Shown: positions 1 to 64,000 of the stretch, piece by piece | Layout: every line of letters begins with the position of its first letter | Position numbering within the stretch: position 1 is the first letter of the stretch | Source: Sphingomonadales bacterium | Lineage (GTDB): Bacteria > Pseudomonadota > Alphaproteobacteria > Sphingomonadales > Govanellaceae | Direction: 5' to 3' | Assembly: GCA_019455285.1 (NCBI GenBank) | Contig: JACFMS010000014.1 | Span: 9,925 to 73,924, forward strand | Length of the DNA stretch: 64,000 nucleotides | Translations under genes and position numbers: made by a program | The notes under the pieces: model-generated | Databases searched by the model: none | Seen by the model: the letters and a program-made list of their open reading frames with translations, nothing else | Told to the model about the DNA's origin: nothing

Positions 1-415
1 GGGCCATTTCCCGGCCGCGGAAGCGCAGCGTCACCTTGACCTTGTCGCCCTCGTCCAAGAATTTCTTGATCGACCGCATCTTGACCTCATAGTCATGGGT
101 CTCGATGCCGGGCCGGATCTTGATTTCCTTGATTTCGATGGTCTTTTGCTTCTTGCGGGCAAGATTGGCTTTTTTCTGCTCGGCGTACTTGTACTTGCCG
201 AAATCGAGAATCTTGCACACCGGCGGGCTCGAATCGGGGGATATTTCGACGAGATCGAGGCCGACCTCGGTCGCCATCGTAAGCGCTTTCTCTATCCCTA
301 CTACGCCGTGATTTTCACCGTCCTGATCAATCAGACGGACCTCGCGGACCTTGATTTGTTCGTTGATGCGCGGCCCCTCCTGCGAGGGGGGAGCGCCCAT
401 GGGAGCTCTGGCTAT
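1..415 (-). CDS. infC: translation initiation factor IF-3 (3' end runs off the window)
   Basis: Reverse-strand translation reads (I)[38 protein letters not shown]...[15 protein letters not shown]...[41 protein letters not shown], typical IF-3. It lies directly downstream of thrS. GGAGG (423-427) sits 7 nt before an in-frame ATA (413-415); the first ATG is at 398-400. Confidence 0.88.
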
Positions 416-518
416 GAAACTTCCTCCTTTACTGGGACGCCATGGAGCGCCGCCAATAACTTAGTTGTCATCGTTCTATGGTGGCGACAAAACACACCGC
501 CTCCTGCCGTCTATTGGG

Positions 519-2456
519 CTAGGAGGGTGCTTTTGCCTCCGCCACAAGTCTATTCACGGCGTCGTCAAGCGCAAGGCTTTCTTGCTGGTCGACGCTCAAG
601 CGACGGACGTTGACTGTCCGCTCCGCCGCCTCGCGTTCGCCCACCACCAGGATAATCGGGGTCTTGACCAGGGAATGTTCGCGCACTTTGTAGTTAATTT
701 TCTCATTGCGAACATCCGCCTCGGCCCTGATTCCCGCCTGTCGCAATGCCTTGAGAACCGCGTAGGCATAGTCATCGGCCTTGGAGGTGATGGTGGCGAC
801 CACCACCTGCTCAGGGGCAAGCCACAACGGGAAACGTCCGGCGTAATGCTCGATCAGAATACCGGTGAAGCGCTCCAGGGAACCAAACAGTGCCCGGTGC
901 AGCATCACCGGATGGTGCTTGGCGCCGTCGGCGCCGATGTAGGTGGCGCCGAGCCGCCCCGGCAGATTAAGATCAACTTGCAGCGTGCCGCACTGCCAGT
1001 CGCGGCCGATGGCGTCGCGGAGCACGAATTCAATCTTGGGGCCATAGAACGCACCCTCGCCGGGATTATAGCTATATTCCAGCCCGGTGGCCTCGATGGC
1101 GGCCCTAAGCGCCGCTTCCGACTTGTCCCAGACGTCGTTTGAACCGATGCGCTTTGACGGCCGGTCGGAGAATTTCAGACGCACGTCAGTAAAACCGAAG
1201 TCCTTATAAATGTCGAGAATAAGCCTTGTGACGGTGACGCATTCATCCTGCAACTGGTCTTCGCTGCAAAAGATGTGAGCATCGTCCTGGGTAAAGGCGC
1301 GCACCCGCATCAGGCCATGCAGCGCCCCCGACGGCTCATAGCGGTGAACCTTGCCGAACTCCGCCATCTTCAAGGGCAGATCGCGGTAGCTTTTCATGCC
1401 GATCTTGAACACTTGCACGCAGCCCGGGCAGTTCATCGGCTTGATGGCGTAGGTGCGCTCGTCCGGCGTTATGGTGGTGTACATGTTCTCGCCGAACTTT
1501 TCCCAGTGGCCGGACGCTTCCCATAAGGAACGGTCCATGACCTCAGGCGTATTAATCTCCAGATAGCCGGCGGCGTCCTGACGACGGCGCATGTAGGCAA
1601 TAAGCGACTGAAACAGCGTCCAACCCTTGGGATGCCAGAATACCGCGCCCGGCGCTTCTTCCTGGAAGTGAAACAGACCCATTTCCTTGCCGAGCTTGCG
1701 GTGATCGCGCTTCTCGGCTTCTTCCAGACGGTGAAGGTACTCCTTCAATTCCTTTTCGTCGCGCCAAGCGGTGCCGTAGATACGTTGCAGCATCTCGTTC
1801 TTGGCGTCGCCGCGCCAATAAGCGCCTGCCACCGACATCAGCTTGAAGGCGTGGCCGAGCTTGCCCGTGGACGGCAGGTGCGGGCCGCGGCAGAGGTCAA
1901 TAAAATCACCCTGGCGATAAAGCGTGATGTCCTCGTCGCCGGGGATGGCTTCAATGATCTGCGCCTTATAATGCTCGCCATCCTGTTTGAAAAAGTCGAT
2001 GGCGTCGGCGCGCTCCCACACTTCGCGCACGATGCGTTCGTCGCGATCGACGATCTCGTGCATGCGGGCCTCGATCCGGGCGAGGTCCTCGGGCGTGAAC
2101 GGCTCGGCGCGGGAGAAATCGTAATAAAAGCCGTTCTCGATGGCCGGGCCGATGGTGACCTGGGTCTCGGGGTAAAGCTCCTGCACCGCCTCGGCCATGA
2201 TGTGGGCCGCGTCATGGCGCAACAGTTCCAGCGCTTCCTCGTTCTTGCGGGTGATGATGGCGACCTTGGCGTCACGATCGATGAGGCGCGACAAATCCTG
2301 CAACTCGCCGTCAACGCGCATGGCGATGGCGGCCTTGGCCAGCCCAGGGCCGATATCGGCGGCCAGCGTCTCGCCGGTGACGGCGCGGTCATAGCGGCGC
2401 TGGCTGCCATCGGGCAGGGTTATGGTTACGGCACGTTGCGGCTCACGCTCGCTCAT
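519..2456 (-). CDS. thrS: threonine--tRNA ligase
   Basis: 645-aa ORF. N-terminal TGS-like region ([12 protein letters not shown]), editing domain, class II core ([26 protein letters not shown]) and C-terminal anticodon-binding domain. Classic thrS-infC synteny. Confidence 0.97.
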
Positions 2457-2522
2457 GGCGGTTCTCGTCCAACGATGGGGCTCTTTTGGTCAGCCCGGAA
2501 GGTAGTGGGATTTCCCGCCCTG

Positions 2523-3749
2523 TCAAGCGCTGCGGCGGTCTTCCGCCGGGCCTGTTGCCGCCGCGGCCAGTACGCGGGCGTAGACCTCAAAGGTGCGCCG
2601 GCACATCGCCTCCAAGGTGAAATGCCGTTCGATGTGGGCGCGGGCGGCCAGGGCAATGCGCTCGCGCTTGGCGGGGCCGAGCGATAACCCTTCCGCGATG
2701 GCGGCGCTCAAGGCCGCCGCATCTCCCGGGGTGACGAGCCAGCCGGTTTCCGGCGCACGCACGATCTGAAGCGCGCTGCCGTGGTTGGCGGCCGCCACCG
2801 GCCGGCCCATGGCCAGCGCTTCGGCAGCGGCCAACGCGAAGGCCTCCGGCTCCAGGCTGGGGATAACCACCAGATCAGCGAGCATGTAGACCGCCGGCAT
2901 ATCGTCGCAAAAGCCGCCGAAGCGCACCTTGCCTTCAAGGTTTCTGGCGACGATCAGTTCCTCGATCTCCTGACGGTAAGTGTCGTTCTGGCTGTCGTCG
3001 CCGAGCATCAGGCAATAGAACGGCCGCGGCCCAAGCAGCGCCAGCGCTTCGATGAGGAGGGCGTGGCCCTTCTCCGGCAGCAGCGCCGCCGGCATGATGA
3101 TTAAAGGCACGCCATCGGGCAACAGGAGCTTTTGCGCATGCTTGATCAGCCGGTCGGCATTGATCGCGCCGGGGTTGAAGCGCGCCAGATTGACGCCGCG
3201 TGGGATCACCGTCAGCCGATCACCGGCGAGCCCTAAGACGTTGCGCGCATGAGCAGCGACGAAATCGGACACCGCAATGACATGATCGGCGTTGCGCAAG
3301 GCGTCAGCGTACCAATGATGAACGCGGCGCGTCGGCTCAAAACAATCATGAAGGGTGGCGACGATCGGTAGCTTGGCGAAGCGCTGGGCTTTTGTCGCCG
3401 CCCAAGCGGCGGGCGCGCTGCGGGCATGAAAAATATTGATCCCTTCACGAGAAGCCAGGCGGCTTAATTGCCAGGCCAGCTTCAACATCAGCCAGGGTGA
3501 GTCGCTATCCACCCGCAGGGTTTCGTGGGTGATGCCGCCGCGCAACACCTCCGGCAACAAGCGTCCGCCTTCCGAAGCGATGAGAACGCGGCCGCCGGCG
3601 CGCACCAGGGCCATCGACAAGTCGATGGCGCCGCGCGCCGTCCCGCCGACCTCAAGGCGCGGCAGGATTTCCAGCACCGACAGCGCTTGCCGCGCCGCCG
3701 GCGATTCGCTAGCTAAAGAAGCCGACGATGAGGAAGGGTCAATGGCCAT
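2523..3749 (-). CDS. glycosyltransferase, GT4 (group 1) family
   Basis: 408-aa ORF with an N-terminal LEILPRLEVGGTARG motif and a C-terminal GT1 signature (PSLEPEAFALAAAEALAMGRPVAAANHG). The ATG at 3749 overlaps the divergent hydrolase start by 8 bp. An in-frame GTG at 3677 is an alternative start. Confidence 0.85.
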   Translation of the reverse strand: MAIDPSSSSASLASESPAARQALSVLEILPRLEVGGTARGAIDLSMALVRAGGRVLIASEGGRLLPEVLRGGITHETLRVDSDSPWLMLKLAWQLSRLASREGINIFHARSAPAAWAATKAQRFAKLPIVATLHDCFEPTRRVHHWYADALRNADHVIAVSDFVAAHARNVLGLAGDRLTVIPRGVNLARFNPGAINADRLIKHAQKLLLPDGVPLIIMPAALLPEKGHALLIEALALLGPRPFYCLMLGDDSQNDTYRQEIEELIVARNLEGKVRFGGFCDDMPAVYMLADLVVIPSLEPEAFALAAAEALAMGRPVAAANHGSALQIVRAPETGWLVTPGDAAALSAAIAEGLSLGPAKRERIALAARAHIERHFTLEAMCRRTFEVYARVLAAAATGPAEDRRSA

Positions 3750-4491
3750 GGTTCAACGAATCGAAGTCTCTGACGGCACTATCATTGCCTATGAACGGAC
3801 GCCGGGGAAGGGGCCGGGCGTGATTTTTCTTGGCGGCTTCATGTCGGACATGACCGGCAGCAAAGCGACGGCGCTGGAGGCGCATTGCCGATCGAGCGGG
3901 CGGGCGTTCGTCCGCTTCGATTATCTGGGGCATGGACAGTCCTCGGGCGCGGTGCGGGACGGCACCATCGGCCGCTGGCTGGAAGATTCGCTCCTGGTGT
4001 TCGACCGCCTGACCGAAGGAGCGCAGATCGTTATCGGCTCCAGCATGGGCAGTTGGCTGGCGCTGTTGTTGACGCTGGCCCGCCCGGACCGCGTCAAGGC
4101 GCTGATCGGCATCGGCTCGGCCCCGGATTTCACCCGCGAGCTGATGTGGCCGAATTTTTCCGAGGACGAAAAGCGGCAACTCCTCTCCAACGGATTTATC
4201 ACGCAGCCGTCCTATTACAGCCCCGATCCTTACGTCATCAGTTACCGGCTGATCGAAGAGGCGGATCGACATTTGCTGCTGAACAGCGAGATCGCCATCG
4301 ACTGTCCGGTGCGGCTCTATCACGGCCTTCTTGATCATGACGTTCCCTGGCAGCTTGCCCATCGCCTTATGGAACGCTTGAGAGCAGAAGATGTGACGCT
4401 GACGCTGGTTAAGAACGGCGATCATCGGCTGTCATCGCCGGCCGACATCACACGCCTGATTGCCGAGGTGGATGCCTTGGCCGTGCTATAA
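3742..4491 (+). CDS. alpha/beta-fold hydrolase
   Basis: MAMVQRIEVSDG...GVIFLGGFMSDMTGSKA...; nucleophile elbow GSSMGSW; C-terminal GDHRL. The long upstream part of the ORF-track frame (3436-3741) is antisense to the glycosyltransferase and was trimmed. Confidence 0.8.
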   Translation: MAMVQRIEVSDGTIIAYERTPGKGPGVIFLGGFMSDMTGSKATALEAHCRSSGRAFVRFDYLGHGQSSGAVRDGTIGRWLEDSLLVFDRLTEGAQIVIGSSMGSWLALLLTLARPDRVKALIGIGSAPDFTRELMWPNFSEDEKRQLLSNGFITQPSYYSPDPYVISYRLIEEADRHLLLNSEIAIDCPVRLYHGLLDHDVPWQLAHRLMERLRAEDVTLTLVKNGDHRLSSPADITRLIAEVDALAVL

Positions 4492-5325
4492 CAGGGCTTT
4501 CAGTCCTTCCCGATAGGTCGGATAAAGCAGCCGCACGCCAAGCTCGCGCTTGATACGATCGTTGCGCACCCGCTTATTCTCGGCGTAAAAACTTTTTGCC
4601 ATGTCGCTTAGCGACGGATCATCAGCGCTGATGGTCGGCGGCGCGGGCAAGCCAAGGAGAGTTGCCGCATAATCAATGACATCCTCCGGCGGCGCGGCTT
4701 CATCATCGCACACATTATAAATTCGTCCGGGATTGGGATGCTCCATGGACGCCATAAGAATGGCGATGATGTCATCGACATGGATGCGCGAGAACACCTG
4801 TCCGGGTTTGATCACGCGCCGCGCCTCGCCGCGCCTTAAGGACTCCAACTGATTGCGGCCTGGTCCATAAATTCCGGCCAGGCGAAAGACGTGCACCGGC
4901 AGGCCGTGCCGGCGATAAAGATCAAGCCATTGCCGTTCAGCCAACACCCGGCGTACCCCGCGCGCCGTGGTTGGTGCGGCGGGCGTTTCCTCGTCCACCC
5001 ATTGGCCGCCCTTGTCGCCGTAGACGCCGGTGGTGGACAAGTACCCAAGCCACTGGAGATGCGGCAACCGGCGCAATTCCTCGGCCATGATCCGCGCCAC
5101 CGGATCGCCCGCATCGTCCGGCGGTATGCTGAGCAGCACGTGGCTGACATCATCGGAAAGCTTGATTTCCGTGCTGCCGTCAAAAGCATAGAGGTGAACG
5201 CCATTGGCGCAATCCGCTGCCGGGGCGCGGCGGGTGCCGGACACCCTCCAGCCTGCGGCCAGAAGCTCGCGCGCCAGGTGGCTTGCCGTATAGCCAAGCC
5301 CAAAACAAAACAAATGATTGGCCAT
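4486..5325 (-). CDS. NAD-dependent epimerase/dehydratase (extended SDR) family protein
   Basis: Start taken at MANHLFCFGLGYTASHLARELLAAGWRVSGTRR (Rossmann-like GxGxxA). About 279 aa, with typical SDR-e length and layout. Confidence 0.75.
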   Translation of the reverse strand: MANHLFCFGLGYTASHLARELLAAGWRVSGTRRAPAADCANGVHLYAFDGSTEIKLSDDVSHVLLSIPPDDAGDPVARIMAEELRRLPHLQWLGYLSTTGVYGDKGGQWVDEETPAAPTTARGVRRVLAERQWLDLYRRHGLPVHVFRLAGIYGPGRNQLESLRRGEARRVIKPGQVFSRIHVDDIIAILMASMEHPNPGRIYNVCDDEAAPPEDVIDYAATLLGLPAPPTISADDPSLSDMAKSFYAENKRVRNDRIKRELGVRLLYPTYREGLKALL

Positions 5326-5395
5326 AATCCCGCTCAGGTCTTGTGCCTCTCTGTCATACGATGCTACGACCGGAAAAGCCAAAAGGTTTGCACCC

Positions 5396-6184
5396 ATGTT
5401 TATGATTTTAGCCGTTGTGGTTCAGCTTGCCGCCGCTGACAATCCGTTCGCGGGCACGCCGCAGCCGGACGCCGCGCGCTATCAGGCCTGTCTCGCTCAG
5501 GCGGCCGTCAACCCGGTGGTGGCGCGCCGCGCCGCCGAGGTGTGGCTGGACAACGAGGGCGGCGCGCCGGCCAAGCACTGCTTAGGAACCGCGCTGGCGG
5601 GCCTTGGGCAGATGGAAGAGGCCGCCGCCTGGGTGGAGGATGCGGCGCATGACGTTGCCGCTGGCAAAAGCGCCGCTTCCTTGGGCGCGCTGCGCACGCC
5701 AGAATTGATTGCCGAGTTGAAAGCCCAGGCTGCCGACTATTGGCTGGGGGCGCGCGACTACGAGATCGCCCTGGCGCGGCTTGAGGAAGCGATCGCGCTG
5801 GTCTCGGCGGCGTCGGAGAAAATGGTCGATTACCTGATCCTCTATGCCCGCGCCGCCGCTGGACTGCAACGATACGCGCTTGCCGTCGACTCGCTAACCC
5901 AGCTCATCGACCGCCACCCCGACCATGCCGAAGCTCATGTGCTGCGCGCCACTGCGTCGCGCCACCTCGGACATTACGAGGAGGCGGAAGTTGATCTGAC
6001 CCGTGCGCTGACGCTCTCACCCGATGACAAGGATGCGTTGCTGGAACGCGGTATCGTACGCCGTCTGGGCGGCGATACGCAAGGGGCCAAAGCCGATTGG
6101 CAGCGGATCGTGACGCTTTATCCGGAGAGTGACGCGGCGGCCACGGCGCAGCGTAACCTGGAGCTTCTGGACGGTGGGAATTAA
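5396..6184 (+). CDS. secreted tetratricopeptide-repeat protein
   Basis: Start taken at [18 protein letters not shown] (signal-like). C-terminal TPR-like repeats ([42 protein letters not shown]). Confidence 0.65.
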
Positions 6185-7299
6185 CTCCATTCGGCGCGCA
6201 CGTCGGCATCGCGTTCGTGCGCTAGATGCGCGCGTCGCATGTCGGCGAAAGCGGAAGCGGGCAGCAGTTGCGATAGCGCCCATACCGCCATGGCGCGCAC
6301 CAGCGGCGAAGCGTCGCCGAGCAATGTTTCCGCCGTCGCCGCCAGCGCTGCGTCGTTTGAATTGCCGATGGCGATCAGCACATTGCGGATAAAACGGTCC
6401 CGGCCCAGGCGCTTGACGGGTGAGCCGGAAAACAGCGCGCGGAAGGAGGCGTCGTCCAGCTGCGCCAGCTCGGCAAGTTTGGGCGCGGTCAGATCGGGGC
6501 GCGGCTGTAGCGCGGCTTCGCGCGCTTTAGCCGCAAATTTGTTCCACGGGCAGACCGCCAGACAATCATCGCAGCCGTAAATGCGATTGCCGAGGTGCGG
6601 CCGTAGCGCACGGTCAATGTGTCCTTTATGCTCGATGGTCAAATACGAAATGCAGCGCCGGGCATCGAGCACATAGGGCGCGGGGAAAGCCTGGGTAGGG
6701 CAGATGTCCAGACAGCGCCGGCAGTCGCCGCAGCGGTCGGCATGGGGCGCATCGGGGATCAGGTCGAGCGTGGTGAAGACCGCGCCCAGGAACGTCCACG
6801 AGCCGAGATCGCGCGTTACCAGATTGGTATGCTTGCCCTGCCAGCCAAGACCGGCGGCGGCGGCCAGCGGCTTTTCCATCACCGGCGCGGTGTCGACGAA
6901 GACCTTGACTTGCGCGCCGTAGGTTCCGGCGATGAAGCGCGCCACCGCTTTGAGGCGTTTTTTGACCAGATCATGATAATCGCGGTTTTGCGCATAAACC
7001 GAAATCACGCCGCGATCACGGCGGTTCATGCGCGCCAGCACCTCGTCCTCGGGGCCGTAGTTCATCGCCATCATGACGATGCTTTTCACCTCCGGCCACA
7101 AGGCTCGCGGGTCGCGCCGCCATGCCGCCTTCTCGGCAAGCCATGTCATGTCGCCGTGATAGCCGCGCCGCAATGCTTCCATCAAATGCGCGCCGGAGCG
7201 CGAAACGGCGGCAGGATCGGCGATGCCGACGAGATCGAAGCCGGCGCGCCGCGCTTCTTCCTGGATGCGGTCTTTGGCTTCAGAAATCGAGATCGGCAT
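6181..7299 (-). CDS. queG: tRNA epoxyqueuosine(34) reductase
   Basis: 372 aa. Two ferredoxin-type clusters ([12 protein letters not shown] and [13 protein letters not shown]) and a C-terminal HEAT-like region ([12 protein letters not shown]), the standard QueG architecture. Confidence 0.9.
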
Positions 7300-7948
7300 A
7301 GTGAGCGGGCGGCCGCAAGCCGGCGACGAAATCCTTCAGGATCGGCCGCATGCTGGGGCGAGACTTGATGCGCATGTACCACGCCTTGGCGCGTTCGTTA
7401 CTCTCCCATGGCACGGCGCCCAGGTAATCCGCGGCAGAGAGGTGGGCGGCGGCGGCGATATCTGCCAGCGTCATGCGGTCGCCGGCCAGCCAGTCGCGCC
7501 GGTCGGCGAGGTAGGCAATGTAATCAAGGTGTATGCGGATGTTGTGGGCGGCGACGCGCAGGGCCTCTGAATCGGGCTCGCCCTGGCGCAGGAAACGCTT
7601 CATCACCTTTTCGGTGACGACATAATTGGTTACCTCACGATAAAACTTGGCGTCGAACCACCATAACAGCCGACGCACCTCGGCGCGCATCTGCGGCGTC
7701 TCGCCCATCAGATTGCGTTCAGGATAGGCTTCTTCCAGGTATTCGGTGATGGCGTGATTGTCGGCCACCACCAGGCCGTTGGCCTCGATCAGCACCGGCA
7801 CCGTGCCCGAGGGATTGAGCGCCAGGAACTCGCGCCGCCGCTCCCAGGGCTTCTCAATCTTCAGATCGACCTCAAGCCCTTTTTCCGCCAGCACGATCCG
7901 CGCTTTGCGGGAATAGGGACAGAACCAGCTATGATACAGCGTTCGCAT
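7280..7948 (-). CDS. glutathione S-transferase family protein
   Basis: Start taken at [27 protein letters not shown]...[10 protein letters not shown] (thioredoxin-like GST N-domain) followed by a helical C-domain. Overlaps the queG start by 20 bp. Confidence 0.85.
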
Positions 7949-7964
7949 GGGGGCAATTAGTAGT

Positions 7965-8150
7965 TCACTTGGCCAACCGCTCATAAAGCGAGGCGTAGCG
8001 GTCATGGCTTGCTTGGTAATGAGCCATGATGTGACGACGGAGTGCCGCATGTTGGTGTTTTGCACGGCGGACGTCAAAGGTGTTGCGGCAGATTTTCGTC
8101 GGCAGCATAGCCTTGACCAAGGCGGCGAATTTAAGTTGAAAAATGTTCAT
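7965..8150 (-). CDS. small hypothetical protein (about 61 aa)
   Basis: ORF MNIFQLKFAALVKAMLPTKICRNTFDVRRAKHQHAALRRHIMAHYQASHDRYASLYERLAK lies 16 nt upstream of the GST gene on the same strand. Local GC is lower than the flanks and I recognise no family. Confidence 0.35.
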   Translation of the reverse strand: MNIFQLKFAALVKAMLPTKICRNTFDVRRAKHQHAALRRHIMAHYQASHDRYASLYERLAK

Positions 8151-8220
8151 CAGCCTACCTTCGTTAAGCTCCACAAGCTACTATGATATAGTAAAGAACG
8201 TTCTTGTGAAATCCTATCGA

Positions 8221-8303
8221 CGTCATGCCCGCTTCAAGCGGGCATCCGGCAGCTATTTACAGAACAGATAAGACCGGATCCCCGCTTAAGAAGCGGGGAT
8301 GAC
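8221..8303. repeat. pair of REP-like GC-rich palindromes downstream of gltB
   Basis: ATGCCCGCTTcaAGCGGGCAT (8225-8245) and ATCCCCGCTTaagAAGCGGGGAT (8278-8300). The outer flanks cgtcat / atgac are also mutually complementary. Confidence 0.6.
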
Positions 8304-8328
8304 ATGGCTAGGCTGGCGGATTATGAGA

Positions 8329-11300
8329 TCAACCTGTTGCGGCGAGATAGCCGGTTTCCTCCAAGGGCGCGGCGAGGCGGTCGACGATCTCCTTCGGGCA
8401 GACCTGCCAGAAGAGGCCGCGGGTGGCGTCCCAGTTGGCGAGGATGGTGGCGGCATGGGCTGATTGGGTCTCCGCCGCGTGCTCGCCGATCAGGCGCTTG
8501 ACCACCCCTTCCCAATGCGCCGAGGCGATGCGCCGCACCACCACCGAATCAGGGTTCAAGTGGCTCATGAAGGTGTCGTTCTCGTCATAGACGAAGGCCA
8601 TGCCACCGGTCATGCCGGCGGCAAAATTGTCGCCCACTTCGCCCAAGATCACGGCGACGCCGCCGGTCATGTATTCGCAGCCGTTGGCGCCGCAGCCCTC
8701 GATCACCACCTCGGCCCCGGAATTGCGCACCGCGAAGCGCTCGCCGGCCTGACCGGCGGCGAACAGCTTGCCGGCGGTGGCGCCGTAAAGCACGGTGTTG
8801 CCGATGATGGTGTTGTAGTTGCTGACCAGGGGGCTTGAAGTCATGGGACGGACCACGATGGTGCCGCCCGACAATCCCTTGCCGACGTAATCGTTGGCGT
8901 CGCCGAAGACTTCCAATTTCAAGCCTTGCACCGCGAACGCGCCCAGTGACTGCCCGGCCGAGCCCCTGAGGCGCACGGTGATATGACCAGGCTTCAAGCC
9001 GGTCATGCCGAAACGGCGCACGATATGCGAGGAAAACCGCGTGCCGATGGCGCGCAGGGTGTTGCGCACGGTGTAGGTGAGCTGCATCTTCTCACCCTGC
9101 TCGAACACTGCCTTGGCGTCTTCCACCATCTTGGCGTCCAGGGTATCGGGCACCGGGTTGCGCCAGGTGGCGCGGGTCTTGCGGTCGCCCGGCGCGACAT
9201 CGACACGGGCCAGTAGCGGGTTTAAGTCCAAATCGTCCAGGTGCGCCGCGCCGCGGTTGACCTGGGCCAACAGATCGCTGCGGCCGATGATGTCGTCGAT
9301 GGTGCGATAGCCGAGCTTGGCGATGATCTCGCGTACCTCCTCGGCGACGAAGCTGAAAAGGTTGACGACCTTTTCCGGCGTGCCGGTGAATTTCTTGCGC
9401 AGCTCCGGGTCTTGCGTGCACACCCCCACCGGACAGGTGTTGGAGTGGCACTGGCGCACCATGATGCAGCCCATGGCGACGAGCGACGCCGTGCCGACGC
9501 CGAATTCCTCGGCGCCCAACAACGCCGCCACCACCACGTCGCGCCCAGTTTTGATGCCGCCGTCGACGCGCAAGGTGACGCGGTCGCGCAGCTTGTTTAA
9601 GGTCAGCACCTGATGCACTTCCGACAGGCCCATTTCCCACGGCGTGCCGGCGTACTTGATGCTGGTCTGCGGGCTCGCCCCGGTGCCGCCGCAGTTGCCC
9701 GAGATCAGGATCACGTCAGCCTTGGCCTTGGCGACGCCGGCGGCGATGGTGCCGATGCCGGCCGCCGAAACGAGCTTGACACACACCCGCGCCACCGGGT
9801 TGATCTGCTTTAAGTCATAGATGAGCTGCGCCAGATCCTCGATCGAATAAATATCATGGTGCGGCGGCGGCGAGATCAGCATCACGCCGGGCGTCGAATG
9901 GCGCAGCCGCGCGATCTCCACCGTTACCTTGAAGCCCGGCAGCTGGCCGCCTTCGCCGGGCTTGGCGCCTTGCGCGATCTTGATCTCAATCTCGCTGCAA
10001 TTGTTCAAATACTCGGCGGTGACGCCGAACCTGCCGGAAGCGATCTGCTTGATGGGCGAGTTGGCGTTGTCGCCGTTCTCCCGCGGCCGATAACGCTCCG
10101 CACCTTCGCCGCCTTCGCCCGAGGACGATTTGGCGCCGATGCGGTTCATGGCGATAGTCAAGGTTTCGTGCGCCTCCGCCGACAGCGCGCCCAACGACAT
10201 GCCGGGGGTGATGAAACGCTTTCTGATCTCGGTGATGGATTCCACTTCCTCCAGCGCGCCCGGCTTTGCCGGATACTTGAAATCAAGAAGGTCGCGCAAA
10301 TTGACCGGCGGCATGTCGTAAAGCGCGTGCGCGTATTTCAAGTACAGGGAATAGGAATCGGTGGCCACCGCCTGCTGCATCATATGGATCAAGGGGCCGT
10401 CGAAGGCATGCAGCTCGCCGCCCTTCCTATAGCGATAGATGCCGCCGATGGGCAGGCTGATCACGTCATCGCGGTAAGCCTTGGCGTGCTGTTCGAGAAT
10501 TTTCTTCTGCACGCCGGCGGAGCCGATGCCGGAAATTTTCGATGGCATGCCAGGGAAGAATTCCAGCACCAGCGAGCGGCTCAAGCCCACCGCTTCGAAA
10601 TTATAGCCGCCGCGATAGGAACTGATGACCGAAATGCCCATCTTGGACATGATCTTCAAAATGCCCTGGTCGATGGCGGTGCGGAAATTGCGCAAGCACT
10701 CCTCGAACGACAGGTCGCCGAACAACCCGCGGCGATGACGATCGGCGATGGATTCTTGCGCCAGGTAGGCATTGACCGTGGTGGCGCCAACGCCGATCAA
10801 TACCGCGAAGTAATGGGTATCGAGACACTCCGAAGAGCGCACGTTGATCGAGGTATAGGTGCGCAAGCCCTGCCGCATGAGGTGGGAATGGACGCCGCCG
10901 GCGGCCAGGATCATCGGGATCGGCGCGCGATCCTCGCTGATGTATTCGTCGGTTAAAAAGAGCTGGCCCTTGCCGGCGCGCACCGCATCCTCCGCCTCCG
11001 AGCGGATGCGTTTGATGGCGTCCTTCAAGGCGTCGTCGCCGCCGTCCGCCGGGAAGGTGCAGTCGATCACCTGGGCGCTGTCGCCCCAGTGCTTTAACAG
11101 CAGATCGTATTCGCCGTTGGTGAGCACCGGCGAGGACAGCACCAGCACATTGGTCTGATTGGCGTTCTGCTCCAGCACGTTGTTGAAGTTGCCGAACCGC
11201 GTTTTTAAGCTCATCACGCGGTATTCGCGTAAACTATCGATGGGCGGGTTGGTGACTTGGCTGAAGTTCTGCCTGAAATAGTGGCTGAGCGGCCGATACT

Positions 11301-12897
11301 GGCTGGAAAGCACGGCCAAAGGCGTATCATCGCCCATGGAGCCGACCGCTTCCTTGCCTTCCTCGGCCAGCGGCTGGAGAATGAGTTCAAGGTCTTCCAC
11401 CGAGTAGCCGGCGGCCACTTGGCGACGCCGCAACTCTTCCTTGTCGAAGCAGGGCGCTTCCTTCACCGCCTTGCGGTCAAAGAGATTATCGAAGGTTTTG
11501 AAGTTTTTCACCCACTCCTGATAGGGATGCTCGGCGGCCAGATAATCCTTCAGCTCGCGATCGTGATAAAACACGCCGCGCTCCAGATCGACGCCGATCA
11601 TCTGCCCTGGCCCTAAGCGCCCTTTCTCCTTCACCTTGGCTTCCGGGATCATCACCATGCCGGTTTCCGAACCGACCGCCAACAGTCCGTCGTTGGTGAC
11701 GGTGTAGCGCATGGGACGCAGACCGTTGCGGTCAAGCCCGGCGATGATCCAGCGCCCGTCGGTGGCGGCGATGGCGGCGGGGCCGTCCCACGGCTCCATC
11801 ACCGAGTTGGCGTAGGCGTACAGGGCGCGGTGGCTGTCCGGCATCGACGAGGTTTTCTTCGACCACGATTCCGGAATGAGCAGCGTTTTCACCAGCGGCG
11901 CGATGCGGCCGGCGCGCACCATCGCCTCGAACACGCTATCAAGCGCCGCCGAGTCGGAAGCGCCCGATGGGATCAAGGGCTTGATCACGTCGCTGGCTTC
12001 GCCGAACGCCATCGCCGCCATCTTGATTTCGTGGTTGCGCATCCAGTTCTTGTTGCCGCGAATGGTGTTGATTTCGCCATTGTGGGCGAGCATGCGGAAC
12101 GGTTGCGCCAGCCACCAGGTGGGGAAGGTATTGGTGGAATAGCGCTGATGATAGATGGCGAAGTTGGAGACGAAGCGGCCATCCAATAGATCGGGGTAGA
12201 AAGACGACAATTGTTCGGCGAGGAACAATCCCTTGTAGATGATGGAGCGGCACGACAGCGTGCAGACGTAAAAATCCTTGATGTGCTGCGCCAGCACCGC
12301 CTTTTCGATCTTGCGGCGGATCAGATAAAGCTCGCGCTCGAACTCTTCCTCGGGCACGCCGCGCGGGTTGCCGACCATGATCTGCTCGATCTCGGGGCGG
12401 GTGGCATTGGCCTTCTCGCCGATCACCGAGGCGTCCACCGGCACCTGCCGCCAGCCGTAGATGTAATAGCCGTAGTCGAGAATTTCCGATTCCACGATGG
12501 CGCGGCAGGCTTCCTGCGCCGCCATATCGGTGCGCGGCAGAAACACCATGCCGACGGCGAGCTTGCCATCCATCACCTTGTGGCCGGCGCGGGTCACCTG
12601 CTCGCGGAAGAAATCCTGCGGAATGGCGATGTGAATGCCGGCGCCGTCGCCGGTCTTGCCGTCGGCGTCCACCGCGCCGCGATGCCATACCGACTTTAAG
12701 GCCTCGATGCCGGCCAGCACCACGCGCCGGCTGGGCTTGCCGTCAATGGCGGCAATCAGGCCGACGCCGCAGGCGTCATGCTCATCCTCGGGGTCATACA
12801 TGCCAACGCGCGCCAGTCGTTCGGCTTCGCGCTGCTGCCATTGCACTACTGCCGCGGCTGTCGCACGCTCATTATTGTTGGTTTGTTGGGCCGACAT
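8329..12897 (-). CDS. gltB: glutamate synthase large subunit
   Basis: About 1520 aa. N-terminal Ntn amidotransferase (DEHDACGVGLIAAIDG), central FMN/Fe-S domain and C-terminal GXGXG domain. Start set at MSAQQT (GGAG 9 nt upstream), leaving 13 nt after the gltD stop. Confidence 0.97.
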   Translation of the reverse strand: MSAQQTNNNERATAAAVVQWQQREAERLARVGMYDPEDEHDACGVGLIAAIDGKPSRRVVLAGIEALKSVWHRGAVDADGKTGDGAGIHIAIPQDFFREQVTRAGHKVMDGKLAVGMVFLPRTDMAAQEACRAIVESEILDYGYYIYGWRQVPVDASVIGEKANATRPEIEQIMVGNPRGVPEEEFERELYLIRRKIEKAVLAQHIKDFYVCTLSCRSIIYKGLFLAEQLSSFYPDLLDGRFVSNFAIYHQRYSTNTFPTWWLAQPFRMLAHNGEINTIRGNKNWMRNHEIKMAAMAFGEASDVIKPLIPSGASDSAALDSVFEAMVRAGRIAPLVKTLLIPESWSKKTSSMPDSHRALYAYANSVMEPWDGPAAIAATDGRWIIAGLDRNGLRPMRYTVTNDGLLAVGSETGMVMIPEAKVKEKGRLGPGQMIGVDLERGVFYHDRELKDYLAAEHPYQEWVKNFKTFDNLFDRKAVKEAPCFDKEELRRRQVAAGYSVEDLELILQPLAEEGKEAVGSMGDDTPLAVLSSQYRPLSHYFRQNFSQVTNPPIDSLREYRVMSLKTRFGNFNNVLEQNANQTNVLVLSSPVLTNGEYDLLLKHWGDSAQVIDCTFPADGGDDALKDAIKRIRSEAEDAVRAGKGQLFLTDEYISEDRAPIPMILAAGGVHSHLMRQGLRTYTSINVRSSECLDTHYFAVLIGVGATTVNAYLAQESIADRHRRGLFGDLSFEECLRNFRTAIDQGILKIMSKMGISVISSYRGGYNFEAVGLSRSLVLEFFPGMPSKISGIGSAGVQKKILEQHAKAYRDDVISLPIGGIYRYRKGGELHAFDGPLIHMMQQAVATDSYSLYLKYAHALYDMPPVNLRDLLDFKYPAKPGALEEVESITEIRKRFITPGMSLGALSAEAHETLTIAMNRIGAKSSSGEGGEGAERYRPRENGDNANSPIKQIASGRFGVTAEYLNNCSEIEIKIAQGAKPGEGGQLPGFKVTVEIARLRHSTPGVMLISPPPHHDIYSIEDLAQLIYDLKQINPVARVCVKLVSAAGIGTIAAGVAKAKADVILISGNCGGTGASPQTSIKYAGTPWEMGLSEVHQVLTLNKLRDRVTLRVDGGIKTGRDVVVAALLGAEEFGVGTASLVAMGCIMVRQCHSNTCPVGVCTQDPELRKKFTGTPEKVVNLFSFVAEEVREIIAKLGYRTIDDIIGRSDLLAQVNRGAAHLDDLDLNPLLARVDVAPGDRKTRATWRNPVPDTLDAKMVEDAKAVFEQGEKMQLTYTVRNTLRAIGTRFSSHIVRRFGMTGLKPGHITVRLRGSAGQSLGAFAVQGLKLEVFGDANDYVGKGLSGGTIVVRPMTSSPLVSNYNTIIGNTVLYGATAGKLFAAGQAGERFAVRNSGAEVVIEGCGANGCEYMTGGVAVILGEVGDNFAAGMTGGMAFVYDENDTFMSHLNPDSVVVRRIASAHWEGVVKRLIGEHAAETQSAHAATILANWDATRGLFWQVCPKEIVDRLAAPLEETGYLAATG

Positions 12898-12910
12898 GGA
12901 AATTTCTCCG

Positions 12911-14389
12911 TTAAGACGCTGCAACCAGCACTTTGCGTTTGCGCGGACGGGCGTCGCGCGCGGGCCGCGCCGCCAAATACTTATCGATGGCCGCCGCCGC
13001 GTCGCGGCCGTCGCGGATCGCCCACACCACCAGCGACGCGCCGCGCACGATGTCGCCCACCGCGAACACGCCGTCGAGGTTGGTCATGGCGGTCTTATGA
13101 TCGACTTTCACCGTGCCCCAGCGCGTCACCTCCAGTTCGGGTGCATTAAACAGCGTCGGCAGGTCTTCCGGGTCGAACCCTAAAGCCTTGATCACCAAGT
13201 CGGCCTCTATCCTGAATGTAGAGTCCTTCACCGCTTCCGGCGAGCGGCGGCCGCTGGCGTCGGGCGAGCCTAAGCGCATGCGCTGCGCCAGCACGGCCTT
13301 GACCGCGCCGACGCCGTCGCCATCGGCGCCGACGAAGGCTTGCGGCGCCGACAGCCAGATGAATTCGACGCCTTCTTCCTCGGCGTTTTTCACCTCGCGC
13401 ATCGAGCCCGGCATGTTGTCGCGGTCGCGGCGATAGAGGCACTTGACCGATTTAGCGCCCTGACGCACGGCGGTGCGCACGCAGTCCATGGCGGTGTCGC
13501 CGCCGCCGATGACGACGACATGTCTGTCCGCCGCATTGAGTTGGCCTGAGGTGAAGGCCGCCACCGTATCACCCAGTCCGACGCGATTGGCGGCGATCAG
13601 ATAATCGAGCGCCGGCACCACGTTATCAAGGCCCGCGCCCGGCACGGCAACGTCGCGGGGCTTATAGACGCCGGTGGCGATGAGCACGGCGTCGTGGCGG
13701 TCGCGCAGCTCTTGCAGCGTGGCGTCGCGCCCCACTTCGAAGTTGAGATGAAAGATCACGCCGCTGTCGACATATTGCTTGGCGCGACGCTGCACCACCT
13801 CTTTTTCCAGCTTGAAGCCGGGGATGCCGTAGATCAGCAAGCCGCCGATCCGGTCATAGCGGTCATAGACATGGACCTCATACCCGCGCCGGCGCAGACG
13901 TTCGGCGGCGGCCAAACCGCCGGGCCCCGCGCCGATGATGCCGATGGAGGCGGCCAGTTCGCGCTTAGGCGTGAACGGCTTGATCCAGCCCTGATCCCAG
14001 GCGGTGTCGGTGATGTAGCGCTCCACCGCGCCGATGGTCACCGAATCGAAGTTCCGCTCGATGACGCAATTGCCTTCGCACAGGCGGTCTTGCGGGCAGA
14101 TGCGGCCGCACACCTCAGGCAGGGTGTTGGTGGCGCTGGCCAGCTCATAGGCCTCTTCCAGCCGGCCTTCGGCGGTCAGCTTCAGCCAGTCGGGGATGTT
14201 GTTGTTCAAGGGACAATGGATCTGGCAATAGGGCACGCCGCATTGCGAACAGCGCGCCGCCTGCTCCGCCGCCTGGCTGGTGGAGAAGCGATCGTAGATC
14301 TCCTGGAAGTCGGCGGCGCGCTCGGCGGTGCTCCGCTTGGTCGGCATGCGCTGCTCGACGGTGACGAATTTGAGCATTTTCTGCGCCAT
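12911..14389 (-). CDS. gltD: glutamate synthase small subunit (NADPH)
   Basis: Start taken at MAQKMLKFVTVEQRMP. Fe-S motif CSQCGVPYCQIHCP...CGRICPQDRLCEGNC and dinucleotide folds IGIIGAGPGGLAAA and VVVIGGGDTAMD. Confidence 0.95.
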   Translation of the reverse strand: MAQKMLKFVTVEQRMPTKRSTAERAADFQEIYDRFSTSQAAEQAARCSQCGVPYCQIHCPLNNNIPDWLKLTAEGRLEEAYELASATNTLPEVCGRICPQDRLCEGNCVIERNFDSVTIGAVERYITDTAWDQGWIKPFTPKRELAASIGIIGAGPGGLAAAERLRRRGYEVHVYDRYDRIGGLLIYGIPGFKLEKEVVQRRAKQYVDSGVIFHLNFEVGRDATLQELRDRHDAVLIATGVYKPRDVAVPGAGLDNVVPALDYLIAANRVGLGDTVAAFTSGQLNAADRHVVVIGGGDTAMDCVRTAVRQGAKSVKCLYRRDRDNMPGSMREVKNAEEEGVEFIWLSAPQAFVGADGDGVGAVKAVLAQRMRLGSPDASGRRSPEAVKDSTFRIEADLVIKALGFDPEDLPTLFNAPELEVTRWGTVKVDHKTAMTNLDGVFAVGDIVRGASLVVWAIRDGRDAAAAIDKYLAARPARDARPRKRKVLVAAS

Positions 14390-14478
14390 CGTCCTTACAC
14401 TCTGGTTTGGTTGCGTTGTAGGGAACTCGGCGGGCAGTATATCGGCCAGCCAGCGGGCCACAAAGCAAAAAAACGCAT

Positions 14479-14512
14479 TTAGGACAATATAACTGACCTA
14501 AATTAGGACAAT
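14479..14512. promoter_or_regulatory. two direct TTAGGACAAT repeats upstream of gltD
   Basis: Identical 10-mers at 14479-14488 and 14503-14512 in the AT-rich gltD/uppP intergenic region, about 90-120 nt upstream of the gltD start. Confidence 0.3.
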
Positions 14513-14582
14513 TTTTGCAAAATTCGGCACGAACAAGGAAAAAGATAAAGCTGGGCAGAGGGCATTTAGTACCAAATCGGAC

Positions 14583-15389
14583 CTAATTACCGAGCGCAAG
14601 ACAGATCAGCGCCACCGAGCCGAGGATGATTCGGTACCAGGCGAAGGGGCCGAAGCCGTGCCGGCTGACAAAAGCGACCAGTGACTTGACCACGGCCAAG
14701 GCCGCCGCGAAAGCCACCAGGAAGCCAATGGCGATCGAGACCGCATTGTCCAGGCTCAACATCGCGCGTTGCTGATAAAGGTCGTAAACCGTCGCCGCCG
14801 CCATGGTGGGGATGGCCAGGAAGAAGGAATATTCGGTGGCGGCGCGGCGGTCGACGCCCATCAGCAGCGCCCCCATGATGGTGGCGCCGGAGCGCGATAC
14901 GCCGGGAAACATCGCCAGGCACTGCATCACGCCGATACGCAACGCCAGGCCGGCGGAAAAGTCCTCCACCCGGTGATGGCGGGCTTGTTTGACCAGGCGC
15001 TCGATAAGCAGGATGGCGAGGCCGCCAATGACCAGGGCCCAGGCGACGCCCCAGGGATTTTCCAGAAGCTCCTTGATTTTCTTATAGACCAGCACCCCCA
15101 CTGCCATGGCCGGCAGGAAGCCCAAAAGAACGGCGATCACAAACCGCCGCGCCTCCGGCTCGCCTCGAAGGACGCCTACGGTGACGGTGGTCAGCTTCTG
15201 ACGGTAAGCCAAGCAGACCGCCAGGATGGCCCCCAGTTGAATGGCGATCTTGAAGGCGCCGCCGGGGTCAGAAAAGCCGAGAAAATGGCCAGCCAACACC
15301 AGATGCCCGGTGGAGGAGACGGGGATGAATTCGGTCAATCCCTCCAACAGCCCAAGCAGAAAGACCTGGACGAGGTGAAGCATGTCCAT
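14583..15389 (-). CDS. uppP: undecaprenyl-diphosphate phosphatase
   Basis: 268-aa polytopic membrane protein with the BacA/UppP signature LLGLLEGLTEFIPVSSTGHL and PGVSRSGATI. Confidence 0.93.
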   Translation of the reverse strand: MDMLHLVQVFLLGLLEGLTEFIPVSSTGHLVLAGHFLGFSDPGGAFKIAIQLGAILAVCLAYRQKLTTVTVGVLRGEPEARRFVIAVLLGFLPAMAVGVLVYKKIKELLENPWGVAWALVIGGLAILLIERLVKQARHHRVEDFSAGLALRIGVMQCLAMFPGVSRSGATIMGALLMGVDRRAATEYSFFLAIPTMAAATVYDLYQQRAMLSLDNAVSIAIGFLVAFAAALAVVKSLVAFVSRHGFGPFAWYRIILGSVALICLALGN

Positions 15390-15418
15390 GGCGGCGCGCT
15401 CCTTGATTTTTTTTAGGG

Positions 15419-16363
15419 CTATTCGGCGCTGGGCCGGGAGAACTGGCCAAGCTTGCGATAGCGCCTCAAGTAGGTGGGCGCGATCGCCTCCGCCGGCGTC
15501 GGCGTAATGCCGAGCGCTTTCAAGCCGTTCGTTCCCGCCACCACATTATCCCGCTTCAACAAGCGGACCTGGTCGACGGTTAGGGGCGGCGTGGGCAGCA
15601 GCTGCAGAAAAAACGCCAGTATCTTGGCGGCAAAGAACGGCAGGGGGATCAGCGGCCGGGAGACGCCGATCTCCTGGAACACATACTCATAAACTTGGCG
15701 CAAGGTGTAGACGGTGGGGCCGCCCAGCTCATAGGTTTGGCCGGCGGCAGCCGGGTTTTCCAGCGCCGCCAGGATGGCGTCGGCCACATCGCCCACATAG
15801 ACTGGCTGGAATTTGGTGTCGCCGCCAATGAGCGGCAGCACCCACAGTATCTTCGCCAGGCCGGCGAACCGGTTGTAGAAGCCGTCATCGGGGCCGAACA
15901 CCACGCTGGGGCGGAAGATGGCGGCGGCGGGATAAGCCGCCTTGACCCGCGCTTCGCCTCGCGCCTTGGAGCGGGCGTAGCGGGCGGGCGAGAGGGCGTC
16001 GGCGCCAAGGGCCGAGAGGTGAATGAGGCGGCGCACACCGGCCGCGGCGGCCGCCTCGGCGATGAGCCCGGCGCCTTCATCCTGCAGGGCATCGAACTTC
16101 TGCGTTCCCGCCTCATGGAGGATGCCAACCAGGTTGACCACCGCCTCAGCGCCGTTGACCGCCGCCTGGACCGAGGCCGCGTCACGCACATTGGCCTGCA
16201 TCAGCTGAATCTGCCCCACCGCGCCAAGGGGCTTTAAATACATCGCCTCGTTGGGCCGCCTTACCGCCACCCGCACCCGGTAGCCCTTAGCCGCCAGACG
16301 CTGCACCAGGTGGCGGCCAATGAAGCCCGAGCCGCCAAACACCGTCACCAGGCGATCCGCCAT
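15419..16363 (-). CDS. complex I NDUFA9-like NAD(P)H-binding SDR family protein
   Basis: MADRLVTVFGGSGFIGRHLVQRLAAKGYRVRVAVRRP...; 314 aa, with the atypical-SDR layout common in alphaproteobacteria. Confidence 0.82.
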   Translation of the reverse strand: MADRLVTVFGGSGFIGRHLVQRLAAKGYRVRVAVRRPNEAMYLKPLGAVGQIQLMQANVRDAASVQAAVNGAEAVVNLVGILHEAGTQKFDALQDEGAGLIAEAAAAAGVRRLIHLSALGADALSPARYARSKARGEARVKAAYPAAAIFRPSVVFGPDDGFYNRFAGLAKILWVLPLIGGDTKFQPVYVGDVADAILAALENPAAAGQTYELGGPTVYTLRQVYEYVFQEIGVSRPLIPLPFFAAKILAFFLQLLPTPPLTVDQVRLLKRDNVVAGTNGLKALGITPTPAEAIAPTYLRRYRKLGQFSRPSAE

Positions 16364-16541
16364 CGCGACCTCCTCGTCCTATCCCCTTTGGCCGGCGGGC
16401 AGGGACGCCCGTCGCCTGCCGTCTGGTTAGCAAAATTCATCCTACTTCTCTAACCTTTTTTATCCCGCAGGCAATACCGCCCGCGGGGCTTGACATTAGG
16501 CGGCCCAAAGAGTAGCGACAGGGGGCTTTTTTTACGCCCGT

Positions 16542-16628
16542 GCCCAGGTGGCGGAATTGGTAGACGCACTAGCTTCAGGTGCTAGCGGTCGAAAGGTCGT
16601 GGAGGTTCGAGTCCTCTCCTGGGCACCA
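16542..16628 (+). tRNA. tRNA-Leu (anticodon CAG), class II with long variable arm, CCA encoded
   Basis: GCCCAGG...CCTGGGC acceptor stem. Anticodon stem-loop CTAGC-TTCAGGT-GCTAG. Long variable arm GCGGTCGAAAGGTCGTG. T-arm GGAGGTTCGAGTCCTCT. 3' ACCA. Confidence 0.93.
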
Positions 16629-16740
16629 CTTACCCTTGCCAAGACACAATCCCCATTGCAGACACGCCGAGAGAATTGAGGTAGCTTGTCCGCCACATGC
16701 TCTACCGTCGGCGGTAGAGCATGGATCGGGAGGTCGGCGC

Positions 16741-17097
16741 ATGGCGGCCGGTTATTTTATCCTGACGCGACTTGCCGAATTGTTGCTGACCTGGACGCTG
16801 ATGGCGGCCATTGCCCTGGTTTCCGCTCCCCACTTGTTGCGCGCCGATCCCACGGCGCTTGCGCTTGCGCCCTTGATCCCATGGGGCAAGCATCAGGTTG
16901 TTTATTTGTTTCTCCCAGCCCAGTTCATAGTCTGGCGTCTCATCGGACGTCAGATCGAATTGCGCATTCTGGCGCTGTCAGCCCTGCTTGGCGTTTACGC
17001 CGTAGCGCTTGGGTATCCGCATGATTTTACAATCAGCTTTCTGATCGCGCAGGCGGGCGCGGAATTGGCGGTTTGGCGTCGAGCGCAGCGGGCTTAA
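16741..17097 (+). CDS. hypothetical small membrane protein
   Basis: MAAGYFILTRLAELLLTWTLMAAIALVSAP... has 3-4 hydrophobic segments. The upstream part of the ORF-track frame overlaps the tRNA and was trimmed. Confidence 0.45.
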   Translation: MAAGYFILTRLAELLLTWTLMAAIALVSAPHLLRADPTALALAPLIPWGKHQVVYLFLPAQFIVWRLIGRQIELRILALSALLGVYAVALGYPHDFTISFLIAQAGAELAVWRRAQRA

Positions 17098-17125
17098 TAA
17101 ATCATGCTAAACTTATGAACCAAGC

Positions 17126-17347
17126 TTAACGATTGCTCCGACTTGGCGACTTCGGCAACCGGCAGCGGCCAATCCAGTGGCCCTGTCCTGAATCGTGGGA
17201 GTCGGCAACCGCGCGCGTCCATATCGCGCCGCAGCGGCCGCCGCACGAAGGGCAGGGGCGCGCCATCGCGCCGCCATCGCATTCACCGCAATCCCGACTG
17301 TAATGACCGGCAGACCAGTCGGCATTGCACCTGGAGCAGAGCGCCAT
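17126..17347 (-). CDS. hypothetical Cys-rich (zinc-ribbon-like) small protein
   Basis: 73 aa with CSRC...CGEC...CPSC...C spacing. By manual count its third-position GC is higher than that of the overlapping alternative frame 17113-17382. Confidence 0.33.
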   Translation of the reverse strand: MALCSRCNADWSAGHYSRDCGECDGGAMARPCPSCGGRCGAIWTRAVADSHDSGQGHWIGRCRLPKSPSRSNR

Positions 17348-17532
17348 CGTTCCACCGCGCGTTGTCCAACCCTATTGCTCATAGCAAAACTGGTGTCAGC
17401 GAACCATGGCTTTTTTCCCGATCGGGCCGGGCGTTGGCTTAAGATTTAGTAGAAAAACTCATTGGCGCGACCTCTACTTTTGCGATAAAAATGGGGCCTT
17501 GCTGGCGGCGTTGTATTTTCAGGGGGCGGTCA

Positions 17533-19269
17533 ATGAACGCACAAGCACGGGCTGGCCGGGTTCTGACCTCGGCTTTTCTGGCAATCCTGTTGACGATGAC
17601 GGCCTCTTCAAACGCCCTGGCGGTGCGGGAAGACTGCGCCAAGGATAAAAATGCGCTCGCCAACATTGATAAATCGATTTCCCAGCTTGAAGCGATCCAG
17701 ATGCCGGGCAAGATGGCGAGCGACATGGTCGCGGTCATCGACCAGCTCTTGGAGGGCCTGAAGGCGACCAAAAAGGATCTGGGCAAGGTCACCGGTCCCA
17801 ACAAGCAATTGACCGGCGCCTTCAAGAACGCCAAGGAGCAATTGGGCGGGATCGGCGAGACCATGGACACCCTGAAGGTGCCGCGACCCAAGGCCCTCGT
17901 TAGCCTGACCAAGAGTCTCGGCGTTCTCCAAGGCGACATCGAAAAAGGCATCAAGAAATACCAGGCGACCGCGCCCGGTAAGGTTGCCGCCGGGCTTGAT
18001 AAGGCGAGCAAGACGATAGGCGGCGTCATCGATCAGCTGGAAGCGGCTAAGACCGCGCTGGAGGGAGTCAAGGCCATCGATGATGCCGCCAATGGCACCG
18101 GCGCCGAGCAGATCCGCGCCATGAAATACGGTTTCGATCAGCTTAAAGGCAAGCTTGGCGTTGATGAGGTGCCGGGACTGGGGGCGTTTCTGGATGCCTA
18201 TTCGGAAGCGATGGACGGCATCGCCAGCAATGTCGACATCATCGAGAAGACCACCAAGGAGCGTCTGGCGGTGGCCGATACCATTCTGCGCGATGCCGGT
18301 TTTTCCGGTGCTGAAAATCTCTACACCGGCCTGCAATCGCCGCGGGAGAAGCTGGAGCGCCGCCTGCAGGCGCTGCGATCGGAACGCAATGATCTGCTGC
18401 GCCAGTTCGAGGAGGACGAGTGCGCAACGCCCGACAAACCCACACCCAATGATCCTTGCGCCACGGGGACGCCGCCCGACAAGGCTCGCGCCATCGCCGA
18501 AGCGATGACGCGCAAAGAGCGCGAGGCCTATGACGATGCCCAGATGCTGCTGCGGGATCGCATGGGTGACCTGGCCACCCATTCCTTCCAGCAACCCACA
18601 CTGACCCCATCGTCCGAAGAAGCCAAACTATCGAGCCAGAAGGGCAAACTGGATCTGTTGAAGCGCGCCGCCGTCGCCAAGGATCGCTCGCGCTACGCTG
18701 CGGCGGATCCGCTCGATGAGGCGCGGACCATTGCCCAATCACTCGGCGTTGCATTGCCGGTCGTGCCCAACTCCATGCGCTGGGAGGAAGTGGCTCTGCA
18801 ATATGCCGCCGCCATAGAACCGGTTCTGGCCAAGCGGGAACGACAGTTGGAACAAAAAGCGCAGTCTGACCTTGCGGCCAAGCGCAAGGCGTGGCAGTCG
18901 ACCAACGACAAGCTGTTGGCCAGCGCCAAGCAGGCCCGCACCAAGCGCGATGCAGCCAAATCGGCGCTGGACAAGGCGCTGGCTAACGCCTTGAACCGGG
19001 AAATGGCGGCGAAGAACTGGAGCCAGGACCAGCGCGACCGCTTTGACGAATGCTTCCCGGATTATGGCAAGGTACGCAAGACGGCGGCCGCCGCCCCGGC
19101 CCCGTCGACCGCGCGACCGACGGCAGCGAAACCCGCCGCCAAGCCCGCCGCGCAACCTGCGCCGCCGAGCGCGCCAGCGCCCGCGCCGCAGCCCAAACAG
19201 AAGGAATGCGATAGCGGCGGCGGGCTTGCCGGCGCCATGGGAGGCGTGGCGTGCGAAATCAGCAAGTGA
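17533..19269 (+). CDS. secreted coiled-coil protein of unknown function
   Basis: Start at MNAQARAGRVLTSAFLAILLTMTASSNALA (signal peptide; AGGGGG 7 nt upstream). Long helical K/E/A/L-rich body, Ala/Pro-rich linker and C-terminal CDSGGGLAGAMGGVAC. Confidence 0.7.
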   Translation: MNAQARAGRVLTSAFLAILLTMTASSNALAVREDCAKDKNALANIDKSISQLEAIQMPGKMASDMVAVIDQLLEGLKATKKDLGKVTGPNKQLTGAFKNAKEQLGGIGETMDTLKVPRPKALVSLTKSLGVLQGDIEKGIKKYQATAPGKVAAGLDKASKTIGGVIDQLEAAKTALEGVKAIDDAANGTGAEQIRAMKYGFDQLKGKLGVDEVPGLGAFLDAYSEAMDGIASNVDIIEKTTKERLAVADTILRDAGFSGAENLYTGLQSPREKLERRLQALRSERNDLLRQFEEDECATPDKPTPNDPCATGTPPDKARAIAEAMTRKEREAYDDAQMLLRDRMGDLATHSFQQPTLTPSSEEAKLSSQKGKLDLLKRAAVAKDRSRYAAADPLDEARTIAQSLGVALPVVPNSMRWEEVALQYAAAIEPVLAKRERQLEQKAQSDLAAKRKAWQSTNDKLLASAKQARTKRDAAKSALDKALANALNREMAAKNWSQDQRDRFDECFPDYGKVRKTAAAAPAPSTARPTAAKPAAKPAAQPAPPSAPAPAPQPKQKECDSGGGLAGAMGGVACEISK

Positions 19270-19276
19270 TCGACGC

Positions 19277-21295
19277 ATGAATCGGCTGGCGACCATCGCG
19301 CTTGCCGCGGCGCTGTTGGCTGTCGGCGCGGCGCGGGCGCAAACGCCACCGCGCTATGACGCGGTCCAACTGCCCGGTCGAGCGGCGAGCGTTGATGCCA
19401 AGGGGGCGGTTCTTTTCGCCGTTGAAACGACCTCGGGAGAATTGAAGCCCGGCTGGTATCGCCGCCATGCCAACGGCGGCATCGAGCGGCTGGAGGGCCT
19501 TGAGCCAACGGATTGGCTCAGCGCGCCCAACCCAGCCGGGACCATCGTCGGCACTCGGCCCATCGGTCCCTTGTGCGCTTCGACGAATGGTTGGGTAAAG
19601 GATGGCAAGCTCTATTGCCATAACCATGCCTTTGTCTGGCGGAACGGCAAGCTGCGCGATTTAGGAACGCTGGATGGTCTTCACACCACCCTGGTCGCCG
19701 TCAACAGCGCGGAGGTCGCCATCGGCGTATTTTCGCACAACTCCAGTGACGGCTCGCAATGCGGCCCAGACTGGGGCGACCAGTCCGTCATGGAAGGATT
19801 GATTTATCAAGGCGGACAGCTTTCGCGCAAACAGCTCCCCGGCGCGGTCTGCGTTGATTTTTCCGATATCAATGATGCCGGCGATATCATCGGGCAGGTC
19901 TCCGACGGGCGTGAATGGCACGGCGTTTTGTTGCGTGACGGCGGTGTTACGCGGCTCGACAATTTCAGCCCGACCGCCATCAATAACAGCGGCGAGATCG
20001 TCGGCGTCATGAAGGACGGATCTGGTCCGGCGATTTATCGTCGCGGATCGTCCGAGCGGATTTCCGGCGCCGTCAAGGGCAGTTGGGCCGACGATATCAA
20101 TGATGCGGGTACTGTTGTGGGGGCGGCGAAGTTCAAAACGGATGGGCCGCTCACCGCCTTCGTCAGTCACCAAGGCCGGGCGGTTGATCTTAACGCGCTG
20201 GTGGACTGGAAAAAAACGCAGTTTGTGAATGGCAAGCCGCCCGTTTTGAATTGGGCCTTTAGAATAGCGCCGCGGGGAGAGATTCTGGTTCGCGCGGAAG
20301 GAAAACAGAATACCACGTACTTATTGATCCCAAAGCCTGACGGCATCGCCGCCGCCGTGCGGCCCGGCGCAGTGTTTGTCTATTCGGTCGGGCGCGGCGG
20401 GCCGGACGCCATGGCCGTTGGCTCAGGCAACGCCGAGAGCACGTTGGTTTATCGCCTGACAAAAGCGGATGCGCAGGGCCTGCGCTTTGATTTCTCGCTG
20501 GCGGCGGCGGTTCCGCTCAAAGGAACGCAAACAGTGGCGGCGGCCGATGCGCAGTCTGCGCAGACGGTGCGCACCGCCCGCGCCAAGGGCGACATCAGCC
20601 AGCTGGGCGCGCTCGCCCTGCCGCGCGTGTCCGATGACGTTTACGCTCAATTAAAGGCGGGCAAGCCGTCATTTCTAACCTTTGACGGCGAAGGCCCTGG
20701 GGCGATTGCGCCGGACGGCGGCGAGGACGTGCCGCTATCCCTCAACGATCGGCCGGTCAAGGTGCGGGCATTGCGGGCGCGCGGCGCCGACGGCTGTCGG
20801 GTGTGGATTGCCGATGACCGCGCTTTCCCCATGTTGTTGCGGCACAACTGCGGCGCCGTCGCTTTCACCGCGACCGGCGTTTATGATCCTGCGCGCGTCG
20901 CTCAGGATTTACTGGCGCGGCTGGAAGCAACCGCCACGGCCGCCACCGGCACGATCCTCTTTGCCTTCAATTCGGCCGCGCTGCAGACGGAATCACTTCC
21001 CATCCTCGATGCGATCGCGGCGCGCATAAAACAGCAGCCGTCCCTGCGGCTCATTGTGGAAGGCCATACCGACAGCATCGGCTCCGCCTCGGCCAATGAG
21101 GCGCTTTCGCTCTCACGCGCCAAGGCGGTCCAGGCCTACCTTGCCCACAAGGCCGGCGTGGACCCCGGCCGGATCGTTGCCAAAGGCCTGGGCGCTTCCC
21201 AGCCGGTGGCCGACAATCGCACCCCTGAAGGCCGCGCCGCCAATCGGCGCTGCGTGCTGCGCATGACCGCCGGTCTGAAGCTGACTAAGCACTAG
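19277..21295 (+). CDS. HAF-repeat extracellular protein with C-terminal OmpA-like peptidoglycan-binding domain
   Basis: Signal peptide MNRLATIALAAALLAVGAARAQ. Repeats of the HAF type (NHAFVWRNGKLRDLGTLDG; DINDAGDIIGQV; INNSGEIVGVM; DINDAGTVVGAA). C-terminal OmpA_C motif (FAFNSAAL...IVEGHTDSIGSASANEALSLSRAKAV...NRR). Confidence 0.82.
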   Translation: MNRLATIALAAALLAVGAARAQTPPRYDAVQLPGRAASVDAKGAVLFAVETTSGELKPGWYRRHANGGIERLEGLEPTDWLSAPNPAGTIVGTRPIGPLCASTNGWVKDGKLYCHNHAFVWRNGKLRDLGTLDGLHTTLVAVNSAEVAIGVFSHNSSDGSQCGPDWGDQSVMEGLIYQGGQLSRKQLPGAVCVDFSDINDAGDIIGQVSDGREWHGVLLRDGGVTRLDNFSPTAINNSGEIVGVMKDGSGPAIYRRGSSERISGAVKGSWADDINDAGTVVGAAKFKTDGPLTAFVSHQGRAVDLNALVDWKKTQFVNGKPPVLNWAFRIAPRGEILVRAEGKQNTTYLLIPKPDGIAAAVRPGAVFVYSVGRGGPDAMAVGSGNAESTLVYRLTKADAQGLRFDFSLAAAVPLKGTQTVAAADAQSAQTVRTARAKGDISQLGALALPRVSDDVYAQLKAGKPSFLTFDGEGPGAIAPDGGEDVPLSLNDRPVKVRALRARGADGCRVWIADDRAFPMLLRHNCGAVAFTATGVYDPARVAQDLLARLEATATAATGTILFAFNSAALQTESLPILDAIAARIKQQPSLRLIVEGHTDSIGSASANEALSLSRAKAVQAYLAHKAGVDPGRIVAKGLGASQPVADNRTPEGRAANRRCVLRMTAGLKLTKH

Positions 21296-21509
21296 GCACC
21301 ATAAGACAAACGCCCGGCTCAGGCTTGCGCCGTGCGGCGGAAAGCCGATTTCATGAAATCGGAAAAAACTTTTCGCCAAGCGGCTTGATCTGCCGCGCGG
21401 CGGCTTTCCAGAACCGCCGAGATCCCGCTTAATTCCCAATTGGGTGTTAAGATGCGTGAACGTTCCCGCAGGACAGGGGGGAACGGGATTTTCAGGGAAA
21501 GGCTCTACC

Positions 21510-23393
21510 ATGCATATCAGGCAAGTGTTCGCGGCATGCCTTCTGTTGGTCATGGCCGGCGCGGCGGCGGCCTCGCCGCCGGTGCGGGTGCTGGAAAACA
21601 CCACCGAGCGGCGGCAGAACGAAATGCTGCCGATGCGCGACGGCGTGCGGCTGTGGACCAGCATCCACTTTCCCAACGGCATGGCGGCAAAAGCCCCGGC
21701 GATCTTGGTGCGAACGCCTTATGCCTTTGAAATGGAAGGCACCTTGGCCCAGGGCATGGTCGCTGACTTCGCCGCCGCCGGCTACATCATCATTTTTCAG
21801 AACGAGCGGGGGCATTTCTGGTCGGAAGGCGAAACCCGGATCATCGCCAACAGCGCCGAGGATGGATACGACACCATCGATTGGATTGCCAAGCAGCCGT
21901 GGTCAAACGGCAAGGTCGGCACCTTCGGCTGCTCCTCTTCCGGCGACAGCCAAGTAAAATTGGCGTCCATGGGACATCCGGCCCATGCTGCGGCGATGAC
22001 CATGTCATCGGGGTCAGCCGTCGGCGTGTTGGGCGCTTTTCATGAACAGGGAGCGTTCTATCGCGGCGGCGTGCCGCAGGTGCCGTGGTGGACGTGGTAT
22101 GCGGCGGCAGGCATCAGCGATTATCCGAAATTCCCCGCCGGCATTTCAGATCATAATCGGGACTGGCTGGCGCATTCCTTGCGCGATTGGCTGGCGAGGA
22201 CGCCTCAGTCCAATTACAACCCTGAAACCGGATACCCTGAGGATGTTCTGGTCAGCCATTTACCCTCCATGGATGTCGTTCGCGCCGTCAATGGCCAAGT
22301 CACCGAGTTTGAAAAATTCATCCGCCGCCAGCCCAATGATCCGGCGTGGGATAAGGAAAGTTTCTTCAACGAAGGCGATCCCTACCGAGTGCCGACCTTA
22401 TGGGTATTCCAGGCCTATGATATCGGGCTCAGCCCAAACGTGGCGGCGTTTGAATATGCCCATGCCACAGCGGAAAAGAGCGACATCAGAGACAGTCAAT
22501 ACATGCTCATATCCGCACTGGGTCATTGCTCCATGTTGACCGAAACTGACCGCACCATAAACGGCGAGCGCTATGTGGGGGACGCCAGATATCCCTACAA
22601 AAAAGCCTTTATTGAGTGGTTTGACCATTGGCTGAAGGACAAGAAAGGGAAGGCGCTGAAAAAGCCGCGAGCGGAAATATATGTTTCTGGGCGCAATCAG
22701 TGGCGGCAGTTCGCCTCCTGGCCGCCGGCCGGCGCGCGGCAAGTCTCCTACTACCTCGATAGCGAGGGCCGCGCCAACAGCCGGCATGGCGATGGACGGC
22801 TGAGGGACGCGGCGGCGGCAATCGCGCGCCAGGACGCCTATGAGTACAATCCCCGCTACCCGGTGCCCTCGGCGGGCGGCGACGTATGTTGCGTGGGACC
22901 GAAATATCAGCCGGGAAGCTTTGATCAGTCGCAACTGGAGGCGCGGGATGATGTTCTCGTCTACACTTCAGAACCTTTGCCGCAACCGTTGGAGGTGGTC
23001 GGTTTCGTCGAGGCGGTGATTTATGTCTCGTCCGATGCGCCGGATACGGATTTTACCGCCAAGTTAGTGGATGTGGACGCCGAGGGCCGAGCTTACAACG
23101 TCGGCGACAGCATTCAGCGGGCGCGCTGGCGGGAAGGCTATGATAAACCGAAGATGATGGAAAAGAGTGGCGTTTATGAACTGCGCATCGGGCCGTTCTT
23201 CGTCGCCAATCGCTTCAACGCCGGCCACCGTCTGCGCGTGGACATCACCAGCAGCAACTTTCCCCGCTATGAACGCAACCTCAACACCGGCGGCAATAAT
23301 TTCGATGAGGCGGTGGGGCGCACGGCGCGCAACGTGATCCATCACGGGTCGCAATATCCGTCGCGGATCATCCTACCGGCGCTGGCTGAATAG
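21510..23393 (+). CDS. CocE/NonD family (peptidase S15-like) hydrolase, Sec-exported
   Basis: MHIRQVFAACLLLVMAGAAAASPP signal. RTPY...nucleophile region GTFGCSSSGD...; C-terminal X-Pro dipeptidyl-peptidase C-domain-like part (VTSSNFPRYERNLNTGG). Confidence 0.86.
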   Translation: MHIRQVFAACLLLVMAGAAAASPPVRVLENTTERRQNEMLPMRDGVRLWTSIHFPNGMAAKAPAILVRTPYAFEMEGTLAQGMVADFAAAGYIIIFQNERGHFWSEGETRIIANSAEDGYDTIDWIAKQPWSNGKVGTFGCSSSGDSQVKLASMGHPAHAAAMTMSSGSAVGVLGAFHEQGAFYRGGVPQVPWWTWYAAAGISDYPKFPAGISDHNRDWLAHSLRDWLARTPQSNYNPETGYPEDVLVSHLPSMDVVRAVNGQVTEFEKFIRRQPNDPAWDKESFFNEGDPYRVPTLWVFQAYDIGLSPNVAAFEYAHATAEKSDIRDSQYMLISALGHCSMLTETDRTINGERYVGDARYPYKKAFIEWFDHWLKDKKGKALKKPRAEIYVSGRNQWRQFASWPPAGARQVSYYLDSEGRANSRHGDGRLRDAAAAIARQDAYEYNPRYPVPSAGGDVCCVGPKYQPGSFDQSQLEARDDVLVYTSEPLPQPLEVVGFVEAVIYVSSDAPDTDFTAKLVDVDAEGRAYNVGDSIQRARWREGYDKPKMMEKSGVYELRIGPFFVANRFNAGHRLRVDITSSNFPRYERNLNTGGNNFDEAVGRTARNVIHHGSQYPSRIILPALAE

Positions 23394-23688
23394 TAGGACA
23401 GATTGGCCCATCAGCTGCTGCAGAACCAGTAAATATCGCGCTATTTCAAAGCGGTAGCGGCGGCCAACTTGATCGCGCGTGAGCCGGCTTTCGGTAGGTT
23501 ATTTTTCGGGCCTGCGCTGGCAAGTTCAGACGGCGTTCGGCAATGAATTGTCCGCCTGCCCTGTCCAATCGCCTCATTTTTCGGTCCTCTTTCAAGAGGC
23601 AGTCGCCAAGGCTTGTGTTCTAATGCAGCGGCGCAATCCTTGCCTGGCGCAGGGTGTTTCGGGAACTTTATGGCGGGAGGAAAAATAC

Positions 23689-25914
23689 ATGAAGAGAACA
23701 AGCGTTTCAGTCACGGCTATCAAGTACGGCGCTTCGAGCATCGCCGCTTTGAGCGTGGCGTTCGGCATCCTGGCGTCCGCCAACGCGGCGGAGGATAAGC
23801 TCGCCCTGGAGGAAGTGCTCGTCACCGCCTCCAAGCGCGGTTTTGCCGAGACGCTGCAAAGCGTGCCCTTAAGCATTCAGGCCTTGACCGAACGCACCCT
23901 GGAGCAGGCGGGGGCCAAGGACTTTTTCGATTTTGCCCGCATGGCGCCCAGCGTGTCGGTGGTGGATCAGGGCATCGGCTCCGCCCAGGTGTCGATCCGC
24001 GGCGTGCGCGTCGGCGTCATCCCGGCGCAGACCACCCAGGAAAAGCCGCTGACCAGCATCTATTATGACGACCTGCCGGTGTCTTTCGCCAATTTCAACC
24101 CCAACCTCGATCTCTTCGACGTGCAGCGGGTGGAAGTGCTGCGCGGGCCGCAAGGTACGCTTTATGGCGCCGGCGCCATGGGCGGCAATATCCGCTTCGT
24201 CACCAACCGCGCCAATCTTACAGACTGGGAGGTGAAGGGCGAGGGCACCATCGCCACCATCCGTCACGGCGGCGAGATATATGACCTGAAAGGTCTGGTC
24301 AACGCGCCGGTGGTGGAAGATAGACTGGCGCTGCGCATCACCGGCACCATGAATTGGGACGACGGCTACATCGACAACGTGTTCCTTGGGGAAAAAGATT
24401 GGAACAGAAGCCGCCGCAAGGGGGTGCGGGCGTCCGCCTTGTTCCAGCCCAGCGAGGACTTGTCGATCATCGCCAATTTCATCTACCAGGATATGGAGTT
24501 CGATCACGGCCGCGGCCAGATCAACATTCCGGGGCTGAGAAACCCCACCCAAAGCTATTACAGCGCGTTGCCGTTCTTGGATGAGATCGCGATCTATAAC
24601 CTGACCGTGGAATATGATCTTGGCTGGGCCAATTTCTTCTCCTCCTCGTCGTACTATGATCGCAACATGAATGAGTCCGGTACGGTACAGGAGCTCATGG
24701 AAGCATATTTCGGCGTCCAGTCGCCCTATCCCAACCGGGTGTTGTGGGACAATCGGGATTTCGTGCAGGAATTCCGCCTCACCTCACCGCAAGAACAACG
24801 GTTGACCTGGGTGGTTGGCGCATTTTACGCCAATCAGAAAACCGACTACATGCAGGACTTCACGTACCCGGGGTTTGGCGAGATGTTTGAGATGCCAACC
24901 GATATTTACGGCGCGCCGGAGGACGTGCTGTTTTACGGCGATGTCAGCAACCGCCAGAAGCAGTATGCGCTATTTGGCGAGGCGACCTATAATATAACCG
25001 ATGACTTGCATTTCACCGCCGGTCTTCGTTGGTTTGACTGGAAGCAAAAATTCGATCTCTTGTACGCCGGATTTTTCCAGGGTGGACTTTATCCCCTGGT
25101 CGATAAAACCTCGGCCAATAAATTCACGCCCAAATTCACGTTGTCCTATAAGGGCAGTGACGATTGGATGGTCTACGCCACCGCCGCCAAGGGCTATCGC
25201 CTGGGTGGCATGAACGACCCGGTGCCGTCGGATCTTTGCGCCGATGACTTGAACGAAGTCGGCCTGACGGAAGCGCCCACCACCTTTGCTCCCGACAGCC
25301 TGTGGAGCTATGAGCTGGGTGCCAAGACGCAGTGGTTCGAACGCCGCATGACCTTGAACGCCGCCCTGTTCTATATCGACTGGACCGCCGTTCAAACCCT
25401 GAAACGGCTGCCCAATTGCGGCTTCTACTTCACCGAGAACGTCGGCAAGGTGGAAAGCAAGGGCATCGAGGTCGAGATGGTCGCCATGCCGGTGCGCGGA
25501 CTGACGGTGATGCTCAGCGGCACCTATACCGATGCGACGTTGGCCGAGGATGTGCCGAACCTGTTTGGCGTCGAGGGCGATCGCGTGCCCTATGTGCCGA
25601 AATTCGCGCTCAGCGCCTCGGTGGAATACATGCAGCCCATCGCCAACTCGATGGATGGCTACATCCGCTTCGATTTGCAACATGTCGGCCATCGCAATAC
25701 CGAGTTCAACGAAGCGCTGGGCATCGACATGGATTCCTATCAAATCGGCAACGTCCATGTCGGCGTGCAGATGGAGAAATGGGAAGTCGCCTTGTTTGTG
25801 AAGAATATCTGGGACAAGCGGGCGATATTGAGCGCCGAAAACAACTTCGGCATCGATAACTGGACCATTGAACGGCCGCGCACCATCGGTTTGACGGTCC
25901 GGGCGCACTACTAA
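23689..25914 (+). CDS. TonB-dependent receptor
   Basis: Start at MKRTSVSV (GGGAGGA upstream). Signal peptide, TonB-box/plug (LEEVLVTASKRG...VEVLRGPQGTLYGAGAMGG), beta-barrel repeats and a terminal aromatic residue (RAHY). Confidence 0.92.
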   Translation: MKRTSVSVTAIKYGASSIAALSVAFGILASANAAEDKLALEEVLVTASKRGFAETLQSVPLSIQALTERTLEQAGAKDFFDFARMAPSVSVVDQGIGSAQVSIRGVRVGVIPAQTTQEKPLTSIYYDDLPVSFANFNPNLDLFDVQRVEVLRGPQGTLYGAGAMGGNIRFVTNRANLTDWEVKGEGTIATIRHGGEIYDLKGLVNAPVVEDRLALRITGTMNWDDGYIDNVFLGEKDWNRSRRKGVRASALFQPSEDLSIIANFIYQDMEFDHGRGQINIPGLRNPTQSYYSALPFLDEIAIYNLTVEYDLGWANFFSSSSYYDRNMNESGTVQELMEAYFGVQSPYPNRVLWDNRDFVQEFRLTSPQEQRLTWVVGAFYANQKTDYMQDFTYPGFGEMFEMPTDIYGAPEDVLFYGDVSNRQKQYALFGEATYNITDDLHFTAGLRWFDWKQKFDLLYAGFFQGGLYPLVDKTSANKFTPKFTLSYKGSDDWMVYATAAKGYRLGGMNDPVPSDLCADDLNEVGLTEAPTTFAPDSLWSYELGAKTQWFERRMTLNAALFYIDWTAVQTLKRLPNCGFYFTENVGKVESKGIEVEMVAMPVRGLTVMLSGTYTDATLAEDVPNLFGVEGDRVPYVPKFALSASVEYMQPIANSMDGYIRFDLQHVGHRNTEFNEALGIDMDSYQIGNVHVGVQMEKWEVALFVKNIWDKRAILSAENNFGIDNWTIERPRTIGLTVRAHY

Positions 25915-25936
25915 ATATTATTATCGCCGGTTCTGA

Positions 25937-28129
25937 ATGAAGGGAGCGCCATCCATGCCATGTGAGGATCATGATCCAGTGGCCATGGTTAGGCGCTCCT
26001 TGACCCGGCGGCGCTTCCTGCAATCGGCGAGCCTGGCGGCGCTGGCCGCCGGCGCTTTGGGCGGCGCGGCGACGGAAAGCTTGTTCCGTCCCGCCCGGGC
26101 GCAAATCGTCACAACCGCGACCAAGGTGCGGGAGATTGAGAACGTCTGGATTCCCATGCCCGACGGCGCGCGGCTGGCGGCGCGCCTCTGGCTGCCCGAG
26201 GGCGCGGACCAAAATCCCGTGCCCGCCATTTGGAACTACTGTCCTTATTTCAAGCGCAGCTTCACCCGGCTAGGCGATGACATGCGCTTTCCCTATTACG
26301 CGGCGCGCGGTTATGCCTGCGTGCGGGTCGATATCCGCGGCTCCGGCGATTCCGACGGCCGGCCGATGGATGAATACGTCAAGCAAGAGCAAGACGACGC
26401 CCTGGAGGTGATCAAGTGGATCGCCGCGCAGCCCTGGTGCAGCGGCGCGGTGGGCATGGAAGGCATTTCCTGGAGCGGCTTTAACTCCTTGCAGGTGGCG
26501 GCGCGTCGCCCGCCGGCGTTGAAAGCCATCATCACCCACTGCTCCACCGATGATCGCTACGCCGATGACGCCCATTACAAAGGCGGCTGCATTCTCCACG
26601 ATCAGTTCAACTGGGGCACCATGTTCTGGACCATCCAGGGCCAACCCTCGGACCCGGAAATTACCGGCTCGGAAGGGTGGAAAGAACGCTGGCTTGAGCG
26701 CCTCAATGCGGTTGAGCTAAATCTGGGCACGTGGCTTACTCACCAGACGCGGGACGATTTTTGGAAGCATGCTTCGGTCTGCGAAGATTACAGTCAGATC
26801 CAATGTCCGGTGTACGCCATCGGCGGCTGGGTCGATGCCTACAAGAATACGGTGTTTCGGCTGCTGGAGAACCTCAAGGCTCCCGCCAAGGGTTTGGTCG
26901 GGCCGTGGACTCACACTTATCCGCACACCGGCGTGCCGGGGCCGGCCATCGGCTATCTCGATGAGGCGCTGCGGTGGTGGGATCATTGGCTGAAGGGCGT
27001 TGACACCGGCATCATGAGCGAGCCCAAGCTGCGGCTCTGGATGCAAGATAAAGCGGCGGCGGAAGACATGAAGGAAACGCCGGGCCGCTGGGTGGCGGAA
27101 GAGTCATGGCCGTCATCGCGCATCCGCAATAAAAGCTATGTCCTCAATGCCGGCGGCCGGCTGGAGGAAAAAACCAAAGGCGAGGCCAGGCTCGATCTTT
27201 CGCCCTTGCAAACGGTCGGGCTGTCGTCGGGCAACTGGTGTCCATCCGGCGGCACGTCGCCGGAGGATTTACGCATCGAATTGGCGCAAGATCAACGCCT
27301 GGACGATGCGCGCTCGCTGACCTTCGACAGCGAACCGTTGACGCGCGACATGGAAATTCTTGGCGCGCCGACGGTGACGCTGGAGCTGTCGGTGGACAGG
27401 CCGGTGGCGTTCGTGGCGGTGCGCTTAAACGAGGTATGGCCGTCCGGAGAGTCCAACCGCGCCACCTATGGCATTTTCAATCTGACCCATCGCGACAGCC
27501 ACGAATTTCCCGAAGCGCTGGAGCCGGGCCGTCGCTACAAGGTTACCATCAAGCTCGATCATACGGCGCATACATTCAGCGCCGGCAATCGAATCCGCGT
27601 GGCGGTTTCAACCTCCTATTGGCCGATGATCCTGCCGTCGCCGGAGCCGGTGACGTTGTCGCTCTATGCCGGCGCCAGCAAGCTCACGCTGCCGATGCGG
27701 CCGCCGCGCCTGGCGGATCGCAGCTTGCAGGATTTTGGCCCGCCGGTGGTGCCCGATATCGCCGCCAAGCTTGGCGAGCCAAAGCCGGGCGAGCGGGTGG
27801 TGGAATGGGATGTCGCCCGCAGCAAGCAAACCATTCGCCATACCGGCGCCAGGGAACAGGCGCTCATCCTCGCCACCAATACGGAAATATACTCCGCCAA
27901 TGACATCACCTACGAGATTGCTGACCATGATCCCACCAGCGCCATGATCGAGCAGCGCTGCATGATGGGCAGCGCCCGCGGCGATTGGCGGCCGCAGGTT
28001 CATTCCACCGCCCGCATCACCATGACCAAGGATGAGTTGATCCTGGTCGGGGAAATGAACGCCTATTATGGCGAGGAAAAAGTGTTTTCGCGCACCTGGG
28101 AGCGCAAAGTGCCGCGCCGCCTGGTGTAG
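25937..28129 (+). CDS. CocE/NonD family hydrolase with twin-arginine signal
   Basis: SLTRRRFLQSASLAALAAGALGGAA Tat motif. YCPYFKR..., GISWSGFN nucleophile region, and the same C-terminal domain type (VAVSTSYWPMILPSP). The start could be 25937, 25955 or 25985. Confidence 0.86.
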   Translation: MKGAPSMPCEDHDPVAMVRRSLTRRRFLQSASLAALAAGALGGAATESLFRPARAQIVTTATKVREIENVWIPMPDGARLAARLWLPEGADQNPVPAIWNYCPYFKRSFTRLGDDMRFPYYAARGYACVRVDIRGSGDSDGRPMDEYVKQEQDDALEVIKWIAAQPWCSGAVGMEGISWSGFNSLQVAARRPPALKAIITHCSTDDRYADDAHYKGGCILHDQFNWGTMFWTIQGQPSDPEITGSEGWKERWLERLNAVELNLGTWLTHQTRDDFWKHASVCEDYSQIQCPVYAIGGWVDAYKNTVFRLLENLKAPAKGLVGPWTHTYPHTGVPGPAIGYLDEALRWWDHWLKGVDTGIMSEPKLRLWMQDKAAAEDMKETPGRWVAEESWPSSRIRNKSYVLNAGGRLEEKTKGEARLDLSPLQTVGLSSGNWCPSGGTSPEDLRIELAQDQRLDDARSLTFDSEPLTRDMEILGAPTVTLELSVDRPVAFVAVRLNEVWPSGESNRATYGIFNLTHRDSHEFPEALEPGRRYKVTIKLDHTAHTFSAGNRIRVAVSTSYWPMILPSPEPVTLSLYAGASKLTLPMRPPRLADRSLQDFGPPVVPDIAAKLGEPKPGERVVEWDVARSKQTIRHTGAREQALILATNTEIYSANDITYEIADHDPTSAMIEQRCMMGSARGDWRPQVHSTARITMTKDELILVGEMNAYYGEEKVFSRTWERKVPRRLV

Positions 28130-28213
28130 CCGGTGCGACCATTCCCTCTTTTGTATAAAAATTGATTCTGCGGGCGATTTCCCGTACCCTCTAGGCCAGC
28201 AGAGGGCCCCCCA

Positions 28214-29293
28214 TTGTCGCAAGGCTTTGCATCAACGTCGAAAAACTGGGTTGAGAATGGCCCGGCGATCGCCCGCGCTCCCTTGGTGGGCGGCGCGGCG
28301 CGCCTGCAAGACGCCTTTGAGCTCATTGATACCGCCATCGACGCCAGCCGCCTTTATACCTTGGAGCGCTCCGATTTCCGGCTGGCCGGCGCGCGCTTCG
28401 ATATTTCCCGGCAGGAAGGGCGGGGATATTGGGAGTTCCTGCGGCTGGCCAAGGATCTCTTCGTCATCATCAGCGATATGACCTATCGCGACAAGGTGCC
28501 GGTGCAGGTGCCGGGCGAGGATTTCATCGAATTTCATTTCCACTTCAGCGGTCGCCTCAGCCTGATGCCGGCGCCGGACGCCGCGCCCATCGACGTCCAG
28601 GGGCCGAGCCTGTTGATCTGGCGTCAGGCATCGGGCTGCGACATTACCGAATATATCCATGGCGGGCTGCGTGACACCACGCTGACGGTCTATTGCCGAC
28701 GCTCCGCGCTTGATCGCTATTTCGGCCGCTATGTGGAAACCCTGCCGTCAAATATCCTCAACTGTGAGGACGTCGGCTTTTTGCGCATGCCGATCTATCC
28801 CAAGCTTGCCACCAAAGTCAGCAATATCATTCGCTCGCCTTATGATGGCGCGCTGCGGCTGGTGTCCAGCGAGGCCATGGTGGTGGAGATGTTGTGCGAA
28901 GTGATGTCCATGATGCAGGCGCATCAGCAGGATACCGAGTCCAGCCTCAGCCTCTCGGACCGCGACATCAGATGCCTGCAAAAGGCGCAGGAAATGTTGC
29001 TCGAACGCCATACGCCGCCGCCCACCATCCAGGATATCGCCCACAATGTCGGCATGAGCACCACCAAGCTCAAATCGGGTTTTCGGGCGATCTTCGGCAA
29101 GACCATTCACGAATACGCCCATGACCTGCGCATGGATTACGCCTGCGATCTGTTGAAAAACCGCGACATTCCCATTGCCGCGGTGTCGGAAATGCTGGGT
29201 TATGAGTATCAGAACAGCTTCACCGTCGCCTTCAAGAAACACCATGGCGTCTTGCCCAAGGAATATCGGCGCTCGCCTTTTGACGCTTCTTAG
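28214..29293 (+). CDS. AraC family transcriptional regulator
   Basis: C-terminal double HTH (IQDIAHNVGMSTTKLKSGFRAIFGKTIHEYAHDLRMDYACDLL...IAAVSEMLGYEYQNSFTVAFKKHHGVLPKEY). The N-terminal sensor domain is unassigned and the start is uncertain. Confidence 0.85.
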   Translation: MSQGFASTSKNWVENGPAIARAPLVGGAARLQDAFELIDTAIDASRLYTLERSDFRLAGARFDISRQEGRGYWEFLRLAKDLFVIISDMTYRDKVPVQVPGEDFIEFHFHFSGRLSLMPAPDAAPIDVQGPSLLIWRQASGCDITEYIHGGLRDTTLTVYCRRSALDRYFGRYVETLPSNILNCEDVGFLRMPIYPKLATKVSNIIRSPYDGALRLVSSEAMVVEMLCEVMSMMQAHQQDTESSLSLSDRDIRCLQKAQEMLLERHTPPPTIQDIAHNVGMSTTKLKSGFRAIFGKTIHEYAHDLRMDYACDLLKNRDIPIAAVSEMLGYEYQNSFTVAFKKHHGVLPKEYRRSPFDAS

Positions 29294-29451
29294 AATTTAG
29301 CGCCCTGCCCTTGGTTGCCCGGTTTTTTTGCCGGTCATCATAAAAGTTATTGCTCCCCCCTTAAAACGGCCATCGGTTAATTCCCTATAGTCAGGGTCGA
29401 TGCTTGTCGGTTTGCGTCCATTAGGTTGATGGGGGGTCACGGACTTTGACC

Positions 29452-31884
29452 ATGAAGTCACATGCGCGGGTAGTTGTGATTGGCGGCGGCGTGGTTGGCT
29501 GCTCGGTGCTCTATCACCTGACGAAATTCGGCTGCCGGGACGCGGTACTGTTGGAGCGCAAGGTGCTGACGGCGGGCTCGACCTGGCATGCCGCGGCCGG
29601 CTTTCACGCCTTTAACGGCGATCCTAATATTGCTCGCTTGCAGGCTTATACCATCTCGCTTTACCAGGAAATTCAGGAAGCCGGCGAGCAGAACGTCGGC
29701 CTGCACGTGCCGGGCGGCATCAATCTGGCGGCGACGCCGGAACGCTGGGAGTTTTTGCGCACCGAATGGTCGCGGCATCGCTTCATGGGGCTCGATACCC
29801 ACCTCATCGGCCCCGCGGAGATTAAAAAAATGTGCCCGATCGTCGATGTCGGCGATGTCATCGGCGGGCTCTACGATCCCCACGATGGCCATCTTGATCC
29901 TTACGGCTGCACCCATGCCTACGCCCGGGCGGCGCGCAAGAACGGGGCCGAGATTTACCAGCAGACCAAGGTGGAGGCATTGACGCCGCGCGCCGACGGC
30001 GGTTGGGACGTGGTCACCGATCAAGGCGCCATTTGCGCCGAACACGTGATCAACGCCGCTGGCCTGTGGGCGCGGGAAGTGGGGTCGATGGCGGGGGTGC
30101 GCCTGCCGCTCATCCCCATGGAGCACCATTACCTGATCACCGAAAACATCCCCGAGCTGGAAGCGCTCGATCGGGAAATTCCGGTCACCGTCGATCTCGA
30201 CGGCGAGATTTATCTGCGCCAGGAGCACAAGGGCGTGCTCCTCGGGGTTTATGAAAAGAATTCCACGCCGTGGGCCTTGAACGGCACGCCGTGGTCTTAC
30301 GGCGAAACCGATCTGTTGCCGCCCCACCTTGAGCGCCTGGAAGATAACCTGGTGCAGGGCTTCAAGCGCTTTCCCAGCGTCGGCGCGGCGGGCATCAAGC
30401 GGGTGGTCAACGGTCCCTTCACCTTCACGCCCGACGGGAATCCCTTGGTGGGCCCGGTGCGGGGCCTGCACAATTACTGGGTGGCCTGCGGCTGCATGGC
30501 CGGCTTCAGTCAGGGCGGCGGCGTCGGCCTGGCGCTGGCGCAGTGGATCCTGGAAGGCGAGCCACAGGATAACGTTTACGCCATGGACGTCGCCCGCTTC
30601 GGCGCGTTCGCCACCCCCGCCTACACCGCCGCCAAGGCGCGGGAATTTTACGAGCACCGCTTTTACCTGGCGCGGCCCAACGAGCAATGGCCGGCGGGGC
30701 GGCCGGCCAAGACGACGCCGGTTTACGATCTACAGCAAGCGGCCAATGCGGTATTCGGCGTCACCTATGGCCAGGAAATGGCGCTGTGGTTCGCGCCCAA
30801 GGGTGCACAGCCCAGCGAGACCCCTACCTTCCGCCGCTCCAACGCCTTTCGGCCGGTGGGCGAGGAATGCCGCGCGGTGCGCGCCGGCGTCGGCGTCTTC
30901 GACGCCAGCGGCTATGCCAAATATGACATCAGCGGCCCGGCGGCCGAAACTTGGCTCGATCGTCTGCTGGCCTGCCGCTTGCCAGCGATAGGCCGCGCCC
31001 GCTTGGCCCCCATGCTGGCGCCTTCGGGCCGCCTGATGGGTGATCTGACGGTGATGCGGCTGGCCGCCGACCACTTCATGGTCACCGGCTCGGGTTATCT
31101 TCAAGAATGGCATATGCGCTGGTTTGAGCATCATTTGCCAGAACGCGGCGTTGAGGTGAGCAATGTCTCGGACAGCCTGTTGATGCTGGCCGTCGCCGGG
31201 CCCAAGGCCGCAACGCTGGTTGGCCGCTTGATCGGCGGCGATCATGATCCCGCCGCCATGCCGCTGTTGTCGGTCATTGAGCGCGATATCGGCTTGGCAC
31301 CGACGCGTCTTGCCCGGCTGTCGCTGACCGGCGAGACCGGCTATGAGATTTACGCGCCGAGCCAATATCTGCGCCAGCTCTATGTCCGCTTGCTGGAAGA
31401 AGGCCGAGATCTTGGCATCCGGCCCTACGGCGTGTGGGCGTTGTTGTCGCTGCGGCTGGAGAAAAGCTATGGCATCTGGTCGCGGGAGTTCGCCACCGAG
31501 TACACGCCGCGCATGTGCGGCCTGGATCGCTTCGTCGACTATGGCAAGGCCGACTTCATCGGCCGGGAGGCGGCGCTGCGCGAGCGCGAGGCGACGCCCG
31601 CGCGCCAGCTGGCGACCTTCATTGTCGACGCCAAGGACGCCGATGCCGCCGGCTTCGAGCCAATCTGGATCGGCGAGCGCGTCGTCGGCTACACCACGTC
31701 GGGCGGCTATGGCCATACGGTGGGCGAAAGCTTGGCCATGGGCTATGTGGAAAGCGCCGATATCAGCCCCGACGCGCCCTACGAAATCCACATCCTGGGC
31801 GAGCGCTGCAAGGCGCGGATGATTATGGAACCCGCCTATGACCCCGGTGGCGGTCGGATGCGGCGGAGCGCCGCAGCACGGTAA
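29452..31884 (+). CDS. FAD-dependent oxidoreductase fused to GcvT-like folate-binding domain (dimethylglycine/sarcosine dehydrogenase-like)
   Basis: MKSHARVVVIGGGVVGCSVLYHL Rossmann fold and a GSTWHAAAGF motif. The C-terminal aminomethyltransferase-like domain (GVFDASGYAKYDISG...TGETGYEIY) matches the DMGDH/SARDH family layout. Confidence 0.88.
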   Translation: MKSHARVVVIGGGVVGCSVLYHLTKFGCRDAVLLERKVLTAGSTWHAAAGFHAFNGDPNIARLQAYTISLYQEIQEAGEQNVGLHVPGGINLAATPERWEFLRTEWSRHRFMGLDTHLIGPAEIKKMCPIVDVGDVIGGLYDPHDGHLDPYGCTHAYARAARKNGAEIYQQTKVEALTPRADGGWDVVTDQGAICAEHVINAAGLWAREVGSMAGVRLPLIPMEHHYLITENIPELEALDREIPVTVDLDGEIYLRQEHKGVLLGVYEKNSTPWALNGTPWSYGETDLLPPHLERLEDNLVQGFKRFPSVGAAGIKRVVNGPFTFTPDGNPLVGPVRGLHNYWVACGCMAGFSQGGGVGLALAQWILEGEPQDNVYAMDVARFGAFATPAYTAAKAREFYEHRFYLARPNEQWPAGRPAKTTPVYDLQQAANAVFGVTYGQEMALWFAPKGAQPSETPTFRRSNAFRPVGEECRAVRAGVGVFDASGYAKYDISGPAAETWLDRLLACRLPAIGRARLAPMLAPSGRLMGDLTVMRLAADHFMVTGSGYLQEWHMRWFEHHLPERGVEVSNVSDSLLMLAVAGPKAATLVGRLIGGDHDPAAMPLLSVIERDIGLAPTRLARLSLTGETGYEIYAPSQYLRQLYVRLLEEGRDLGIRPYGVWALLSLRLEKSYGIWSREFATEYTPRMCGLDRFVDYGKADFIGREAALREREATPARQLATFIVDAKDADAAGFEPIWIGERVVGYTTSGGYGHTVGESLAMGYVESADISPDAPYEIHILGERCKARMIMEPAYDPGGGRMRRSAAAR

Positions 31885-31949
31885 AACCTTCGTCGGCTTG
31901 TGCAGTCCGCTCCCCTGCCTTATGGTGCGCGAAAAGGAGGAGGCGGCGG

Positions 31950-32567
31950 ATGACCATCCATTTGCATCACGGCGATCTGCCCGATGGGCTGACGTTCCCC
32001 GGCGGGGCGGCGATCGCCGTCGATACCGAGACCTTGGGCCTTAATCTGACCCGCGACCGCCTCTGTCTGGTCCAGCTTTCCGCCGACGGGGCCGAGTTTC
32101 ACCTGGTCAGGATCGCCGCCGGCCAGTCCGCCGCCCCCAATCTGAAGCGCCTCTTGGAAGACCCGGCGCGGCTGAAGATTTTTCATTATGCCCGGTTTGA
32201 TCTGGCCATGCTCAAGCGCGGCCTTGGCATCGCCGTCGGTCCGGTCTACTGCACCAAGGTCGCCTCGCGGCTGACCCGCACCTATACCGATCGCCATGGC
32301 TTGAAGGACTTGTGCCGAGAGCTCCTGGACGTCGACCTCTCCAAGCAGCAACAGTCCTCCGACTGGGGGGCGAATGCGCTCAGCGAGGCCCAGCTCGCCT
32401 ATGCCGCCGCCGATGTCCAGTACCTGCACGCCTTGCGGGTAAAGCTCGACGGCATGCTCACCCGCACCGGCCGCGACGCCCTGGCGGCGGCCTGCTTCGC
32501 TTTCTTGCCCACCCGCGCCGAGCTCGATCTGGCGGGGTGGGGCGAGGAAGACATTTTTTCTCATTAA
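31950..32567 (+). CDS. rnd: ribonuclease D-like 3'-5' exonuclease (short form)
   Basis: DEDDy motifs: IAVDTETLGL, HYARFDLAML, YAAADVQYL. 205 aa. Usual position upstream of lptC in alphaproteobacteria. Confidence 0.85.
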   Translation: MTIHLHHGDLPDGLTFPGGAAIAVDTETLGLNLTRDRLCLVQLSADGAEFHLVRIAAGQSAAPNLKRLLEDPARLKIFHYARFDLAMLKRGLGIAVGPVYCTKVASRLTRTYTDRHGLKDLCRELLDVDLSKQQQSSDWGANALSEAQLAYAAADVQYLHALRVKLDGMLTRTGRDALAAACFAFLPTRAELDLAGWGEEDIFSH

Positions 32568-32620
32568 TTTTCTCACGAACTGCCGTTTATATTGCTACTA
32601 TGAGGAGTGCGGCATGAGTT

Positions 32621-33403
32621 TTGCTTGCCGCGAACGGTTCGTGTGCGTTCAGGTTGCGAGTGGGGCAGCAGCAGGTGGCTGAAAAAACGTCATCGGGAGA
32701 TAGTCAGACGCCATCCGGGCACGGCAGGCCGTCGCCTGAGGCCGAGGAGCGTTTGGGGCAGTTTTTCTCCGAGCGGCCGGCGGCGGAAGCCGATGAGAGC
32801 GTCACCAGGTGGCTCAAGCGGGGGCTGCCCATCGCCGCCGTGGTTTTGGTGATCGTGGTCGTGCTGTGGCCGATCCTCAATGATACCGGCACCAGCATCA
32901 CCCTGTCCTATGAAGCCGTGCAGCGCCATGGCGAGCAGATTCGCATGGTCGGCGCCAAATATACCGGCACCGACATCAAGGACCGGCCGTTCGAGCTGAG
33001 CGCCGACCTTGCCGTTCAGGAAGGTCCGAAGGCCGAGAAAGTCACCCTGGAGGGGGTGCGGGCCAGTCTCGATACCGGCGAGCGGGGCAAGGTGACGGTG
33101 GCCGGCAAGTCCGGGGTCTATCGGCCCAAGGCGGAAAGGCTGGTGGTCGAGGGCGGCATCGAACTGGCCTCTGATACCGGCTATGTGCTGTCCGCCGAGG
33201 CGGCCGAGGTCGATTTGAAAACCGGCACCGGGCGCAGCGCCACCCCGGTTTCCGGCTCGGCGCCGTTCGGCTCGTTCTCGGCCAACAGCTTCGAAATCAA
33301 TGTCCGCGATCGCTTGTTGAAGCTGGAGGGCGGCGTCAGGGTGCGCCTCAACCCCGGCGAATTGGATAACGTCGACGCCAGCGCCGGCGAGGCCATGGAA
33401 TAA
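32621..33403 (+). CDS. lptC: LPS export system protein LptC
   Basis: Single N-terminal TM (LPIAAVVLVIVVVLWPIL) then an OstA-like beta-jellyroll. Position immediately before lptA-lptB. The TTG start is uncertain. Confidence 0.72.
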   Translation: MLAANGSCAFRLRVGQQQVAEKTSSGDSQTPSGHGRPSPEAEERLGQFFSERPAAEADESVTRWLKRGLPIAAVVLVIVVVLWPILNDTGTSITLSYEAVQRHGEQIRMVGAKYTGTDIKDRPFELSADLAVQEGPKAEKVTLEGVRASLDTGERGKVTVAGKSGVYRPKAERLVVEGGIELASDTGYVLSAEAAEVDLKTGTGRSATPVSGSAPFGSFSANSFEINVRDRLLKLEGGVRVRLNPGELDNVDASAGEAME

Positions 33404-33439
33404 TATCAGGCGGACCTGAAGGAAAAAGGGAAACGTGAG

Positions 33440-34009
33440 TTGATGACAATAGATAACCGAACCATGAAAGCAGTTCTTGTCGCCCTGGCGCTGGCCCCGG
33501 CATTGGCCGGCAGCGCTCCCGGCAGCGACCCGGTTTCCGCTTTGAAAGAACACGATATTCGCCAAGCGATTGACATTTCCGCTGACCGCCTGGAAGTGCG
33601 CACCAAGGATAACGTGGCGGTGTTCGAGGGCCGGGTCGAGGCGGTGCAGGAAGATCTGAAGCTGCAGGCCGACCGCATTACCGTGCACTATCAGTTGCGC
33701 CGCGCCGATAACGCTGATGACCGGCCGCCAGCCATCGCCCGCATCGACGCTACCGGCAACGTGCAACTGTCCTCGCCCAGCGAACGGGTGGCCGGCGACT
33801 GGGGCGTCTACGACATGGAGCAGAAAATCGTCACCCTGGGCGGTTCGGTGATCCTGACCCGCGACAAAACCATGGTGCGCGGCGACCGGCTGCAGGTCAA
33901 TTTAGAGACCGGCGTCACCCGGCTGGAGACGGCGGACGCGGGGGCCGGCGTCGGCGGCGAGCAAGGCCGAGTGCGCGGCCGTTTCGTGCCGGCGGAAAAG
34001 CAGCCATAG
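33440..34009 (+). CDS. lptA: LPS transport periplasmic protein LptA
   Basis: Signal peptide MKAVLVALALAPALAG and an OstA N-domain (ISADRLEVRTKDNVAVFEGRVEAVQEDLKLQADRITVHY...GNVQL). The start may be the ATG at 33464. Confidence 0.85.
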   Translation: MMTIDNRTMKAVLVALALAPALAGSAPGSDPVSALKEHDIRQAIDISADRLEVRTKDNVAVFEGRVEAVQEDLKLQADRITVHYQLRRADNADDRPPAIARIDATGNVQLSSPSERVAGDWGVYDMEQKIVTLGGSVILTRDKTMVRGDRLQVNLETGVTRLETADAGAGVGGEQGRVRGRFVPAEKQP

Positions 34010-34064
34010 GCAAGGCGATCTCTAGGGGGGAACACACACTAAATTTTAAGGCATTACGCGTTCA

Positions 34065-34886
34065 ATGGATGACAACATGACAGCGACGATGACGGCGCAA
34101 GAACGGGGAAGCAAAGCCCTCCCCCCGGCAACGGAAAGCGGCGCGGCGCCCCTAGCGTCGCTGGCCGCTGGGCTGGTCGTGCGCGGCGTCGGCAAGACCT
34201 ATAAGAAGCGGCCGGTGCTGCGCGGCGTCGGCCTGGCGGTGCGACGCGGCGAGGTGGTGGGCCTCCTCGGCCCCAACGGCGCTGGCAAGACCACCTGCTT
34301 TTACACCATCATCGGTCTTATCGCGCCCGATCAGGGGGAGATCGTCTTGGACGGCAAGGCGATCACCGACATGCCGATGTATCGCCGCGCCCGGCTTGGC
34401 ATCGGTTATCTGCCGCAGGAAGCCTCGATCTTTCGCGGCATGACGGTGGAGGACAACATCCGCTCGGTGCTGGAAGTGACCGAACGCGATCGCGAGACGC
34501 GGGAGCAAATGCTGGATGATCTACTGACCGAGTTCGCCATCTCCCACTTGCGGCGCACGCCGGCGGTGGCGCTGTCGGGCGGCGAGCGGCGACGTTGCGA
34601 AATCGCCCGCGCCCTGGCGGCGCGGCCCAGCATCATCCTGCTGGACGAACCGTTCGCCGGCATCGACCCCATCGCCATCAACGACATTCGCGAACTGGTG
34701 CGCCACTTAAAAGACCGCGGTCTTGGCGTGCTGATCACCGACCACAACGTGCGCGAGACCCTGGATATCATCGACCGCGCCTACATCATTCATGACGGCG
34801 CGGTGTTGATGGAAGGAACGCCGTCGGAAATCGTCGCCAACAAGGACGTGCGGCGGGTCTATCTCGGCGAACGCTTCAGCTGGTAG
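34065..34886 (+). CDS. lptB: LPS export ABC transporter ATP-binding protein
   Basis: Walker A GPNGAGKTT, signature LSGGERRRCEIARAL, Walker B IILLDEPFAGID, and the LptB-type C-terminus. Confidence 0.95.
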   Translation: MDDNMTATMTAQERGSKALPPATESGAAPLASLAAGLVVRGVGKTYKKRPVLRGVGLAVRRGEVVGLLGPNGAGKTTCFYTIIGLIAPDQGEIVLDGKAITDMPMYRRARLGIGYLPQEASIFRGMTVEDNIRSVLEVTERDRETREQMLDDLLTEFAISHLRRTPAVALSGGERRRCEIARALAARPSIILLDEPFAGIDPIAINDIRELVRHLKDRGLGVLITDHNVRETLDIIDRAYIIHDGAVLMEGTPSEIVANKDVRRVYLGERFSW

Positions 34887-34895
34887 GTCGAGGTT

Positions 34896-36413
34896 ATGGC
34901 GTTATCTCCAAGACTGGAGCTTAAGCATACCCAGACGCTGGTGATGACGCCGCAGCTGCAACAGGCGATCAAGCTGTTGCAGTACACCAATCTCGAATTG
35001 AACGACTTCGTGGCTCAGGAAGTGGAACGCAACCCGCTCTTAGAGTTCGGCGAAGAGGAAGGCGGCAGCCAAGGCGACAGCCAAAGTGATAGCGAAGCGC
35101 CGCAGCCGGATGCCGAAGGGGCGGCCACCGCCAGCGATATTATGCTCAACGATGGCGCACCGCAGGCCAGCGAGGCGCTCGATACCGACTTTGAGAATGT
35201 TTACAACAACGACGCCGCCCCTGATCGGACCGAAAGCGGGCTGAGCTCAGCTCTGAACGGCGGCAGCGGCGGACGTACGGATTTCAGCGACTCCACCCTC
35301 GACTTTCAGGACAATCTGACAGCCGAGACGACGCTTAAGGATCATTTGGAAAGCCAGCTCGGTCTGGCGGGGTTCACGCCGCCCGAGGAGATGATCGCCC
35401 ATTTCCTCATCGATCTGGTGGATGAAGCCGGCTATATCCGCGAGGAGTTGCAGGGGGTTGCCGAAAAGCTCGACTGCGAGGTTCAGGAGGTGGAGGCGGT
35501 GCTGGCCCGCTTGCAGGAATTCGAGCCGGCCGGCGTGTTCGCCCGCAGCCTGCAGGAATGTCTGGCCCTGCAACTGAAGGAGCGCGACCGCTATGATCCG
35601 GCCATGGCGGCGCTCATGAACAACCTTGATCTGGTGGCGCGGCGGGATATGGCGGCGCTAAAGCGGCTGTGCGGCGTCGACGACGATGACTTGGCCGACA
35701 TGATCCATGAGCTGAAGGCGCTAAACCCTAAGCCCGGGCTCGCCTTTTCCAGCGAAACGGTGCAGGTGGTGGCGCCCGATGTGTTCGTTCGTCGCAGCGC
35801 CAAGGGCAAATGGCAGGTGGAGCTTAACAACGATACCTTGCCCAAGGTGCTGCTCAATGCCCGCTACCACGCCGAGGTTGCCGGCCGGGTCCAAAACAAG
35901 GAAGAAAAAGCCTTTGTTTCCGAGTGCTTAAGCTCGGCCAACTGGCTCGTCAAAGCGCTCGATCAGCGGGCGCGCACGATTTTGAAGGTGGCGAGCGAGA
36001 TCGTGCGCCAGCAGGAGGGCTTCTTCCTCTCTGGGGTGAAGCATCTCAGGCCCTTGAATTTAAAGACCATTGCGGACGCCATCGCGATGCATGAAAGCAC
36101 CGTCAGCCGGGTCACCACCAACAAATACCTGGCCTGCGACCGCGGCCTGTTTGAGCTGAAGTACTTCTTTACCTCAGCCATCCCGGCATCCGGCGACGGC
36201 GAGGCCCATTCGGCGGAAGCGGTTAAGGAGCGTATCAAGGAGTTAATAGATGCGGAGAATCCGGCCGATATCCTGTCGGATGACAAGCTGGTCGAAATCC
36301 TGCGCGGGCAGGAAATCGACATCGCCCGCCGGACGGTAGCCAAGTATCGGGAAGCGCTCAAGATTCCCTCCTCGGTACAGCGCCGGCGGCTGAAATCCTT
36401 AGGCCTGCAGTGA
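34896..36413 (+). CDS. rpoN: RNA polymerase sigma-54 factor
   Basis: N-terminal region I (LELKHTQTLVMTPQLQQAIKLLQ), acidic region II, core-binding region and RpoN box (ARRTVAKYREAL). Confidence 0.97.
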   Translation: MALSPRLELKHTQTLVMTPQLQQAIKLLQYTNLELNDFVAQEVERNPLLEFGEEEGGSQGDSQSDSEAPQPDAEGAATASDIMLNDGAPQASEALDTDFENVYNNDAAPDRTESGLSSALNGGSGGRTDFSDSTLDFQDNLTAETTLKDHLESQLGLAGFTPPEEMIAHFLIDLVDEAGYIREELQGVAEKLDCEVQEVEAVLARLQEFEPAGVFARSLQECLALQLKERDRYDPAMAALMNNLDLVARRDMAALKRLCGVDDDDLADMIHELKALNPKPGLAFSSETVQVVAPDVFVRRSAKGKWQVELNNDTLPKVLLNARYHAEVAGRVQNKEEKAFVSECLSSANWLVKALDQRARTILKVASEIVRQQEGFFLSGVKHLRPLNLKTIADAIAMHESTVSRVTTNKYLACDRGLFELKYFFTSAIPASGDGEAHSAEAVKERIKELIDAENPADILSDDKLVEILRGQEIDIARRTVAKYREALKIPSSVQRRRLKSLGLQ

Positions 36414-36553
36414 AGGTAGCCCCTGCCGCCGGCGGCCAGATGTGCTATGGTGAAGGTTGACATAGTGTAGACCGCCCTCTATCTTGCGCGGCTTTATAAA
36501 ACCCATCTTGTGCTGGGGCGGACTACCACCTTCTTGGGGATGTTGACCTAAAC

Positions 36554-37147
36554 ATGAAAGTCGTCATAAACGGCCATCAGATCAGTGTGGGAGACGCGCT
36601 GCGCTTTCACGTTGACGAAAACCTGAAAACTGTCGTTGGCAAGTACTTTACCAACAGTATCGAAGCGACGGTGACCTTCTCCAAGGATGGCGCGTTCCAT
36701 CGCGCCGATTGCACGGTGCATATCGGCAAGGATCTGTTCTTGCATGCCCGCTCTGACGACGCCGACATCTATGCGGCGTTCAATCAGGCGGTGGAGCGGC
36801 TGGACAAACGACTGCGCCGGTATAAGAACCGCCTTAAGGATCATCATAAACGCCGGCTGGATAGCGCGGCGGACGCCTGGCGGGTTTCCTATTCGGTCAT
36901 TCCGGCGGCGGAAGATCTGCCGGAGGAGGCCAATGGCGATATGAACGGCGGGCCGGTCACCGTAGCGGAATCAACTACACAAATCCCGCGGCTAACCGTC
37001 AGCGATGCGGTGATGCAGCTTGACTTGGCGGATAATCCGGTATTGGTGTTTCGCAACAGCGCGCATGATGAGATTAACGTGGTCTATCGGCGCAAGGACG
37101 GCAATATCGGCTGGATCGATCCCGCCAAACGCAGCAAGGAAGCTTGA
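36554..37147 (+). CDS. hpf: ribosome hibernation-promoting factor (long form)
   Basis: MKVVINGHQISVGDALRFHVDENL...ADIYAAFNQAVERLDKRLRRYK plus a C-terminal dimerisation domain (VVYRRKDGNIGWIDP). rpoN-hpf-ptsN synteny. Confidence 0.93.
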   Translation: MKVVINGHQISVGDALRFHVDENLKTVVGKYFTNSIEATVTFSKDGAFHRADCTVHIGKDLFLHARSDDADIYAAFNQAVERLDKRLRRYKNRLKDHHKRRLDSAADAWRVSYSVIPAAEDLPEEANGDMNGGPVTVAESTTQIPRLTVSDAVMQLDLADNPVLVFRNSAHDEINVVYRRKDGNIGWIDPAKRSKEA

Positions 37148-37152
37148 TCGGT

Positions 37153-37617
37153 ATGGAGATCGCTGACCTCGTCAGCCTGAACGCCGTCATTCCTAAACTT
37201 AAAGCTTCAAGCAAGAAGCAGGCGCTTCAGGAATTATCGTCGCATGCCGCGAAATTCGTCGGCCATCCGGCGCACCAGATTTTTGACGTGCTGCGCGGCC
37301 GCGAGCAGCTCGGCACCACCGGCATCGGCCAAGGGGTGGCCATTCCGCACGGCAAAATCGCCGGTCTTGATAGAATCTACGGTTTTTTTGCCCGGCTGGC
37401 GGCGCCCATCGATTTCGAATCCCTCGACGGCCAACCGGTAGACTTGATTTTCATGCTGCTGGCGCCAGAAACCGCCGGCGCCGATCATCTGAAGGCATTG
37501 GCCCGGGTCTCCCGTCTGCTGCGCGACCAGCGGGTGTGCGATAAGATCCGCGGCTCCAATAACGCCGATGCGATCTATGCCTTACTGACGGAATCTCCCG
37601 CTTCCCACGCCGCCTGA
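37153..37617 (+). CDS. ptsN: PTS IIA-like nitrogen regulatory protein
   Basis: EIIA-Ntr signature with the phosphorylatable His in GIGQGVAIPHGK. ATG at 37153 was chosen over the TTG at 37144, which overlaps the hpf stop. Confidence 0.92.
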   Translation: MEIADLVSLNAVIPKLKASSKKQALQELSSHAAKFVGHPAHQIFDVLRGREQLGTTGIGQGVAIPHGKIAGLDRIYGFFARLAAPIDFESLDGQPVDLIFMLLAPETAGADHLKALARVSRLLRDQRVCDKIRGSNNADAIYALLTESPASHAA

Positions 37618-37631
37618 CAGGCGCTTAGCGC

Positions 37632-37856
37632 CTAGTGCAGCCAGGTGGGGTGCATATTATTTTCCATGGATATCGCCACCGCGGTTTCGAAACTATCGAA
37701 GATCGCCAACTCGCGACCGCTGGCGGCGTGAACGGCAAACCCGGTCGTGCCGTCATGCAGGATCGGTTTGATGTAGACAACGTCGTTCTCACCCAACTGG
37801 GCGAACATTTCCGGCGTCATCCGTTTCAGGTCATGCTGTAAGATTGCCATCACCAT
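37632..37856 (-). CDS. DUF1150 family protein
   Basis: 74 aa; MTPEMFAQLGENDVVYIKPI...GFAVHAASGRELAIFDSFETAV matches my memory of the DUF1150 pattern. Confidence 0.72.
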   Translation of the reverse strand: MVMAILQHDLKRMTPEMFAQLGENDVVYIKPILHDGTTGFAVHAASGRELAIFDSFETAVAISMENNMHPTWLH

Positions 37857-38105
37857 ACTCCACTCGACATCTTAAAGAGCAAGACGACTGACGTCCCCAG
37901 ACGTGCCATCTTCAACCTGCGATGTCGGTGGTTATTCCCTGCGGGAGGGGCGATCCGGACCGGATCGCGGCAGAGTTTGGAACGTCATCTCCTCACAGCG
38001 AGCAAGCCTGACATCGCGTCCGACCGGGGCCCTTTTTGGCGCCTCGCCGAGACTTACCGTCCTTTCGGACCGGCACTTCATAGGTGGGGTCGCGGTCCCC
38101 AGACG

Positions 38106-39515
38106 TCAAGAGAGCGGGGCTTGGGGCTCCGCGGCGACGGCTTTGGGAAGCTGGCCCTCATTGCTTTCCGGTGGCCGCACCCAGCATTCAGTACCGCGTT
38201 CCTTCAGCGTGGCGCACAAGGCGTCGGCCTCGGCGCGGCCGGTCAACGGCCCGGCATTGAGGCGATAATAGAAGCCGCGGGGGTCCTGCTGACGAGCGCC
38301 GAAATCGATCTCGGTGCGGCGCGGCGGCAGGTGGCCGATGATGTCCGCGTTGCGGGTTTTCAGGGTTTCCCATCCGGCCTTGAGTTGGCTGGCCTTGCGG
38401 TAGGCGGCGAGCTGCAGCGCCCAGCCTTGGCGGACGTCAAGGAGCGGGATGTCGCTCAAGTCGGCGTCAGCCTGGTCCGCCGGCGCGGCGGTGGGGACAG
38501 GCTCGGCGGCAGGTTGAGAAGCTGGCTCCGGGGTTGGCTCCGGGGCCGCGGCGACGGCGACTTCCGGCGCTGCCGGCGGCGCGCCGACTACCGCCACGGC
38601 CGCCAGCCGCTGGCCTTGACCGTCGGCGAAGCGCTCATAGCCGGGGGCGTTGAGGTCGCGTTGCGGCAATTTGCCGCCGTTCATGAGGGCATAAAGCCGG
38701 GCCTGCGGCGGCAGGCTGCTTAAGGTGGTGAAGAAAGCCATCTGATGCGCCGTCCGCTCGGCATCGAGGTCAACCGCCAGCAGGCTCGTTGACTTTGCCT
38801 GATCGCCCGCCAGGGCATAGGCCAGGGCGAGGTTTTGCCGCACCCCGGCCCCGCCGCCCTCATCGCGCACGATGGCCTCAAGGACGGCGATGCCGTCCTC
38901 GGGCGCGCCATGGAGCGCCAGCGACAGAGCGTAATTGTTGCGCAGGCGGACATCGCCATCGCTGTCCAGGGCGCGGCGGTAGACCGCGATGGCGTCCTCG
39001 TGCCGGCCTAAAAGATCAGCGCAGAGCGCCTTGCCGCGCAACGCCTCAGGATGGGCCGGCGACAGGGCGAGGGCGGCGTCGAGGACGGAATCGGCCGCCT
39101 CCGGTTGGCCAAGCGCCAGCAGCGCCATGCCCAGACCGGCATGGGCGTCGGCGCTGTCATCATCGGCATCCGCCGCCTGACGGAAGGCGGCCTCGGCCTC
39201 GACATACTGACCGAGCGCCGTCAGCGACCGACCAAGGCCGATGAGGGGCTCGGCATCGCCTGCATCCTTGGCGTGGGCGGCGCGATAGAGCGGCAGCGCC
39301 GCCGCGTGTTCGCCGCGCGCCGCCATGCCGTCGGCCAGGGTCAAAAGGCTGCCTGATTGTCCGGCGGCGGTGGCTTTGGCGCTGCTCACTACCGGCGAGG
39401 TGTGGCTGCAGGCGGCGACCGACAGCACGAGGAGCGCCGCCGCCGCCGTCATGGCAAGACCGCCGGAGCGGGGGACGATCAAGGGAAATAAGCCGCGTCG
39501 CATCGGATTGGTCAT
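38106..39515 (-). CDS. TPR-repeat lipoprotein with C-terminal SPOR domain
   Basis: Lipobox LLVLSVAAC, several TPR units, Pro/Ala linker and a C-terminal SPOR-like domain (WALQLAAYRKASQLKAGWETLK...YYRLNAGPLTGRAEADALCATLK). Confidence 0.8.
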   Translation of the reverse strand: MTNPMRRGLFPLIVPRSGGLAMTAAAALLVLSVAACSHTSPVVSSAKATAAGQSGSLLTLADGMAARGEHAAALPLYRAAHAKDAGDAEPLIGLGRSLTALGQYVEAEAAFRQAADADDDSADAHAGLGMALLALGQPEAADSVLDAALALSPAHPEALRGKALCADLLGRHEDAIAVYRRALDSDGDVRLRNNYALSLALHGAPEDGIAVLEAIVRDEGGGAGVRQNLALAYALAGDQAKSTSLLAVDLDAERTAHQMAFFTTLSSLPPQARLYALMNGGKLPQRDLNAPGYERFADGQGQRLAAVAVVGAPPAAPEVAVAAAPEPTPEPASQPAAEPVPTAAPADQADADLSDIPLLDVRQGWALQLAAYRKASQLKAGWETLKTRNADIIGHLPPRRTEIDFGARQQDPRGFYYRLNAGPLTGRAEADALCATLKERGTECWVRPPESNEGQLPKAVAAEPQAPLS

Positions 39516-39631
39516 TGTTCAGCGGTCCGTGTTGGCGTCAAAACATAAAGCCCGCATCACAGGGCCTGTCCTGACGGTAGCGGAGAAGTCTTTCGATCCC
39601 CTTAAAGATAGGTAAAAAGCCATCCTTGGCT

Positions 39632-40084
39632 TCAGCTTTGGCCGCCACTCTGGTGCAGGCAGTCGCAGTGGCGCATGTTGCCATCGTAACTGTGACGCTC
39701 CAGGTATTCATCTAGGGCCTGGGTCAGGATGTCTTGGCTGCTGCGCTTCGAGTGCGCCGAAAATACCCGCAGCCGCAGGTGACGCTCCTCGTCGAGGCGC
39801 AGCGTCAGGGCCGCCCGGCTGCCGCCGACATCGGTAGGCGTGGTCGCCCGGCTGCCCATACCGCACGCTTTCTTGCCGCCATTGGCTTTCCCCGTGGCCG
39901 CCGGCGGCGCAGCGAAGCGTGGATGGATGGCGCCAGCCTCGACAAGCGGCGCCGCCTCATGGCTTTTCGGCTCCTCCGTTACGGACTCAGCAAAGGGGTA
40001 GTAGATGGAGGGCGCCGGCTGGGCGGGAGCCGCCTGGCCTTTTCGCGCCAACAGCGCGCCGGTTAATCTTGCAGGACGTTTCAT
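39632..40084 (-). CDS. ribbon-helix-helix protein, putative partner of the upstream ParA-like ATPase
   Basis: ATG at 40084 with GGAGG 8 nt upstream, 17 nt after the ATPase stop. Basic N-terminus MKRPARLTGALLARKG and a C-terminal RHH-like segment AALTLRLDEERHLRLRVFSAHSKRSSQDILTQALDEYLERH. Confidence 0.6.
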   Translation of the reverse strand: MKRPARLTGALLARKGQAAPAQPAPSIYYPFAESVTEEPKSHEAAPLVEAGAIHPRFAAPPAATGKANGGKKACGMGSRATTPTDVGGSRAALTLRLDEERHLRLRVFSAHSKRSSQDILTQALDEYLERHSYDGNMRHCDCLHQSGGQS

Positions 40085-40101
40085 GGGTATTGAGCCTCCG
40101 A

Positions 40102-40818
40102 TCACGATGCGTTGATCTGGCGGCGGCCAAATCCCGCCGGCCGGACAAAGGCTTCGCGTCGCAAGCTAGCGTTGGTTTGAAAGACAGTGCGCCGGAAATT
40201 CTTTTCGAGCCGGTCGCTAAGATAGCTCCACAGATTGAAGATTTCCTGGGCCGAATTGCCGTTAGGGGCCAGTTCGACGACGGTGCGACCGTCGATCATG
40301 CTGGAGGCGAAATCCGTGCGATGATGAATGGTGACGGGGGCGACCGTGCCATGCTGGGAGAGGGCAACGGCGGCATCGGCGGTAATGCGGGCGCGCGGCG
40401 TCGCGCCATTGACCACGAACACCACCGGCTTGCCGGCGCGCTCCGCCAGCTCCACGGTGGCGCCGGCGGCGCGCAGATCGTGGGGGCTCGGCCGGGTGGG
40501 GATGACCACCAGGTCGGCGATGGCGATCACGCTTTGGATCGCCGTGGTGATCGCCGGCGGGGTGTCGATGATGGCGAGCTCGAAGCCCTGCGCCCGCAGG
40601 TTATCAAGATCAATCAACAGCCGGGCAATGGTGGTATGGGCAAACGCCGGCGCTTGTTCATGGCGGGCATTCCACCATTCCGACAAGCTGCCTTGGGGGT
40701 CGGTATCGACCAAGACCACCGGCCCGGCTCCGGCACGTTCCGCCTGAACGGCCAAATGTCCGCTTAAGGTCGTCTTGCCGGACCCGCCCTTTTGCGAAGC
40801 CATAGCGACTACTTGCAT
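40102..40818 (-). CDS. ParA/MinD-family (deviant Walker A) ATPase
   Basis: MQVVAMASQKGGSGKTTLSGHLA (KGGxGKT), VVLVDTDPQGS, LAIIDTPP. The small size (about 238 aa) resembles type Ib plasmid ParA. Confidence 0.85.
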   Translation of the reverse strand: MQVVAMASQKGGSGKTTLSGHLAVQAERAGAGPVVLVDTDPQGSLSEWWNARHEQAPAFAHTTIARLLIDLDNLRAQGFELAIIDTPPAITTAIQSVIAIADLVVIPTRPSPHDLRAAGATVELAERAGKPVVFVVNGATPRARITADAAVALSQHGTVAPVTIHHRTDFASSMIDGRTVVELAPNGNSAQEIFNLWSYLSDRLEKNFRRTVFQTNASLRREAFVRPAGFGRRQINAS

Positions 40819-41043
40819 TATCCCAACCCTAGTTTGCGCCGCCAATCGAAGGTGGCGCGGATCATGCGCGTCAGAACGTTAAAATAATCGTCGAGATGTT
40901 AATAATCTGTAAAACCGGGTGGCCCTATCGTAACTTTTAGGTCCAGTATTTTCATTATCTTGGCGCACTAGGCAGGCGTTGGCCTTGGCATTGTTAACCA
41001 TAAATGCAATTCTAAAACTCCTTGGTTGGAGGGCTTTTTCGTC

Positions 41044-41970
41044 ATGATCCGGGCGCGACGGTCAGCCGTATTGGCGGTGGCTTCCCTGTGCCTTTTGACT
41101 GCCGGCGCGGTGGCCGGCATTCGCGAGGGCGCTGACGCTTACGGGCGCGGCGATTATGCAACGGCGCTCAAAGAGTGGCTGCCGGCGGCGGAACAGGGGG
41201 ACGCCAACGCGCTTTTCAACTTGGGCCAGCTCTACCGCCTGGGCCAGGGCGTGCCCAAAGATATTCAAAAAGCGGAAGATTATTATCGACGCGCCGCCGA
41301 GAAGGGACATATTGGCGCGCAAGGCAACCTCGGCACGCTCTATTATTTCGCTGCACCCAATGCGCCGCGGGTGGACGAAGCCCTGAAATGGTGGCAGCGC
41401 GCCGCCGCCCAGGGCGATGCGCGGTCGCAATACATGCTGGGCGTGGTGTTCTATAACGGCAAGGACGTGCCGCGCGATCCGGTGCGCGCCTACGGCTGGA
41501 TGCGGCTGGCCTCCGCCGCCGGCCTAGCGGAAGCGGTGGCGGCGGAGAAGGTGCTGATCAGTAACCTCTCGGTGAGCGAACTGGCCGCCGGCTCTGCGTT
41601 GTCGCAGACTTTACTGGCCGGCAAGGGGGCATCGCCCCCAGTCAGGACAGCATCGCCACCTCCGACTCCAACCTCACCCCCGTCCTCTGCTCCCGTTCCG
41701 CCTCCGGCGACCCCGGCGACGACCGGATTCTTCGTTCAGGTGGGGGCGGTGGCCGATCGCAGCCAGGCGCAAGCGATGATCGACACCCTGACCGCGGCGC
41801 AACCGGCGCTGGCCGGGCTAGCCAACCGCAGCGAGGAAGTGACCACCGCTGCCGGGCAACGGCTTTATCGGGTGCAATTCGGCCCGCTCATGAGCCGGGC
41901 GGCGGCGCAAAAAGTTTGCAACGAGCTTAAGGCTGCGGATAAGGATTGTTTCGTGGCGCCAGCTCGCTGA
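41044..41970 (+). CDS. Sel1-repeat protein with C-terminal SPOR domain
   Basis: Signal peptide, Sel1/TPR-like repeats (GDANALFNLGQLYRLGQGVPKDIQKAEDYYRRAAEKGHIGAQGNLG...), Pro-rich linker and SPOR-like end (FFVQVGAVADRSQAQ...YRVQFGPLMSRAAAQKVCNELK). Confidence 0.8.
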   Translation: MIRARRSAVLAVASLCLLTAGAVAGIREGADAYGRGDYATALKEWLPAAEQGDANALFNLGQLYRLGQGVPKDIQKAEDYYRRAAEKGHIGAQGNLGTLYYFAAPNAPRVDEALKWWQRAAAQGDARSQYMLGVVFYNGKDVPRDPVRAYGWMRLASAAGLAEAVAAEKVLISNLSVSELAAGSALSQTLLAGKGASPPVRTASPPPTPTSPPSSAPVPPPATPATTGFFVQVGAVADRSQAQAMIDTLTAAQPALAGLANRSEEVTTAAGQRLYRVQFGPLMSRAAAQKVCNELKAADKDCFVAPAR

Positions 41971-43735
41971 CCGCCATCAAGCCGCGCAGGGAATTGCCGA
42001 TATAAAGCCGCGTCGCCGACCGCAGGTCAGCCGGGTAGAGCGTCGCTTCGCGGGCGCGGCCACTCTTTAATAATTCCGCACGCAAAATGCCCGGCAATAA
42101 ACCGGCGCTCAACGGCGGCGTCAGAAGCACGCCGTCACGCTCCACAAAAATGTTGGTGAAGCTGCCCTCGGTGAGTTCACCGCGCTCATTGGTCAACACC
42201 GCTTCGAAGCATTGTTGCGCCCGCGCTTCTCTAAGCGCTTGGTGGTAAGGCGGGCGCGCCGTCGTCTTGTGATACAAGAAAGCGTCGCGGGAATTGATGA
42301 CGACGTTGGAGACGCAGAGCCGAAGAGCGGCCGGCGCAGGCGATAGCGGCGATGCCGTCAGCGCGATCACGCCGCGCTCGGAGAGTAGAAGACGCACCCG
42401 GTGCGGCGATGGCGGCAAGCTGGCTGCAAGATCATCGAGCGCGGCTTTGATGGCGTCGTGGGCGATGGCAAACCGGAAATAGGCTGCCGATTGGGACAAT
42501 CTTTGCAAATGCGCATCCAAGCGCAAGAAACCGCCGTCGGGCTGCCAGCGCAACGTTTCCACCAGATCGAAGGCCGGCGCGGCGGTGGTGAGAAACGCGG
42601 CTTTAAGCAGACATTCCTGATATTCCGCATCAGCCGCCGAATCAATGACGATGCCGCTGCCGATGCCGAGCGATCCGCGCCAGCGTCGTGCGCGACGACT
42701 TTCAGGCTTGAGCGTCAAGGTGCGGATGGGGACGCTGAAGGTCATGTCGCGTTCAGGCGTGATGTAGCCGATGGCGCCGGTATATACGCCGCGTGGCGCT
42801 TGCTCTAAGTCGCGAATGATTTCCATGGCGCGAATTTTCGGCGCGCCGGTCACCGAGCCGCAGGGAAAGAGGCTGGTGAACAACGTCCGCAGCGGCGTCT
42901 CCGGCACGATTCTGGCGCTGACCGTCGAGGTCATTTGAAAGAGCGTGCGGTAGGTTTCGATATCAAACAAGGCCGGGACTTCCACGCTTCCCGGTTCTGC
43001 GAGGCGGCTCAAGTCGTTGCGCAACAGATCGACGATCATCAGGTTTTCCGCCTGGGATTTGGCGTCGCCGCGGAGCGCTTCGGCGATTTTTTTGTCCTCA
43101 TCCAGCGTTCGGCCGCGCGGCGCGGTGCCTTTCATCGGCCGCGCCGTCAACTGGGCCTCACGCTTTTGGAAAAAGAGTTCGGGGGAAAGCGACAGGATAT
43201 CCCAGTCATCGTTATGAATGTGCGCGCCGTAAGCCACCGGCTGCGCCCGGCGCAGCCGCGCAAACAGATCATCGGGCCAGCCTTGCAAGGAGAAATTCAG
43301 CGGAAAGGTAAAATTGATCTGATAGACGTCACCGGCCACAAGATAGGACTTGATGGCGGCGATCGCGGTTTCATACCGCGCCTTGTCGACGCCGGGCGTG
43401 ATGCCGTCGATTAATACCGCGTCGGTATTTTCCGTGCTTTCCGGCGCGAAGTCGGGCGCGGTGAAGACGCCAAACCAGGCGAGCGGCAGGTCGGTAAGGG
43501 CGGGGGCTAGCGAGCACAGCTTCGGCTCCAGGGCGTAGCCCGCTTCATAGGCGATCCAGCCGGCCAAGTAATGGCCGCGCGCCAGCGCCGCTTCCATTTG
43601 CCGGAACAAGCCATCGATCTCGCCATAGTCATGGCAGGAAATGATGTCGAGCGGCGCGCGAAACAACAGCCGCTTGCCGACGCCGGCGCGATTGTCGTCC
43701 AGCAAGACGAAAGGCCCGGTTGTGCGTTCTGGCAT
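41927..43735 (-). CDS. pabB: aminodeoxychorismate synthase component I fused to aminodeoxychorismate lyase-like class IV aminotransferase domain
   Basis: The N-terminal about 400 aa is chorismate-binding (MKGTAPRG...LFPCGSVTGAPKIRAMEII...RGVYTGAIGY). The C-terminal about 200 aa is fold-type IV (FDLVETLRW...LDAHLQRL...TNERGELTEGSFTNIF). Confidence 0.86.
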   Translation of the reverse strand: MPERTTGPFVLLDDNRAGVGKRLLFRAPLDIISCHDYGEIDGLFRQMEAALARGHYLAGWIAYEAGYALEPKLCSLAPALTDLPLAWFGVFTAPDFAPESTENTDAVLIDGITPGVDKARYETAIAAIKSYLVAGDVYQINFTFPLNFSLQGWPDDLFARLRRAQPVAYGAHIHNDDWDILSLSPELFFQKREAQLTARPMKGTAPRGRTLDEDKKIAEALRGDAKSQAENLMIVDLLRNDLSRLAEPGSVEVPALFDIETYRTLFQMTSTVSARIVPETPLRTLFTSLFPCGSVTGAPKIRAMEIIRDLEQAPRGVYTGAIGYITPERDMTFSVPIRTLTLKPESRRARRWRGSLGIGSGIVIDSAADAEYQECLLKAAFLTTAAPAFDLVETLRWQPDGGFLRLDAHLQRLSQSAAYFRFAIAHDAIKAALDDLAASLPPSPHRVRLLLSERGVIALTASPLSPAPAALRLCVSNVVINSRDAFLYHKTTARPPYHQALREARAQQCFEAVLTNERGELTEGSFTNIFVERDGVLLTPPLSAGLLPGILRAELLKSGRAREATLYPADLRSATRLYIGNSLRGLMAVSELAPRNNPYPQP

Positions 43736-43780
43736 CGATACCCGTCAACGGTTACTTACGAGGGGCGGCGGCGCTTCCGC

Positions 43781-44251
43781 TCAGCGGATCGGCAGCGCCG
43801 TGGTGGAGCTTACCTGCTTTAAGGTGAAGCTGGAGCGGATGCTGGCAACTCCGGGGATGCGGGTCAAGGTGGTCTTGAGGAAATGTTCGTAAGTCTCCAG
43901 GTCCGGCATGACCAGACGCAGGTGATAATCAGCGTCGCCGGTCATCAGGTAGCATTCCATCACTTCGGGGCACTCATGGATGGCGTTCTCGAATTTCTCC
44001 AGATACTCCTCGGTCTGCCGCTCCAAAGTGACCTGCACAAAAATAGTGATCTGAAGCCCCACCTTGCGCGGCTCCACCAGGGCGACATAGTCGCGGATGA
44101 CGCCAGATTCCTCCAACGCCCGCACCCGGCGCAGGCAAGGGGAGGGCGACAGCCCCACCGCTTCCGCCAGCTCGACATTGCTTAAGCGGCCATTCTTCTG
44201 AAGGATGGTGAGGATTTTACGATCGATGGCATCAAGGGCGATTGTTGACAC
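43781..44251 (-). CDS. Lrp/AsnC family transcriptional regulator
   Basis: LDAIDRKILTILQKNGRLSNVELAEAVGLSPSPCLRRVRALE HTH plus a RAM/AsnC_trans_reg C-domain. Confidence 0.9.
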   Translation of the reverse strand: MSTIALDAIDRKILTILQKNGRLSNVELAEAVGLSPSPCLRRVRALEESGVIRDYVALVEPRKVGLQITIFVQVTLERQTEEYLEKFENAIHECPEVMECYLMTGDADYHLRLVMPDLETYEHFLKTTLTRIPGVASIRSSFTLKQVSSTTALPIR

Positions 44252-44416
44252 TTTATTATACTTTTCAGCAAGAGTTGCGCAATCTTATGCCAAATATTAG
44301 GGCAAGTTCTGGCATCTTCGCAATAACATATGGGGGATAGAGCGGTAGAATCTCCAGTCATAAAGACGCGCCGACCATAGGGGCGGCGCGCGCTTTCTGG
44401 CGGAGTGTGAAAACCC

Positions 44417-46792
44417 ATGACCAAGGCGGCTCGCCCGGCGGCGGATAGCGGCGCAGCGTATCTGGCCAATCTCAATAAGCTGGAGCTTCTCGGGCTTCTT
44501 GACCGGAAGGTGCAGTGGCTGTCGGCCTGGACCATTCACCATGCCAACCATGTGCGAGCGAGCCGCGACGGCTTGAAGGTCGGCGGCCATCAGGCATCGA
44601 GCGCGTCCTTGGCGCAGGTTCTCTCGACGCTATTTTTCAGCGTCCTGAAGCCCGAGGATCGGGTGGCAGTCAAGCCCCATGCCAGCCCGGCGTTTCATTC
44701 GATCCAGTATCTGCTGGGTAACCAAAGCCTGGATCAGCTGCAGCGCTTTCGGGCGCTGGGCGGCGCGCAATCCTACCCGTCGCGCACCAAGGACAAGGAT
44801 GATGTGGATTTCTCCACCGGCTCGGTGGGGCTTGGCGTGGCGATGACGCTGTTTTCCTCCATCGCCCAGGACTACCTCTTGGCCAAGGGCTGGCTGGCTG
44901 AGGAAAAGGCCGGACGGATGATCGCGCTTCTGGGCGACGCCGAACTGGATGAGGGCAATATCTACGAAGCCCTGATCGAAGGCGCCAAGCATGACGTGCG
45001 GAACCTGTGGTGGATCATCGACTATAACCGGCAAAGCCTGGATTCGGTGACGCCGGATCGCATGTTTGCCCGCTTCGAGGAAATTTTCGAGGCCTCGGGC
45101 TGGAAGGTCATTACGCTCAAATACGGCAAAAAGCAGCAGGCGGCATTTCAGAAGCCCGGTGGCCAGGCGCTTAAAGCCTGGATCGATAACGCGCCCAATT
45201 CACTCTATTCGGCGCTGATCTACAAAGGCGGCGCGGCGTGGCGCGAGCGGCTGATCCTGGACATCGGCGCGGAAAACGGGGTCACGGCGCTGCTCGCCGA
45301 GTATGCGGATGATGAGTTGCAGGAGCTGATGACCAATCTGGGCGGTCATGACATCGAGCTTTTGTTGGAAACCTTCCAGGGCGTGACCAGCGATGCGCCG
45401 CACTGCTTCATTGCTTACACGGTCAAGGGCCATGGTCTGCCGCTCCAGGGCCATAAGGACAACCATGCGGGTCTGATGAACGACAAGCAGATGGCAGAAT
45501 TTCGCGACCGCATGGGGGTGCCGGAGGGGGCGGAGTGGGAGCCGTTCGCCGGCATGGAGGATCGCGCCGAAGAATTGCAGGCGTTTATCGCGGATGTTCC
45601 TTTCTTGGCCAAGCGCAACCGCCGTTACGCGGCGCCGGCGGTGCCGGTGCCGGGCCGCGAGGCCTTCGCCGTGGCGACGGAGGCCAAGCAATCAACCCAG
45701 GTCGCCTTCGGCAAGATCATGAACGATCTGGCGCGCGGCGACAGCGAGCTGGCGGCGCATCTGTTGACCACCTCGCCCGACGTGACGGTGTCCACCAACC
45801 TCGGCGGCTGGGTCAATCGCCGCGGCATCTATCACCGGCAAGTCAAAGAGGACGTGTTCAAAGAGGAAAATGTCCTATCGCCGCAGCGCTGGGCGATGTC
45901 GACTGCCGGTCAGCATCTGGAGTTGGGCATTGCCGAGAACAATCTCTTTCTGGCGCTCGCCGCGTTCGGCCTGACGGGATCGCTGTTTGGCACCCGGGTG
46001 CTGCCGGTGGGAACGCTTTATGATCCGTTCATTTGTCGCGGCCTCGACGCCTTGATTTACGGCTGTTATCAGGACTCCCGCTTCATGGTGGTGGCGACGC
46101 CGTCGGGGTTGACCTTGGCGCCGGAGGGCGGCGCACACCAATCCATCACCACGCCGCTCATCGGCATGGGACAGGACAAGCTCGCGTATTTCGAACCAGC
46201 TTACGTCGACGAACTTGCCGAGATCATGCGTTGGGGCTTCGACTACATGCAGCAGGGCGATGGCGGCTCGGTCTATTTGCGGCTTTCCACCCGGGTGATC
46301 GAGCAGCCGGCGCGCGCCGACGATGCTTGGCGGGACGAATTGCTGGAGGGCGCTTACTGGCAGGTGCCGCCGGCGGATGGGGCGGAGATCGCCATCGCCT
46401 ACACCGGGGCATCCGCGCCCGAAGCCCTGGCCGCTTTCGAGATGTTGCGGGAGGATGTACCGGGCGCGGGCCTTCTCGCCGTGCCGTCGCCGGACCGGCT
46501 CTATGCCGGCTGGTTTGACAGCCAACGCCGCCGCCAGATCACGGGCAAGCGCGCATCCAGTCACGCCGAGCGGCTGCTGAAGCCGCTAGCGGCCCATGGC
46601 GCGCTGGTCACGGTGATCGACGGTGCGCCGCAGACGTTGGCCTGGCTCGGCTCAGTCAAGGGCCATCGGGTAGCGCCTCTGGGCGTTGATCATTTCGGCC
46701 AGTCGGCGGATATCCCCGATCTTTATCGCGTCTACCGGCTCGATGCCGACGCCATTCTCGACGCCTGCGCCAACGCGCTGTTACGCGACTAG
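44417..46792 (+). CDS. homodimeric pyruvate-dehydrogenase-E1-like / transketolase-family ThDP enzyme
   Basis: 791 aa. GGHQASSASL, a ThDP motif region (LLGDAELDEGNIYEAL) and a transketolase-like Pyr domain. Shorter than canonical AceE and divergent from the Lrp gene. Confidence 0.8.
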   Translation: MTKAARPAADSGAAYLANLNKLELLGLLDRKVQWLSAWTIHHANHVRASRDGLKVGGHQASSASLAQVLSTLFFSVLKPEDRVAVKPHASPAFHSIQYLLGNQSLDQLQRFRALGGAQSYPSRTKDKDDVDFSTGSVGLGVAMTLFSSIAQDYLLAKGWLAEEKAGRMIALLGDAELDEGNIYEALIEGAKHDVRNLWWIIDYNRQSLDSVTPDRMFARFEEIFEASGWKVITLKYGKKQQAAFQKPGGQALKAWIDNAPNSLYSALIYKGGAAWRERLILDIGAENGVTALLAEYADDELQELMTNLGGHDIELLLETFQGVTSDAPHCFIAYTVKGHGLPLQGHKDNHAGLMNDKQMAEFRDRMGVPEGAEWEPFAGMEDRAEELQAFIADVPFLAKRNRRYAAPAVPVPGREAFAVATEAKQSTQVAFGKIMNDLARGDSELAAHLLTTSPDVTVSTNLGGWVNRRGIYHRQVKEDVFKEENVLSPQRWAMSTAGQHLELGIAENNLFLALAAFGLTGSLFGTRVLPVGTLYDPFICRGLDALIYGCYQDSRFMVVATPSGLTLAPEGGAHQSITTPLIGMGQDKLAYFEPAYVDELAEIMRWGFDYMQQGDGGSVYLRLSTRVIEQPARADDAWRDELLEGAYWQVPPADGAEIAIAYTGASAPEALAAFEMLREDVPGAGLLAVPSPDRLYAGWFDSQRRRQITGKRASSHAERLLKPLAAHGALVTVIDGAPQTLAWLGSVKGHRVAPLGVDHFGQSADIPDLYRVYRLDADAILDACANALLRD

Positions 46793-47173
46793 AGTAAGGC
46801 AAAGCCCCATCACCGCCGCGACGGTGATCATCACCCAGGTCAGCAGCGTGCCGATGAAGCGGAAGGGATTGGGCGCCACGACGGTGCGTAAGCCGATGGC
46901 GTGGGAAATCCGCCCCACTGTCAGCGCCGTGCCCAAGAGGCACAACAAGGCCTGCGGCTGATCATTGGCCTCCAGGAGGGCGAGCAGAAACAGGGCCAAA
47001 GGCACGTACTCGGCGAAATTGCCGTGGGTACGGATTTTCAATTCAAGGTTGGTCTTGCCGCCGGCGCCGATGCTGACCTTTTCGGTAACGCGGCCGCGCA
47101 CCACCAGAATCGACAGAAAGATGAAGATGAGGGCGTTGAGTGAGGCAAACGCCAGCGTGATCGGCAATATCAT
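46781..47173 (-). CDS. MAPEG family membrane protein
   Basis: 130 aa with four TM segments and the RTHGNFAEYVPLALFLL motif typical of MAPEG. Confidence 0.78.
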   Translation of the reverse strand: MILPITLAFASLNALIFIFLSILVVRGRVTEKVSIGAGGKTNLELKIRTHGNFAEYVPLALFLLALLEANDQPQALLCLLGTALTVGRISHAIGLRTVVAPNPFRFIGTLLTWVMITVAAVMGLCLTLVA

Positions 47174-47265
47174 GGCAAAAATCTCCCCTTGACATATCAG
47201 CCAGCGACGATGATGAGAGAGGCCGTCGCTTCCGGCAACTCGTTTTTTTGGATTTGAGGTTGACG

Positions 47266-47913
47266 ATGATCGACGATCTGATCGAAGGCTATCGCCGCTA
47301 TCGCGCCGGCTGGACCGAGGCCGAGCGGGAGCTTTATCGTCAACTGGTGGAGCATGGCCAGTCGCCCAAGGTGATGGTGATCGCCTGCTGCGATAGCCGA
47401 GTGGACCCCTCGATCATCCTCGACGCCAAGCCGGGGTCGCTGTTTATGGTCAGGAACATCGCCAATCTGGTGCCGCCGTTCGAGCGCGACGGCGCCTATC
47501 ATGGCACCAGCGCCGCCTTGGAGTTCGCGGTGCGGCGCTTGGCCGTGGATCACATTATCGTGTTGGGCCATGCCCACTGCGGCGGCATCAGGGCGCTTTA
47601 TGAAGAAAATCAGGAATCATCCGCGAGCGATTTCATTCTCGGCTGGATGCGCATCGTCGCCGAGGCGGGGCGTCACGTGCACGAGAATTGCCGCAACCTG
47701 TCGCCGCCGCAACAACGCCGCGCGCTGGAGCAGGAAGCGATCCGGGTCAGCATCAAAAATCTGTTGACCTTTCCCTGGATTGAAAGCCAGGTGCGCGCGG
47801 GCAAGCTTCATCTGCATGGCTGGTATTACGCGCTGGCGGAGGGGATTCTGATGGCGCTTGATCCTCTAAGCAATGAGTTTCGCTCGCTCCTTGACGGCAA
47901 CGAAGCGAAATAA
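47266..47913 (+). CDS. beta-class carbonic anhydrase
   Basis: MIDDLIEGYRRY...VMVIACCDSRVDP...VLGHAHCGG: the zinc ligands Cys/His/Cys and the Asp-Arg pair are in the canonical arrangement. Confidence 0.9.
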   Translation: MIDDLIEGYRRYRAGWTEAERELYRQLVEHGQSPKVMVIACCDSRVDPSIILDAKPGSLFMVRNIANLVPPFERDGAYHGTSAALEFAVRRLAVDHIIVLGHAHCGGIRALYEENQESSASDFILGWMRIVAEAGRHVHENCRNLSPPQQRRALEQEAIRVSIKNLLTFPWIESQVRAGKLHLHGWYYALAEGILMALDPLSNEFRSLLDGNEAK

Positions 47914-47947
47914 AAAAAAGCCGCGGCGTTCGGCCGCGGCTTTCTTT
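47912..47947. terminator. bidirectional intrinsic terminator between convergent genes
   Basis: A8 tract, a 10-bp stem AAGCCGCGGC / GCCGCGGCTT with a 5-nt loop, then TCTTTC. Confidence 0.78.
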
Positions 47948-47963
47948 CGGCGATAGTAGGCTG

Positions 47964-50204
47964 TTAAAAATCCACGGCGATGCCGGCAATCAAGGTGCGT
48001 GGCTTGCCGGGACGCAGACCCGCCGGGCGACGCGCCACGGCGTATTCCTTGTCGGTTAAATTCTGCACCGATCCGAAGAGCCGCACCGAATCCGAGATCT
48101 GATAGCGTCCGGCAATATCAAACACCGCCCGGCTATTGATTTTCTCCGCCGTAGAGATTGCGCCTTGGCCCGGCTCGGTGCGGATAGAGCTGACGTAGTT
48201 CATGCTCAGGTCAATGCCCCAGGCGTCTTTGGCGACGCCGATGACGGCATTAAGCTGATGCTTCGGCAGATAGGGCAGATCGTCGCCGTCAGTCACCGTG
48301 CCCCAATAGCCGCTCACAAAGCTGGTTTTAAACTCGGCATCGGTGAAGGTGTAGGTGAGAGAAACAGGGAGCGAAACATCCCATTCCAATTCGGCGCCAA
48401 GGTCGGCGCTGGCGGCGACTTCCATACCGATCACTTTCACCGCGCCGCCATTGAACTGATCGCCAATTTCTCCTTGATTGCAGCCGCTGGCGTTGGTGCA
48501 GGTACCCAGGATGTTGGAATAGTCGCTATAGAACCCGATGGCTTCAAGGGCGAGCGTGCGGCTGGTATAGCGCACGCCGGCTTCCCAGTTGGTGCTTTTT
48601 TCCTCCTTGGCCTCGGCGCTGCCGGGACCGGGAGGGCTGAAGCCGCGATGCACGCCGGCAATCAGGTTGACGCGTTCGTTGACGCTGTAGGTGACGCCGA
48701 TGCCGGGGATCAGAACCTTGACCGAGCTGTTATTGACGCTGGTCGGACCTGCGGCGCGGTCAGGATCGGCGGTGGAATAATTCAGGCGCTTTAAATCAAT
48801 ATCCTCATACCGCAAGCCCGGCACGATGAGCCAGTCGCCGAACCGCATTTCATCTTGCACGTAGAAGGCCCATGCCTGCGCTTGTCCCACGCGGTTTTCC
48901 TGCGAGCCCGGCGCACCCGTCGACGTCAACACCATGGTTCCATTGAGCATCTGATAGCGGTCGTCATTCTGGAAACGGTCTTCCTCGTCTTCATGATAAC
49001 GAACGCTGATTTCCAGATCATGCCGGGCCGCGCCAGTATTGAAATGCAGGCCGGCGATGGATTGAATGCCGCGGGCGTAATATTCGCGGTTGTTGTTGCG
49101 CAGGCGCAGGGCATTGGCGGCGCTGTCGATCTCGCCGCGCAGGATGCCAATGGCGGTGACGTTGGCCGCCGGATTATCGAGCACGCTGGCCAGACTTACC
49201 GTGCCGCCGCCGGGATTGAGGTCATTGAGCTTGTACCAGGCGCGCTTGAAGCGGTTGTAGTAGGCGACGGTGGTCAGATCCACCGTATCGTTGAAGGAGA
49301 TGAAGTGCGTGCCCTGCACCTGCCAGTGTTCGGTGTCGATGTTGTCGAGCGCGGACGCGGCGTAGCGGCGATAGGGCGTGGCCGCGAAATCCGCGTCGGT
49401 CAGGCCGAGATAGGTTTCGTCCGACTGCTGATCGGTGTAGGACAGCTTGAGCTCGAAGGATTGGTAAAGGTCGGCGTCCTTGGCGCTGCTGACGCGAAAC
49501 TTGGCGAGATAATCCTCAAGCTCATAGCCGGTCTCGCTGCCGGTATCGAGCTTCTTGAAGCCGTCGGAGCCGCTTTGATAGGTCTCAAGGAGCGCCCCGA
49601 GGTGATCGGTGGAGCCGCCGGCATAGCCATGAATTTGATATAGGCTGTCGCTGCCCAGGCGAACGTCGGCGTGGCCCGACAGCTCATCGGGAATACCGGT
49701 GCTGACCAGATTGACCGCGCCGCCCACGGTGCGCGGGCCAAACTTGATGGCGCTCGACCCTTTGCGCACCTCAACCGCCGACATGCGGGCGGTGGTGGGG
49801 AAATAATAAGCCGCCGGGGCGGCGTACGGCGCCGGGGCGATCAGCACGCCGTCTTCCATCAAGGTGATTTTTTCCGAGCGCTCGGTGCCGGTGCCGCGAA
49901 TGCCGATGTTGGGGCGCAGGCCAAAGCCTTCTTCTTCTTGGATGATGACCCCCGGCACTTGGCGCAGGATGCGGTGGATATCCTCGTATTCGAATTTTTC
50001 CAGTTGCAGCTTATCGATGAGCTGGGCCGAACCCGGAATCTCCTTTTGCTTGGCCGGCGTGCCGATGACGCTGATGTAGGCGATCATGCGTTCGGCATGC
50101 GGGTCGGCGGCGGCGACGGTGGTTTCCTCGCCTGCCGCTGCCGTCGCGGCCATGATGATGGGCAGCGCCGTTGCGGCGGCGCGATGGCGTAGCTTCGTAG
50201 TCAT
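47964..50204 (-). CDS. TonB-dependent (siderophore-type) receptor
   Basis: Start at MTTKLRHRAAATALPIIMA (GGAGGGGG upstream). Plug (IRGTGTERSEKITLMEDGVLIAPAPY), barrel, and terminal AGIAVDF. Confidence 0.92.
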   Translation of the reverse strand: MTTKLRHRAAATALPIIMAATAAAGEETTVAAADPHAERMIAYISVIGTPAKQKEIPGSAQLIDKLQLEKFEYEDIHRILRQVPGVIIQEEEGFGLRPNIGIRGTGTERSEKITLMEDGVLIAPAPYAAPAAYYFPTTARMSAVEVRKGSSAIKFGPRTVGGAVNLVSTGIPDELSGHADVRLGSDSLYQIHGYAGGSTDHLGALLETYQSGSDGFKKLDTGSETGYELEDYLAKFRVSSAKDADLYQSFELKLSYTDQQSDETYLGLTDADFAATPYRRYAASALDNIDTEHWQVQGTHFISFNDTVDLTTVAYYNRFKRAWYKLNDLNPGGGTVSLASVLDNPAANVTAIGILRGEIDSAANALRLRNNNREYYARGIQSIAGLHFNTGAARHDLEISVRYHEDEEDRFQNDDRYQMLNGTMVLTSTGAPGSQENRVGQAQAWAFYVQDEMRFGDWLIVPGLRYEDIDLKRLNYSTADPDRAAGPTSVNNSSVKVLIPGIGVTYSVNERVNLIAGVHRGFSPPGPGSAEAKEEKSTNWEAGVRYTSRTLALEAIGFYSDYSNILGTCTNASGCNQGEIGDQFNGGAVKVIGMEVAASADLGAELEWDVSLPVSLTYTFTDAEFKTSFVSGYWGTVTDGDDLPYLPKHQLNAVIGVAKDAWGIDLSMNYVSSIRTEPGQGAISTAEKINSRAVFDIAGRYQISDSVRLFGSVQNLTDKEYAVARRPAGLRPGKPRTLIAGIAVDF

Positions 50205-50299
50205 TACCCCCTCCTGATCAGTAGGCATGGATTTTGAAATTGTTGCGAGTCATTCTTAACTGCAAGAACAGCGATAGCCAAGAACCTAGGGAATTGCAA

Positions 50300-50318
50300 G
50301 ATGAAAATAATTATCAAC
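50300..50318. promoter_or_regulatory. Fur-box-like 19-mer upstream of the TonB-dependent receptor
   Basis: By my alignment GATGAAAATAATTATCAAC matches 13 of 19 positions of GATAATGATAATCATTATC. It lies about 95 nt upstream of the receptor start, in an AT-rich divergent region. Confidence 0.4.
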
Positions 50319-50423
50319 TGCATTAAATTTTCAATTTAGACTTGTCACCCAAGGGTAGGGGAGGTTAAGCCTGGACGGGGAAGGGCCGAGAGCTGGTAAA
50401 GCCATCAAACGGAACGATCTTTC

Positions 50424-51077
50424 ATGCGCGCCATTGGATACCTTTCGCTCTGCCTGGGAGTTGCGGCGGCGGGCTGCGCCACTTCGCCCACCCGCGAGTT
50501 GCTGGCCGATTTCGGCGCTCAGACCACCGCCTGGTCGGAGATGGGCGTTTGCGCCGGGTATGGCTGCACCACCTATTACAAGCTGGGGCTTGATGCTGGG
50601 GAGGCGGGGCGCATTTTGGCGGCCTTTGGTTCGACGCCCGCGTCACCCGCCGAGGAACGCCAAGCCATCCGTCGCGCCATCGCCGAGATCGAGCTCATCG
50701 TCGGGCCAAAGACTGGCACCGCCGGCGACGAGCCGGGGGCGGCGATCATCAACTTCTCACGCCGCGGCCAGATGGATTGCATCGACGAGTCCTTCAATAC
50801 CACTACTTATCTGAGGTTATTGGAAAAGAACGGATTTCTGCGCTTTCACCAAGTGGGCGAGCCGCTGCGGCGGGGCTATTTCCTGGATCGCTGGCCGCAT
50901 AACACGGCCACCATTATCGATCGCGCCGACGATCAACGCTATGTGGTCGATTCGTGGTTTCACGGCAATGGCGTGCCGCCGGAGATCGTGCCTGCGGAAG
51001 AGTGGCTCAAGGGCTGGCACCCTGAAACCCAGTTGCCCGCGCGCAGCAGCGATCAGACCGCGGTTATCGCTCAGTAA
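50424..51077 (+). CDS. hypothetical lipoprotein
   Basis: MRAIGYLSLCLGVAAAGC lipobox; 217 aa; I recognise no family. Confidence 0.65.
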   Translation: MRAIGYLSLCLGVAAAGCATSPTRELLADFGAQTTAWSEMGVCAGYGCTTYYKLGLDAGEAGRILAAFGSTPASPAEERQAIRRAIAEIELIVGPKTGTAGDEPGAAIINFSRRGQMDCIDESFNTTTYLRLLEKNGFLRFHQVGEPLRRGYFLDRWPHNTATIIDRADDQRYVVDSWFHGNGVPPEIVPAEEWLKGWHPETQLPARSSDQTAVIAQ

Positions 51078-51640
51078 CGGCGGATCAACATGGCGCGCCG
51101 CGCCAACGAACGCAGGGCGGCGTTGTAGACCACGGCGGCGGCATCGTCCGTACCGACCACGGTATAGCGTCCCGGCTCCGTACCCGCCAGCAGGCGGCCA
51201 TAAAGTCGCCGCCCGTCCTCTAGCTCAGCCAGGCATTCCTTGCCAACGAGGTGCGCCGCCTCCGCCACCGGCAGCGGCAGGTAGATGACCGTGTCGCCGA
51301 CCTGAAAATCGGCGGTGGGCTGGGCGATTTTCAACGCCACGGCATTATCGCCCGGAGGCTGGAGGGATAGCGTTTCCCCGGCGGCGGGGATGATCTCCCC
51401 GCCGGTCGATAAGGTGCCGGCGAACGGCACCGGGCCATCGCCGTCCATCGGCATCAACTCGGCTACAGAGCACTGCAGCGCCGCGGCGATCTTTTCCAGC
51501 CAGTCGAGGGTGACCTTGCGACTCCCGGTTTCAAGCCGGCCAATGGTCTGCGCCGTGGTCGGTTGGGGCCGGATTCGCGCGGCAACCTGATGAAGGGTCA
51601 GGCCCTTCTGTTTGCGAATCTCGCGTATATTATTGCGCAT
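51071..51640 (-). CDS. XRE-family HTH repressor with cI/LexA-like C-terminal domain
   Basis: MRNNIREIRKQKGLTLHQVAARI...TIGRLETGSRKVTLDWLEKIAAALQCSVAELM HTH_3 domain. The C-terminal beta-rich domain is of cI-like size, but I could not find a G-x-S-M/Lys dyad. Confidence 0.8.
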   Translation of the reverse strand: MRNNIREIRKQKGLTLHQVAARIRPQPTTAQTIGRLETGSRKVTLDWLEKIAAALQCSVAELMPMDGDGPVPFAGTLSTGGEIIPAAGETLSLQPPGDNAVALKIAQPTADFQVGDTVIYLPLPVAEAAHLVGKECLAELEDGRRLYGRLLAGTEPGRYTVVGTDDAAAVVYNAALRSLARRAMLIRRY

Positions 51641-51794
51641 AATAAACCTCTTTGGCTATTTTTAAGGCATTTCTGGTTTTATTTCAATAATAATCCTAAA
51701 AATATAACCAATATGGAAGAAAATGATTGACAGCCCAATCGCATCGGTGATAGCTGCCAAAATGTACCAATTTGGTAAATTTATGGAGGTGCAT

Positions 51795-52604
51795 ATGCGG
51801 CGCAACACACCGCACGATGGCAGCGGCGCGGCCAATCCTGTTGTTGGCAGAGGGGCGATACGCCTCTTGTTACGGCTAAGCGCCGGCGAGGCGGCCCAAG
51901 CCACTGATGATGGTGTTTTCCTCGGCGGCGAAGACGTGACGGCGGAGGTGGCGGCGCTGATCGCCCATGATCTGGCGGCGCGGGATCGTCGGGGTGGGGT
52001 GCGGCTGACCGCGCCGGGCGCCGTTTATGCCAAGCGCATGGCCGCGCGCTCGGCCCTCCGCCGCGCCGGGCGGCAGGGGGATACGGCGGCGCTGGCGGTG
52101 ATCGCGCCGTTTCGCGATCAGCATCAAGACATCGATATCGTGGTGACGGCTAGTGGCGACAAAGTTGCGGAACGGCGCTTCATCAACCATCGGGAATGCC
52201 CATTGGCTTGGCTGCGCCGGCGTCGCGACCGGGCCGGCCGGCCGCTCATCGACGATCGCCAGTTCGAGGCCGGCATGCACTTGCGCAATGACTTCGAGCG
52301 CGGCGGCCTATCGCCGCGGGTTACCGCCTCCTGGAGCGCGCTGCCGGTGGGTCGCGCCGGGGCGGCAAGCCGGCGCGGCGGCCTTGATCCCAGTGATAGT
52401 CAGATGGGCGCCCGTCTGCGCTTCCGCCGCGCCGTCACCGCTCTGGGGCCAGGTCTTGCCGAGGTGGCGATCCGCACCTGCTGCGCTTATGAGGGCCTGG
52501 AAGCGGTGGAGAAAAGCCTGGACTGGCCGGCGCGCTCGGGCAAGGTGGTGCTCAGCTTGGCTTTATCTCGGCTGGCCGATTATTATGGAATTGGAAAAAA
52601 ATAA
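51795..52604 (+). CDS. DUF6456-type protein, candidate GafA/GafZ-like activator
   Basis: Start at MRRNTPHDG (GGAGG 5 nt upstream). Conserved-looking INHRECPLAWLRRRRDRAGRPLIDDRQFEAGMHLRNDFERGGLSPRVTASW and LGPGLAEVAIRTCCAYEGLEAVEKSLDWPARSGKVVLSLALSRLADYYG. The family assignment is from memory only. Confidence 0.55.
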   Translation: MRRNTPHDGSGAANPVVGRGAIRLLLRLSAGEAAQATDDGVFLGGEDVTAEVAALIAHDLAARDRRGGVRLTAPGAVYAKRMAARSALRRAGRQGDTAALAVIAPFRDQHQDIDIVVTASGDKVAERRFINHRECPLAWLRRRRDRAGRPLIDDRQFEAGMHLRNDFERGGLSPRVTASWSALPVGRAGAASRRGGLDPSDSQMGARLRFRRAVTALGPGLAEVAIRTCCAYEGLEAVEKSLDWPARSGKVVLSLALSRLADYYGIGKK

Positions 52605-52653
52605 CCAAATCGGTTATTTTTATGTTGACTAATATAACGCTCATGGTTATACT
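52601..52653 (+). promoter_or_regulatory. sigma-70-type promoter of the structural operon, overlapped by palindromic operators
   Basis: TTGACT (52625-52630), a 17-nt spacer, then TATACT (52648-52653). ATAACCaaatcGGTTAT lies at 52601-52617 and ATAACGctcatGGTTAT at 52634-52650. Confidence 0.5.
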
Positions 52654-52706
52654 TTAGTCAAGATCGAGAAAAAGGTTCACGGCGATGGCGCTGAGCCAGC
52701 AAAGCG

Positions 52707-52748
52707 AAAGGCCGCTCATTACGGAGCGGCCTTTCCTGTTGTGCGTTT
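52707..52748 (+). terminator. leader terminator/attenuator hairpin between promoter and terS
   Basis: Perfect 11-bp stem AAAGGCCGCTC / GAGCGGCCTTT with a 6-nt loop, followed by CCTGTTGTGCGTTT. Confidence 0.5.
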
Positions 52749-52766
52749 GAGTATGACGAGGATGGA

Positions 52767-53225
52767 ATGGCGAAGGCCACGAGCTGGACGCCGCGCAAGC
52801 GCGGCCAATTCCTCAGCGCGTTGCGCAAAACCGGCAATGTCACGGCGGCGGCCGAGGCGGCGGGACTGTCGCGCAGCCAGGCCTATCAGCTGCGGCGCAG
52901 CGATGACGGTTTTCGCCAAGATTGGGACGACGCCTTGCTGGCGGCGATCGACGATCTGGAGGAGGAGCTGCGGCGTCGCGCGCTGCACGGGGTCGAGCAG
53001 CCGATCTACTACGGTGGTAAGGAGTGCGGCCGGGTGCGGACCTATAACGACGCCCTGGGCATGTTCCTGCTGCGCGCCCGCCGCCGGGAGCTGTTCGACA
53101 AAGCAGGCGGGGATGAGTTGGCAACCGCCATCGACGCCTCGCCGCTAGCCGAGATCCAAGAACGCTTGAAGCGGTTGCGCGCCCGTCAGGCCAAGGGCCG
53201 GAAATCAGACGGAGATAAACCGTGA
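52767..53225 (+). CDS. terminase small subunit (HTH type)
   Basis: WTPRKRGQFLSALRKTGNVTAAAEAAGLSRSQAYQLRRSDDGFRQDWDDAL...; GTGA overlap with terL. Confidence 0.78.
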   Translation: MAKATSWTPRKRGQFLSALRKTGNVTAAAEAAGLSRSQAYQLRRSDDGFRQDWDDALLAAIDDLEEELRRRALHGVEQPIYYGGKECGRVRTYNDALGMFLLRARRRELFDKAGGDELATAIDASPLAEIQERLKRLRARQAKGRKSDGDKP

Positions 53226-54550
53226 GCGGCGGCGAGGCGGAGCAACGCTCGATAGCCGAGGCGGTGGCTGCCCTGCCGACGGGCGATGAGGCGGATATCC
53301 TGGGCGCGCTGAAGATCGCCGACCTCACAGAGCTTCTGTATGAGTGGCGGTTCTGGGCCCGGCCCCAGCAGCTGCCGCCGCCGGGAGAATGGGCGACCTG
53401 GCTCATTCTGGCCGGCCGCGGCTTTGGCAAGACCCGCACCGGGGCGGAGTGGGTGCGCAGTCTGGCGGAACGCGCCAGCCCCGGTTTTCGCATCGCGTTG
53501 GTGGGAGAGACGGCGGCCGATGTGCGGCAGGTGATGGTGGAGGGTGAATCAGGCCTCCTGCCCAGCGCCCGGCCGGACTTCAGGCCCCGCTTCGAACCGT
53601 CGAAGCGCTGCCTAACTTGGCCCCAGGGCGCGCAGGCGTTTCTCTACTCGGCGGATGATCCGGAGCAACTGCGTGGGCCGCAGCATCAGGCGGCTTGGTG
53701 CGACGAGCTGGCGAAATGGCGGCGCGCCGAGGAAACCTGGAGCAACTTGCAACTGGGCCTGCGTCTCGGCGAGCGGCCGCAAACGGTGGTGACGACGACC
53801 CCTAGGCCATTGAAGTTACTAAAAGATTTACTCGCCGACCCGATGACCGTGGTGACTCGCGGCTCGACCTATGACAACCGCGGCAATCTGCCGCCGGCGT
53901 TTTTCCGGCAGGTGGTGGAAAAGTACGCCGGCACGCGACTGGGCCGGCAGGAGATCGAAGCCGAAATTCTCGAAGACACTCCGGGCGCGCTGTGGTCGCG
54001 AGACTTGGTGCAATCCTGCCGCGCCGCCGGCGCGCCGATCATGCGCCGGGTGGTGGTGGGCGTCGATCCGCCGGTGACCGGCGGCGAGAAGGCTGATGCC
54101 TGCGGCATCGTGGTGGCCGGCGCGGGCGAGGATGGCCGCTATTACGTGCTGGCGGACCGCACCACGGTGGGAGCCAGCGTCCACGGCTGGGCGCAGGCGG
54201 CGGTCGCCGCTTACCACGACCACGAAGCCGACCGTCTGGTGGCGGAGGTGAACAATGGCGGCGATCTGGTGGCCGCCGTCATTCGCCAGATTGACTCGAC
54301 CATCAGCTATCGCGCGGTACGGGCCAGCCGCGGCAAATGGGCGCGCGCCGAACCCATCGCCGCGTTATATGAACAAGGTCGGGTTCGCCACCTGGCGGCG
54401 CTGCCGGCGCTGGAGGAGCAGATGACCAGTTACGTGCCGGGCGGGGATATGGCCTATGGCAGCCCGGACCGGCTGGACGCTCTGGTGTGGGCGCTGAGCG
54501 AGTTGGCGCTCGGCACAAGCGCCAACCCGCGATTACGAATGGTCAGCTAA
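53222..54550 (+). CDS. terminase large subunit (GTA/HK97-associated type)
   Basis: 442 aa. Walker A-like ILAGRGFGKTRTGAEW, Walker B-like AAWCDELAKW, and a C-terminal RNaseH-like nuclease (VGVDPP...ACGIVVAG...). Confidence 0.92.
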   Translation: MSGGEAEQRSIAEAVAALPTGDEADILGALKIADLTELLYEWRFWARPQQLPPPGEWATWLILAGRGFGKTRTGAEWVRSLAERASPGFRIALVGETAADVRQVMVEGESGLLPSARPDFRPRFEPSKRCLTWPQGAQAFLYSADDPEQLRGPQHQAAWCDELAKWRRAEETWSNLQLGLRLGERPQTVVTTTPRPLKLLKDLLADPMTVVTRGSTYDNRGNLPPAFFRQVVEKYAGTRLGRQEIEAEILEDTPGALWSRDLVQSCRAAGAPIMRRVVVGVDPPVTGGEKADACGIVVAGAGEDGRYYVLADRTTVGASVHGWAQAAVAAYHDHEADRLVAEVNNGGDLVAAVIRQIDSTISYRAVRASRGKWARAEPIAALYEQGRVRHLAALPALEEQMTSYVPGGDMAYGSPDRLDALVWALSELALGTSANPRLRMVS

Positions 54551-54551
54551 G

Positions 54552-54902
54552 TTATTGAGCGCGCGCGGCTTTATAGGCGCGAATGGCCTCATTGAATTCG
54601 TTGCCCGTCGCCACTTCGGCATCAACCGCTGCGTTATAGCGTTCGACAAAGCTTTTCTGCAGATCGGCCGTCAGTTGTTCCTTGGGAATCAAGGCTTCCT
54701 GGGCCTGCAGGCAATTGCGAAACGTCTCGCTGTCGGCGAGGAATTTTTTAACCGCGCTCTGGGCAGCGATCATATCCTCCTGGGTGGCGGCGGCGCCGCT
54801 AGGGATGGCCGGCGACGGCGGCCGGGTGCAATCGTCAGCAAAGGCGCTGCCGGCACTGAGTGCTAAGGTCATAGTAAAGGCAATGGTCACAATAGATTTC
54901 AT
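54552..54902 (-). CDS. small secreted protein on the opposite strand (moron-like)
   Basis: MKSIVTIAFTMTLALSAGSAFA signal (GGAGA 8 nt upstream). The helical mature part has two Cys. Convergent with terL with a 1-nt gap. Confidence 0.62.
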   Translation of the reverse strand: MKSIVTIAFTMTLALSAGSAFADDCTRPPSPAIPSGAAATQEDMIAAQSAVKKFLADSETFRNCLQAQEALIPKEQLTADLQKSFVERYNAAVDAEVATGNEFNEAIRAYKAARAQ

Positions 54903-55207
54903 GAAGCAACGTCTCCAATGAGCAAACCCACGACCGACCGGGATCGGCCGCAACGGAGGCGGATTATAAACTGACGGGCCGGCTAAAGGCTAGCCCATCA
55001 CGATTCCATTAATCACCACCAAGTTCGACGACATTCGGGTCGCGGAGCCAGGCTTCCGGCTCGAACGGCGGCGGCGAGGGCATGCCCTGCAGTTTTTCAT
55101 GACAGGCCCTGACCCCAAGTGCAGACCCGCATGACCTTCGCCGCCCGCGACTATTCGGAGTCCAGACCCATTATTTATGAGTCTGGACCCTAGATGTGGA
55201 GAGACAA

Positions 55208-56428
55208 ATGAATTCACTCAGCGACCGCGTAAAACGCCTGTTCCGGCCAATGGGTGCACCGATCGAAGCCAAGCGGAGCGCCGTCGCCGGTCTCCTGGGT
55301 AGTGAATTTTCCACCTGGGTCGGAACGGCGGGGCCGCGCTGGACCAGCCGCAATTACCGCCGGCTGGCCGAGGAGGGCTATCGCAAGAATGTCATCGTCC
55401 ACCGCTGCGTGCGGCTGATCGCCGAAAGCGCCGCTTCGGTGCCGTGGCGGCTGATCCGCTATGGTAAGGCCATCGACCGCCATCCGCTGCTTGACCTCCT
55501 CAATCGCCCCAACCCGATGGAAGCCGGCAAGGCGCTGTTTGAAAATTTCTACGCCTTCTTGAGCATCGCCGGCGACAGCTATCTGGAGATGGTGACCGCC
55601 GCCGATGGCGCGCCCGTCGAGCTTTACGTGCTGCGGCCCGATTACATGAAGGTTATTCCCGGCACCAACGGCTGGCCGCGCGCCTATCGTTATGAGGCTG
55701 GCGGCCAGGTCCATGATTTCGCGGTTGATCAAGTAACCGGCCAATCGGCGATTTTGCACATGAAAACCTTCAATCCCTTAGACGAGACTTATGGCATGTC
55801 GCCCCTGGAAGCCGCCGCCTTCGGTATCGACATCCATAACGCGGCCAGCGGCTGGAACAAGGCGCTGTTCGACAACGCCGCCCGGCCATCGGGCGCGCTG
55901 GTCTATGAGCCGGGCGATGGCGGCCACTTGAGCGATGAGCAATTCACCCGGCTGAAGGAAGAGCTTGCCGATACCTACCAGGGCGCGCTCAATGCCGGCC
56001 GCCCCATGCTGCTGGAAGGCGGCTTGAAATGGCAGCCGATGGCGTTCTCGCCCCAGGATATGGAGTTCGTCGAAGGCAAGCATGTGGCGTCCCGCGAGAT
56101 CACGTTGGCCTTCGGCGTGCCGCCGCTTCTTCTCAATATCCCCGGCGATAACACTTACGCCAACTATCAGGAAGCCAACCGCGCGCTGTGGCGGCTGACC
56201 CTGCTGCCGCTTCTGGAAAAGACGGTTTGCGCCCTTAATCACTGGCTGGTGGATGGTTTCGGCGACGGCTTGGCGCTCGACATCGATCGTGACGCCATCT
56301 CGGCGCTGCAAGCGGAGCGCGCCGCCGCCTGGGAGCGGGTCGGCGCCGCCCGGTTCTTGACTATAAACGAGAAACGCCGGGCGGTGGGCCTGGAGCCGCT
56401 CCCCGGCGGCGATGTTCTAGTGTCCTGA
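55208..56428 (+). CDS. phage portal protein, HK97 family
   Basis: About 406 aa, MNSLSDRVKRLF... (GGAGAG upstream). Conserved portal core (YRKNVIVHRCVRLIAESAASVPW...GDSYLE...FGVPPLLLNIPGDNTYANYQEANRALW). Confidence 0.93.
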   Translation: MNSLSDRVKRLFRPMGAPIEAKRSAVAGLLGSEFSTWVGTAGPRWTSRNYRRLAEEGYRKNVIVHRCVRLIAESAASVPWRLIRYGKAIDRHPLLDLLNRPNPMEAGKALFENFYAFLSIAGDSYLEMVTAADGAPVELYVLRPDYMKVIPGTNGWPRAYRYEAGGQVHDFAVDQVTGQSAILHMKTFNPLDETYGMSPLEAAAFGIDIHNAASGWNKALFDNAARPSGALVYEPGDGGHLSDEQFTRLKEELADTYQGALNAGRPMLLEGGLKWQPMAFSPQDMEFVEGKHVASREITLAFGVPPLLLNIPGDNTYANYQEANRALWRLTLLPLLEKTVCALNHWLVDGFGDGLALDIDRDAISALQAERAAAWERVGAARFLTINEKRRAVGLEPLPGGDVLVS

Positions 56429-56494
56429 TTTGCGAAATTCGCATGATTTCTATATCAGCGCTTAAGCGAATTTCGCAAATTGAAAGGACACTAG
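56417..56494 (+). repeat. structured hairpin element 1 (CTAGTGTC...CTATATCAG...GACACTAG)
   Basis: Hand-paired as a 10-bp basal stem, a 2/5-nt internal loop, a 14-bp upper stem and a 23-nt loop. The 5' arm contains the last portal codons and the stop. Confidence 0.7.
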
Positions 56495-56508
56495 CAACCT
56501 ATTGAATC

Positions 56509-56588
56509 CTAGTGTCGTTTTGGTTTTTGAAGTTCGTGTGAGCGGCCTATATCAGTCATGAAACGAACTTCAAAAACCACGACACTAG
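56509..56588 (+). repeat. structured hairpin element 2 (CTAGTGTC...CTATATCAG...GACACTAG)
   Basis: Hand-paired as a 10-bp basal stem, a 3-nt bulge, a 16-bp upper stem and a 25-nt loop. It has the same termini and loop motif as element 1 but a different upper-stem sequence. Confidence 0.7.
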
Positions 56589-56726
56589 AGGATGCGCCGC
56601 CCGCTGTACCGAAAAGACACAAATTTCTGAAAAATGGACAGCGGAGCTGGGCAATAAAGGGACGGCGGGCGGGACTTTAATTCAAAAAATAAGAAAAATC
56701 CGCGCAAATGCCGGCCAATCGGCACT

Positions 56727-56742
56727 TGGCACGGTTTCTGCT
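56727..56742 (+). promoter_or_regulatory. candidate sigma-54 (-24/-12) promoter
   Basis: TGGCACGgtttCTGCT versus the consensus TGGCACG-N4-TTGCW: correct GG-N10-GC spacing with one core mismatch. Confidence 0.45.
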
Positions 56743-56794
56743 TTGATGAGGTCGAACGATGTTGCCAATGACAAAGACTTTCGGAGCGACGACC

Positions 56795-56977
56795 ATGACC
56801 AGCGGTAAGCGAATGATTCCTCAAGCAGGCAAACGGCGGGTGGCGATTTGGGCCGCCGCCGCATGGCTTGCCGGGGCGGGAAGCGCTTATGCCGAGAAGT
56901 GGCCGAACCTCGATCCGGCTTTTGTCATTCACCCTCTTCACTCACTCACTCCTGCCCCGGCGTTGCGGTCCTGCTGA
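56795..56977 (+). CDS. hypothetical small secreted peptide (60 aa precursor)
   Basis: MTSGKRMIPQAGKRRVAIWAAAAWLAGAGSAYA / EKWPNLDPAFVIHPLHSLTPAPALRSC. GGAG lies 8 nt upstream. Alternative ATGs are at 56759 and 56768. A strong terminator follows. Confidence 0.4.
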   Translation: MTSGKRMIPQAGKRRVAIWAAAAWLAGAGSAYAEKWPNLDPAFVIHPLHSLTPAPALRSC

Positions 56978-57023
56978 GACGGCGCCGCGCCGGACACCAG
57001 TTACCTTCGCGTCGCAAACTAGC

Positions 57024-57051
57024 GGCCTCTCCCCGGAGAGGCCGTTTTTTT
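57024..57051 (+). terminator. intrinsic terminator inside the head module
   Basis: GGCCTCTCC-ccg-GAGAGGCC stem followed by a T8 run. Confidence 0.8.
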
Positions 57052-57076
57052 ATCCATTGATCGCACGACATAGACA

Positions 57077-57397
57077 ATGGCCGATACCGATACCTTTCCT
57101 TATTACCGCTTCGCCCGGCTGGTGCGGCAAGCCAATCTTGAAGGCGCATCGTTCGAGACCTTGCGGCTGTTGATTGCCGAAGCGAGCGATCAGGGCGCGG
57201 CGCGGGCCTTAGAGCGCTGCGGCCTGCACGACCACGACGCCGGACGCGATATCGGCGAACTGCGGGCGCTTCTCGATGCCTGGCGCGACACCAAGCGCAC
57301 GGCGCGGCGCAGCTTGGTGCGCTGGCTGATTTCAACCGCCCTTGCCGCCATGCTGGTGGGCGCGGCAATTAAAGTTCGTCTGCTGCATCTATTGTAA
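57077..57397 (+). CDS. GTA g3.5-like small membrane-anchored protein (DUF6127-like)
   Basis: 106 aa located between portal and protease, as in RcGTA. DIGELRALLDAWRDTKRTARRS followed by a C-terminal TM helix LISTALAAMLVGAAI. Confidence 0.6.
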   Translation: MADTDTFPYYRFARLVRQANLEGASFETLRLLIAEASDQGAARALERCGLHDHDAGRDIGELRALLDAWRDTKRTARRSLVRWLISTALAAMLVGAAIKVRLLHLL

Positions 57398-57420
57398 CTG
57401 ACATCGATCAAGAGGGACAT

Positions 57421-58011
57421 ATGCCCACACCGCTTGCCACAAGCGGCGCCATGACGCGCGCCGAGGGCGGCTATTTCGCCGGTTATGCCAGCGTCTTTGG
57501 CCGCATCGACAAGGGCCGCGATATCGTTGTGAAAGGCGCCTTCGCCCGCTCCATCGTTGAGCGGGGCGCGCGCGGCATCAAAGTATTGTGGCAGCATGAT
57601 CCGCGCGAACCCATCGGGGTTCTGGAGGAGATTCGCGAGGACGATTACGGGCTTTTCGTGCGCGCTCGTTTACTGCACGACGTGCGCCGCGCCAGCGAGG
57701 CGCGGGCGCTGTTGCAGGCGGCGGCCGTTGATGGGCTGTCCATCGGCTATAAAACCATTGCTGCCGACACCGACGAGCGCACCGGCGTACGCCAGTTGAA
57801 GGATGTCGACCTGTGGGAAGTGTCTTTGGTCACCTTCCCGATGCAGGAAGCGGCGCGAGTGGTGCAGTTCAAGAGCGCTGACGGGTGGGCTGACATTGCC
57901 CGCAGGCTGCGGCAATTCGAATGGGGAATGAGCGAGCTCGCCGCCCGCGCACGGCATCGGTCAAGCACAGCCCCGTATTTTAAGGTCACAGACACAAGGA
58001 GGTTCCAATGA
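57421..58011 (+). CDS. HK97-family prohead protease
   Basis: GYASVFGRIDKGRDIVVKGAF...VLWQHD...PIG...GLSIGY...L.EVSLVTFPM: the canonical Peptidase_S78 pattern. Confidence 0.93.
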   Translation: MPTPLATSGAMTRAEGGYFAGYASVFGRIDKGRDIVVKGAFARSIVERGARGIKVLWQHDPREPIGVLEEIREDDYGLFVRARLLHDVRRASEARALLQAAAVDGLSIGYKTIAADTDERTGVRQLKDVDLWEVSLVTFPMQEAARVVQFKSADGWADIARRLRQFEWGMSELAARARHRSSTAPYFKVTDTRRFQ

Positions 58012-59252
58012 CCGTGCAAGAGTTCGACTCTCCCGATACCCGGGAAGTCAAGGCCGCCGTCGACGCGCTAGGACGCGCGTTTGAGGATTTCAAGGCCGCC
58101 AACAACGCAGCGGATGCCGAACACGCGCGGCATGGCACTGTCGATGTGGTGCTGGAAGAAAAGGTGACGCGGCTGAACAAGGAGGTTTCCGCCTTGAATG
58201 GCCGGCTGGAGCGTTTGCAACTTGCCGTCAATCGGCCGCACCGCGAGGGACGGAGCGAGATCTCCGGCCCGGCTGCGGAACATAAGCGGGCATTCTGTGA
58301 GCGTTTCATGCGCAAAGGAAATGAGCAGGGCCTGCAGGAGTTGGAAGAAAAGGCGCTGTCCATCGGCGTCGGCACCGACGGCGGGTATGCCGTGCCGCAG
58401 GAGATCGACCAGAAGATCGACGCGCGGCTGAAGGATTTCTCGCCCATTCGCCGCTTGGCGTCAGTGGTGCAGATCGGCTCGGCCAATTACCGCAAGCTGG
58501 TTAATCTGGCAACCGGTGCGTCAGGTTGGGTCGGCGAAACGGCGGCGCGGCCAGTCACGACGTCGACCCAATTTGCCGAAGTGGTGCCGCCGCTGGGCGA
58601 GATCTACGCCAACCCGGCGGCCACCCAGGCGATGCTCGATGATGCGTTCTTTGATGTCGAAGCCTGGCTGGCGGAAGAAATCGCCGCTGAGTTCGGCATT
58701 CAGGAAGGCGCGGCCTTCGTCAGCGGCAACGGCACCGACAAGCCGAAAGGATTCTTATCCTACACCACGGCGGCCACCAATGACGCTGGCCGCGCATTTG
58801 GCACGCTGCAGCATGTGGTGACTGGCGTAAACGGCGGCTTTCCGGCCAGCAATCCATCAGACATCCTGATTGATCTTGTGCATGCCCTGCGGCCGGTCTA
58901 TCGCGGCGGCGCGGCGTTCGTGATGAACACCAATACCATCTCGCTCATTCGCAAGTTCAAGGATTCCACCGGTGATTATTTGTGGCGACCGGGCCTGGGC
59001 GAGGCCGGACCGGCGACGCTGCTCGGCTATCCGTTGATCGAAGCCCAGGACATGCCGGACATCGCCACCAATAGCCTGTCCATCGCCTTCGGCAACTTCG
59101 AGCGCGGCTATATCATCACCGATCGCACCGGCGTGCGCGTGCTGCGCGATCCGTTCTCGAATAAGCCATACGTGCATTTCTACGCCACCAAGCGCGTCGG
59201 CGGCGGCGTGGTCAATTCGGAAGCGATCAAGCTGCTGAAATTCTCCGTCTAA
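58008..59252 (+). CDS. HK97-family major capsid protein
   Basis: 414 aa with an N-terminal coiled-coil delta/scaffold region (LEEKVTRLNKEVSALNGRLERLQL), then GTDGGYAVPQEID... and a C-terminal ...RVGGGVVNSEAIKLLKF. ATGA overlap with the protease gene. Confidence 0.95.
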   Translation: MTVQEFDSPDTREVKAAVDALGRAFEDFKAANNAADAEHARHGTVDVVLEEKVTRLNKEVSALNGRLERLQLAVNRPHREGRSEISGPAAEHKRAFCERFMRKGNEQGLQELEEKALSIGVGTDGGYAVPQEIDQKIDARLKDFSPIRRLASVVQIGSANYRKLVNLATGASGWVGETAARPVTTSTQFAEVVPPLGEIYANPAATQAMLDDAFFDVEAWLAEEIAAEFGIQEGAAFVSGNGTDKPKGFLSYTTAATNDAGRAFGTLQHVVTGVNGGFPASNPSDILIDLVHALRPVYRGGAAFVMNTNTISLIRKFKDSTGDYLWRPGLGEAGPATLLGYPLIEAQDMPDIATNSLSIAFGNFERGYIITDRTGVRVLRDPFSNKPYVHFYATKRVGGGVVNSEAIKLLKFSV

Positions 59253-59259
59253 GACAGTA

Positions 59260-59285
59260 GAGGGCGGCCGTTCGCGGCCGCCCTC
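59260..59285 (+). terminator. GC-rich hairpin immediately after the capsid gene (partial terminator or stabiliser)
   Basis: 11-bp stem GAGGGCGGCCG / CGGCCGCCCTC with a TTCG loop. The downstream CTTAACTTT is only weakly U-rich. Confidence 0.5.
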
Positions 59286-59310
59286 CTTAACTTTAAGCAA
59301 GGCTGAAGTC

Positions 59311-59520
59311 ATGACCGTCTACGTGTGCGATGTGATTGGCACGGGCACCGATGACGATTCCTTCCGTCCCGCCATCGACAACCATCTGAAAGGCTGGTCG
59401 GCCGTCGATGGACGTGAGGATGCAACGCAAGGCACGGGATCCATGGTGGTGTTTTGTGATCCGACCCCCGAGGAAGCGGCGGCGATTGCTGCCGATTCGC
59501 GCATTGAGGCGTTAGCATGA
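59311..59520 (+). CDS. hypothetical phage protein (69 aa)
   Basis: MTVYVCDVIGTGTDDDSFRPAIDNHL...; translationally coupled (ATGA) to the next ORF. Confidence 0.5.
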   Translation: MTVYVCDVIGTGTDDDSFRPAIDNHLKGWSAVDGREDATQGTGSMVVFCDPTPEEAAAIAADSRIEALA

Positions 59521-59720
59521 TGGAGCGGCAGCGCATCGAAGCGGTGTTGAGTCGTGCGCCAGGCGGCCTGCCGGAAGGCCAGTTCAAGGGTCAGGAGCGC
59601 GCCGCCGTGACGGCGGTGCTGGCGCGGCGGTTTCCGGGATTCCAGATTGCCGCCGGCGCTTCCAAGGCGCAGGTCGTTGCTGATTTGGTTGAGTTCCTGC
59701 TGAATCGTCAGCGGAGGTAG
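59517..59720 (+). CDS. hypothetical phage protein (67 aa)
   Basis: Tightly packed between coupled ORFs; I recognise no family. Confidence 0.45.
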   Translation: MMERQRIEAVLSRAPGGLPEGQFKGQERAAVTAVLARRFPGFQIAAGASKAQVVADLVEFLLNRQRR

Positions 59721-59723
59721 CGA

Positions 59724-60770
59724 ATGAGCACCTTCGTCCAAGACAGCTTCACCGACAGTAACGCGATGAATCTCTCAAGCCACACTGGCGAAACCGGCGC
59801 GACGTGGGCCAAGCTCACCGGGTACTCCGGCAATCTCTACATCAATGGCAATGTCCTTGAGAACGCTAATAACGAGGGAGCCGCCGAGGCAGCCTATTAT
59901 GCCAGCGGGAGTCCGGCCGCCGCCGACTACGACGTCGAGGCGAAGTACACCTGGGTTAATAGCGAGTTGTGCGACTGGCGAATCTGCGGCCGCATCGACA
60001 CGTCAAACGGCAATTATTACTCCTTCTACTACCGGCGCGGCAGCAACACCTATCGCCTGACCAAGCGAGTCAGCGGCACGACGACGACTTTGGCGAGCGC
60101 GGCGGGGAGCAGCCCGAACAGCGGCTCCTGGCTGACGCTGCGGCTCAATCTCAACGGCAGTGCGCTGGAGGGATTCGAGGGTGCGTCTTCAGTTCTGTCA
60201 ACAACCGATTCCGCGATCACCGCCGCCGGCAAGGTTGGTGTTGCGGCCACCTCCACCGGCGTTAGCGGCCCGCGCATCAAGTGGGACGATTTCTCGGCCA
60301 CCGAGGCGGACGGCGGCACCACCGTCAGCCCCGCTGACGCCGGCCACGGCCACAGCGCCGGCAACGTCACGCTGGGGCAGACGCATGTGCTGAGCATCAG
60401 CGCCGTCGCCCATACCCACGCGGCGCAAAATGTCTCGTTGTTGGTTTCGGGCGCGCTCGACATCACCAATGGGACCCATGGCCACGCGGCCGATAATCTG
60501 ACGCTGGCGCAGCACAGCGAGATCGTCATCGCCAATGGCCTGCATGGCCATGCGGCGGATGTGGCGTCACTGTCGCAAGTTCATCTGTTGAGCGTGCTGC
60601 CTGCCCTTCATGCCCATGCCGCAAGCTTGGCGGTTCTGGCGGCGGAAGGGGTGCTGGCGCCGCCGCCGCGGCGGCTTCAGCCCGAGGCGCGATCGGCCGT
60701 CACGGCTGACGCCAGCACCAGAACCATGACTGCTGCGAAAAGAAACCGCAGCCTTACTCCGGAGCGATAG
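59724..60770 (+). CDS. fibre/spike-like protein: N-terminal jelly-roll-like domain plus five 22-aa HxH repeats
   Basis: HGH/HTH/HGH/HGH/HAH at residues 208, 230, 252, 274 and 296 (exact 22-aa period), with repeat consensus xxGxHGHAADNvtLxQxxxlxI. Confidence 0.72.
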   Translation: MSTFVQDSFTDSNAMNLSSHTGETGATWAKLTGYSGNLYINGNVLENANNEGAAEAAYYASGSPAAADYDVEAKYTWVNSELCDWRICGRIDTSNGNYYSFYYRRGSNTYRLTKRVSGTTTTLASAAGSSPNSGSWLTLRLNLNGSALEGFEGASSVLSTTDSAITAAGKVGVAATSTGVSGPRIKWDDFSATEADGGTTVSPADAGHGHSAGNVTLGQTHVLSISAVAHTHAAQNVSLLVSGALDITNGTHGHAADNLTLAQHSEIVIANGLHGHAADVASLSQVHLLSVLPALHAHAASLAVLAAEGVLAPPPRRLQPEARSAVTADASTRTMTAAKRNRSLTPER

Positions 60771-60773
60771 ACC

Positions 60774-61148
60774 ATGGCCAAGATAGTTCATGACGACGTT
60801 CTCGACGGCGCGTTGAACGTCGTGAAAAACAACTGCACGCGCATGACGGCGTGTAGCCAGCAGCCGACCACCTATACGGAGGGTAACGCCACCTATGCGC
60901 TGGCCGATGTGACCATGGCGTCCGGCGACTTTACCGCGGCGGATGGCGATACATCGGGCCGCAAACTGACGGTGGCGCAAAAAACCGGCGTAACGGTGGA
61001 TGCCAACGGCACTGCAACCCATGTGGCGCTCCTCGATGTCATAAACTCCAAACTTTTATATGTGACGACCTGCACTTCCCAAGCGCTTACCGCCGGCAAC
61101 ACCATGACGTTCAATAGCTGGAAGATCGAGATCGCCGATCCGGCGTAG
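60774..61148 (+). CDS. hypothetical phage structural-module protein (124 aa)
   Basis: Compact spacing (3 nt after the previous stop), same strand, and compositionally gene-like. Confidence 0.55.
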   Translation: MAKIVHDDVLDGALNVVKNNCTRMTACSQQPTTYTEGNATYALADVTMASGDFTAADGDTSGRKLTVAQKTGVTVDANGTATHVALLDVINSKLLYVTTCTSQALTAGNTMTFNSWKIEIADPA

Positions 61149-61160
61149 GGAGAACCGACG

Positions 61161-61436
61161 ATGACCGTTCTTCTGAAAGATCCGAACGCATCACTTGATT
61201 ACAGCGTCGACTGGTCGAGCTATCTCGAAGCGGGCGAAACCCTGGCCGGCAGTACTTGGCAGATTGAGCCTAACGGCGAGCTTGCCTATGCGTCCGCGTC
61301 CTTTGACGCCGCAAGCGCCACGGCGACCCTTTCCGGCGGCGCCATCGGCCATGTCTACCGCGTCACTAATCGCATCACCACGTCCCTGGGGCGCATCGAT
61401 GATCGCTCCTTCATCCTCCGGGTGGAAGATCAATGA
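61161..61436 (+). CDS. conserved small phage protein (91 aa)
   Basis: LDYSVDWSSYLEAGETL...ATLSGGAIGHVYRVTNRITTSLGRIDDRSFILRV is a pattern I have seen in siphovirus/podovirus virion modules. ATGA overlap with the connector gene. Confidence 0.6.
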   Translation: MTVLLKDPNASLDYSVDWSSYLEAGETLAGSTWQIEPNGELAYASASFDAASATATLSGGAIGHVYRVTNRITTSLGRIDDRSFILRVEDQ

Positions 61437-61999
61437 GCAATCTCCTGCTTTTCAGCGGACCCGCCGTTGAGCCTGTGACCATTGCCGAGGCCAAGGCCTT
61501 CTTGCGTTTGGATACCGCTGACGATGATGCTTTGGTGGCCGCCGCCATCGTCGCGGCGCGCCAAGCGTGCGAGAGCTTCACCGGCCGCGCCCTGATCACC
61601 CAAAGCTGGCAGCTTTATCTCGATCATTGGCCCGAGCGCGACATCACACTGCCACGCCCGCCGCTGCAATCGGTCACCAGCATCAAGACGTTCGATGCCG
61701 ACGGCGTCGGCGCAACGCTCGATCCGGCGACCTATTGGGTTGATGCATCGGCGCTGCCGGGACGGGTGCGGCGGCGCAGCGATGCGGTATGGCCATCGCC
61801 GGGGCGCGATGTCGCCGGCATCGAGGTCACCTTCGTCGCCGGCTACGGCGACAGCTGGAATGATGTGCCGCAGTCGTTGCGGCAAGGCATACTGATGACC
61901 GTCGCCAATTTCTACGAATACCGCGATGCGCTTCATCCCGTGACGCTGCCAGCACCCATCGGAGCGCTGTGGCAGCCTTATCGCCTGGTGCGGCTATGA
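61433..61999 (+). CDS. head-tail connector (gp6-like, RcGTA g6 type)
   Basis: EPVTIAEAKAFLRLDTADDDALVAAAIVAARQACESFTGRALITQSW...LPRPPLQSVTSIK. Confidence 0.9.
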   Translation: MSNLLLFSGPAVEPVTIAEAKAFLRLDTADDDALVAAAIVAARQACESFTGRALITQSWQLYLDHWPERDITLPRPPLQSVTSIKTFDADGVGATLDPATYWVDASALPGRVRRRSDAVWPSPGRDVAGIEVTFVAGYGDSWNDVPQSLRQGILMTVANFYEYRDALHPVTLPAPIGALWQPYRLVRL

Positions 62000-62331
62000 G
62001 CGCGGCCAAGCCTAAGATCGGGGCGTTGCGCGAACGCGTGACCTTGGAAGCCGAGCACACCCAGGAGAAGCTTGGCGGCGGCTATAGCCGCGCCGGCGAA
62101 ATGCTGGGTCTTGCCTGGGCGGCGATCACCACGAAAAACTCCGAGGTTATTGTCAAGGGCGGCCAGCGCCGTCGGCGACAAACCTTCGAGGTCATTATCC
62201 GCAAACGCGAGCGGCTGGAGGATATTCGCCGCGTGTTATGGTTAGGGCGGACGTTGACGGTCGTCGGCGTCATGACGCTGCCCTCCCGCGGCTATGCCGC
62301 CTTGACCTGCGAGGAGGAGACGGCGATATGA
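61996..62331 (+). CDS. phage head closure / head-tail adaptor protein (RcGTA g7 type)
   Basis: MSAAKPKIGALRERVTLE...WAAITTKNSEV...FEVIIRKRERLEDIRRVLWLGRTLTVVGV; ATGA overlaps on both sides. Confidence 0.85.
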   Translation: MSAAKPKIGALRERVTLEAEHTQEKLGGGYSRAGEMLGLAWAAITTKNSEVIVKGGQRRRRQTFEVIIRKRERLEDIRRVLWLGRTLTVVGVMTLPSRGYAALTCEEETAI

Positions 62332-62699
62332 TCGACGTTGAGATCGTACGTTCCCGCCACAGCCGCTTTGGCATTCTTGACGAACTGAGCAACGTGGCGG
62401 GAGAAGCGGTGCTTGGCTTGGCCGAGGAACTGGCGGATGAAGCCCGCACCCGGGTGATGGAGCAGCGGCATCCCGATCGCACGCTACCCAGCAGCCTTGC
62501 CGATAGTATTATCGTGGAGAGTACCGAGAACGGCGCGGCGGTGCGCGCCACGGCTTCTTATGCGCCTTACGTGGAATTCGGCACCCGGCGCATGGCGGCG
62601 CGGCCGTTCCTGGCCCCGGCTGCGGAATACATGCGCGGCGTCGCGGGGAGCGCCATCGCTGACGCCCTCCGCCGGCTGTTGCGGGGAGGGGCCTTATGA
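62328..62699 (+). CDS. HK97 gp10 family protein
   Basis: ...ASYAPYVEFGTRRMAARPFLAPAAE... is the hallmark motif. Confidence 0.85.
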   Translation: MIDVEIVRSRHSRFGILDELSNVAGEAVLGLAEELADEARTRVMEQRHPDRTLPSSLADSIIVESTENGAAVRATASYAPYVEFGTRRMAARPFLAPAAEYMRGVAGSAIADALRRLLRGGAL

Positions 62700-63091
62700 C
62701 CACCATCGGCTGGGAGCTGCAACAGGCGGTGATCGCGGCGCTGCAAGGCGATAGCGAAATCACGGCGATTGCCAATGGCATCTACGATTTCGTGCCGGAA
62801 ACGGCGGCGATGCCCTATGTGCGGGCGGCCGTCGTCTCGTCACGGCCATGGTCGGCGAAAACCTTCGATGGCCGGGAAGACGTGGTGCGCCTTGACATCT
62901 GGAGCGAGGCGTTGAGCCGCCAAACCATGCTGACGTTGATGGACTTGGCGCGCGTACGACTGACCACAGCGCCGCTTACCGTAACGGGAGCGACAGTCGT
63001 TCTGGTCAATTTTGAGTTTGGCGAGATCATCGCCGAGCCGGACGGCGAGGCGCTGCACGGCATCCTGCGCTTTCGTGCATTGACGCAATAG
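62696..63091 (+). CDS. DUF3168 tail terminator-like protein (RcGTA g8 type)
   Basis: GIYDFVPETAAMPYV...RLDIWSEA...HGILRFRALT pattern. Confidence 0.85.
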   Translation: MTTIGWELQQAVIAALQGDSEITAIANGIYDFVPETAAMPYVRAAVVSSRPWSAKTFDGREDVVRLDIWSEALSRQTMLTLMDLARVRLTTAPLTVTGATVVLVNFEFGEIIAEPDGEALHGILRFRALTQ

Positions 63092-63120
63092 ATACCCTTA
63101 TTTTATGGAAGGAGTAGACC

Positions 63121-63534
63121 ATGGCTGCTGAGAAGGGCCGCGCCTTTCTGGTGAAGATCGGCGACGGCGGCGCGCCGGAGACCTTTGCCACCATTGGTGG
63201 CCTGCGGGCGACATCACTGAGCATCAACAACGAAGTGGTCGATATCACCAGCAAAACCTCCGCCGGCTGGCGTGAGTTGCTCGCCGGCGCCGGCATTCGC
63301 GCGCTCGCCATCGCTGGCGGCGGCGTCTTTACCGACAGCGCCGCGGAGGGATTGCTGCGCGGCAAGGCCCTTGCCGGCTCCATCGACAATTATGAAATCG
63401 TGTTTGAGAGCGGCGCGAAATTTTCCGGCGGATTTTATGTCTCATCTCTGGAATATGCCGGCGACCATAACGGCGAGCGCACCTATTCCCTACGCCTGGA
63501 GAGCTCGGGCGTCATTAGCTACACGGCGGCGTAA
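63121..63534 (+). CDS. major tail protein, TP901-1/RcGTA g9 type
   Basis: MAAEKGRAFLVKIGDGGAPETFATIGGLRATSLSINNEVVDITSK...; 137 aa. Confidence 0.9.
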   Translation: MAAEKGRAFLVKIGDGGAPETFATIGGLRATSLSINNEVVDITSKTSAGWRELLAGAGIRALAIAGGGVFTDSAAEGLLRGKALAGSIDNYEIVFESGAKFSGGFYVSSLEYAGDHNGERTYSLRLESSGVISYTAA

Positions 63535-63539
63535 AGATC

Positions 63540-63860
63540 ATGGCCAATCGACTGCGTGGAGAAAGCGAGATTACGCTTGGCGGCGTCACGTACCGCCTGC
63601 GTCCGACCTTTGCCGCGATCATGGAGATCGAGGACCGTTTGGGCGGCGTGGTGCCGCTGGCGGTGCGCGCCGCGCGCGGCGAATTCGGCCTGAAAGATTT
63701 GACGGTGATCGTATGGGCGACGCTGAACGCGGTGGAAGGGCAGAAACTGGAGCTTGCGGCAGTGGGCGATTTTATCCTAGAGCGCGGCATCGCCGAGACC
63801 ACGCCCATCGTGCGTGACGTGTTGACGCAAGTATTGGGCGGCAGCGATGACGGCGGGTGA
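63540..63860 (+). CDS. GTA g10-type tail assembly chaperone
   Basis: MANRLRGESEITLGGVTYRLRPTFAAIMEIEDRLGG... is typical of 'gene transfer agent family protein'. Confidence 0.85.
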   Translation: MANRLRGESEITLGGVTYRLRPTFAAIMEIEDRLGGVVPLAVRAARGEFGLKDLTVIVWATLNAVEGQKLELAAVGDFILERGIAETTPIVRDVLTQVLGGSDDGG

Positions 63861-64000
63861 CGCCGACACGGCGTTGCGGATGGACTGGGCGGCGGCGGCG
63901 GGCGTGGCCTTAACGCGGCTCGGTTGGTCCCCTGGTGTATTTTGGGCGGCGACGCCGGCGGAACTGCGGCTGGCCTTGAAAGCGCTGACGATCCCACAGG
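63847..64000 (+). CDS. GTA g10.1-type tail assembly protein (5' part only)
   Basis: MTAGDADTALRMDWAAAAGVALTRLGWSPGVFWAATPAELRLALKAL is open to the window end and overlaps g10 by 14 nt. Confidence 0.7.
   Translation, partial: MTAGDADTALRMDWAAAAGVALTRLGWSPGVFWAATPAELRLALKALTIPQ

Follow-up and report, generated by a model that had tools for sequence, protein, structure and literature searches.

A cI-like repressor and a GafZ-type regulator at the head of an RcGTA-type cluster in Sphingomonadales: a variant of the RogA/GafYZ control circuit

Gene transfer agents (GTAs) represent domesticated phages which ship host DNA, moving it between bacteria, and their control is understood in just two model species. 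How such an element is kept silent and then released is the question raised by the region around 51 kb of the 64-kb stretch of DNA analysed here (the window), which forms the regulatory head of a gene transfer agent of the RcGTA type in the order Sphingomonadales (in the GTDB sense). In this region the gene of a 189-aa repressor and a gafZ-type gene encoding a 269-aa protein are divergently oriented, and behind the latter come a near-consensus sigma-70 promoter, a leader of 107 nt containing an intrinsic terminator, and terS and terL (Table 1). The Pfam matches reproduce the RcGTA-type order, i.e. terS, terL, HK97 portal, g3.5 (DUF6127), S78 protease, capsid, connector, tail tube and GTA-gp10, in a cluster that is visible up to the window end (64000), its tail end falling outside. 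A divergent repressor/regulator switch had been claimed in an earlier reading of these letters (the original prediction), and the hits from terS to GTA-gp10 place that switch at the head of an RcGTA-type cluster. The locus is a variant of the RogA/GafYZ control circuit known from Caulobacter.

Table 1. Coordinates of genes and putative control elements at the head of the cluster (positions in the window).
Feature	Positions	Strand	Remarks
Repressor gene, 189 aa	51071..51640	-	HTH_3 N-domain and S24-like C-terminal beta-barrel without catalytic serine; RogA-like by described features
Box C, TAAACCTCTTTGGCTAT	51643..51659		covers predicted start and ribosome-binding sites of repressor gene; may serve as autoregulatory operator; 14.4 bits
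Putative repressor-gene promoter	51658..51687	-	TTGAAA 51687-51682, A/T-rich -10 at ~51665-51658; consensus scan, hexamers kept in sister species
Box A, ATAACCAATATGGAAGA	51704..51720		between both divergent promoters; left arm good, right arm degenerate; 15.8 bits
Putative gafZ promoter, TTGACA-N17-ATAGCT	51727..51755	+	both hexamers kept in sister species, spacer diverged
Box B, TGTACCAATTTGGTAAA	51763..51779		~+1 to +17 of gafZ transcript; candidate main operator shutting off gafZ; 24.8 bits
gafZ-type gene, 269 aa	51795..52604	+	winged-helix-like N-domain and DUF6456 C-domain
O1, ATAACCAAATCGGTTAT	52601..52617		perfect box, centre at ~-51 of GTA promoter; gafZ stop codon inside left arm; 23.5 bits, rank 2 in genome
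GTA structural promoter, TTGACT-N17-TATACT	52625..52653	+	TTGACT 52625-52630, TATACT 52648-52653; 10/12 consensus positions
Spacer palindrome, ATAACGCTCATGGTTAT	52634..52650		candidate low-affinity second operator 33 bp from O1, or candidate GafZ-binding element; 3.1 bits
Conserved initially transcribed element, AAGATCGAGAAAAAGG	52660..52675	+	order consensus cA(A/T)GGTCGAGAAtTGGG; conserved columns +1 to +16, 27 promoters
Leader intrinsic terminator	52706..52747	+	12-bp stem GAAAGGCCGCTC/GAGCGGCCTTTC, then U-rich tail; ~30 nt before terS
terS and terL, first RcGTA-type cluster genes	52767..54550	+	terS 52767-53225, terL 53222-54550; Pfam Terminase_6N/6C

The 189-aa protein displays the architecture of RogA, an N-terminal HTH joined to a C-terminal LexA/cI-like domain, as judged by Pfam and Foldseek. 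Its HTH_3 domain is recognized by Pfam with an E-value of 8.8e-12, and the stretch TTAQTIGRLE, which according to the Pfam HTH_3 alignment lies within the DNA-binding motif, does not vary among 30 sequences, in parallel with the invariant box described below. The fold predicted by AlphaFold2 (pLDDT 93) is cI/LexA-like, the best Foldseek matches in the PDB being lambda cI (3bdn/7jvt) and LexA (3jso) for the full-length model and 2ho0 and 1jhh for the C-domain alone. A sequence search of the PDB returned HTH domains only, and a residue-level profile alignment of the C-domain to LexA was unreliable (probability <1%). The XRE/cI-like repressor originally proposed is upheld by the HTH_3 match and by the fold, but the check for Peptidase_S24 suggested with it gave no Pfam match at E <= 0.01. 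In fact, residues 93-177 of the repressor contain no serine and none is conserved in that segment across 30 homologues; the key catalytic residues of S24 peptidases are absent, as in RogA, and with a serine-free barrel segment and no Pfam S24 match the protein lacks the Ser-Lys dyad of the self-cleaving lambda cI and LexA repressors. Since there is no S24 catalytic serine, RecA-triggered self-cleavage of the lambda style is unlikely.

The identity of the divergent partner suggested originally was confirmed by Pfam, which assigns DUF6456 (PF20057) to residues 130-265 of the 269-aa protein with 156.2 bits against a cut-off of 26.3 (E 6.5e-46). This is the sole DUF6456 gene of the genome. Long GafZ ORFs located downstream of a separate gafY in other orders align, in their N-terminal part, with the N-domain, and the structural model, with a pLDDT of 68, built from only 5 sequences and with weak fold matches, suggests a winged-helix-like N-domain and a sigma-region-4-like C-terminal HTH; the local match to sigma region 4 (3vfz, TM 0.85 over 58 residues) is likewise weak, with a Foldseek E > 0.6. 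A profile made from 4 GafY sequences matched only DnaA, both in the source genome and in 41 genomes of the order, and neither a GafY protein resembling DnaA domain IV, as in GafY-GafZ pairs, nor an N-terminal domain of that type, as in fused GafA, was found. A fused GafY-GafZ of the kind represented by GafA of RcGTA was ruled out on these grounds, the N-domain being winged-helix-like and homologous to long GafZ and the GafY profile leading to DnaA only. Judged from its domains, the protein appears to be better described as a long GafZ-type antiterminator than as a GafA-type activator; of the GafA/GafZ-type activator first put forward, the DUF6456 and GafZ-type character is retained, but the GafA type is not, since the DnaA-like GafY module is missing order-wide. 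The genes for the repressor and the DUF6456 protein occur in exactly the same 27 of 41 genomes of the order, and they are divergent neighbours in all 26 testable loci (of 28, contig permitting) and in 75 of 80 further loci.

The two genes and the cluster share a 17-bp box with the consensus aTAACC-N5-GGTTAt. A matrix for which only the boxes located upstream of the terS promoters of 26 species were used finds only four matches of 14 bits or more in the 64-kb window, which are Boxes C, A and B in the divergent region (centres 51651, 51712 and 51771) and O1 at the GTA promoter (centre 52609); two further boxes are located at an endolysin-holin promoter on another contig. The top three matches in the 3.3-Mb genome lie at the gafZ promoter (Box B, rank 1), the terS promoter and this endolysin-holin promoter, and those ranking below them are inside coding regions, at a level equal to that of the reversed-genome control. 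Four such matches (C33, C48, C44 and C13) were dropped as regulon members and are treated as chance, because they are found within coding regions or beside unrelated genes. Chance palindromes were ruled out by this ranking together with shuffles: of 5000 shuffled versions of the 154-bp divergent region, none attained 24.7 bits or contained three matches, and ATAACS-N5-GGTTAT with at most 2 mismatches gave 9 matches where 2.4 are expected, a count attained in 0 of 100 shuffles. In the sister species Box B is conserved, Box A is unchanged and Box C has one arm altered. The centre of Box A lies 15 bp upstream of the -35 hexamer of the gafZ promoter, the same geometry as that of O1 at the terS promoter. 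No CtrA or IHF consensus sites were seen by eye in the divergent region. The idea of a box family common to the divergent region and the structural promoter proved to be real, and the motif is kept in orthologous loci across the order. All four palindromes quoted in support of it exist, and each is unique in the window; ATAACCAAATCGGTTAT and ATAACGCTCATGGTTAT are exactly at 52601-52617 and 52634-52650, but two had been placed one position too early, TACCAATTTGGTA at 51764-51776 instead of 51765-51777 and ATAACCAATATGGAAG at 51703-51718 instead of 51704-51719. Box C, at 51643, had been missed.

In the Sphingomonadaceae, the box accompanies the repressor gene in 70-odd loci, 24-36 bp from the start codon; a degenerate second box seen there, 32-33 bp away from the main box, was discarded, being more simply read as the -35 hexamer (TTGCCA) of the repressor promoter. 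In gafZ promoters of the present family, the box is placed within the spacer or at +1. In endolysin promoters of relatives, which resemble TTGACA-N17-TATAAT, the box is located upstream of the -35, in the spacer, or over the -10/+1; in the present genome and its sister species this promoter has a two-site layout, with the second site scoring 19.6 bits and the centres 31 bp apart. Endolysin homologues in families without the module have no box. Cultivable carriers of the module among relatives include Rhodothalassium salexigens DSM 2132 and a laboratory Sphingobium strain. In a Sphingomonas species that keeps a repressor homologue without DUF6456, the upstream box is decayed (n=1). A link between the presence of the box at the terS promoter and that of the regulator's N-terminal domain was ruled out, as Sphingomonadaceae with a DUF6456-only regulator keep the box at the true GTA promoter; the first terS matches in this family were stand-alone paralogues.

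The promoter facing terS, also predicted originally, is real, and it is one of four promoter-like sites in 2.3 kb against 0.5 expected. Its -35 is TTGAC in 26 of the 27 aligned species and TTTAC in the remaining one, and of the -10 only TA is conserved; the term "strong constitutive" may apply to the GTA promoter of this genus only, the -10 being poor in many families. The box is centred 15-17 bp upstream of the -35 in 26/27 species. The spacer palindrome has perfect outer arms, but CG replaces the invariant CC core, which accounts for its low score; among shuffled promoter segments this score falls at about the 90th-95th percentile. The left arm has its homologue in an order-wide spacer element, GTSACG (aGCGTSACGnT), and most other families have GTSACG at this position without a matching right arm. 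In Caulobacter, GafZ binds a palindrome between the -35 and the -10 and brings about terminator read-through (Tran and Le 2024, PMC11150451). A single family overlapping the structural promoter is thus only weakly true, strong for O1 and poor for the site in the spacer and -10, and operator occlusion of the -10 was not supported, the good box being upstream of the -35 and the spacer site a poor family member on an order-wide element at the position of Caulobacter GafZ. Downstream, the conserved initially transcribed element may act as a pause or loading signal. The leader folds with -44.7 kcal/mol (z -4.2), and in the sister species the terminator stem is kept while the loop is altered. Terminator-like hairpins are present in the leaders of at least 14 of 27 species; the U-tract of the one in the window is interrupted (UUUCCUGUUGUG). 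An Rfam search with the leader hairpin gave no family, only sub-threshold chance matches. This conserved terminator between promoter and terS had been omitted from the original account.

Based on these sequence comparisons, we consider it probable that the repressor binds the boxes and that GafZ loads at the consensus sigma-70 promoter and reads through the leader terminator. In most cells, the repressor would occupy the strongest box, at the gafZ start site, and keep gafZ off; the weaker box at its own start site would serve for autoregulation, and the repressor would also hold the lysis promoter directly, and to some degree that of the GTA. Residual transcription from the GTA promoter would end at the leader terminator. 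Once repression is relieved, by a signal other than RecA-type self-cleavage, GafZ would be made, bind the promoter spacer at GTSACG (in this genus part of the 52634-52650 palindrome) and join RNA polymerase, carrying it through the leader and later terminators as Caulobacter GafZ does. The involvement of a GafY-type activator is not expected, because none is found in the order and the promoters already have a consensus -35. The boxed endolysin promoters are strong and drive lethal genes, for which a repressor would be needed in the off state. The box is ascribed to the repressor, as its likely operator, by position and conservation.

Other readings of the same boxes must be weighed against this one. 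According to the original prediction, the repressor binds 52601-52617 and 52634-52650 cooperatively (centres 33 bp apart) and occludes the terS spacer and -10 as the main control, with the DUF6456 protein as a conventional activator. The outer arms ATAAC/GTTAT are indeed identical at both sites, the sister species shows hardly any change in either, pairwise cooperativity could be supported by a cI-like C-domain, and the endolysin promoter of both species shares the two-site layout with a strong second site. Nevertheless, we find this model doubtful: the spacer site, at 3.1 bits and devoid of the CC core, is hardly distinguished from shuffled segments, most other families have GTSACG there without the right arm, the position is that of GafZ binding in Caulobacter, and the conserved leader terminator is ignored. 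The more general lambda-like logic of a strong promoter under a repressor fares better at the lysis genes than at terS, where the box lies upstream of the -35; the endolysin boxes over the spacer, -10 or +1 look like repressor operators and lend this idea comparative support.

Alternatively, the box could be the binding site of the DUF6456 protein, acting in positive autoregulation and in recruitment or loading at the GTA and lysis promoters, with the repressor on another, unrecognised site. The boxed promoters, i.e. the regulator's own, the main cluster and an accessory lysis locus, are the GTA-induced set and resemble the targets of GafY in Caulobacter and of GafA in Rhodobacter rather than those of RogA. 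Moreover, the fixed distance from the box to the -35 of the GTA promoter (26 species) is seen more typically with activators or loading sites than with operators, a CC...GG core is likewise found in the Caulobacter GafZ element GCGCC-N4-GGCGC, and the box persists in Sphingomonadaceae with a DUF6456-only regulator; the single Sphingomonas with a repressor homologue, no DUF6456 and a decayed box fits a tie to GafZ as well as one to the repressor. On the other hand, the box covers the -10/+1 or the spacer at several gafZ and endolysin promoters, which an activator would block there, the strongest box is downstream of the gafZ start site, nothing else conserved would remain to keep the lysis genes off, and no other conserved palindrome that could be the repressor's operator is visible in the divergent region, so that we regard this assignment as unlikely. 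Binding of the boxes by an unlinked global regulator, for instance of the cell cycle or of stress, and by neither protein of the locus, would recall the control of GTA production by global regulators such as CtrA in Rhodobacter (PMC9632790, background). This is very improbable, given that the best boxes of the genome are found only at three GTA-related promoters, the rest being at control level, that the box travels with the repressor gene in the Sphingomonadaceae, and that it is missing at endolysin homologues of module-less families.

Returning to repressor-bound boxes and a GafZ that loads at the promoter, we tentatively extend the proposal to Sphingomonadales at large, as a possibility rather than an expectation: GTA control might dispense with a dedicated activator, a non-cleavable cI-like repressor using one 17-bp operator to gate its own and the gafZ promoters, the particle promoter and the lysis promoter, while a consensus-type promoter would constantly make a short terminated leader RNA and GafZ alone would act in a Q-like manner at the spacer and at an early transcribed, possibly pause, signal. 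If true, the circuit of the lambda late genes would have been re-created in a domesticated element. The locus supplies an order-wide cis layout, comprising operator box, promoter, spacer element, early transcribed element and leader terminator, and for Caulobacter GafYZ no binding motif could be predicted. The suggested circuit, made up of just a repressor and an antiterminator and lacking GafY, could be reconstituted in vitro from two proteins plus RNA polymerase, and both the loading of GafZ onto RNA polymerase and the silencing of lysis genes by the GTA become testable. In addition, the box may be used as a marker for accessory GTA genes, such as the endolysin-holin locus, in Sphingomonadales genomes.

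Among known systems, the closest comparison is with RogA-GafYZ of Caulobacter (PMC9632790, PMC11150451), with which the locus shares, by described features, a LexA/cI-like repressor in which an HTH is joined to a non-catalytic S24-like domain, a regulator with DUF6456 (GafZ), a candidate regulator-binding position between the -35 and -10 of the GTA promoter, terminators that need read-through, and repressor homologues that co-occur with GTA genes. The differences lie in arrangement and in sites. The present repressor gene adjoins the regulator gene divergently at the cluster head, whereas the three loci of Caulobacter are unlinked; the box is ACC-N5-GGT instead of GGAA-N4-TTCC and recurs at the promoters of the structural and lysis genes, in contrast to the binding of RogA, which is confined to the gafYZ promoter and CCNA_02002, an unrelated gene (Gozzi et al. 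2022, PMC9632790). Furthermore, GafY is missing and an IHF-dependent upstream element is not evident, the GTA -35 is a consensus hexamer in place of AATCAT, and the terminator precedes the first gene, within the leader, instead of following it. GafA of Rhodobacter capsulatus, with a DUF6456-type C-terminal DNA-binding region, is likewise a direct regulator of an RcGTA-type cluster, binding near core elements of both the GTA promoter and its own (Fogg 2019, PMC6363796; Sherlock and Fogg 2022, PMC9638019); it is, however, a 382-aa fusion with an N-terminal DnaA-like DNA-binding domain, a module which the 269-aa protein does not have, and no linked repressor such as the present one is described for RcGTA. 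GafA also has a part that binds RNA polymerase omega. Direct repression of gafYZ by XRE-family HTH proteins is described for Rtr/Cdx of Caulobacter and TgrL of phage phiCbK, CdxB also repressing a lysis system needed for GTA release (PMC10688885; PMC13236601); the available text of these reports presents small paralogous XRE factors with broad regulons and mentions no S24-like domain, in contrast to the single dedicated cI-like repressor linked here to the regulator gene.

Lambda cI together with Q, PR' and tR' offers the remaining parallel, in that the divergent control region contains several operators of a cI-fold repressor (candidates at the present locus), a strong late promoter lies closely upstream of a terminator, and the DNA site of the antiterminator, likewise a candidate here, is between the -35 and the -10. 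A conserved early transcribed element containing a -10-like hexamer adds to this likeness. Yet the repressor of the present locus is predicted to be unable to cleave itself, GafZ has no sequence relationship with Q, the putative operators are ~60 bp apart and not adjacent as in lambda, the box also marks the late and lysis promoters, and the element under control is not a phage but a domesticated GTA.

The gene order downstream of the switch is that of an RcGTA-type gene transfer agent (GTA), with terL followed at its 3' side by genes encoding an HK97-type portal, DUF6127, an S78 prohead protease, the capsid, a connector, head-completion and tail-completion proteins, the tail tube and 'GTA-gp10'. 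Within a genome of approximately 61% G+C, the switch itself occupies two A+T-rich gaps with G+C contents of 36% and 48%. Between terL and the portal gene, the opposite strand harbors a gene (54552-54953, minus strand) encoding a 133-aa protein with a signal-peptide-like N-terminus and no Pfam match.

Components of the switch and associated loci (window positions unless another contig is named)
Feature	Position	Strand	Remarks
Repressor gene	51071-51640	-	189 aa
gafZ-type regulator gene	51795-52604	+	269 aa, GGAGG ahead of start
Gap between regulator gene and terS			162 bp
terS	52767-53225		
terL	53222-54550		
Endolysin-holin locus (L127)	G000 (the window's genome), contig C23:27227-28179		outside the window

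By its named relatives (Rhodothalassium, Iodidimonas, Pedomonas, Sphingomonas and Sphingobium), the window belongs to the Sphingomonadales in the GTDB sense. Among 41 genomes from ten families of this order, the DUF6456 and repressor genes occur in exactly the same 27 genomes and are divergent neighbors wherever contig boundaries permit (26 of 28 loci), an adjacency also found in 75 of 80 further loci and in five genomes of other orders. The regulator gene is directly followed by terS and terL in most families; in the Sphingomonadaceae the regulator consists of DUF6456 only and the GTA cluster is located elsewhere. Several Sphingomonadaceae loci (L023-L027 and L033-L037) display a motif, cTTTCCTACAg, upstream of gafZ and of stand-alone terS-like paralogues, present in 4-6 copies per genome with no terL after them; this motif may be a -10-like promoter element.

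A single recurring element, the 17-bp palindrome (a)TAACC-N5-GGTTA(t), hereafter the box, was identified in the intergenic regions of the 28 loci read, with one or two copies between the divergent genes and one upstream of the terS promoter. The 27 aligned terS promoters share a constant architecture, in which the box centre lies 15-17 bp upstream of the -35 element (TTGAC in 26, TTTAC in the other) and is followed by an A/T-rich linker, a spacer element aGCGTSACGnT, a -10 element with TA alone conserved, and CA in the start region. A matrix built from the boxes upstream of terS promoters yielded only four matches of at least 14 bits in the window, at 51643, 51704, 51763 and 52601, and the window sites 51763 and 52601, together with one on contig 23, rank as the top three of the whole 3.3-Mb assembly; the other high-scoring matches fall within genes, at a level equal to that of the reversed-genome control. 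The contig 23 box lies 8 bp upstream of a TTGAAA-N17-TATAAT promoter ahead of genes for an M15-type endolysin and a holin-like membrane protein, probably the GTA lysis cassette, and a second strong box (19.6 bits) occupies the spacer of this promoter, both being kept in the sister species. Boxed endolysin promoters were also observed at L129, L130 and L134, in three genomes (G002, G005 and G035) where the repressor and DUF6456 genes were not found; as these assemblies are 72-85% complete, that locus is probably just missing from them.

The 189-aa protein carries an HTH_3 domain (Pfam, E 8.8e-12), and the closest full-length PDB folds to its confident model (pLDDT 93) are lambda repressor and LexA, the C-domain resembling the LexA/cI cleavage domain. 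No Pfam S24 match was obtained for this protein, its residues 93-177 contain no serine, and no conserved serine is found in the corresponding segment of 30 repressor homologues. Aligned to Pfam HTH_3, the stretch TTAQTIGRLE falls in the DNA-binding motif, and it does not vary across the order. In Sphingomonas oleivorans (L056 3440-3500), whose genome has no DUF6456 gene, a homologue is retained with this stretch intact, the right arm of its upstream box having been lost.

Judging from sequence, the repressor is probably the protein that binds the box. Within this repressor/gafZ family the boxes of gafZ promoters occupy the spacer or the start site, the strongest box of the window spanning +1 to +17, and at the endolysin promoters of relatives the box shifts from upstream of the -35 to the spacer of TTGACA-N17-TATTAT or to immediately after TATAAT; shifting placement across near-consensus core promoters is a hallmark of operators. 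Lysis genes behind strong promoters require a factor present in the off state, the endolysin homologues of families lacking the module carry no box, and both TTAQTIGRLE and the box are invariant order-wide. Nevertheless, the boxed promoters as a set are more like the GafY targets of Caulobacter than those of RogA, whose binding is confined to the gafYZ promoter and one further gene (PMC9632790). Moreover, at the terS promoter the box stands at a constant distance from the -35, as would be expected of a recruitment site, and the Sphingomonas genome that lost DUF6456 and kept the repressor homologue has a decayed box. That the GafZ-type protein occupies the box instead is doubtful, and binding by an unlinked factor is highly improbable.

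The divergent region contains three boxes, centred at 51651, 51712 and 51771 (spacing 61 and 59 bp), the first (box C) covering the predicted start site of the repressor gene, the last (box B) that of gafZ, and the middle one (box A) lying upstream of both -35 elements. Given their ranking (B, 24.8 bits; A, 15.8; C, 14.4), gafZ would be tightly repressed and the repressor gene mildly autoregulated. Promoter hexamers and boxes are kept in the sister species, whose gafZ promoter spacer has diverged. All four palindromes of the original prediction are present and unique, although two coordinates were off by one base.

The promoter previously proposed for terS, TTGACT-N17-TATACT (52625-52653), is indeed the top sigma-70 match of the region. 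Since the gafZ stop codon (52602-52604), here and in several other families, falls within the left arm of the upstream box, regulator-gene transcription runs directly into the GTA promoter, and no terminator was found between the two. At L015 and L022 (family f4) this gap is filled by tandem units of ~45 bp containing ctcgtcatccgccgacttgatcggc. Downstream, an early transcribed stretch, cA(A/T)GGTCGAGAAtTGGG (52660-52675 in the window), is conserved at 27 loci and includes a -10-like hexamer (GAGAAT consensus, GAGAAA in the window), possibly akin to the sigma-dependent pause of lambda Q loading; the stretch is a candidate signal for promoter-proximal pausing or for loading. The promoter-overlapping site ATAACGCTCATGGTTAT (52634-52650), first read as one of the palindromes, has perfect outer arms but CG instead of the invariant CC, and its 3.1 bits fall in the range of shuffled sequences. 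With the upstream box at a distance of 33 bp, it forms a two-site layout like that of the endolysin promoter (31 bp), and its left arm is the local form of the GTSACG spacer element common to all families, the matching right arm being absent in most. GafZ of Caulobacter binds a palindromic element situated between -35 and -10, and mutation of this element abolishes GafZ loading and GTA production (PMC11150451). The site is a candidate for either a weak cooperative operator or a GafZ loading site; if both, the repressor and GafZ would compete there.

A further layer, missing from the original account of the switch, is a leader terminator: a 12-bp G+C-rich hairpin (52706-52735) with a U-rich tail, ~47 nt past the predicted start (~52660) and 30 nt before terS, in a leader folding at -44.7 kcal/mol (z -4.2) and matching no Rfam family. 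A short leader RNA is predicted. The stem is identical in the sister species, the loop and preceding leader having diverged, and for at least 14 of 27 species, drawn from several families, the leader contains a terminator-like hairpin. GafZ is an antiterminator working with NusA, NusG and NusE (PMC11150451), and the leader terminator would fit such a role here.

The DUF6456 assignment of the 269-aa protein, made in the original account, was confirmed (E 6.5e-46). In other alphaproteobacterial orders the same neighborhood comprises the repressor gene, a divergent small DnaA-domain-IV-like gene (GafY type) and a 280-337-aa ORF, the C-terminal part of which is DUF6456 and the N-terminal part of which aligns to the N-terminal domain of the window protein. 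A profile of four GafY proteins from such loci matched DnaA alone in the window's genome, and one DnaA-sized frame per genome and nothing else in the 41 genomes. A GafY-GafZ fusion of the Rhodobacter GafA type was consequently rejected, and because of this N-domain homology and the profile finding only DnaA, the protein is, by sequence comparison, a long GafZ in an order without GafY, where GafZ appears to be the only GTA regulator. In its model (shallow alignment, pLDDT 68) the N-domain is winged-helix-like and the C-domain helical, with a local, statistically weak resemblance to sigma region 4.

No published description of this arrangement or of the box was found in the literature. The switch represents GTA control of the RogA/GafZ kind. 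In contrast to Caulobacter, the repressor and regulator genes are here linked at the cluster head, the operator sequence is different, boxes are also found at structural and lysis promoters, GafY is absent, the -35 of the GTA promoter is consensus, and a terminator lies within the leader; in contrast to GafA of Rhodobacter, the regulator has no DnaA-like domain.

Follow-up and report, generated by a model that had tools for sequence, protein, structure and literature searches.

We analysed a 64-kb stretch of DNA from a Sphingomonadales bacterium (contig JACFMS010000014.1, hereafter the window), in which the portal gene ends inside a 172-nt block composed of two hairpins, E1 (56417-56494) and E2 (56509-56588), separated by a 14-nt spacer (Table 1). 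These coordinates had been given by a first-pass annotation of the window and proved exact. Both hairpins stand on identical feet, CTAGTGTC and GACACTAG, as that annotation had stated, and the pattern CTAGTGTC-N40-70-GACACTAG occurs twice in the window and in none of 100 shuffles. Its stem geometry was reproduced, with lower stems of 10 bp and upper arms that pair perfectly over 15 and 17 nt, as was the AT-rich character of the segment, the GC content being 0.42-0.47 in the element region and about 0.6-0.7 on either side. Folding energies are -35 to -39 kcal/mol for both hairpins, whichever strand is folded (z = -8.0 to -9.0), and 0 of 200 shuffles reached such a stability. The upper stems, which had been described as completely different, are identical at 10 of 14 positions when compared in register (TTTGCGAAATTCGC versus TTTTTGAAGTTCGT), and the common positions include the core GAARTTCG found throughout the family described below. 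Under the bulge rule that holds across the family, E1 and E2 have opposite orientations, so the loop word CTATATCAG, correctly placed by the earlier annotation 7 nt before each 3′ arm, is a degenerate version of the palindromic motif at the apex (GATATC type) and not a directional motif.

Table 1 Features of the portal gene and of the twin-hairpin block at its 3′ end (window coordinates)
Feature	Position	Strand	Remarks
Portal gene, native 3′ end replaced	55196..56428	+	Pfam Phage_portal, 8.5e-87
Whole inserted element, 172 nt; twin-hairpin MITE, very probably IS630-derived	56417..56588	no strand	L002 and L128 have it at the orthologous site, L003 does not
Left CTAG junction (TA target inside CTAG)	56417..56420	no strand	CTA/TAG flanks in the family; TA duplication in the IS630 family
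E1 outer arm, putative left terminal inverted repeat	56417..56442	+	Colinear with IS630-family IS ends
E1 loop, 23 nt, degenerate palindromic apex motif CTATATCAG	56443..56465	no strand	
E1 inner arm, inverted copy of the end	56466..56494	-	Extra nucleotides TGAA make the bulge
Linker CAACCTATTGAATC	56495..56508	-	IHF-like; CcrM site GAATC at 56504-56508
E2 inner arm, inverted copy of the end	56509..56537	+	TTT bulge at 56519-56521
E2 loop, 25 nt, carries CTATATCAG	56538..56562	no strand	
E2 outer arm, putative right terminal inverted repeat, CTAG-terminated	56563..56588	-	

The portal reading frame stops inside the first arm (GAT GTT CTA GTG TCC TGA), as had been noted, the element supplying the last codons CTA GTG TCC TGA. 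The contig index has no record of this exact portal protein. Comparison with related clusters identified a corresponding empty site in L003, whose portal is 92% identical to that of the window. There ...GATGTTCTG runs directly into GCGGATG... (the junction is also given as GGCGATGTTCTG followed by GCGGATGCGCCG) with collinear flanks, and the protein ends in ...GGDVLADAPSAVSK, whereas that of the window ends in ...GGDVLVS. The 172-nt block lies at exactly this junction point in the window and in its closer relatives L002 and L128, so that the orthologous site is polymorphic for presence of the block, filled in these three and empty in L003; the clusters of both L003 and L004 lack the block and are otherwise collinear. 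As L003, the sole empty site, reads CTGG and not CTAG, we infer the duplication of TA/CTAG from the synonymous CTA/CTG difference together with the right junction in L002. Insertion took place within the variable tail at the 3′ end of the gene, in a common ancestor of the lineages of the window, L002 and L128 and once the L003 lineage had split off, and it swapped the last nine codons of the portal for two and a stop. The linker is identical in the three orthologous copies, and their stems differ by seven substitutions, four of which (4/7) give G.U on the sense strand and none of which is compensated. The insertion polymorphism and this uncompensated drift point to neutrality at the portal locus, and the sequences suggest an element that has been drifting since its insertion, with nothing pointing to a role in the GTA cluster.

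A genome scan placed the block within a dispersed family of at least 120 loci, nearly all of them hairpins of 74-80 nt, in diverse Alphaproteobacteria and with several per genome. The family includes at least 63 dimers in which a hairpin, a conserved linker of 12-15 nt and an inverted hairpin follow one another, in unrelated contexts across Alphaproteobacteria. The dimers are non-coding, multi-copy units of 160-172 nt; 55 of the 63 listed are intergenic, preference for gene orientation is absent, and there are arrays in which adjoining units have one CTAG in common. CTA/TAG flanks were found at about 90% of 182 family hairpins, and in six of ten checked cases the terminal TAG is the stop codon of a Pfam-confirmed neighbouring gene. 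An open-frame test for genes ending at this TAG (30% observed versus 27% random) is not discriminating in GC-rich DNA, and Pfam checks were used in its place. The orientation of the hairpins was set by the side of the bulge; spacer or hairpin type gave conflicting orientations. The bulge, of about 3 extra nt past position 10, lies on the inner arm in 63/63 listed dimers, while the outer arms are colinear with true IS ends. Stem covariation is strong across the family, and at this level the suggestion that base pairing is kept by compensatory change is real. A strict search for orphan arms returned only degenerate hairpins and a loose search only noise, and the terminal 10-mers, searched as literature strings, matched only unrelated primers. 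Three complete dimers gave no BLAST match among 72,556 plasmids, and the family appears to be chromosomal only. Absence from plasmids is unusual for a freely mobile element. Viral contigs gave four matches, of which one (L128) is the portal locus itself, and there is thus no phage association. The first-pass annotation had held that many dispersed copies, or absence of the pair from homologous clusters, would make the finding ordinary; the dispersed copies exist and the block is missing from the homologous cluster of a relative. Its view of a selected fold bound to the portal gene or GTA operon is not supported by these two observations, the other copies lying in unrelated contexts. As the same element is dispersed through many alphaproteobacterial genomes, it is not a regulatory device of a GTA or phage.

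The origin of the arms was visible only when a single 35-nt arm was used as BLAST query (E<=10), full dimers giving no such link; the matches lie at the ends of annotated IS630-family transposase genes. Seven full-length ISs of 1155-1214 bp begin and end with CTAG and have inverted repeats (CTAGTGTCCYGA..GAARTTCG) that match the arms, and their transposases contain DDE_3 and HTH domains. The ends of the Rhodovastum IS (CTAGTGTCCTGATCGCGAAATT) are arms of the E1 type, and the E1 outer arm is identical to both at 21 of 26 positions, with no extra bases past position 10. In the E2 outer arm, 18 of 26 positions are identical to the right end of the IS from B. barranii and of that from Komagataeibacter. 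The left end of the B. barranii IS is A-type and its right end (CTAGTGTGGTGGACCAGAAGTTCGC) agrees at 23 of 25 positions with the B-hairpin outer arm of a Bradyrhizobium dimer (L044); family subtypes show 23-27 nt identity to IS ends. The right end of the IS encodes the transposase C-terminus (…TSDSGH*) together with its stop codon. Elements of the IS630 family insert at TA and duplicate it, and IS630 itself prefers CTAG (PMC2170065). Homologs of the transposase were absent from the window and from about 1 Mb of flanking DNA, and no cognate transposase for this organism was found in the 64 kb and short contigs. This, like the lack of orphan arms, marks the element as non-autonomous.

The reverse complement of the linker, GATTCAATAGGTTG, has one mismatch to the IHF consensus WATCAANNNNTTR and is a predicted IHF site. 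The consensus is present exactly in 12 of 63 listed linkers against a background of 0.03%, and within one mismatch in 36 of 63 against 0.2%. GANTC, the site of CcrM, lies inside the linker and not in the loop in 44 of the 63 listed dimers, and its density of 2.1 sites per dimer against 0.34 expected amounts to a 6-fold enrichment. Certain subfamilies have a linker that matches neither IHF nor GANTC, and GANTC is also located within the IS ends, where it encodes ..DS.. residues of the transposase C-terminus. The IHF/GANTC linker suggests the use of host factors for synapsis or timing.

Taken together, the 172-nt block is very probably a non-autonomous MITE derived from an IS of the IS630/Tc1-mariner family, moved in trans and inserting at the TA within CTAG. 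The MITE pair, one of four candidate roles in the first-pass annotation, was therefore right as to the class of element, although the two hairpins form one composite element and not two independent MITEs. In the proposed mechanism the outermost arms, 56417-56442 and 56563-56588, would serve as left and right terminal inverted repeats, to which an IS630-family DDE transposase encoded elsewhere would bind through its N-terminal helix-turn-helix domain, acting in trans. Cut-and-paste transposition would then carry the element into a TA dinucleotide, preferably within CTAG, with duplication of the TA. Beside each end stands an inward-facing inverted copy of it, which makes each half a palindrome of ~78 bp that appears as a hairpin. 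These inner copies are presumably spoiled as transposase substrates by their extra nucleotides, so that the unit would move whole. The central linker may bend this short element and thereby assist synapsis of ends about 120 bp apart, and the CcrM GANTC site may couple activity to replication-dependent methylation. The stem covariation goes beyond what binding of a transposase to two ends would need, so hairpin or cruciform formation, or a foldback origin, may matter too.

An RNA structure selected within the GTA head operon, acting as an RNase III processing site or as a 3′ stabiliser of the portal mRNA, is an improbable alternative, although the sense-strand hairpins are very stable and lie directly after the portal stop codon, and four of the seven substitutions in the stems of the orthologous copies produce G.U pairs when the sense strand is read. 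Transcripts of Correia MITEs are RNase III substrates, which means that a MITE can gain such a role. However, L003 and L004 have otherwise collinear clusters without the element, the same element turns up in unrelated contexts beside genes of every orientation, and the three orthologous copies contain no compensated changes. Rfam gave no family match at the gathering threshold and only sub-threshold miRNA-like hairpins at a permissive one. Neither G.U pairs nor folding energy showed strand bias across the family, which removes the expected mark of the RNase III or mRNA module that had been put forward.

We regard as less probable again a repeat domesticated by the host, associated with CcrM or IHF in the manner of the CIR repeats of Caulobacter and serving chromosome organisation or cell-cycle regulation in place of selfish transposition. 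The neutrality indicated at the locus by insertion polymorphism and uncompensated drift argues against it, some subfamilies have no GANTC, and where GANTC does occur it is already part of the IS ends through the ..DS.. residues of the transposase. This leaves on its side the 6-fold enrichment of GANTC with its linker position in 44 of 63 listed dimers, the apparently chromosomal distribution, and the same design of two arms plus linker, with TA termini and intergenic location, in CIR. More doubtful still is a repeat of REP/BIME type, whose single-stranded DNA hairpins would be moved by a RAYT or an IS200/IS605-type HUH enzyme, or an attC-like site. The palindromic units alternate in orientation as in BIMEs, an asymmetric bulge marks that orientation, covariation is strong and strand-symmetric, and an IHF-type site lies between the units, as is reported for RIB elements. 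Yet the arms are ends of an IS630-family (DDE) transposon, which also displaces the attC- or IS200-like site proposed in the first-pass annotation; the units measure 74-80 nt and not 20-40 nt and have CTAG feet in keeping with a TA target, GTAG or CGTC tags are absent, and so is linkage to Y1/HUH or integrase genes. Least credible is a protein-binding upstream element, with IHF site and enhancer, acting on the sigma-54-like promoter that follows after about 140 nt, as the first-pass annotation had suggested: the IHF-like site (56495-56507) does lie upstream of TTGGCACGGTTTCTGCTTT (56727-56745), but L003 and L004 retain the promoter-like motif and the small ORF downstream of it without the element, the flanks in L003 being intact, and the linker motif accompanies the mobile family wherever it is found.

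Read as an IS630-derived MITE, the block has a deflationary meaning for the GTA cluster, its hairpins not being a conserved regulatory device. It is the scar of a transposon and has left the portal with a shorter tail, and annotators should therefore mask it. Its wider interest lies in a widespread alphaproteobacterial repeat of unusual two-hairpin design with an identifiable IS630-family parent. The restriction of the bulge to inner arms suggests a way in which a composite MITE can go on transposing in one piece. Twin-hairpin elements also break short-read assemblies and give stop codons and hairpins to the genes they adjoin.

Among known systems, the RUP of Streptococcus pneumoniae is a MITE derived from the IS630 family, for which IS630-Spn1 has been proposed as the mover. 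MITEs of this type likewise are small, non-coding, dispersed and intergenic, with IS630-like terminal inverted repeats and TA at the termini or target, and their mobilisation in trans is presumed. In contrast, each end is doubled here to a foldback of ~78 bp, giving two hairpins and a linker in place of one stem formed between the two ends; 3 nt are inserted in the inner copies, the centre resembles IHF and GANTC sites and the hosts are Alphaproteobacteria. The Correia/NEMIS elements of Neisseria (155-bp form) produce transcripts that form hairpins and are RNase III substrates, and their transposase is not identified. They share a length of <200 bp, inverted repeats of about 25 bp, a TA duplication (in Correia's case), hairpins in transcripts and a central IHF site, proposed in Correia as an aid to transposition. 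Sequence and host are unrelated, however, the two ends of Correia pair in one stem, and the parent IS family is identified for the alphaproteobacterial twin-hairpin family. REP units measure about 35 bp and bear GTAG-type tags; they are associated with RAYTs and favour the 3′ ends of transcription units. The BIME-1/RIB/RIP elements of E. coli resemble the block in design only, with two opposite palindromic units and an IHF site reported between them, whereas here the arms are DDE-transposon ends without orientation preference. [quoted passage not shown] The sequences of Br-REP1 and Br-REP2 from B. japonicum differ from that of the element.

The closest described architecture, compared by description only, is that of CIR. 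The name stands for Caulobacter CcrM-associated intergenic repeats, reportedly introduced by Chen and Shapiro in 2003. These too are alphaproteobacterial and intergenic, with two stem-loops and a linker, TA termini and a conserved GANTC, and their mode of mobility has been described as unresolved (Delihas 2008). By description CIR measure about 110 bp with GANTC in the loop, whereas the units here are of 160-172 bp with GANTC in linker and arms. We tentatively raise the possibility, itself open to considerable doubt, that the family is a previously uncharacterised 'double foldback' MITE combining IS630 ends, inverted copies disabled by the 3-nt insertion, and a central IHF/CcrM site that would supply the bend, and possibly the coupling to replication, by which ends only about 120 bp apart could synapse. 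CIR, known from Caulobacter and Brucella, may be the same family or a sister family, and if so the parent transposon family of the CIR repeats would be identified.

The two hairpins at the 3′ end of the portal gene, E1 and E2, form a repeat of transposon origin whose position there is incidental, and their structure is real but ordinary. A search for the bipartite pattern CTAGTGTC…GACACTAG that bounds both finds these two copies in the 64 kb and none in 100 shuffles. Whichever strand is folded, the energies are -35 to -39 kcal/mol (z = -8.0 to -9.0), and no shuffle folded as well as E1 or E2. Sequence and folding thus bear out the first-pass annotation in its description of two bounded hairpins with a 14-nt spacer, and it was also right that the segment is AT-rich amid GC-rich DNA (GC 0.42-0.47) and that the first arm of E1 supplies the last codons and stop of the portal ORF (…GAT GTT CTA GTG TCC TGA). 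Its view that the upper stems are unrelated in sequence does not hold, as 10 of 14 positions are shared when the stems are placed in register. The word CTATATCAG is indeed common to both loops but is a degenerate copy of a family-wide palindromic apex motif (GATATC type). The hairpins are flanked by a GTA-type head cluster comprising large terminase, portal, DUF6127, S78 prohead protease and HK97-type capsid genes. A short-read Logan contig (L001) ends within E2, at window position ~56578, as a repeat or strong palindrome would lead one to expect.

Features of the window and of insertion sequences (IS) with matching ends
Feature	Location	Description
E1 hairpin	56417-56494	bounded by CTAGTGTC…GACACTAG
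Linker GAATC	56504-56508	GANTC-type CcrM site; window linker has one mismatch to the IHF consensus
E2 hairpin	56509-56588	bounded by CTAGTGTC…GACACTAG
Sigma-54-type promoter-like motif	56727-56745	TTGGCACGGTTTCTGCTTT; conserved in relatives' GTA-cluster contigs L002, L003 and L004, with or without hairpins
72-aa ORF	56759-56977	3′ of the promoter-like motif; no Pfam match; hydrophobic signal-peptide-like segment
Intrinsic terminator	57021-57056	strong; just before the DUF6127 gene
Antisense ORF	54552-54953, minus strand	in the ~650-nt terminase-portal gap (54551-55195)
tRNA gene	16542-16625	only Rfam match of the window at gathering threshold
Rhodovastum IS	both ends	CTAGTGTCCTGATCGCGAAATT; E1-type arm, 21/26 identical to the window E1 outer arm
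B. guangxiense IS	ends	CTAGTGTCCTGAGTCACAAGTTCGC and CTAGTGTCTTGAACCAGAAGTTCGC
B. barranii IS	left and right ends	left CTAATGTCCCGAGTCACAAGTTCGC (A-type); right CTAGTGTGGTGGACCAGAAGTTCGC (B-type)

By its portal homologs the source organism falls among uncultured Alphaproteobacteria near Govanella and Emcibacter, and the contigs encoding the closest homologs were compared together with the IMG/VR contig L128. Both hairpins occupy the same place in L002 (portal 98% identical) and are present in L128 as well. In L003 (portal 92% identical) both flanks are collinear, yet the junction …GGCGATGTTCTG|GCGGATGCGCCG… is uninterrupted and the portal is nine codons longer than that of the window (…DVLADAPSAVSK*). 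L004 (portal 76% identical) has no copy of the block either. The 172-nt block at 56417-56588 is an insertion. Loss of the portal tail was probably tolerated, since the tails of homologs past '…GGD' differ in both length and sequence. As the empty allele in L003 reads CTGG, we can only infer target duplication at this site, through an ancestral CTAG suggested by the synonymous Leu codons CTA and CTG and by the compatible right junction of L002 (CTAG|CGGATG). The three filled copies diverge by 2-5%, similar to the portal gene, at nine variable positions (seven stem, two loop, no linker), none of which is compensated; in this small sample of three copies there is no sign that the fold has been maintained. 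The intergenic segment directly downstream (56589-56758) diverges by ~14% between the window and either L002 or L128, where L002 and L128 differ by 3.5% and the portal by 2-4%, which suggests local recombination or a hypervariable segment.

With the promoter-like motif, 72-aa ORF and terminator, a small independent transcription unit seems to interrupt the GTA head cluster here. The antisense ORF between terminase and portal, for which no Pfam family is on record, is also called as a gene on the minus strand of L002 (9345-9695) and L004 (8360-8713).

A scan of one genome per species with the pattern CTAGTGTCST-N40-70-ASGACACTAG returned at least 120 loci, nearly all of them 74-80-nt hairpins and often several per genome. 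Hosts among the matches listed include Afipia, Bradyrhizobium, Hoeflea, Hyphomicrobiaceae, Rhizomicrobium, Mesorhizobium, Devosia, Asticcacaulis and many alphaproteobacterial MAGs. Viral contigs gave only four matches, and three complete dimers searched against 72,556 plasmids gave no match. A relaxed search of the retrieved loci yielded about 180 hairpins, along with 63 dimers built like that of the window, namely from a hairpin, a 12-15-nt linker (consensus CAAyyTATTGATT[C]) and a second hairpin. Fifty-five of the 63 dimers are intergenic, with no preference in the orientation of flanking genes (++ 15, -+ 13, -- 12, +- 10). These dispersed copies, the absence of orientation preference and the empty sites of L003 and L004 speak against the earlier reading of a selected fold tied to the portal gene or GTA operon, and nothing indicates a GTA-specific function. 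Locus L020 (4100-4434 and 7571-7740) carries two dimers head-to-tail with one CTAG common to both, an arrangement consistent with new elements entering the CTAG that terminates a copy already present; the same 8 kb also holds a further dimer and a monomer. Distant hairpins at L125 (6097-6172), L094, L097, L121 and L126 keep the 10-bp foot CTAGTGTCST on quite different upper stems (e.g. GTCTCCGAATTGCC). The subtypes analysed therefore cover only part of the family, or of its parent ISs.

Among 70 non-redundant hairpins, preselected as foldable with complementary feet, the 10-bp lower and 15-bp upper stems are paired in 97.3% of cells, and both partners have changed in 18 of 25 stem pairs (288 cells); shuffle and slide controls all score far lower. 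No variation occurs in the first six pairs (CTAGTG), and conservation is strong in the core GAARTTCG. We found no strand asymmetry in G.U pairs (38-53 on either strand) or, at significance, in folding energy, which argues for a DNA-level palindrome and not a strand-specific RNA. An extra 2-4 nt (mode 3) falls on the inner, linker-facing arm in all 63 dimers and on the outer arm in none, so the two hairpins of a dimer are mutually inverted. The consensus site of IHF is WATCAANNNNTTR; the reverse complement of the linker, (G)AATCAATAAGTTG, matches it exactly in 12/63 dimers and within one mismatch in 36/63 (background 0.03% and 0.2%), which, as the copies are related by descent, is motif conservation and not independent enrichment. 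Each dimer has on average 2.1 GANTC (CcrM) sites, where 0.34 would be expected, and the linker contains the site in 44/63 dimers.

The origin of the arms was sought with a single 35-nt arm at permissive E-value against annotated plasmids. The matches lay at the ends of Roseomonas and Rhizobium genes that carry an IS630-family transposase annotation. The Roseomonas transposase has DDE_3 and HTH domains, and 736 plasmid records contain homologs of it. Its ORF overlaps the arm at the 3′ end; read on the other strand, the arm encodes …ARTSDSGH*, with the TAG of the terminal CTAG serving as stop codon. Copies of this IS630 subgroup (L129 2501-3586; L132-L139) encode the transposase C-terminus in their right inverted repeat (…RTSDSGH*, …RTSGPPH*), with the terminal TAG as stop and often with GANTC within the C-terminal codons. 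Seven full-length ISs (1155-1214 bp, CTAG to CTAG) have inverted repeats matching the hairpin arms, and the right end of the B. barranii IS is 23/25 identical to the B-hairpin outer arm of the Bradyrhizobium dimer L044. By these end matches in the Rhodovastum, B. guangxiense and B. barranii ISs, the outer arms of a dimer are the counterparts of the left and right IS ends. The window outer arms are colinear with IS ends, the extra nucleotides being confined to the inner arms. We found no transposase homolog in the window or ~1 Mb of flanking DNA and no orphan arms bracketing longer DNA, so the elements are non-autonomous.

IS630-family elements move by cut-and-paste, inserting at TA, which is duplicated, and their transposase binds the inverted repeats via an N-terminal HTH domain (Feng & Colloms 2007, PMC2170065); a preference of IS630 for TA within 5′-CTAG-3′ is cited there from Tenzen & Ohtsubo 1991. 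CTA/TAG lies just outside GTGTC…GACAC in ~90% of 182 hairpins, including partner hairpins for which the search pattern had not demanded it. About 14 dimers share exactly 4 nt with a neighbouring gene, and in 6 of 10 such frames tested the terminal TAG is the stop codon of a Pfam-confirmed gene. This pattern is consistent with elements that enter CTAG at its TA and preserve the target, many such sites in GC-rich genomes being TAG stop codons.

The block is thus an inserted member of a dispersed family whose arms are IS630-family ends with CTAG termini. An IS630-family transposase acting in trans would recognise the two outer arms, excise the unit and integrate it at TA. The inner arms, with their extra 3 nt, would be spoiled as ends, so that the dimer would move as one unit, and the central IHF-type site may bend the DNA such that ends only ~120 bp apart can pair, as has been suggested for the IHF site in the 155-bp Correia element. 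By analogy with IS10 and IS50, which are under Dam control, GANTC sites in linker and ends might tie activity to methylation by CcrM. The stems covary freely, which suggests a further part for foldbacks, whether formed as a cruciform or as a single-stranded hairpin, or for an origin by foldback.

The family is a new, or at least uncatalogued, MITE, and its twin-hairpin architecture is of moderate interest to mobile-DNA specialists. Bacterial MITEs of this kind are already known, including the IS630-linked RUP and the IHF-containing Correia elements. Br-REP1 and Br-REP2 differ from the present family in sequence. BIME-1/RIB have a similar palindrome–IHF–inverted-palindrome design, but their units are REPs whereas those here are DDE-transposon ends. 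The closest published description, compared as a description only, is that of the CIR repeats of Caulobacter and Brucella, whose outline gives alphaproteobacterial, strictly intergenic elements of ~110 bp with TA termini, 'two arms connected by a linker', a conserved GANTC in a loop and a mobility described as unresolved.

Follow-up and report, generated by a model that had tools for sequence, protein, structure and literature searches.

The region at 56727–57051 of the DNA stretch analysed (64,000 nt in all, hereafter referred to as the window) is likely to be an independently transcribed, sigma-54-dependent gene encoding an exported peptide, and to represent the local, strongly altered form of a conserved slot that separates the portal gene from g3.5 in a gene transfer agent (GTA)-like head–tail cluster of the RcGTA type. 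Sigma-54 RNA polymerase would bind TGGCACGGTTTCTGCT, and an enhancer-binding protein would start transcription near position 56753. The resulting RNA, of ~300 nt, would end at a hairpin and T-run at 57021–57051 and its translation, beginning at the ATG at 56795, would give a precursor of 60 aa, from which export and a cut after an AYA motif would yield a 27-aa peptide. The unit would be expressed when the particle genes are not and, once the cluster is switched on, transcription would have to continue past the 57021–57051 terminator, as in the GafZ-type anti-termination of Caulobacter. Since the slot (a sigma-54 promoter, a small protein with a signal peptide and a terminator) is kept in several families, the data suggest a host-regulated accessory gene of GTA-like particles rather than a recent foreign insertion.

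The portal gene (55196–56428, plus strand; PF04860, E 8.5e-87) precedes the unit and a g3.5 homologue (DUF6127; 57077–57397, plus strand; PF19622, E 1.3e-22) follows it. According to Pfam matches, the next genes are those for the prohead protease and then the capsid, and the RcGTA-type collinearity (terminase, portal, g3.5 (DUF6127), prohead protease and capsid) is present. The gene immediately upstream of the cluster encodes a DUF6456 protein, which we take to be GafA/GafZ-like, DUF6456 presumably being the GafA/GafZ domain. In the current view, GTA control involves one sigma-70 promoter and GafA or GafYZ, with additional input from host phosphorelays and quorum sensing. The cluster described here shares the terminase–portal–g3.5–protease–capsid order, and the adjoining DUF6456 regulator, with the RcGTA and CcGTA clusters of Rhodobacter capsulatus and Caulobacter crescentus (PMC11150451, PMC10883770). 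As in CcGTA, there are terminators within the cluster; in Caulobacter, GafZ allows RNA polymerase to bypass them (PMC11150451). However, the Caulobacter GTA-related promoters are reported to be sigma-70-dependent and explicitly not sigma-54-dependent (PMC11150451), whereas the unit found here has a sigma-54 site. Our literature search identified no paper linking gene transfer agents with sigma-54, and a unit in the portal–g3.5 slot is not described in the literature searched.

The −24/−12 element TGGCACGGTTTCTGCT (56727–56742, plus strand) occupies a conserved position and fits TGGCACG-N4-YTGCW exactly, with 11 of the 12 specified positions matching when the sequence is compared with TGGCACG-N4-TTGCW. 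A sigma-54 site with the correct spacing had been proposed here from the sequence alone, and this proposal was borne out: the element is the sole TGGCACG-N4-YTGCW match in the window, for a chance expectation of 0.04, and only 3 of 100 shuffled sequences yielded one. Sites of the TGGCAC-N5-NTGC type are rare genome-wide (19 in 3.3 Mb), and about 10 of them are intergenic, preceding flagellin, glnK-like, PEP-CTERM and other genes. The core of TGGCACGGTTTCTGCT is nearly identical to TGGCACGGCTTCTGCA, the promoter of the PEP-CTERM gene beside prsR. The rpoN gene itself lies inside the window, at ~35.9–36.4 kb (RpoN DNA-binding domain, 232 bits), and the genome encodes six AAA+ enhancer-binding proteins: NtrC, NtrX, PrsR, FlbD and two unnamed. 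A scan for sigma-70 promoters over 56000–57600 found none. We infer that transcription of the unit is sigma-54-dependent, with a start predicted from promoter geometry at 56752–56755 (plus strand), 11–13 nt after the GC of the −12 element.

The sequence-only reading placed inverted repeats and an A/T-rich tract upstream of this promoter. Both repeats are real and lie 139–310 nt before the −24 element; they may serve as its enhancer. Hairpin 1 (56417–56494) is a near-perfect palindrome of 78 nt with termini CTAGTGTCC and GGACACTAG (RNA fold, −37.2 kcal/mol), and the portal stop codon falls within its left end. Hairpin 2 (56509–56588) is a palindrome of 80 nt with termini CTAGTGTCG and CGACACTAG (RNA fold, −39.3 kcal/mol), of which a partial 26-nt copy is present on another contig of the genome (C57:736–761). 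These long hairpins are specific to the genus. In relatives (L226, L218 and G004), the portal stop codon is overlapped by a 15-bp palindrome, GTCCTGATTTGGGAC, of which both long hairpins are expanded forms. The hairpin ends bear TGTC half-sites. The low GC content of the tract was confirmed, with 45% over 56400–56760 against 60–68% in the flanks, but no IHF consensus was recognised by eye (WATCAANNNNTTR). Inspection by eye also revealed no NifA-type TGT-N10-ACA sequence.

A discrete RNA is produced from the 56710–57051 region. Logan contigs from seven metatranscriptome runs, belonging to several studies, are 244–250 nt long, with a depth of up to 40, and all fall within 56710–57051. Five of them (X28, X29, X30, X31 and X36) extend from 56765/8 to 57011/14; these contigs do not define 5′ ends, and their first positions, 56765–56768, should be read in this light when set against the predicted start at 56752–56755. 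The right-hand end of contig X27 (56806–57051) coincides with the final T of the terminator, and X35 (56710–56959) begins 43 nt upstream of the predicted start, which could reflect a second promoter, read-through or DNA carry-over. In the same seven runs, nothing was found elsewhere on 56000–57800 or 56400–57400, and the portal and g3.5 genes were uncovered. All the contigs bear sister-strain alleles (C at 56818 and G at 56824) rather than those of this exact genome and, as they are strandless, the orientation of the RNA is deduced from the promoter and terminator. The suggestion that this is a self-contained transcription unit is thus upheld by contigs that do not extend into either flanking gene; the same data agree with expression that does not depend on the structural genes.

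These contigs also bear on the alternative that the sigma-54 site is an internal promoter for g3.5, the protease and the capsid, with the short ORF and the terminator serving as a leader or an attenuator of read-through. The unit is directly upstream of g3.5, with 25 nt from the T-run to the ATG, and conditionally bypassed internal terminators are known in GTA clusters (PMC11150451). However, the RNA contigs end before or at 57051 and none of the seven runs enters g3.5; the terminator is strong in folding analysis, with no evident alternative anti-terminator pairing; 10 relatives without the unit retain g3.5 directly after the portal; and the signal-peptide ORFs of 59–93 aa found elsewhere do not resemble leader peptides. 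We therefore consider such an internal promoter improbable, and prefer an independent gene.

The ORF of this gene (56795–56977, plus strand; 60 aa) is preceded by a GGAG ribosome-binding site (56778–56781, plus strand), read from the sequence 8 nt before the ATG at 56795 and kept in 4/4 strains. Inspection and a hydropathy scan confirmed the signal-peptide-like N-terminus and 27-aa mature part that had been predicted. Residues 1–33 (56795–56893, plus strand) have the characteristics of a Sec-type signal peptide, with a positive KR…KRR n-region (K5, R6, K13, R14 and R15), a hydrophobic h-region rich in Ala and Trp (VAIWAAAAWLAGAG; peak Kyte-Doolittle value 1.95) and small residues at −3 and −1, the predicted cut falling after AYA and before E. 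Cleavage at this point would leave the mature part EKWPNLDPAFVIHPLHSLTPAPALRSC (56894–56974, plus strand). The 60-aa protein is therefore probably exported.

Comparison with the diverged strain L217 indicates purifying selection on the ORF at the protein level. Nine of the 11 differences are at third codon positions (binomial estimate, p ~0.001); eight changes are synonymous and two conservative, both of the latter being in the signal peptide, and the mature peptide is identical despite five silent changes. The other sense frames gave 1 synonymous against 9–10 non-synonymous changes. Antisense coding was discarded, as no antisense frame is open and the one with a matching pattern has four stops. 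Over 56659–57065, the two species of the genus differ at only 2 positions, against 4–10 per 100 nt in the flanking genes. In sister genera the ORF has been lost. In the genome studied here, its GC content is host-like (62–68%, as in the neighbouring genes), and its GC3 (0.64) is below that of most genes of the genome (0.7–0.8).

The peptide has no recognisable relatives in the databases searched. A word-based search of 5.8 billion proteins matched only its own cluster, and Pfam and PHROGs searches gave no match for the peptide or for the proteins found in the same slot in other families (the slot family). An hhalign comparison of the peptide with the profile of that family (alignment A4, 14 members) gave a probability of 0.07%, that is, no homology; the two have only the slot, the promoter type, the signal peptide and the terminator in common. 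The PEP-CTERM sorting signal is also absent from the peptide, which ends in TPAPALRSC and has no PEP motif, membrane helix or Arg cluster, all three of which are present in the 12 true PEP-CTERM proteins of the genome. With AlphaFold2, only the signal-peptide helix of the slot family was modelled confidently, the mature part being modelled as disordered (pLDDT 50–60).

Downstream of the ORF, an intrinsic terminator (57021–57051, plus strand) consists of an 11-bp GC-rich stem with a 4-nt loop (57021–57046) and a T-run (57045–57051), and folding of 57016–57051 gave −19.9 kcal/mol. The strong terminator proposed previously is real, but its T-run has seven residues, not eight. Compensatory changes were found in 3 of 10 pairs across genera. 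Just before the stem lies a 3′-UTR segment (57000–57016, plus strand), GTTACCTTCGCGTCGCA, which is predicted to be single-stranded and is invariant, with one Y position, with respect to short ORF-less forms in a sister genus, g4. The genera that share this unchanged segment have g3.5 proteins with 64% identity, and they read it in different frames. A conserved ORF within this shared 3′ segment was considered and rejected, because the frames differ and G006 lacks a start codon. An Rfam scan of 56000–57500 returned only sub-threshold look-alikes of microRNAs and STnc100, on the hairpins and the terminator.

The portal–g3.5 slot was compared in 21 relatives in which the portal is within 1.5 kb of g3.5. 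In 10 of these the two genes abut (gap <100 nt), another 10 have a comparable unit and one, with a 191-nt gap, has neither. The statement that canonical clusters lack such a unit is therefore correct for about half of the relatives and wrong for as many others. We then considered 15 loci in which the portal–g3.5 gap is at least ~270 nt; they come from four families of the order, IMG/VR and metagenome contigs (a metagenome scan with the g3.5 alignment returned 3 loci). In all 15, the gap contains a terminator and a sigma-54 site on the sense strand, and in 9 there is a signal-peptide ORF as well. The sigma-54 scores are 9–12 of 12 on the sense strand and 0–8 at best on the antisense strand, with per-locus shuffle p values of ≤0.01 in 13 of the 15 loci and of 0.026 and 0.079 in the other two. 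The site lies 60–175 nt past the end of the portal gene in these loci, and 302 nt past it in the hairpin-bearing genus studied here. The order of promoter, signal-peptide ORF and terminator was found in G010, G011, G014, G022, G028, G034, G046 and G052, and in two further contigs identified through the protein; the slot ORFs in other families encode proteins of 59–93 aa with signal peptides. Two pattern searches were uninformative: a genome-contig scan with TTAYCTTCGCGTCGCA gave at least 119 matches, all chance-like, the pattern being too short, and 15 of the 16 matches of a viral-contig scan with CTTCGCGTCGCA-N1-3-ACTRRCGG corresponded to an unrelated coding motif of a phage gene, the other being a true strain variant.

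The occupation of the slot in at least four families, together with the host-like GC content of the ORF, contradicts the idea that the insertion belongs to this cluster alone. Recent acquisition of a foreign moron, or of a MITE-like insertion, confined to the genome or genus would account for the low GC content of the regulatory part (45%), for the two long palindromes with common termini and the partial copy elsewhere in the genome, for the orphan peptide and for the 10 relatives without a gap at the portal–g3.5 junction. Nevertheless, we regard it as very improbable, given the sigma-54 promoter and terminator in the slot of the 15 loci, the fact that sister genera have the same terminator and the short palindrome overlapping the portal stop codon, and the GC content of the ORF; moreover, the phage collection (blastn) gave no match to the unit, and neither a transposase nor a target-site duplication was seen. 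Even harder to credit is a promoter-like motif arising by chance, together with a spurious ORF, in a long spacer whose terminator is one of the internal terminators of the cluster. One consensus match is expected 0.04 times per window and 60-aa ORFs are common in DNA of 60% GC, but chance does not explain a promoter position conserved over 15 loci, a discrete RNA, substitutions skewed to third codon positions or a stretch that is near-identical between species.

A long-lived host-regulated gene in this slot has features in common with phage morons, the extra promoter–gene–terminator units found between conserved genes of lambdoid and HK97-like phages. Like them, it adds a small gene, equipped with a promoter and a strong terminator of its own, between two conserved head genes, and is expressed while the structural genes are silent. 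Unlike them, it is driven by sigma-54, so that a host enhancer-binding protein would be needed, and the composition of its ORF is host-like; the slot is conserved across families rather than occupied sporadically, and the element that carries it is a GTA-like cluster, not a phage. The sporadic presence and foreign composition that characterise morons were thus not observed here, with the slot conserved in 15 loci and the GC content of the ORF at 62–68%.

Genus g4 (G004 and G006) and a third lineage (L218 and L226) have kept the promoter and the terminator, with a predicted transcript of ~100–120 nt and no shared ORF; the short form of L218 contains no ATG at all. The g4 forms also keep the 17-nt 3′ segment; neither L218/L226 nor any unit outside the family has it. 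As sister genera lack the ORF yet keep the promoter, the terminator and the 17-nt segment, the peptide cannot be the whole story, and the RNA may also act by itself. Sigma-54-dependent small RNAs and small RNAs derived from 3′ UTRs are known, examples being GlmY/GlmZ, Qrr and CrcZ. The ORF-less forms of the sister genera resemble them in consisting of a sigma-54 promoter, ~100 nt and a terminator, and the g4 forms in having a conserved unpaired segment just before the terminator. They differ from the unit studied here in that this genome has a selected ORF, and from the known small RNAs in that there is no Rfam match and no validated target.

It is possible, although we think it rather unlikely, that the key product is in fact the RNA, either a sigma-54-dependent small RNA or an mRNA with a riboregulatory 3′ UTR, in which the unpaired 17-nt segment GUUACCUUCGCGUCGCA would recognise a target mRNA by base pairing. 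The small ORF would then have been added or retained in this genus, making the RNA dual-function, and in this form the proposal is compatible with the exported-peptide gene that we favour. The ORF-less units of the g4 and L218/L226 lineages are in keeping with such a role, as are the invariance of the unpaired segment across genera in different reading frames and a degree of conservation over 56659–57065, between two species, that exceeds the coding requirement. The segment also contains ACCUUC, with a potential for Shine-Dalgarno pairing (by eye), and a site complementary to it at 17 of 18 positions was found at 40146–40164 of the window, on the minus strand. However, this match is inside a coding region, 40–60 nt before the start of the next gene, and may be due to chance (~0.05 expected, by rough estimate). 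The restriction of the segment to this family, its absence from L218/L226, the lack of an Rfam family match and the clear protein-level selection on the ORF in this genus also argue against the RNA as the key product.

For the gene encoding the exported peptide, the foremost candidate activator is PrsR, from the PEP-CTERM system. PrsR has been associated with PEP-CTERM proteins and, in activated-sludge bacteria, with the formation of flocs. Each of the 12 PEP-CTERM genes of the genome has a box and a sigma-54 site, and a matrix was built from these 12 boxes. It identified a weak candidate box of the TGTC-N9-GACA class at 56627–56643 (TTTCTGAAAAATGGACA here and TGTCTAAAAAAGGCACA in the sister species), 84–86 nt before the −24 element, which is better placed than the hairpins but obtained a best score of only 9.2 (shuffle p 0.09). 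Eleven of the 12 true boxes score 19–29, and the twelfth, entered one base short, 8.4. The layout described for PrsR consists of a 17-nt motif ending in TTTACA and a spacer to the sigma-54 site averaging 62.8 nt, with a range of 32–92 (Haft et al. 2006, PMC1569441). A PEP-CTERM box (the site predicted for PrsR) scoring 15–17 lies 63–86 nt before the sigma-54 site in three units, those of G010, G014 and G022 (p ≤0.002). PrsR is only a candidate for the unit described here, since the box is weak, its sequence varies between strains and it falls in the most variable stretch.

The G010, G014 and G022 units have intact the arrangement of the PEP-CTERM (PrsK-PrsR) regulon (PMC1569441), with a box, a spacer of ~63 nt, a sigma-54 site and a single gene for an exported protein, and the genome studied here has prsR and 12 such promoters, one of them with a near-identical core. 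Unlike the genes of this regulon, however, the unit has a weak box of its own and is inside a GTA cluster rather than near exopolysaccharide genes, and in its products there is no PEP motif with a membrane helix and an Arg cluster behind it.

The unit is transcribed in wastewater communities in which the particle genes are silent, and this provides a testable handle on the host signals that reach GTA clusters. The box assigned to PrsR is present in three lineages, and if aggregation were linked to gene transfer, this would be relevant to how genes flow in biofilms and during wastewater treatment. As a speculation that we hold to be unlikely, the GTA clusters of this order may have carried, since before the families split, a gene wired into the sigma-54 PEP-CTERM/exopolysaccharide regulon of floc and biofilm formation. 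A small, exported, disordered and acidic protein would then tie the aggregation state of the population to GTA biology, for example by altering the surface involved in particle adsorption or release, and the RNA would take over where the ORF had decayed. If this were true, it would constitute a regulatory tie between biofilm signalling and GTA transfer, found in none of the literature searched. If the peptide is unrelated to GTA function, the unit would still be a clean case of a moron-like gene that has persisted for a long time within a domesticated phage cluster.

The head module in the window is collinear, with genes for the large terminase (53222-54550), the portal (55196-56428), the DUF6127 protein corresponding to g3.5 (57077-57397), the prohead protease (57421-58011) and the capsid (58008-59252). 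Directly upstream of the cluster lies the gene for a 293-aa DUF6456 protein (51723-52604; domain E-value 8e-46), which we take to be a likely activator or anti-terminator of the GafA/GafZ type at the cluster head. The portal-g3.5 interval of 648 nt is occupied, from the portal end onwards, by two near-perfect palindromes (hairpin 1, 78 nt, 56417-56494, RNA fold -37.2 kcal/mol; hairpin 2, 80 nt, 56509-56588, -39.3 kcal/mol), an AT-rich stretch (GC 45%), the sigma-54 site TGGCACGGTTTCTGCT (56727-56742), an ORF of 60 codons (56795-56977) with GGAG 8 nt before its ATG, and a terminator made up of a stem of 11 bp and a run of seven T residues (57021-57051). Every feature listed in the sequence-only reading (palindromes, AT-rich stretch, sigma-54 site, ORF and terminator) was found in the sequence; its terminator hairpin stood, with a T-run one base shorter than the T8 it had described. 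The same window also carries rpoN (about 35910-36389), some 20 kb upstream of the unit, and, on the minus strand in the gap separating the large terminase and portal genes (54552-54953), an ORF for a protein of about 116-133 aa that has a signal peptide and gave no Pfam match.

The chance expectation for an exact match to TGGCACG-N4-YTGCW is 0.04 per window, and there are only 19 TGGCAC-N5-NTGC sites in the whole genome. About 10 of these 19 sites are intergenic and correctly oriented, and the genes behind the intergenic sites encode two flagellins, a flagellar rod protein, a PII (glnK-like) protein, a PEP-CTERM protein and other secreted proteins. The strongest argument that the promoter exceeds chance is provided by comparison across loci. 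All the relatives with a portal-g3.5 separation of at least about 270 nt were considered, giving 15 loci, including two species of this genus, two of the sister genus (G004 and G006), a third lineage represented by one contig from IMG/VR and one from a metagenome (L218 and L226), genomes from three other families (G010; G011; G014, G022, G028, G034, G046 and G052) and two contigs reached through the protein (L228 and L229). A sense-strand sigma-54 site scoring 9-12 of 12 was present in 15/15 loci, and the best antisense score never exceeded 8. The per-locus shuffle p value was 0.01 or less in 13 loci, and 0.026 and 0.079 in the remaining two. The site lay 60-175 nt downstream of the portal end in 14 loci, and 302 nt downstream of it in this genus, which also bears the hairpins.

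Outside the family, the sigma-54 site is followed by a signal-peptide ORF of 59-93 aa, with a terminator just before g3.5. These slot proteins belong to a single family, which has 14 members in a set of 5.8 billion proteins, every one of them annotated as hypothetical. Common to them are a signal peptide, a middle region that is acidic and Pro-rich and often contains PAEPIP, and a hydrophobic end (e.g., IIIYAV, ILLQWC or ILLIWL). AlphaFold2 modelled only the signal helix confidently, the remainder coming out as disordered in the model. Two members looked up independently were located exactly between the portal and DUF6127 genes; each locus had a terminator as well as a sigma-54 site, which scored 12/12 in one and 11/12 in the other. 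The peptide of this genome could not be aligned with the family profile (hhalign probability 0.07%). Since what the two have in common is limited to slot, promoter type, signal peptide and terminator, the peptide may be a strongly diverged remnant of the slot family, or a replacement of it. The portal and g3.5 genes abut in ten relatives, and others have unrelated cargo upstream of g3.5. The portal-g3.5 junction is thus, on comparison of these genomes, a variable slot or cargo hot spot, in which the sigma-54 unit is the commonest occupant. The notion of an insertion private to this cluster had to be abandoned, given the presence of a sigma-54 site in the same slot of 15 loci from several families. 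Among the other occupants, two small ORFs about 70-600 nt upstream of g3.5 in L034 (genome G053) resemble, by eye, a HicB/HicA-type antitoxin-toxin pair, and different ORFs are found upstream of g3.5 in L022, L035 and L037.

In the comparison with the sister species (G001), the flanking genes had 4-10 differences per 100 nt, whereas the segment 56659-57065 had only two, both silent in the ORF frame. In L217, an IMG/VR strain that is more diverged, 11 differences lay within the ORF, and nine of them affected the third position of a codon. Eight codons changed synonymously, and the two other codon changes, V16A and A28T, were conservative and fell within the signal peptide's hydrophobic core; the mature part of 27 residues was identical despite five silent changes. 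In the other two sense frames, by contrast, one synonymous change was found versus 9-10 non-synonymous changes, with a stop gained in one frame. This bias towards third positions and synonymous changes, together with the disruption of the other frames, constitutes good evidence that the encoded protein is under selection. Antisense coding was also considered and rejected, the single antisense frame mirroring the substitution pattern having four stops. The N-terminus has three Sec-like parts, a K/R-rich region, then VAIWAAAAWLAGAG, then AYA|E, and we infer that the peptide is exported. No relatives of the peptide were found outside its own cluster, which comprises four near-identical sequences, and searches of Pfam and PHROG yielded no match.

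The units of G004, G006 and L218/L226 have no common ORF, with only about 100-120 nt between the sigma-54 element and the terminator. They nevertheless retain the palindrome and a second upstream site of the TCAATTTGAGACA type, as well as the sigma-54 element and terminator. The 17-nt segment GTTAYCTTCGCGTCGCA directly before the terminator is common to G004, G006 and this genus; it is read in different frames across genomes and is predicted to be unpaired. The 5' ends are also alike by eye (TTTCGGAGCG versus TTTCCGAGCG), and three of 10 pairs of the terminator stem are compensatory. As the ORF-less relatives keep the promoter and the terminator, it seems that the RNA, or the promoter-terminator pair itself, is kept even without the peptide. 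The sole good complementary site in the genome (40146-40164, minus strand; 17/18 match to the 3' segment, 57003-57024) lies within the 3' end of a gene whose protein sequence resembles a ParA-type ATPase, about 40-60 nt short of the start of the following gene, and could be an RNA target or a chance match.

Assembled contigs from public metatranscriptomes of wastewater, bioreactors and sludge were placed on 56000-57800 or 56400-57400; these contigs are strandless and their ends are not true transcript ends. They extended from 56765/8 to 57011/14 in runs X28, X29, X30, X31 and X36, from 56806 to the terminator's final T (57051) in X27, and from 56710 to 56959 in X35, with a word depth of up to 36-40 in X29 and X30. 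No contig of these seven runs covered the portal or g3.5 within the regions examined. The contigs carry alleles of sister strains (C at 56818 and G at 56824). Run X25, labelled RNA, was left out because its 22-kb contig is probably DNA. The start of the X35 contig at 56710 is upstream of the predicted transcription start, and may reflect a second promoter, read-through or DNA carry-over. With its own promoter and terminator and RNA contigs confined to it, the unit is in essence the self-contained, separately expressed sigma-54 unit originally proposed, and the strain comparison bears out its small ORF as real. The enhancer, the IHF-type bend and the secretion of the peptide are more putative parts of that proposal.

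Of the six activators in the genome, four are NtrC, NtrX, PrsR and a FlbD of the Caulobacter type. In the PEP-CTERM genes described by Haft et al. (2006), a 17-nt motif with TTTACA at its end comes first, followed by a spacer of 62.8 nt on average and then by a sigma-54 site; these authors assigned the motif to PrsR (PMC1569441). In this genome, prsR (TIGR02915, 711 bits) is accompanied by 12 PEP-CTERM genes (contigs C9, C15, C33, C36, C44, C50, C55, C56 and C57), each with a sigma-54 site 53-97 nt before the start codon (17 nt in one case, on C9), itself preceded at about 55-100 nt by a box TGTCGGAWWWNYTTACA. The core promoter of the unit and that of the PEP-CTERM gene adjoining prsR (TGGCACGGCTTCTGCA) have nearly the same sequence. 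A matrix built from these 12 boxes identified TTCAGGAATTCTTTACA in the G010 unit (spacer 86, score 16.1, shuffle p 0.002), CGTTGGAAATCTTTACA in G014 (63, 15.4, 0 of 500) and TGACGGGAATCTTTACA in G022 (64, 17.3, 0 of 500). The box of this genome's unit, TTTCTGAAAAATGGACA (56627-56643; spacer 86), scored 9.2 (p 0.09) and falls in the most variable stretch; that of the sister species, at the same place on the opposite strand (spacer 86), scored 9.1 (p 0.086). PrsR would be the most likely activator of this genome's unit, at slightly less than an even chance. The sigma-54 sites of the two flagellin genes and the rod gene are accompanied by CCCGGCAAA...TTGCCGGG-type sites, which look like FlbD binding sites.

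A 15-bp palindrome of the GTCCC-N5-GGGAC type, of which there are only 13 in the whole genome, is found in most units, either overlapping the portal stop codon or lying after it. Two others, GTCTCAATTTGGGAC and ATCCCATTTTGGGAC, lie about 90-105 nt before strong sigma-54 promoters (C36, about 71550, and C2, about 125397, both minus strand), one of which heads a locus for a PEP-CTERM protein and a secreted protein of 149 aa. At its portal stop codon, this genus still has the palindrome's left half, GTCCTGATTTG, which runs into hairpin 1, the far end of which is ...AGGACAC, so the hairpins look like expansions of the old palindrome site. The sequences at their ends, TGTCC and TGTCG, are similar to the PrsR box's left half. 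The few hairpin substitutions in four strains are all transitions, keeping G-U pairing on plus-strand RNA as read (56474 C>T in G001; TTTGCG>TTTGTG in L225), and the left arm of hairpin 2 has a 26-nt, 96% identical partial copy on another contig (C57:736-761). It is also possible that the hairpins form a small family of repeats, or that they function as RNA where the portal mRNA has its 3' end.

The unit behaves like a phage moron, but is not sporadic and foreign as a moron would be. The units of relatives have the cis-layout of the PrsR regulon, but their product lacks a PEP-CTERM signal, and the versions from the sister genera look like a sigma-54-dependent small RNA; an Rfam search of the unit returned no family. 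No link between GTAs and sigma-54 was found in the open-access literature searched. In Caulobacter, GTA promoters are sigma-70-dependent and the GafZ anti-termination complex lets RNA polymerase pass terminators inside the cluster (PMC11150451). The unit's terminator, standing 25 nt before g3.5, is strong and would block transcription from the terminase promoter. Whether the unit is on or off would depend on its own activator, and, given the DUF6456 regulator at the cluster head and the GafZ precedent, induction of the whole cluster would override its terminator.
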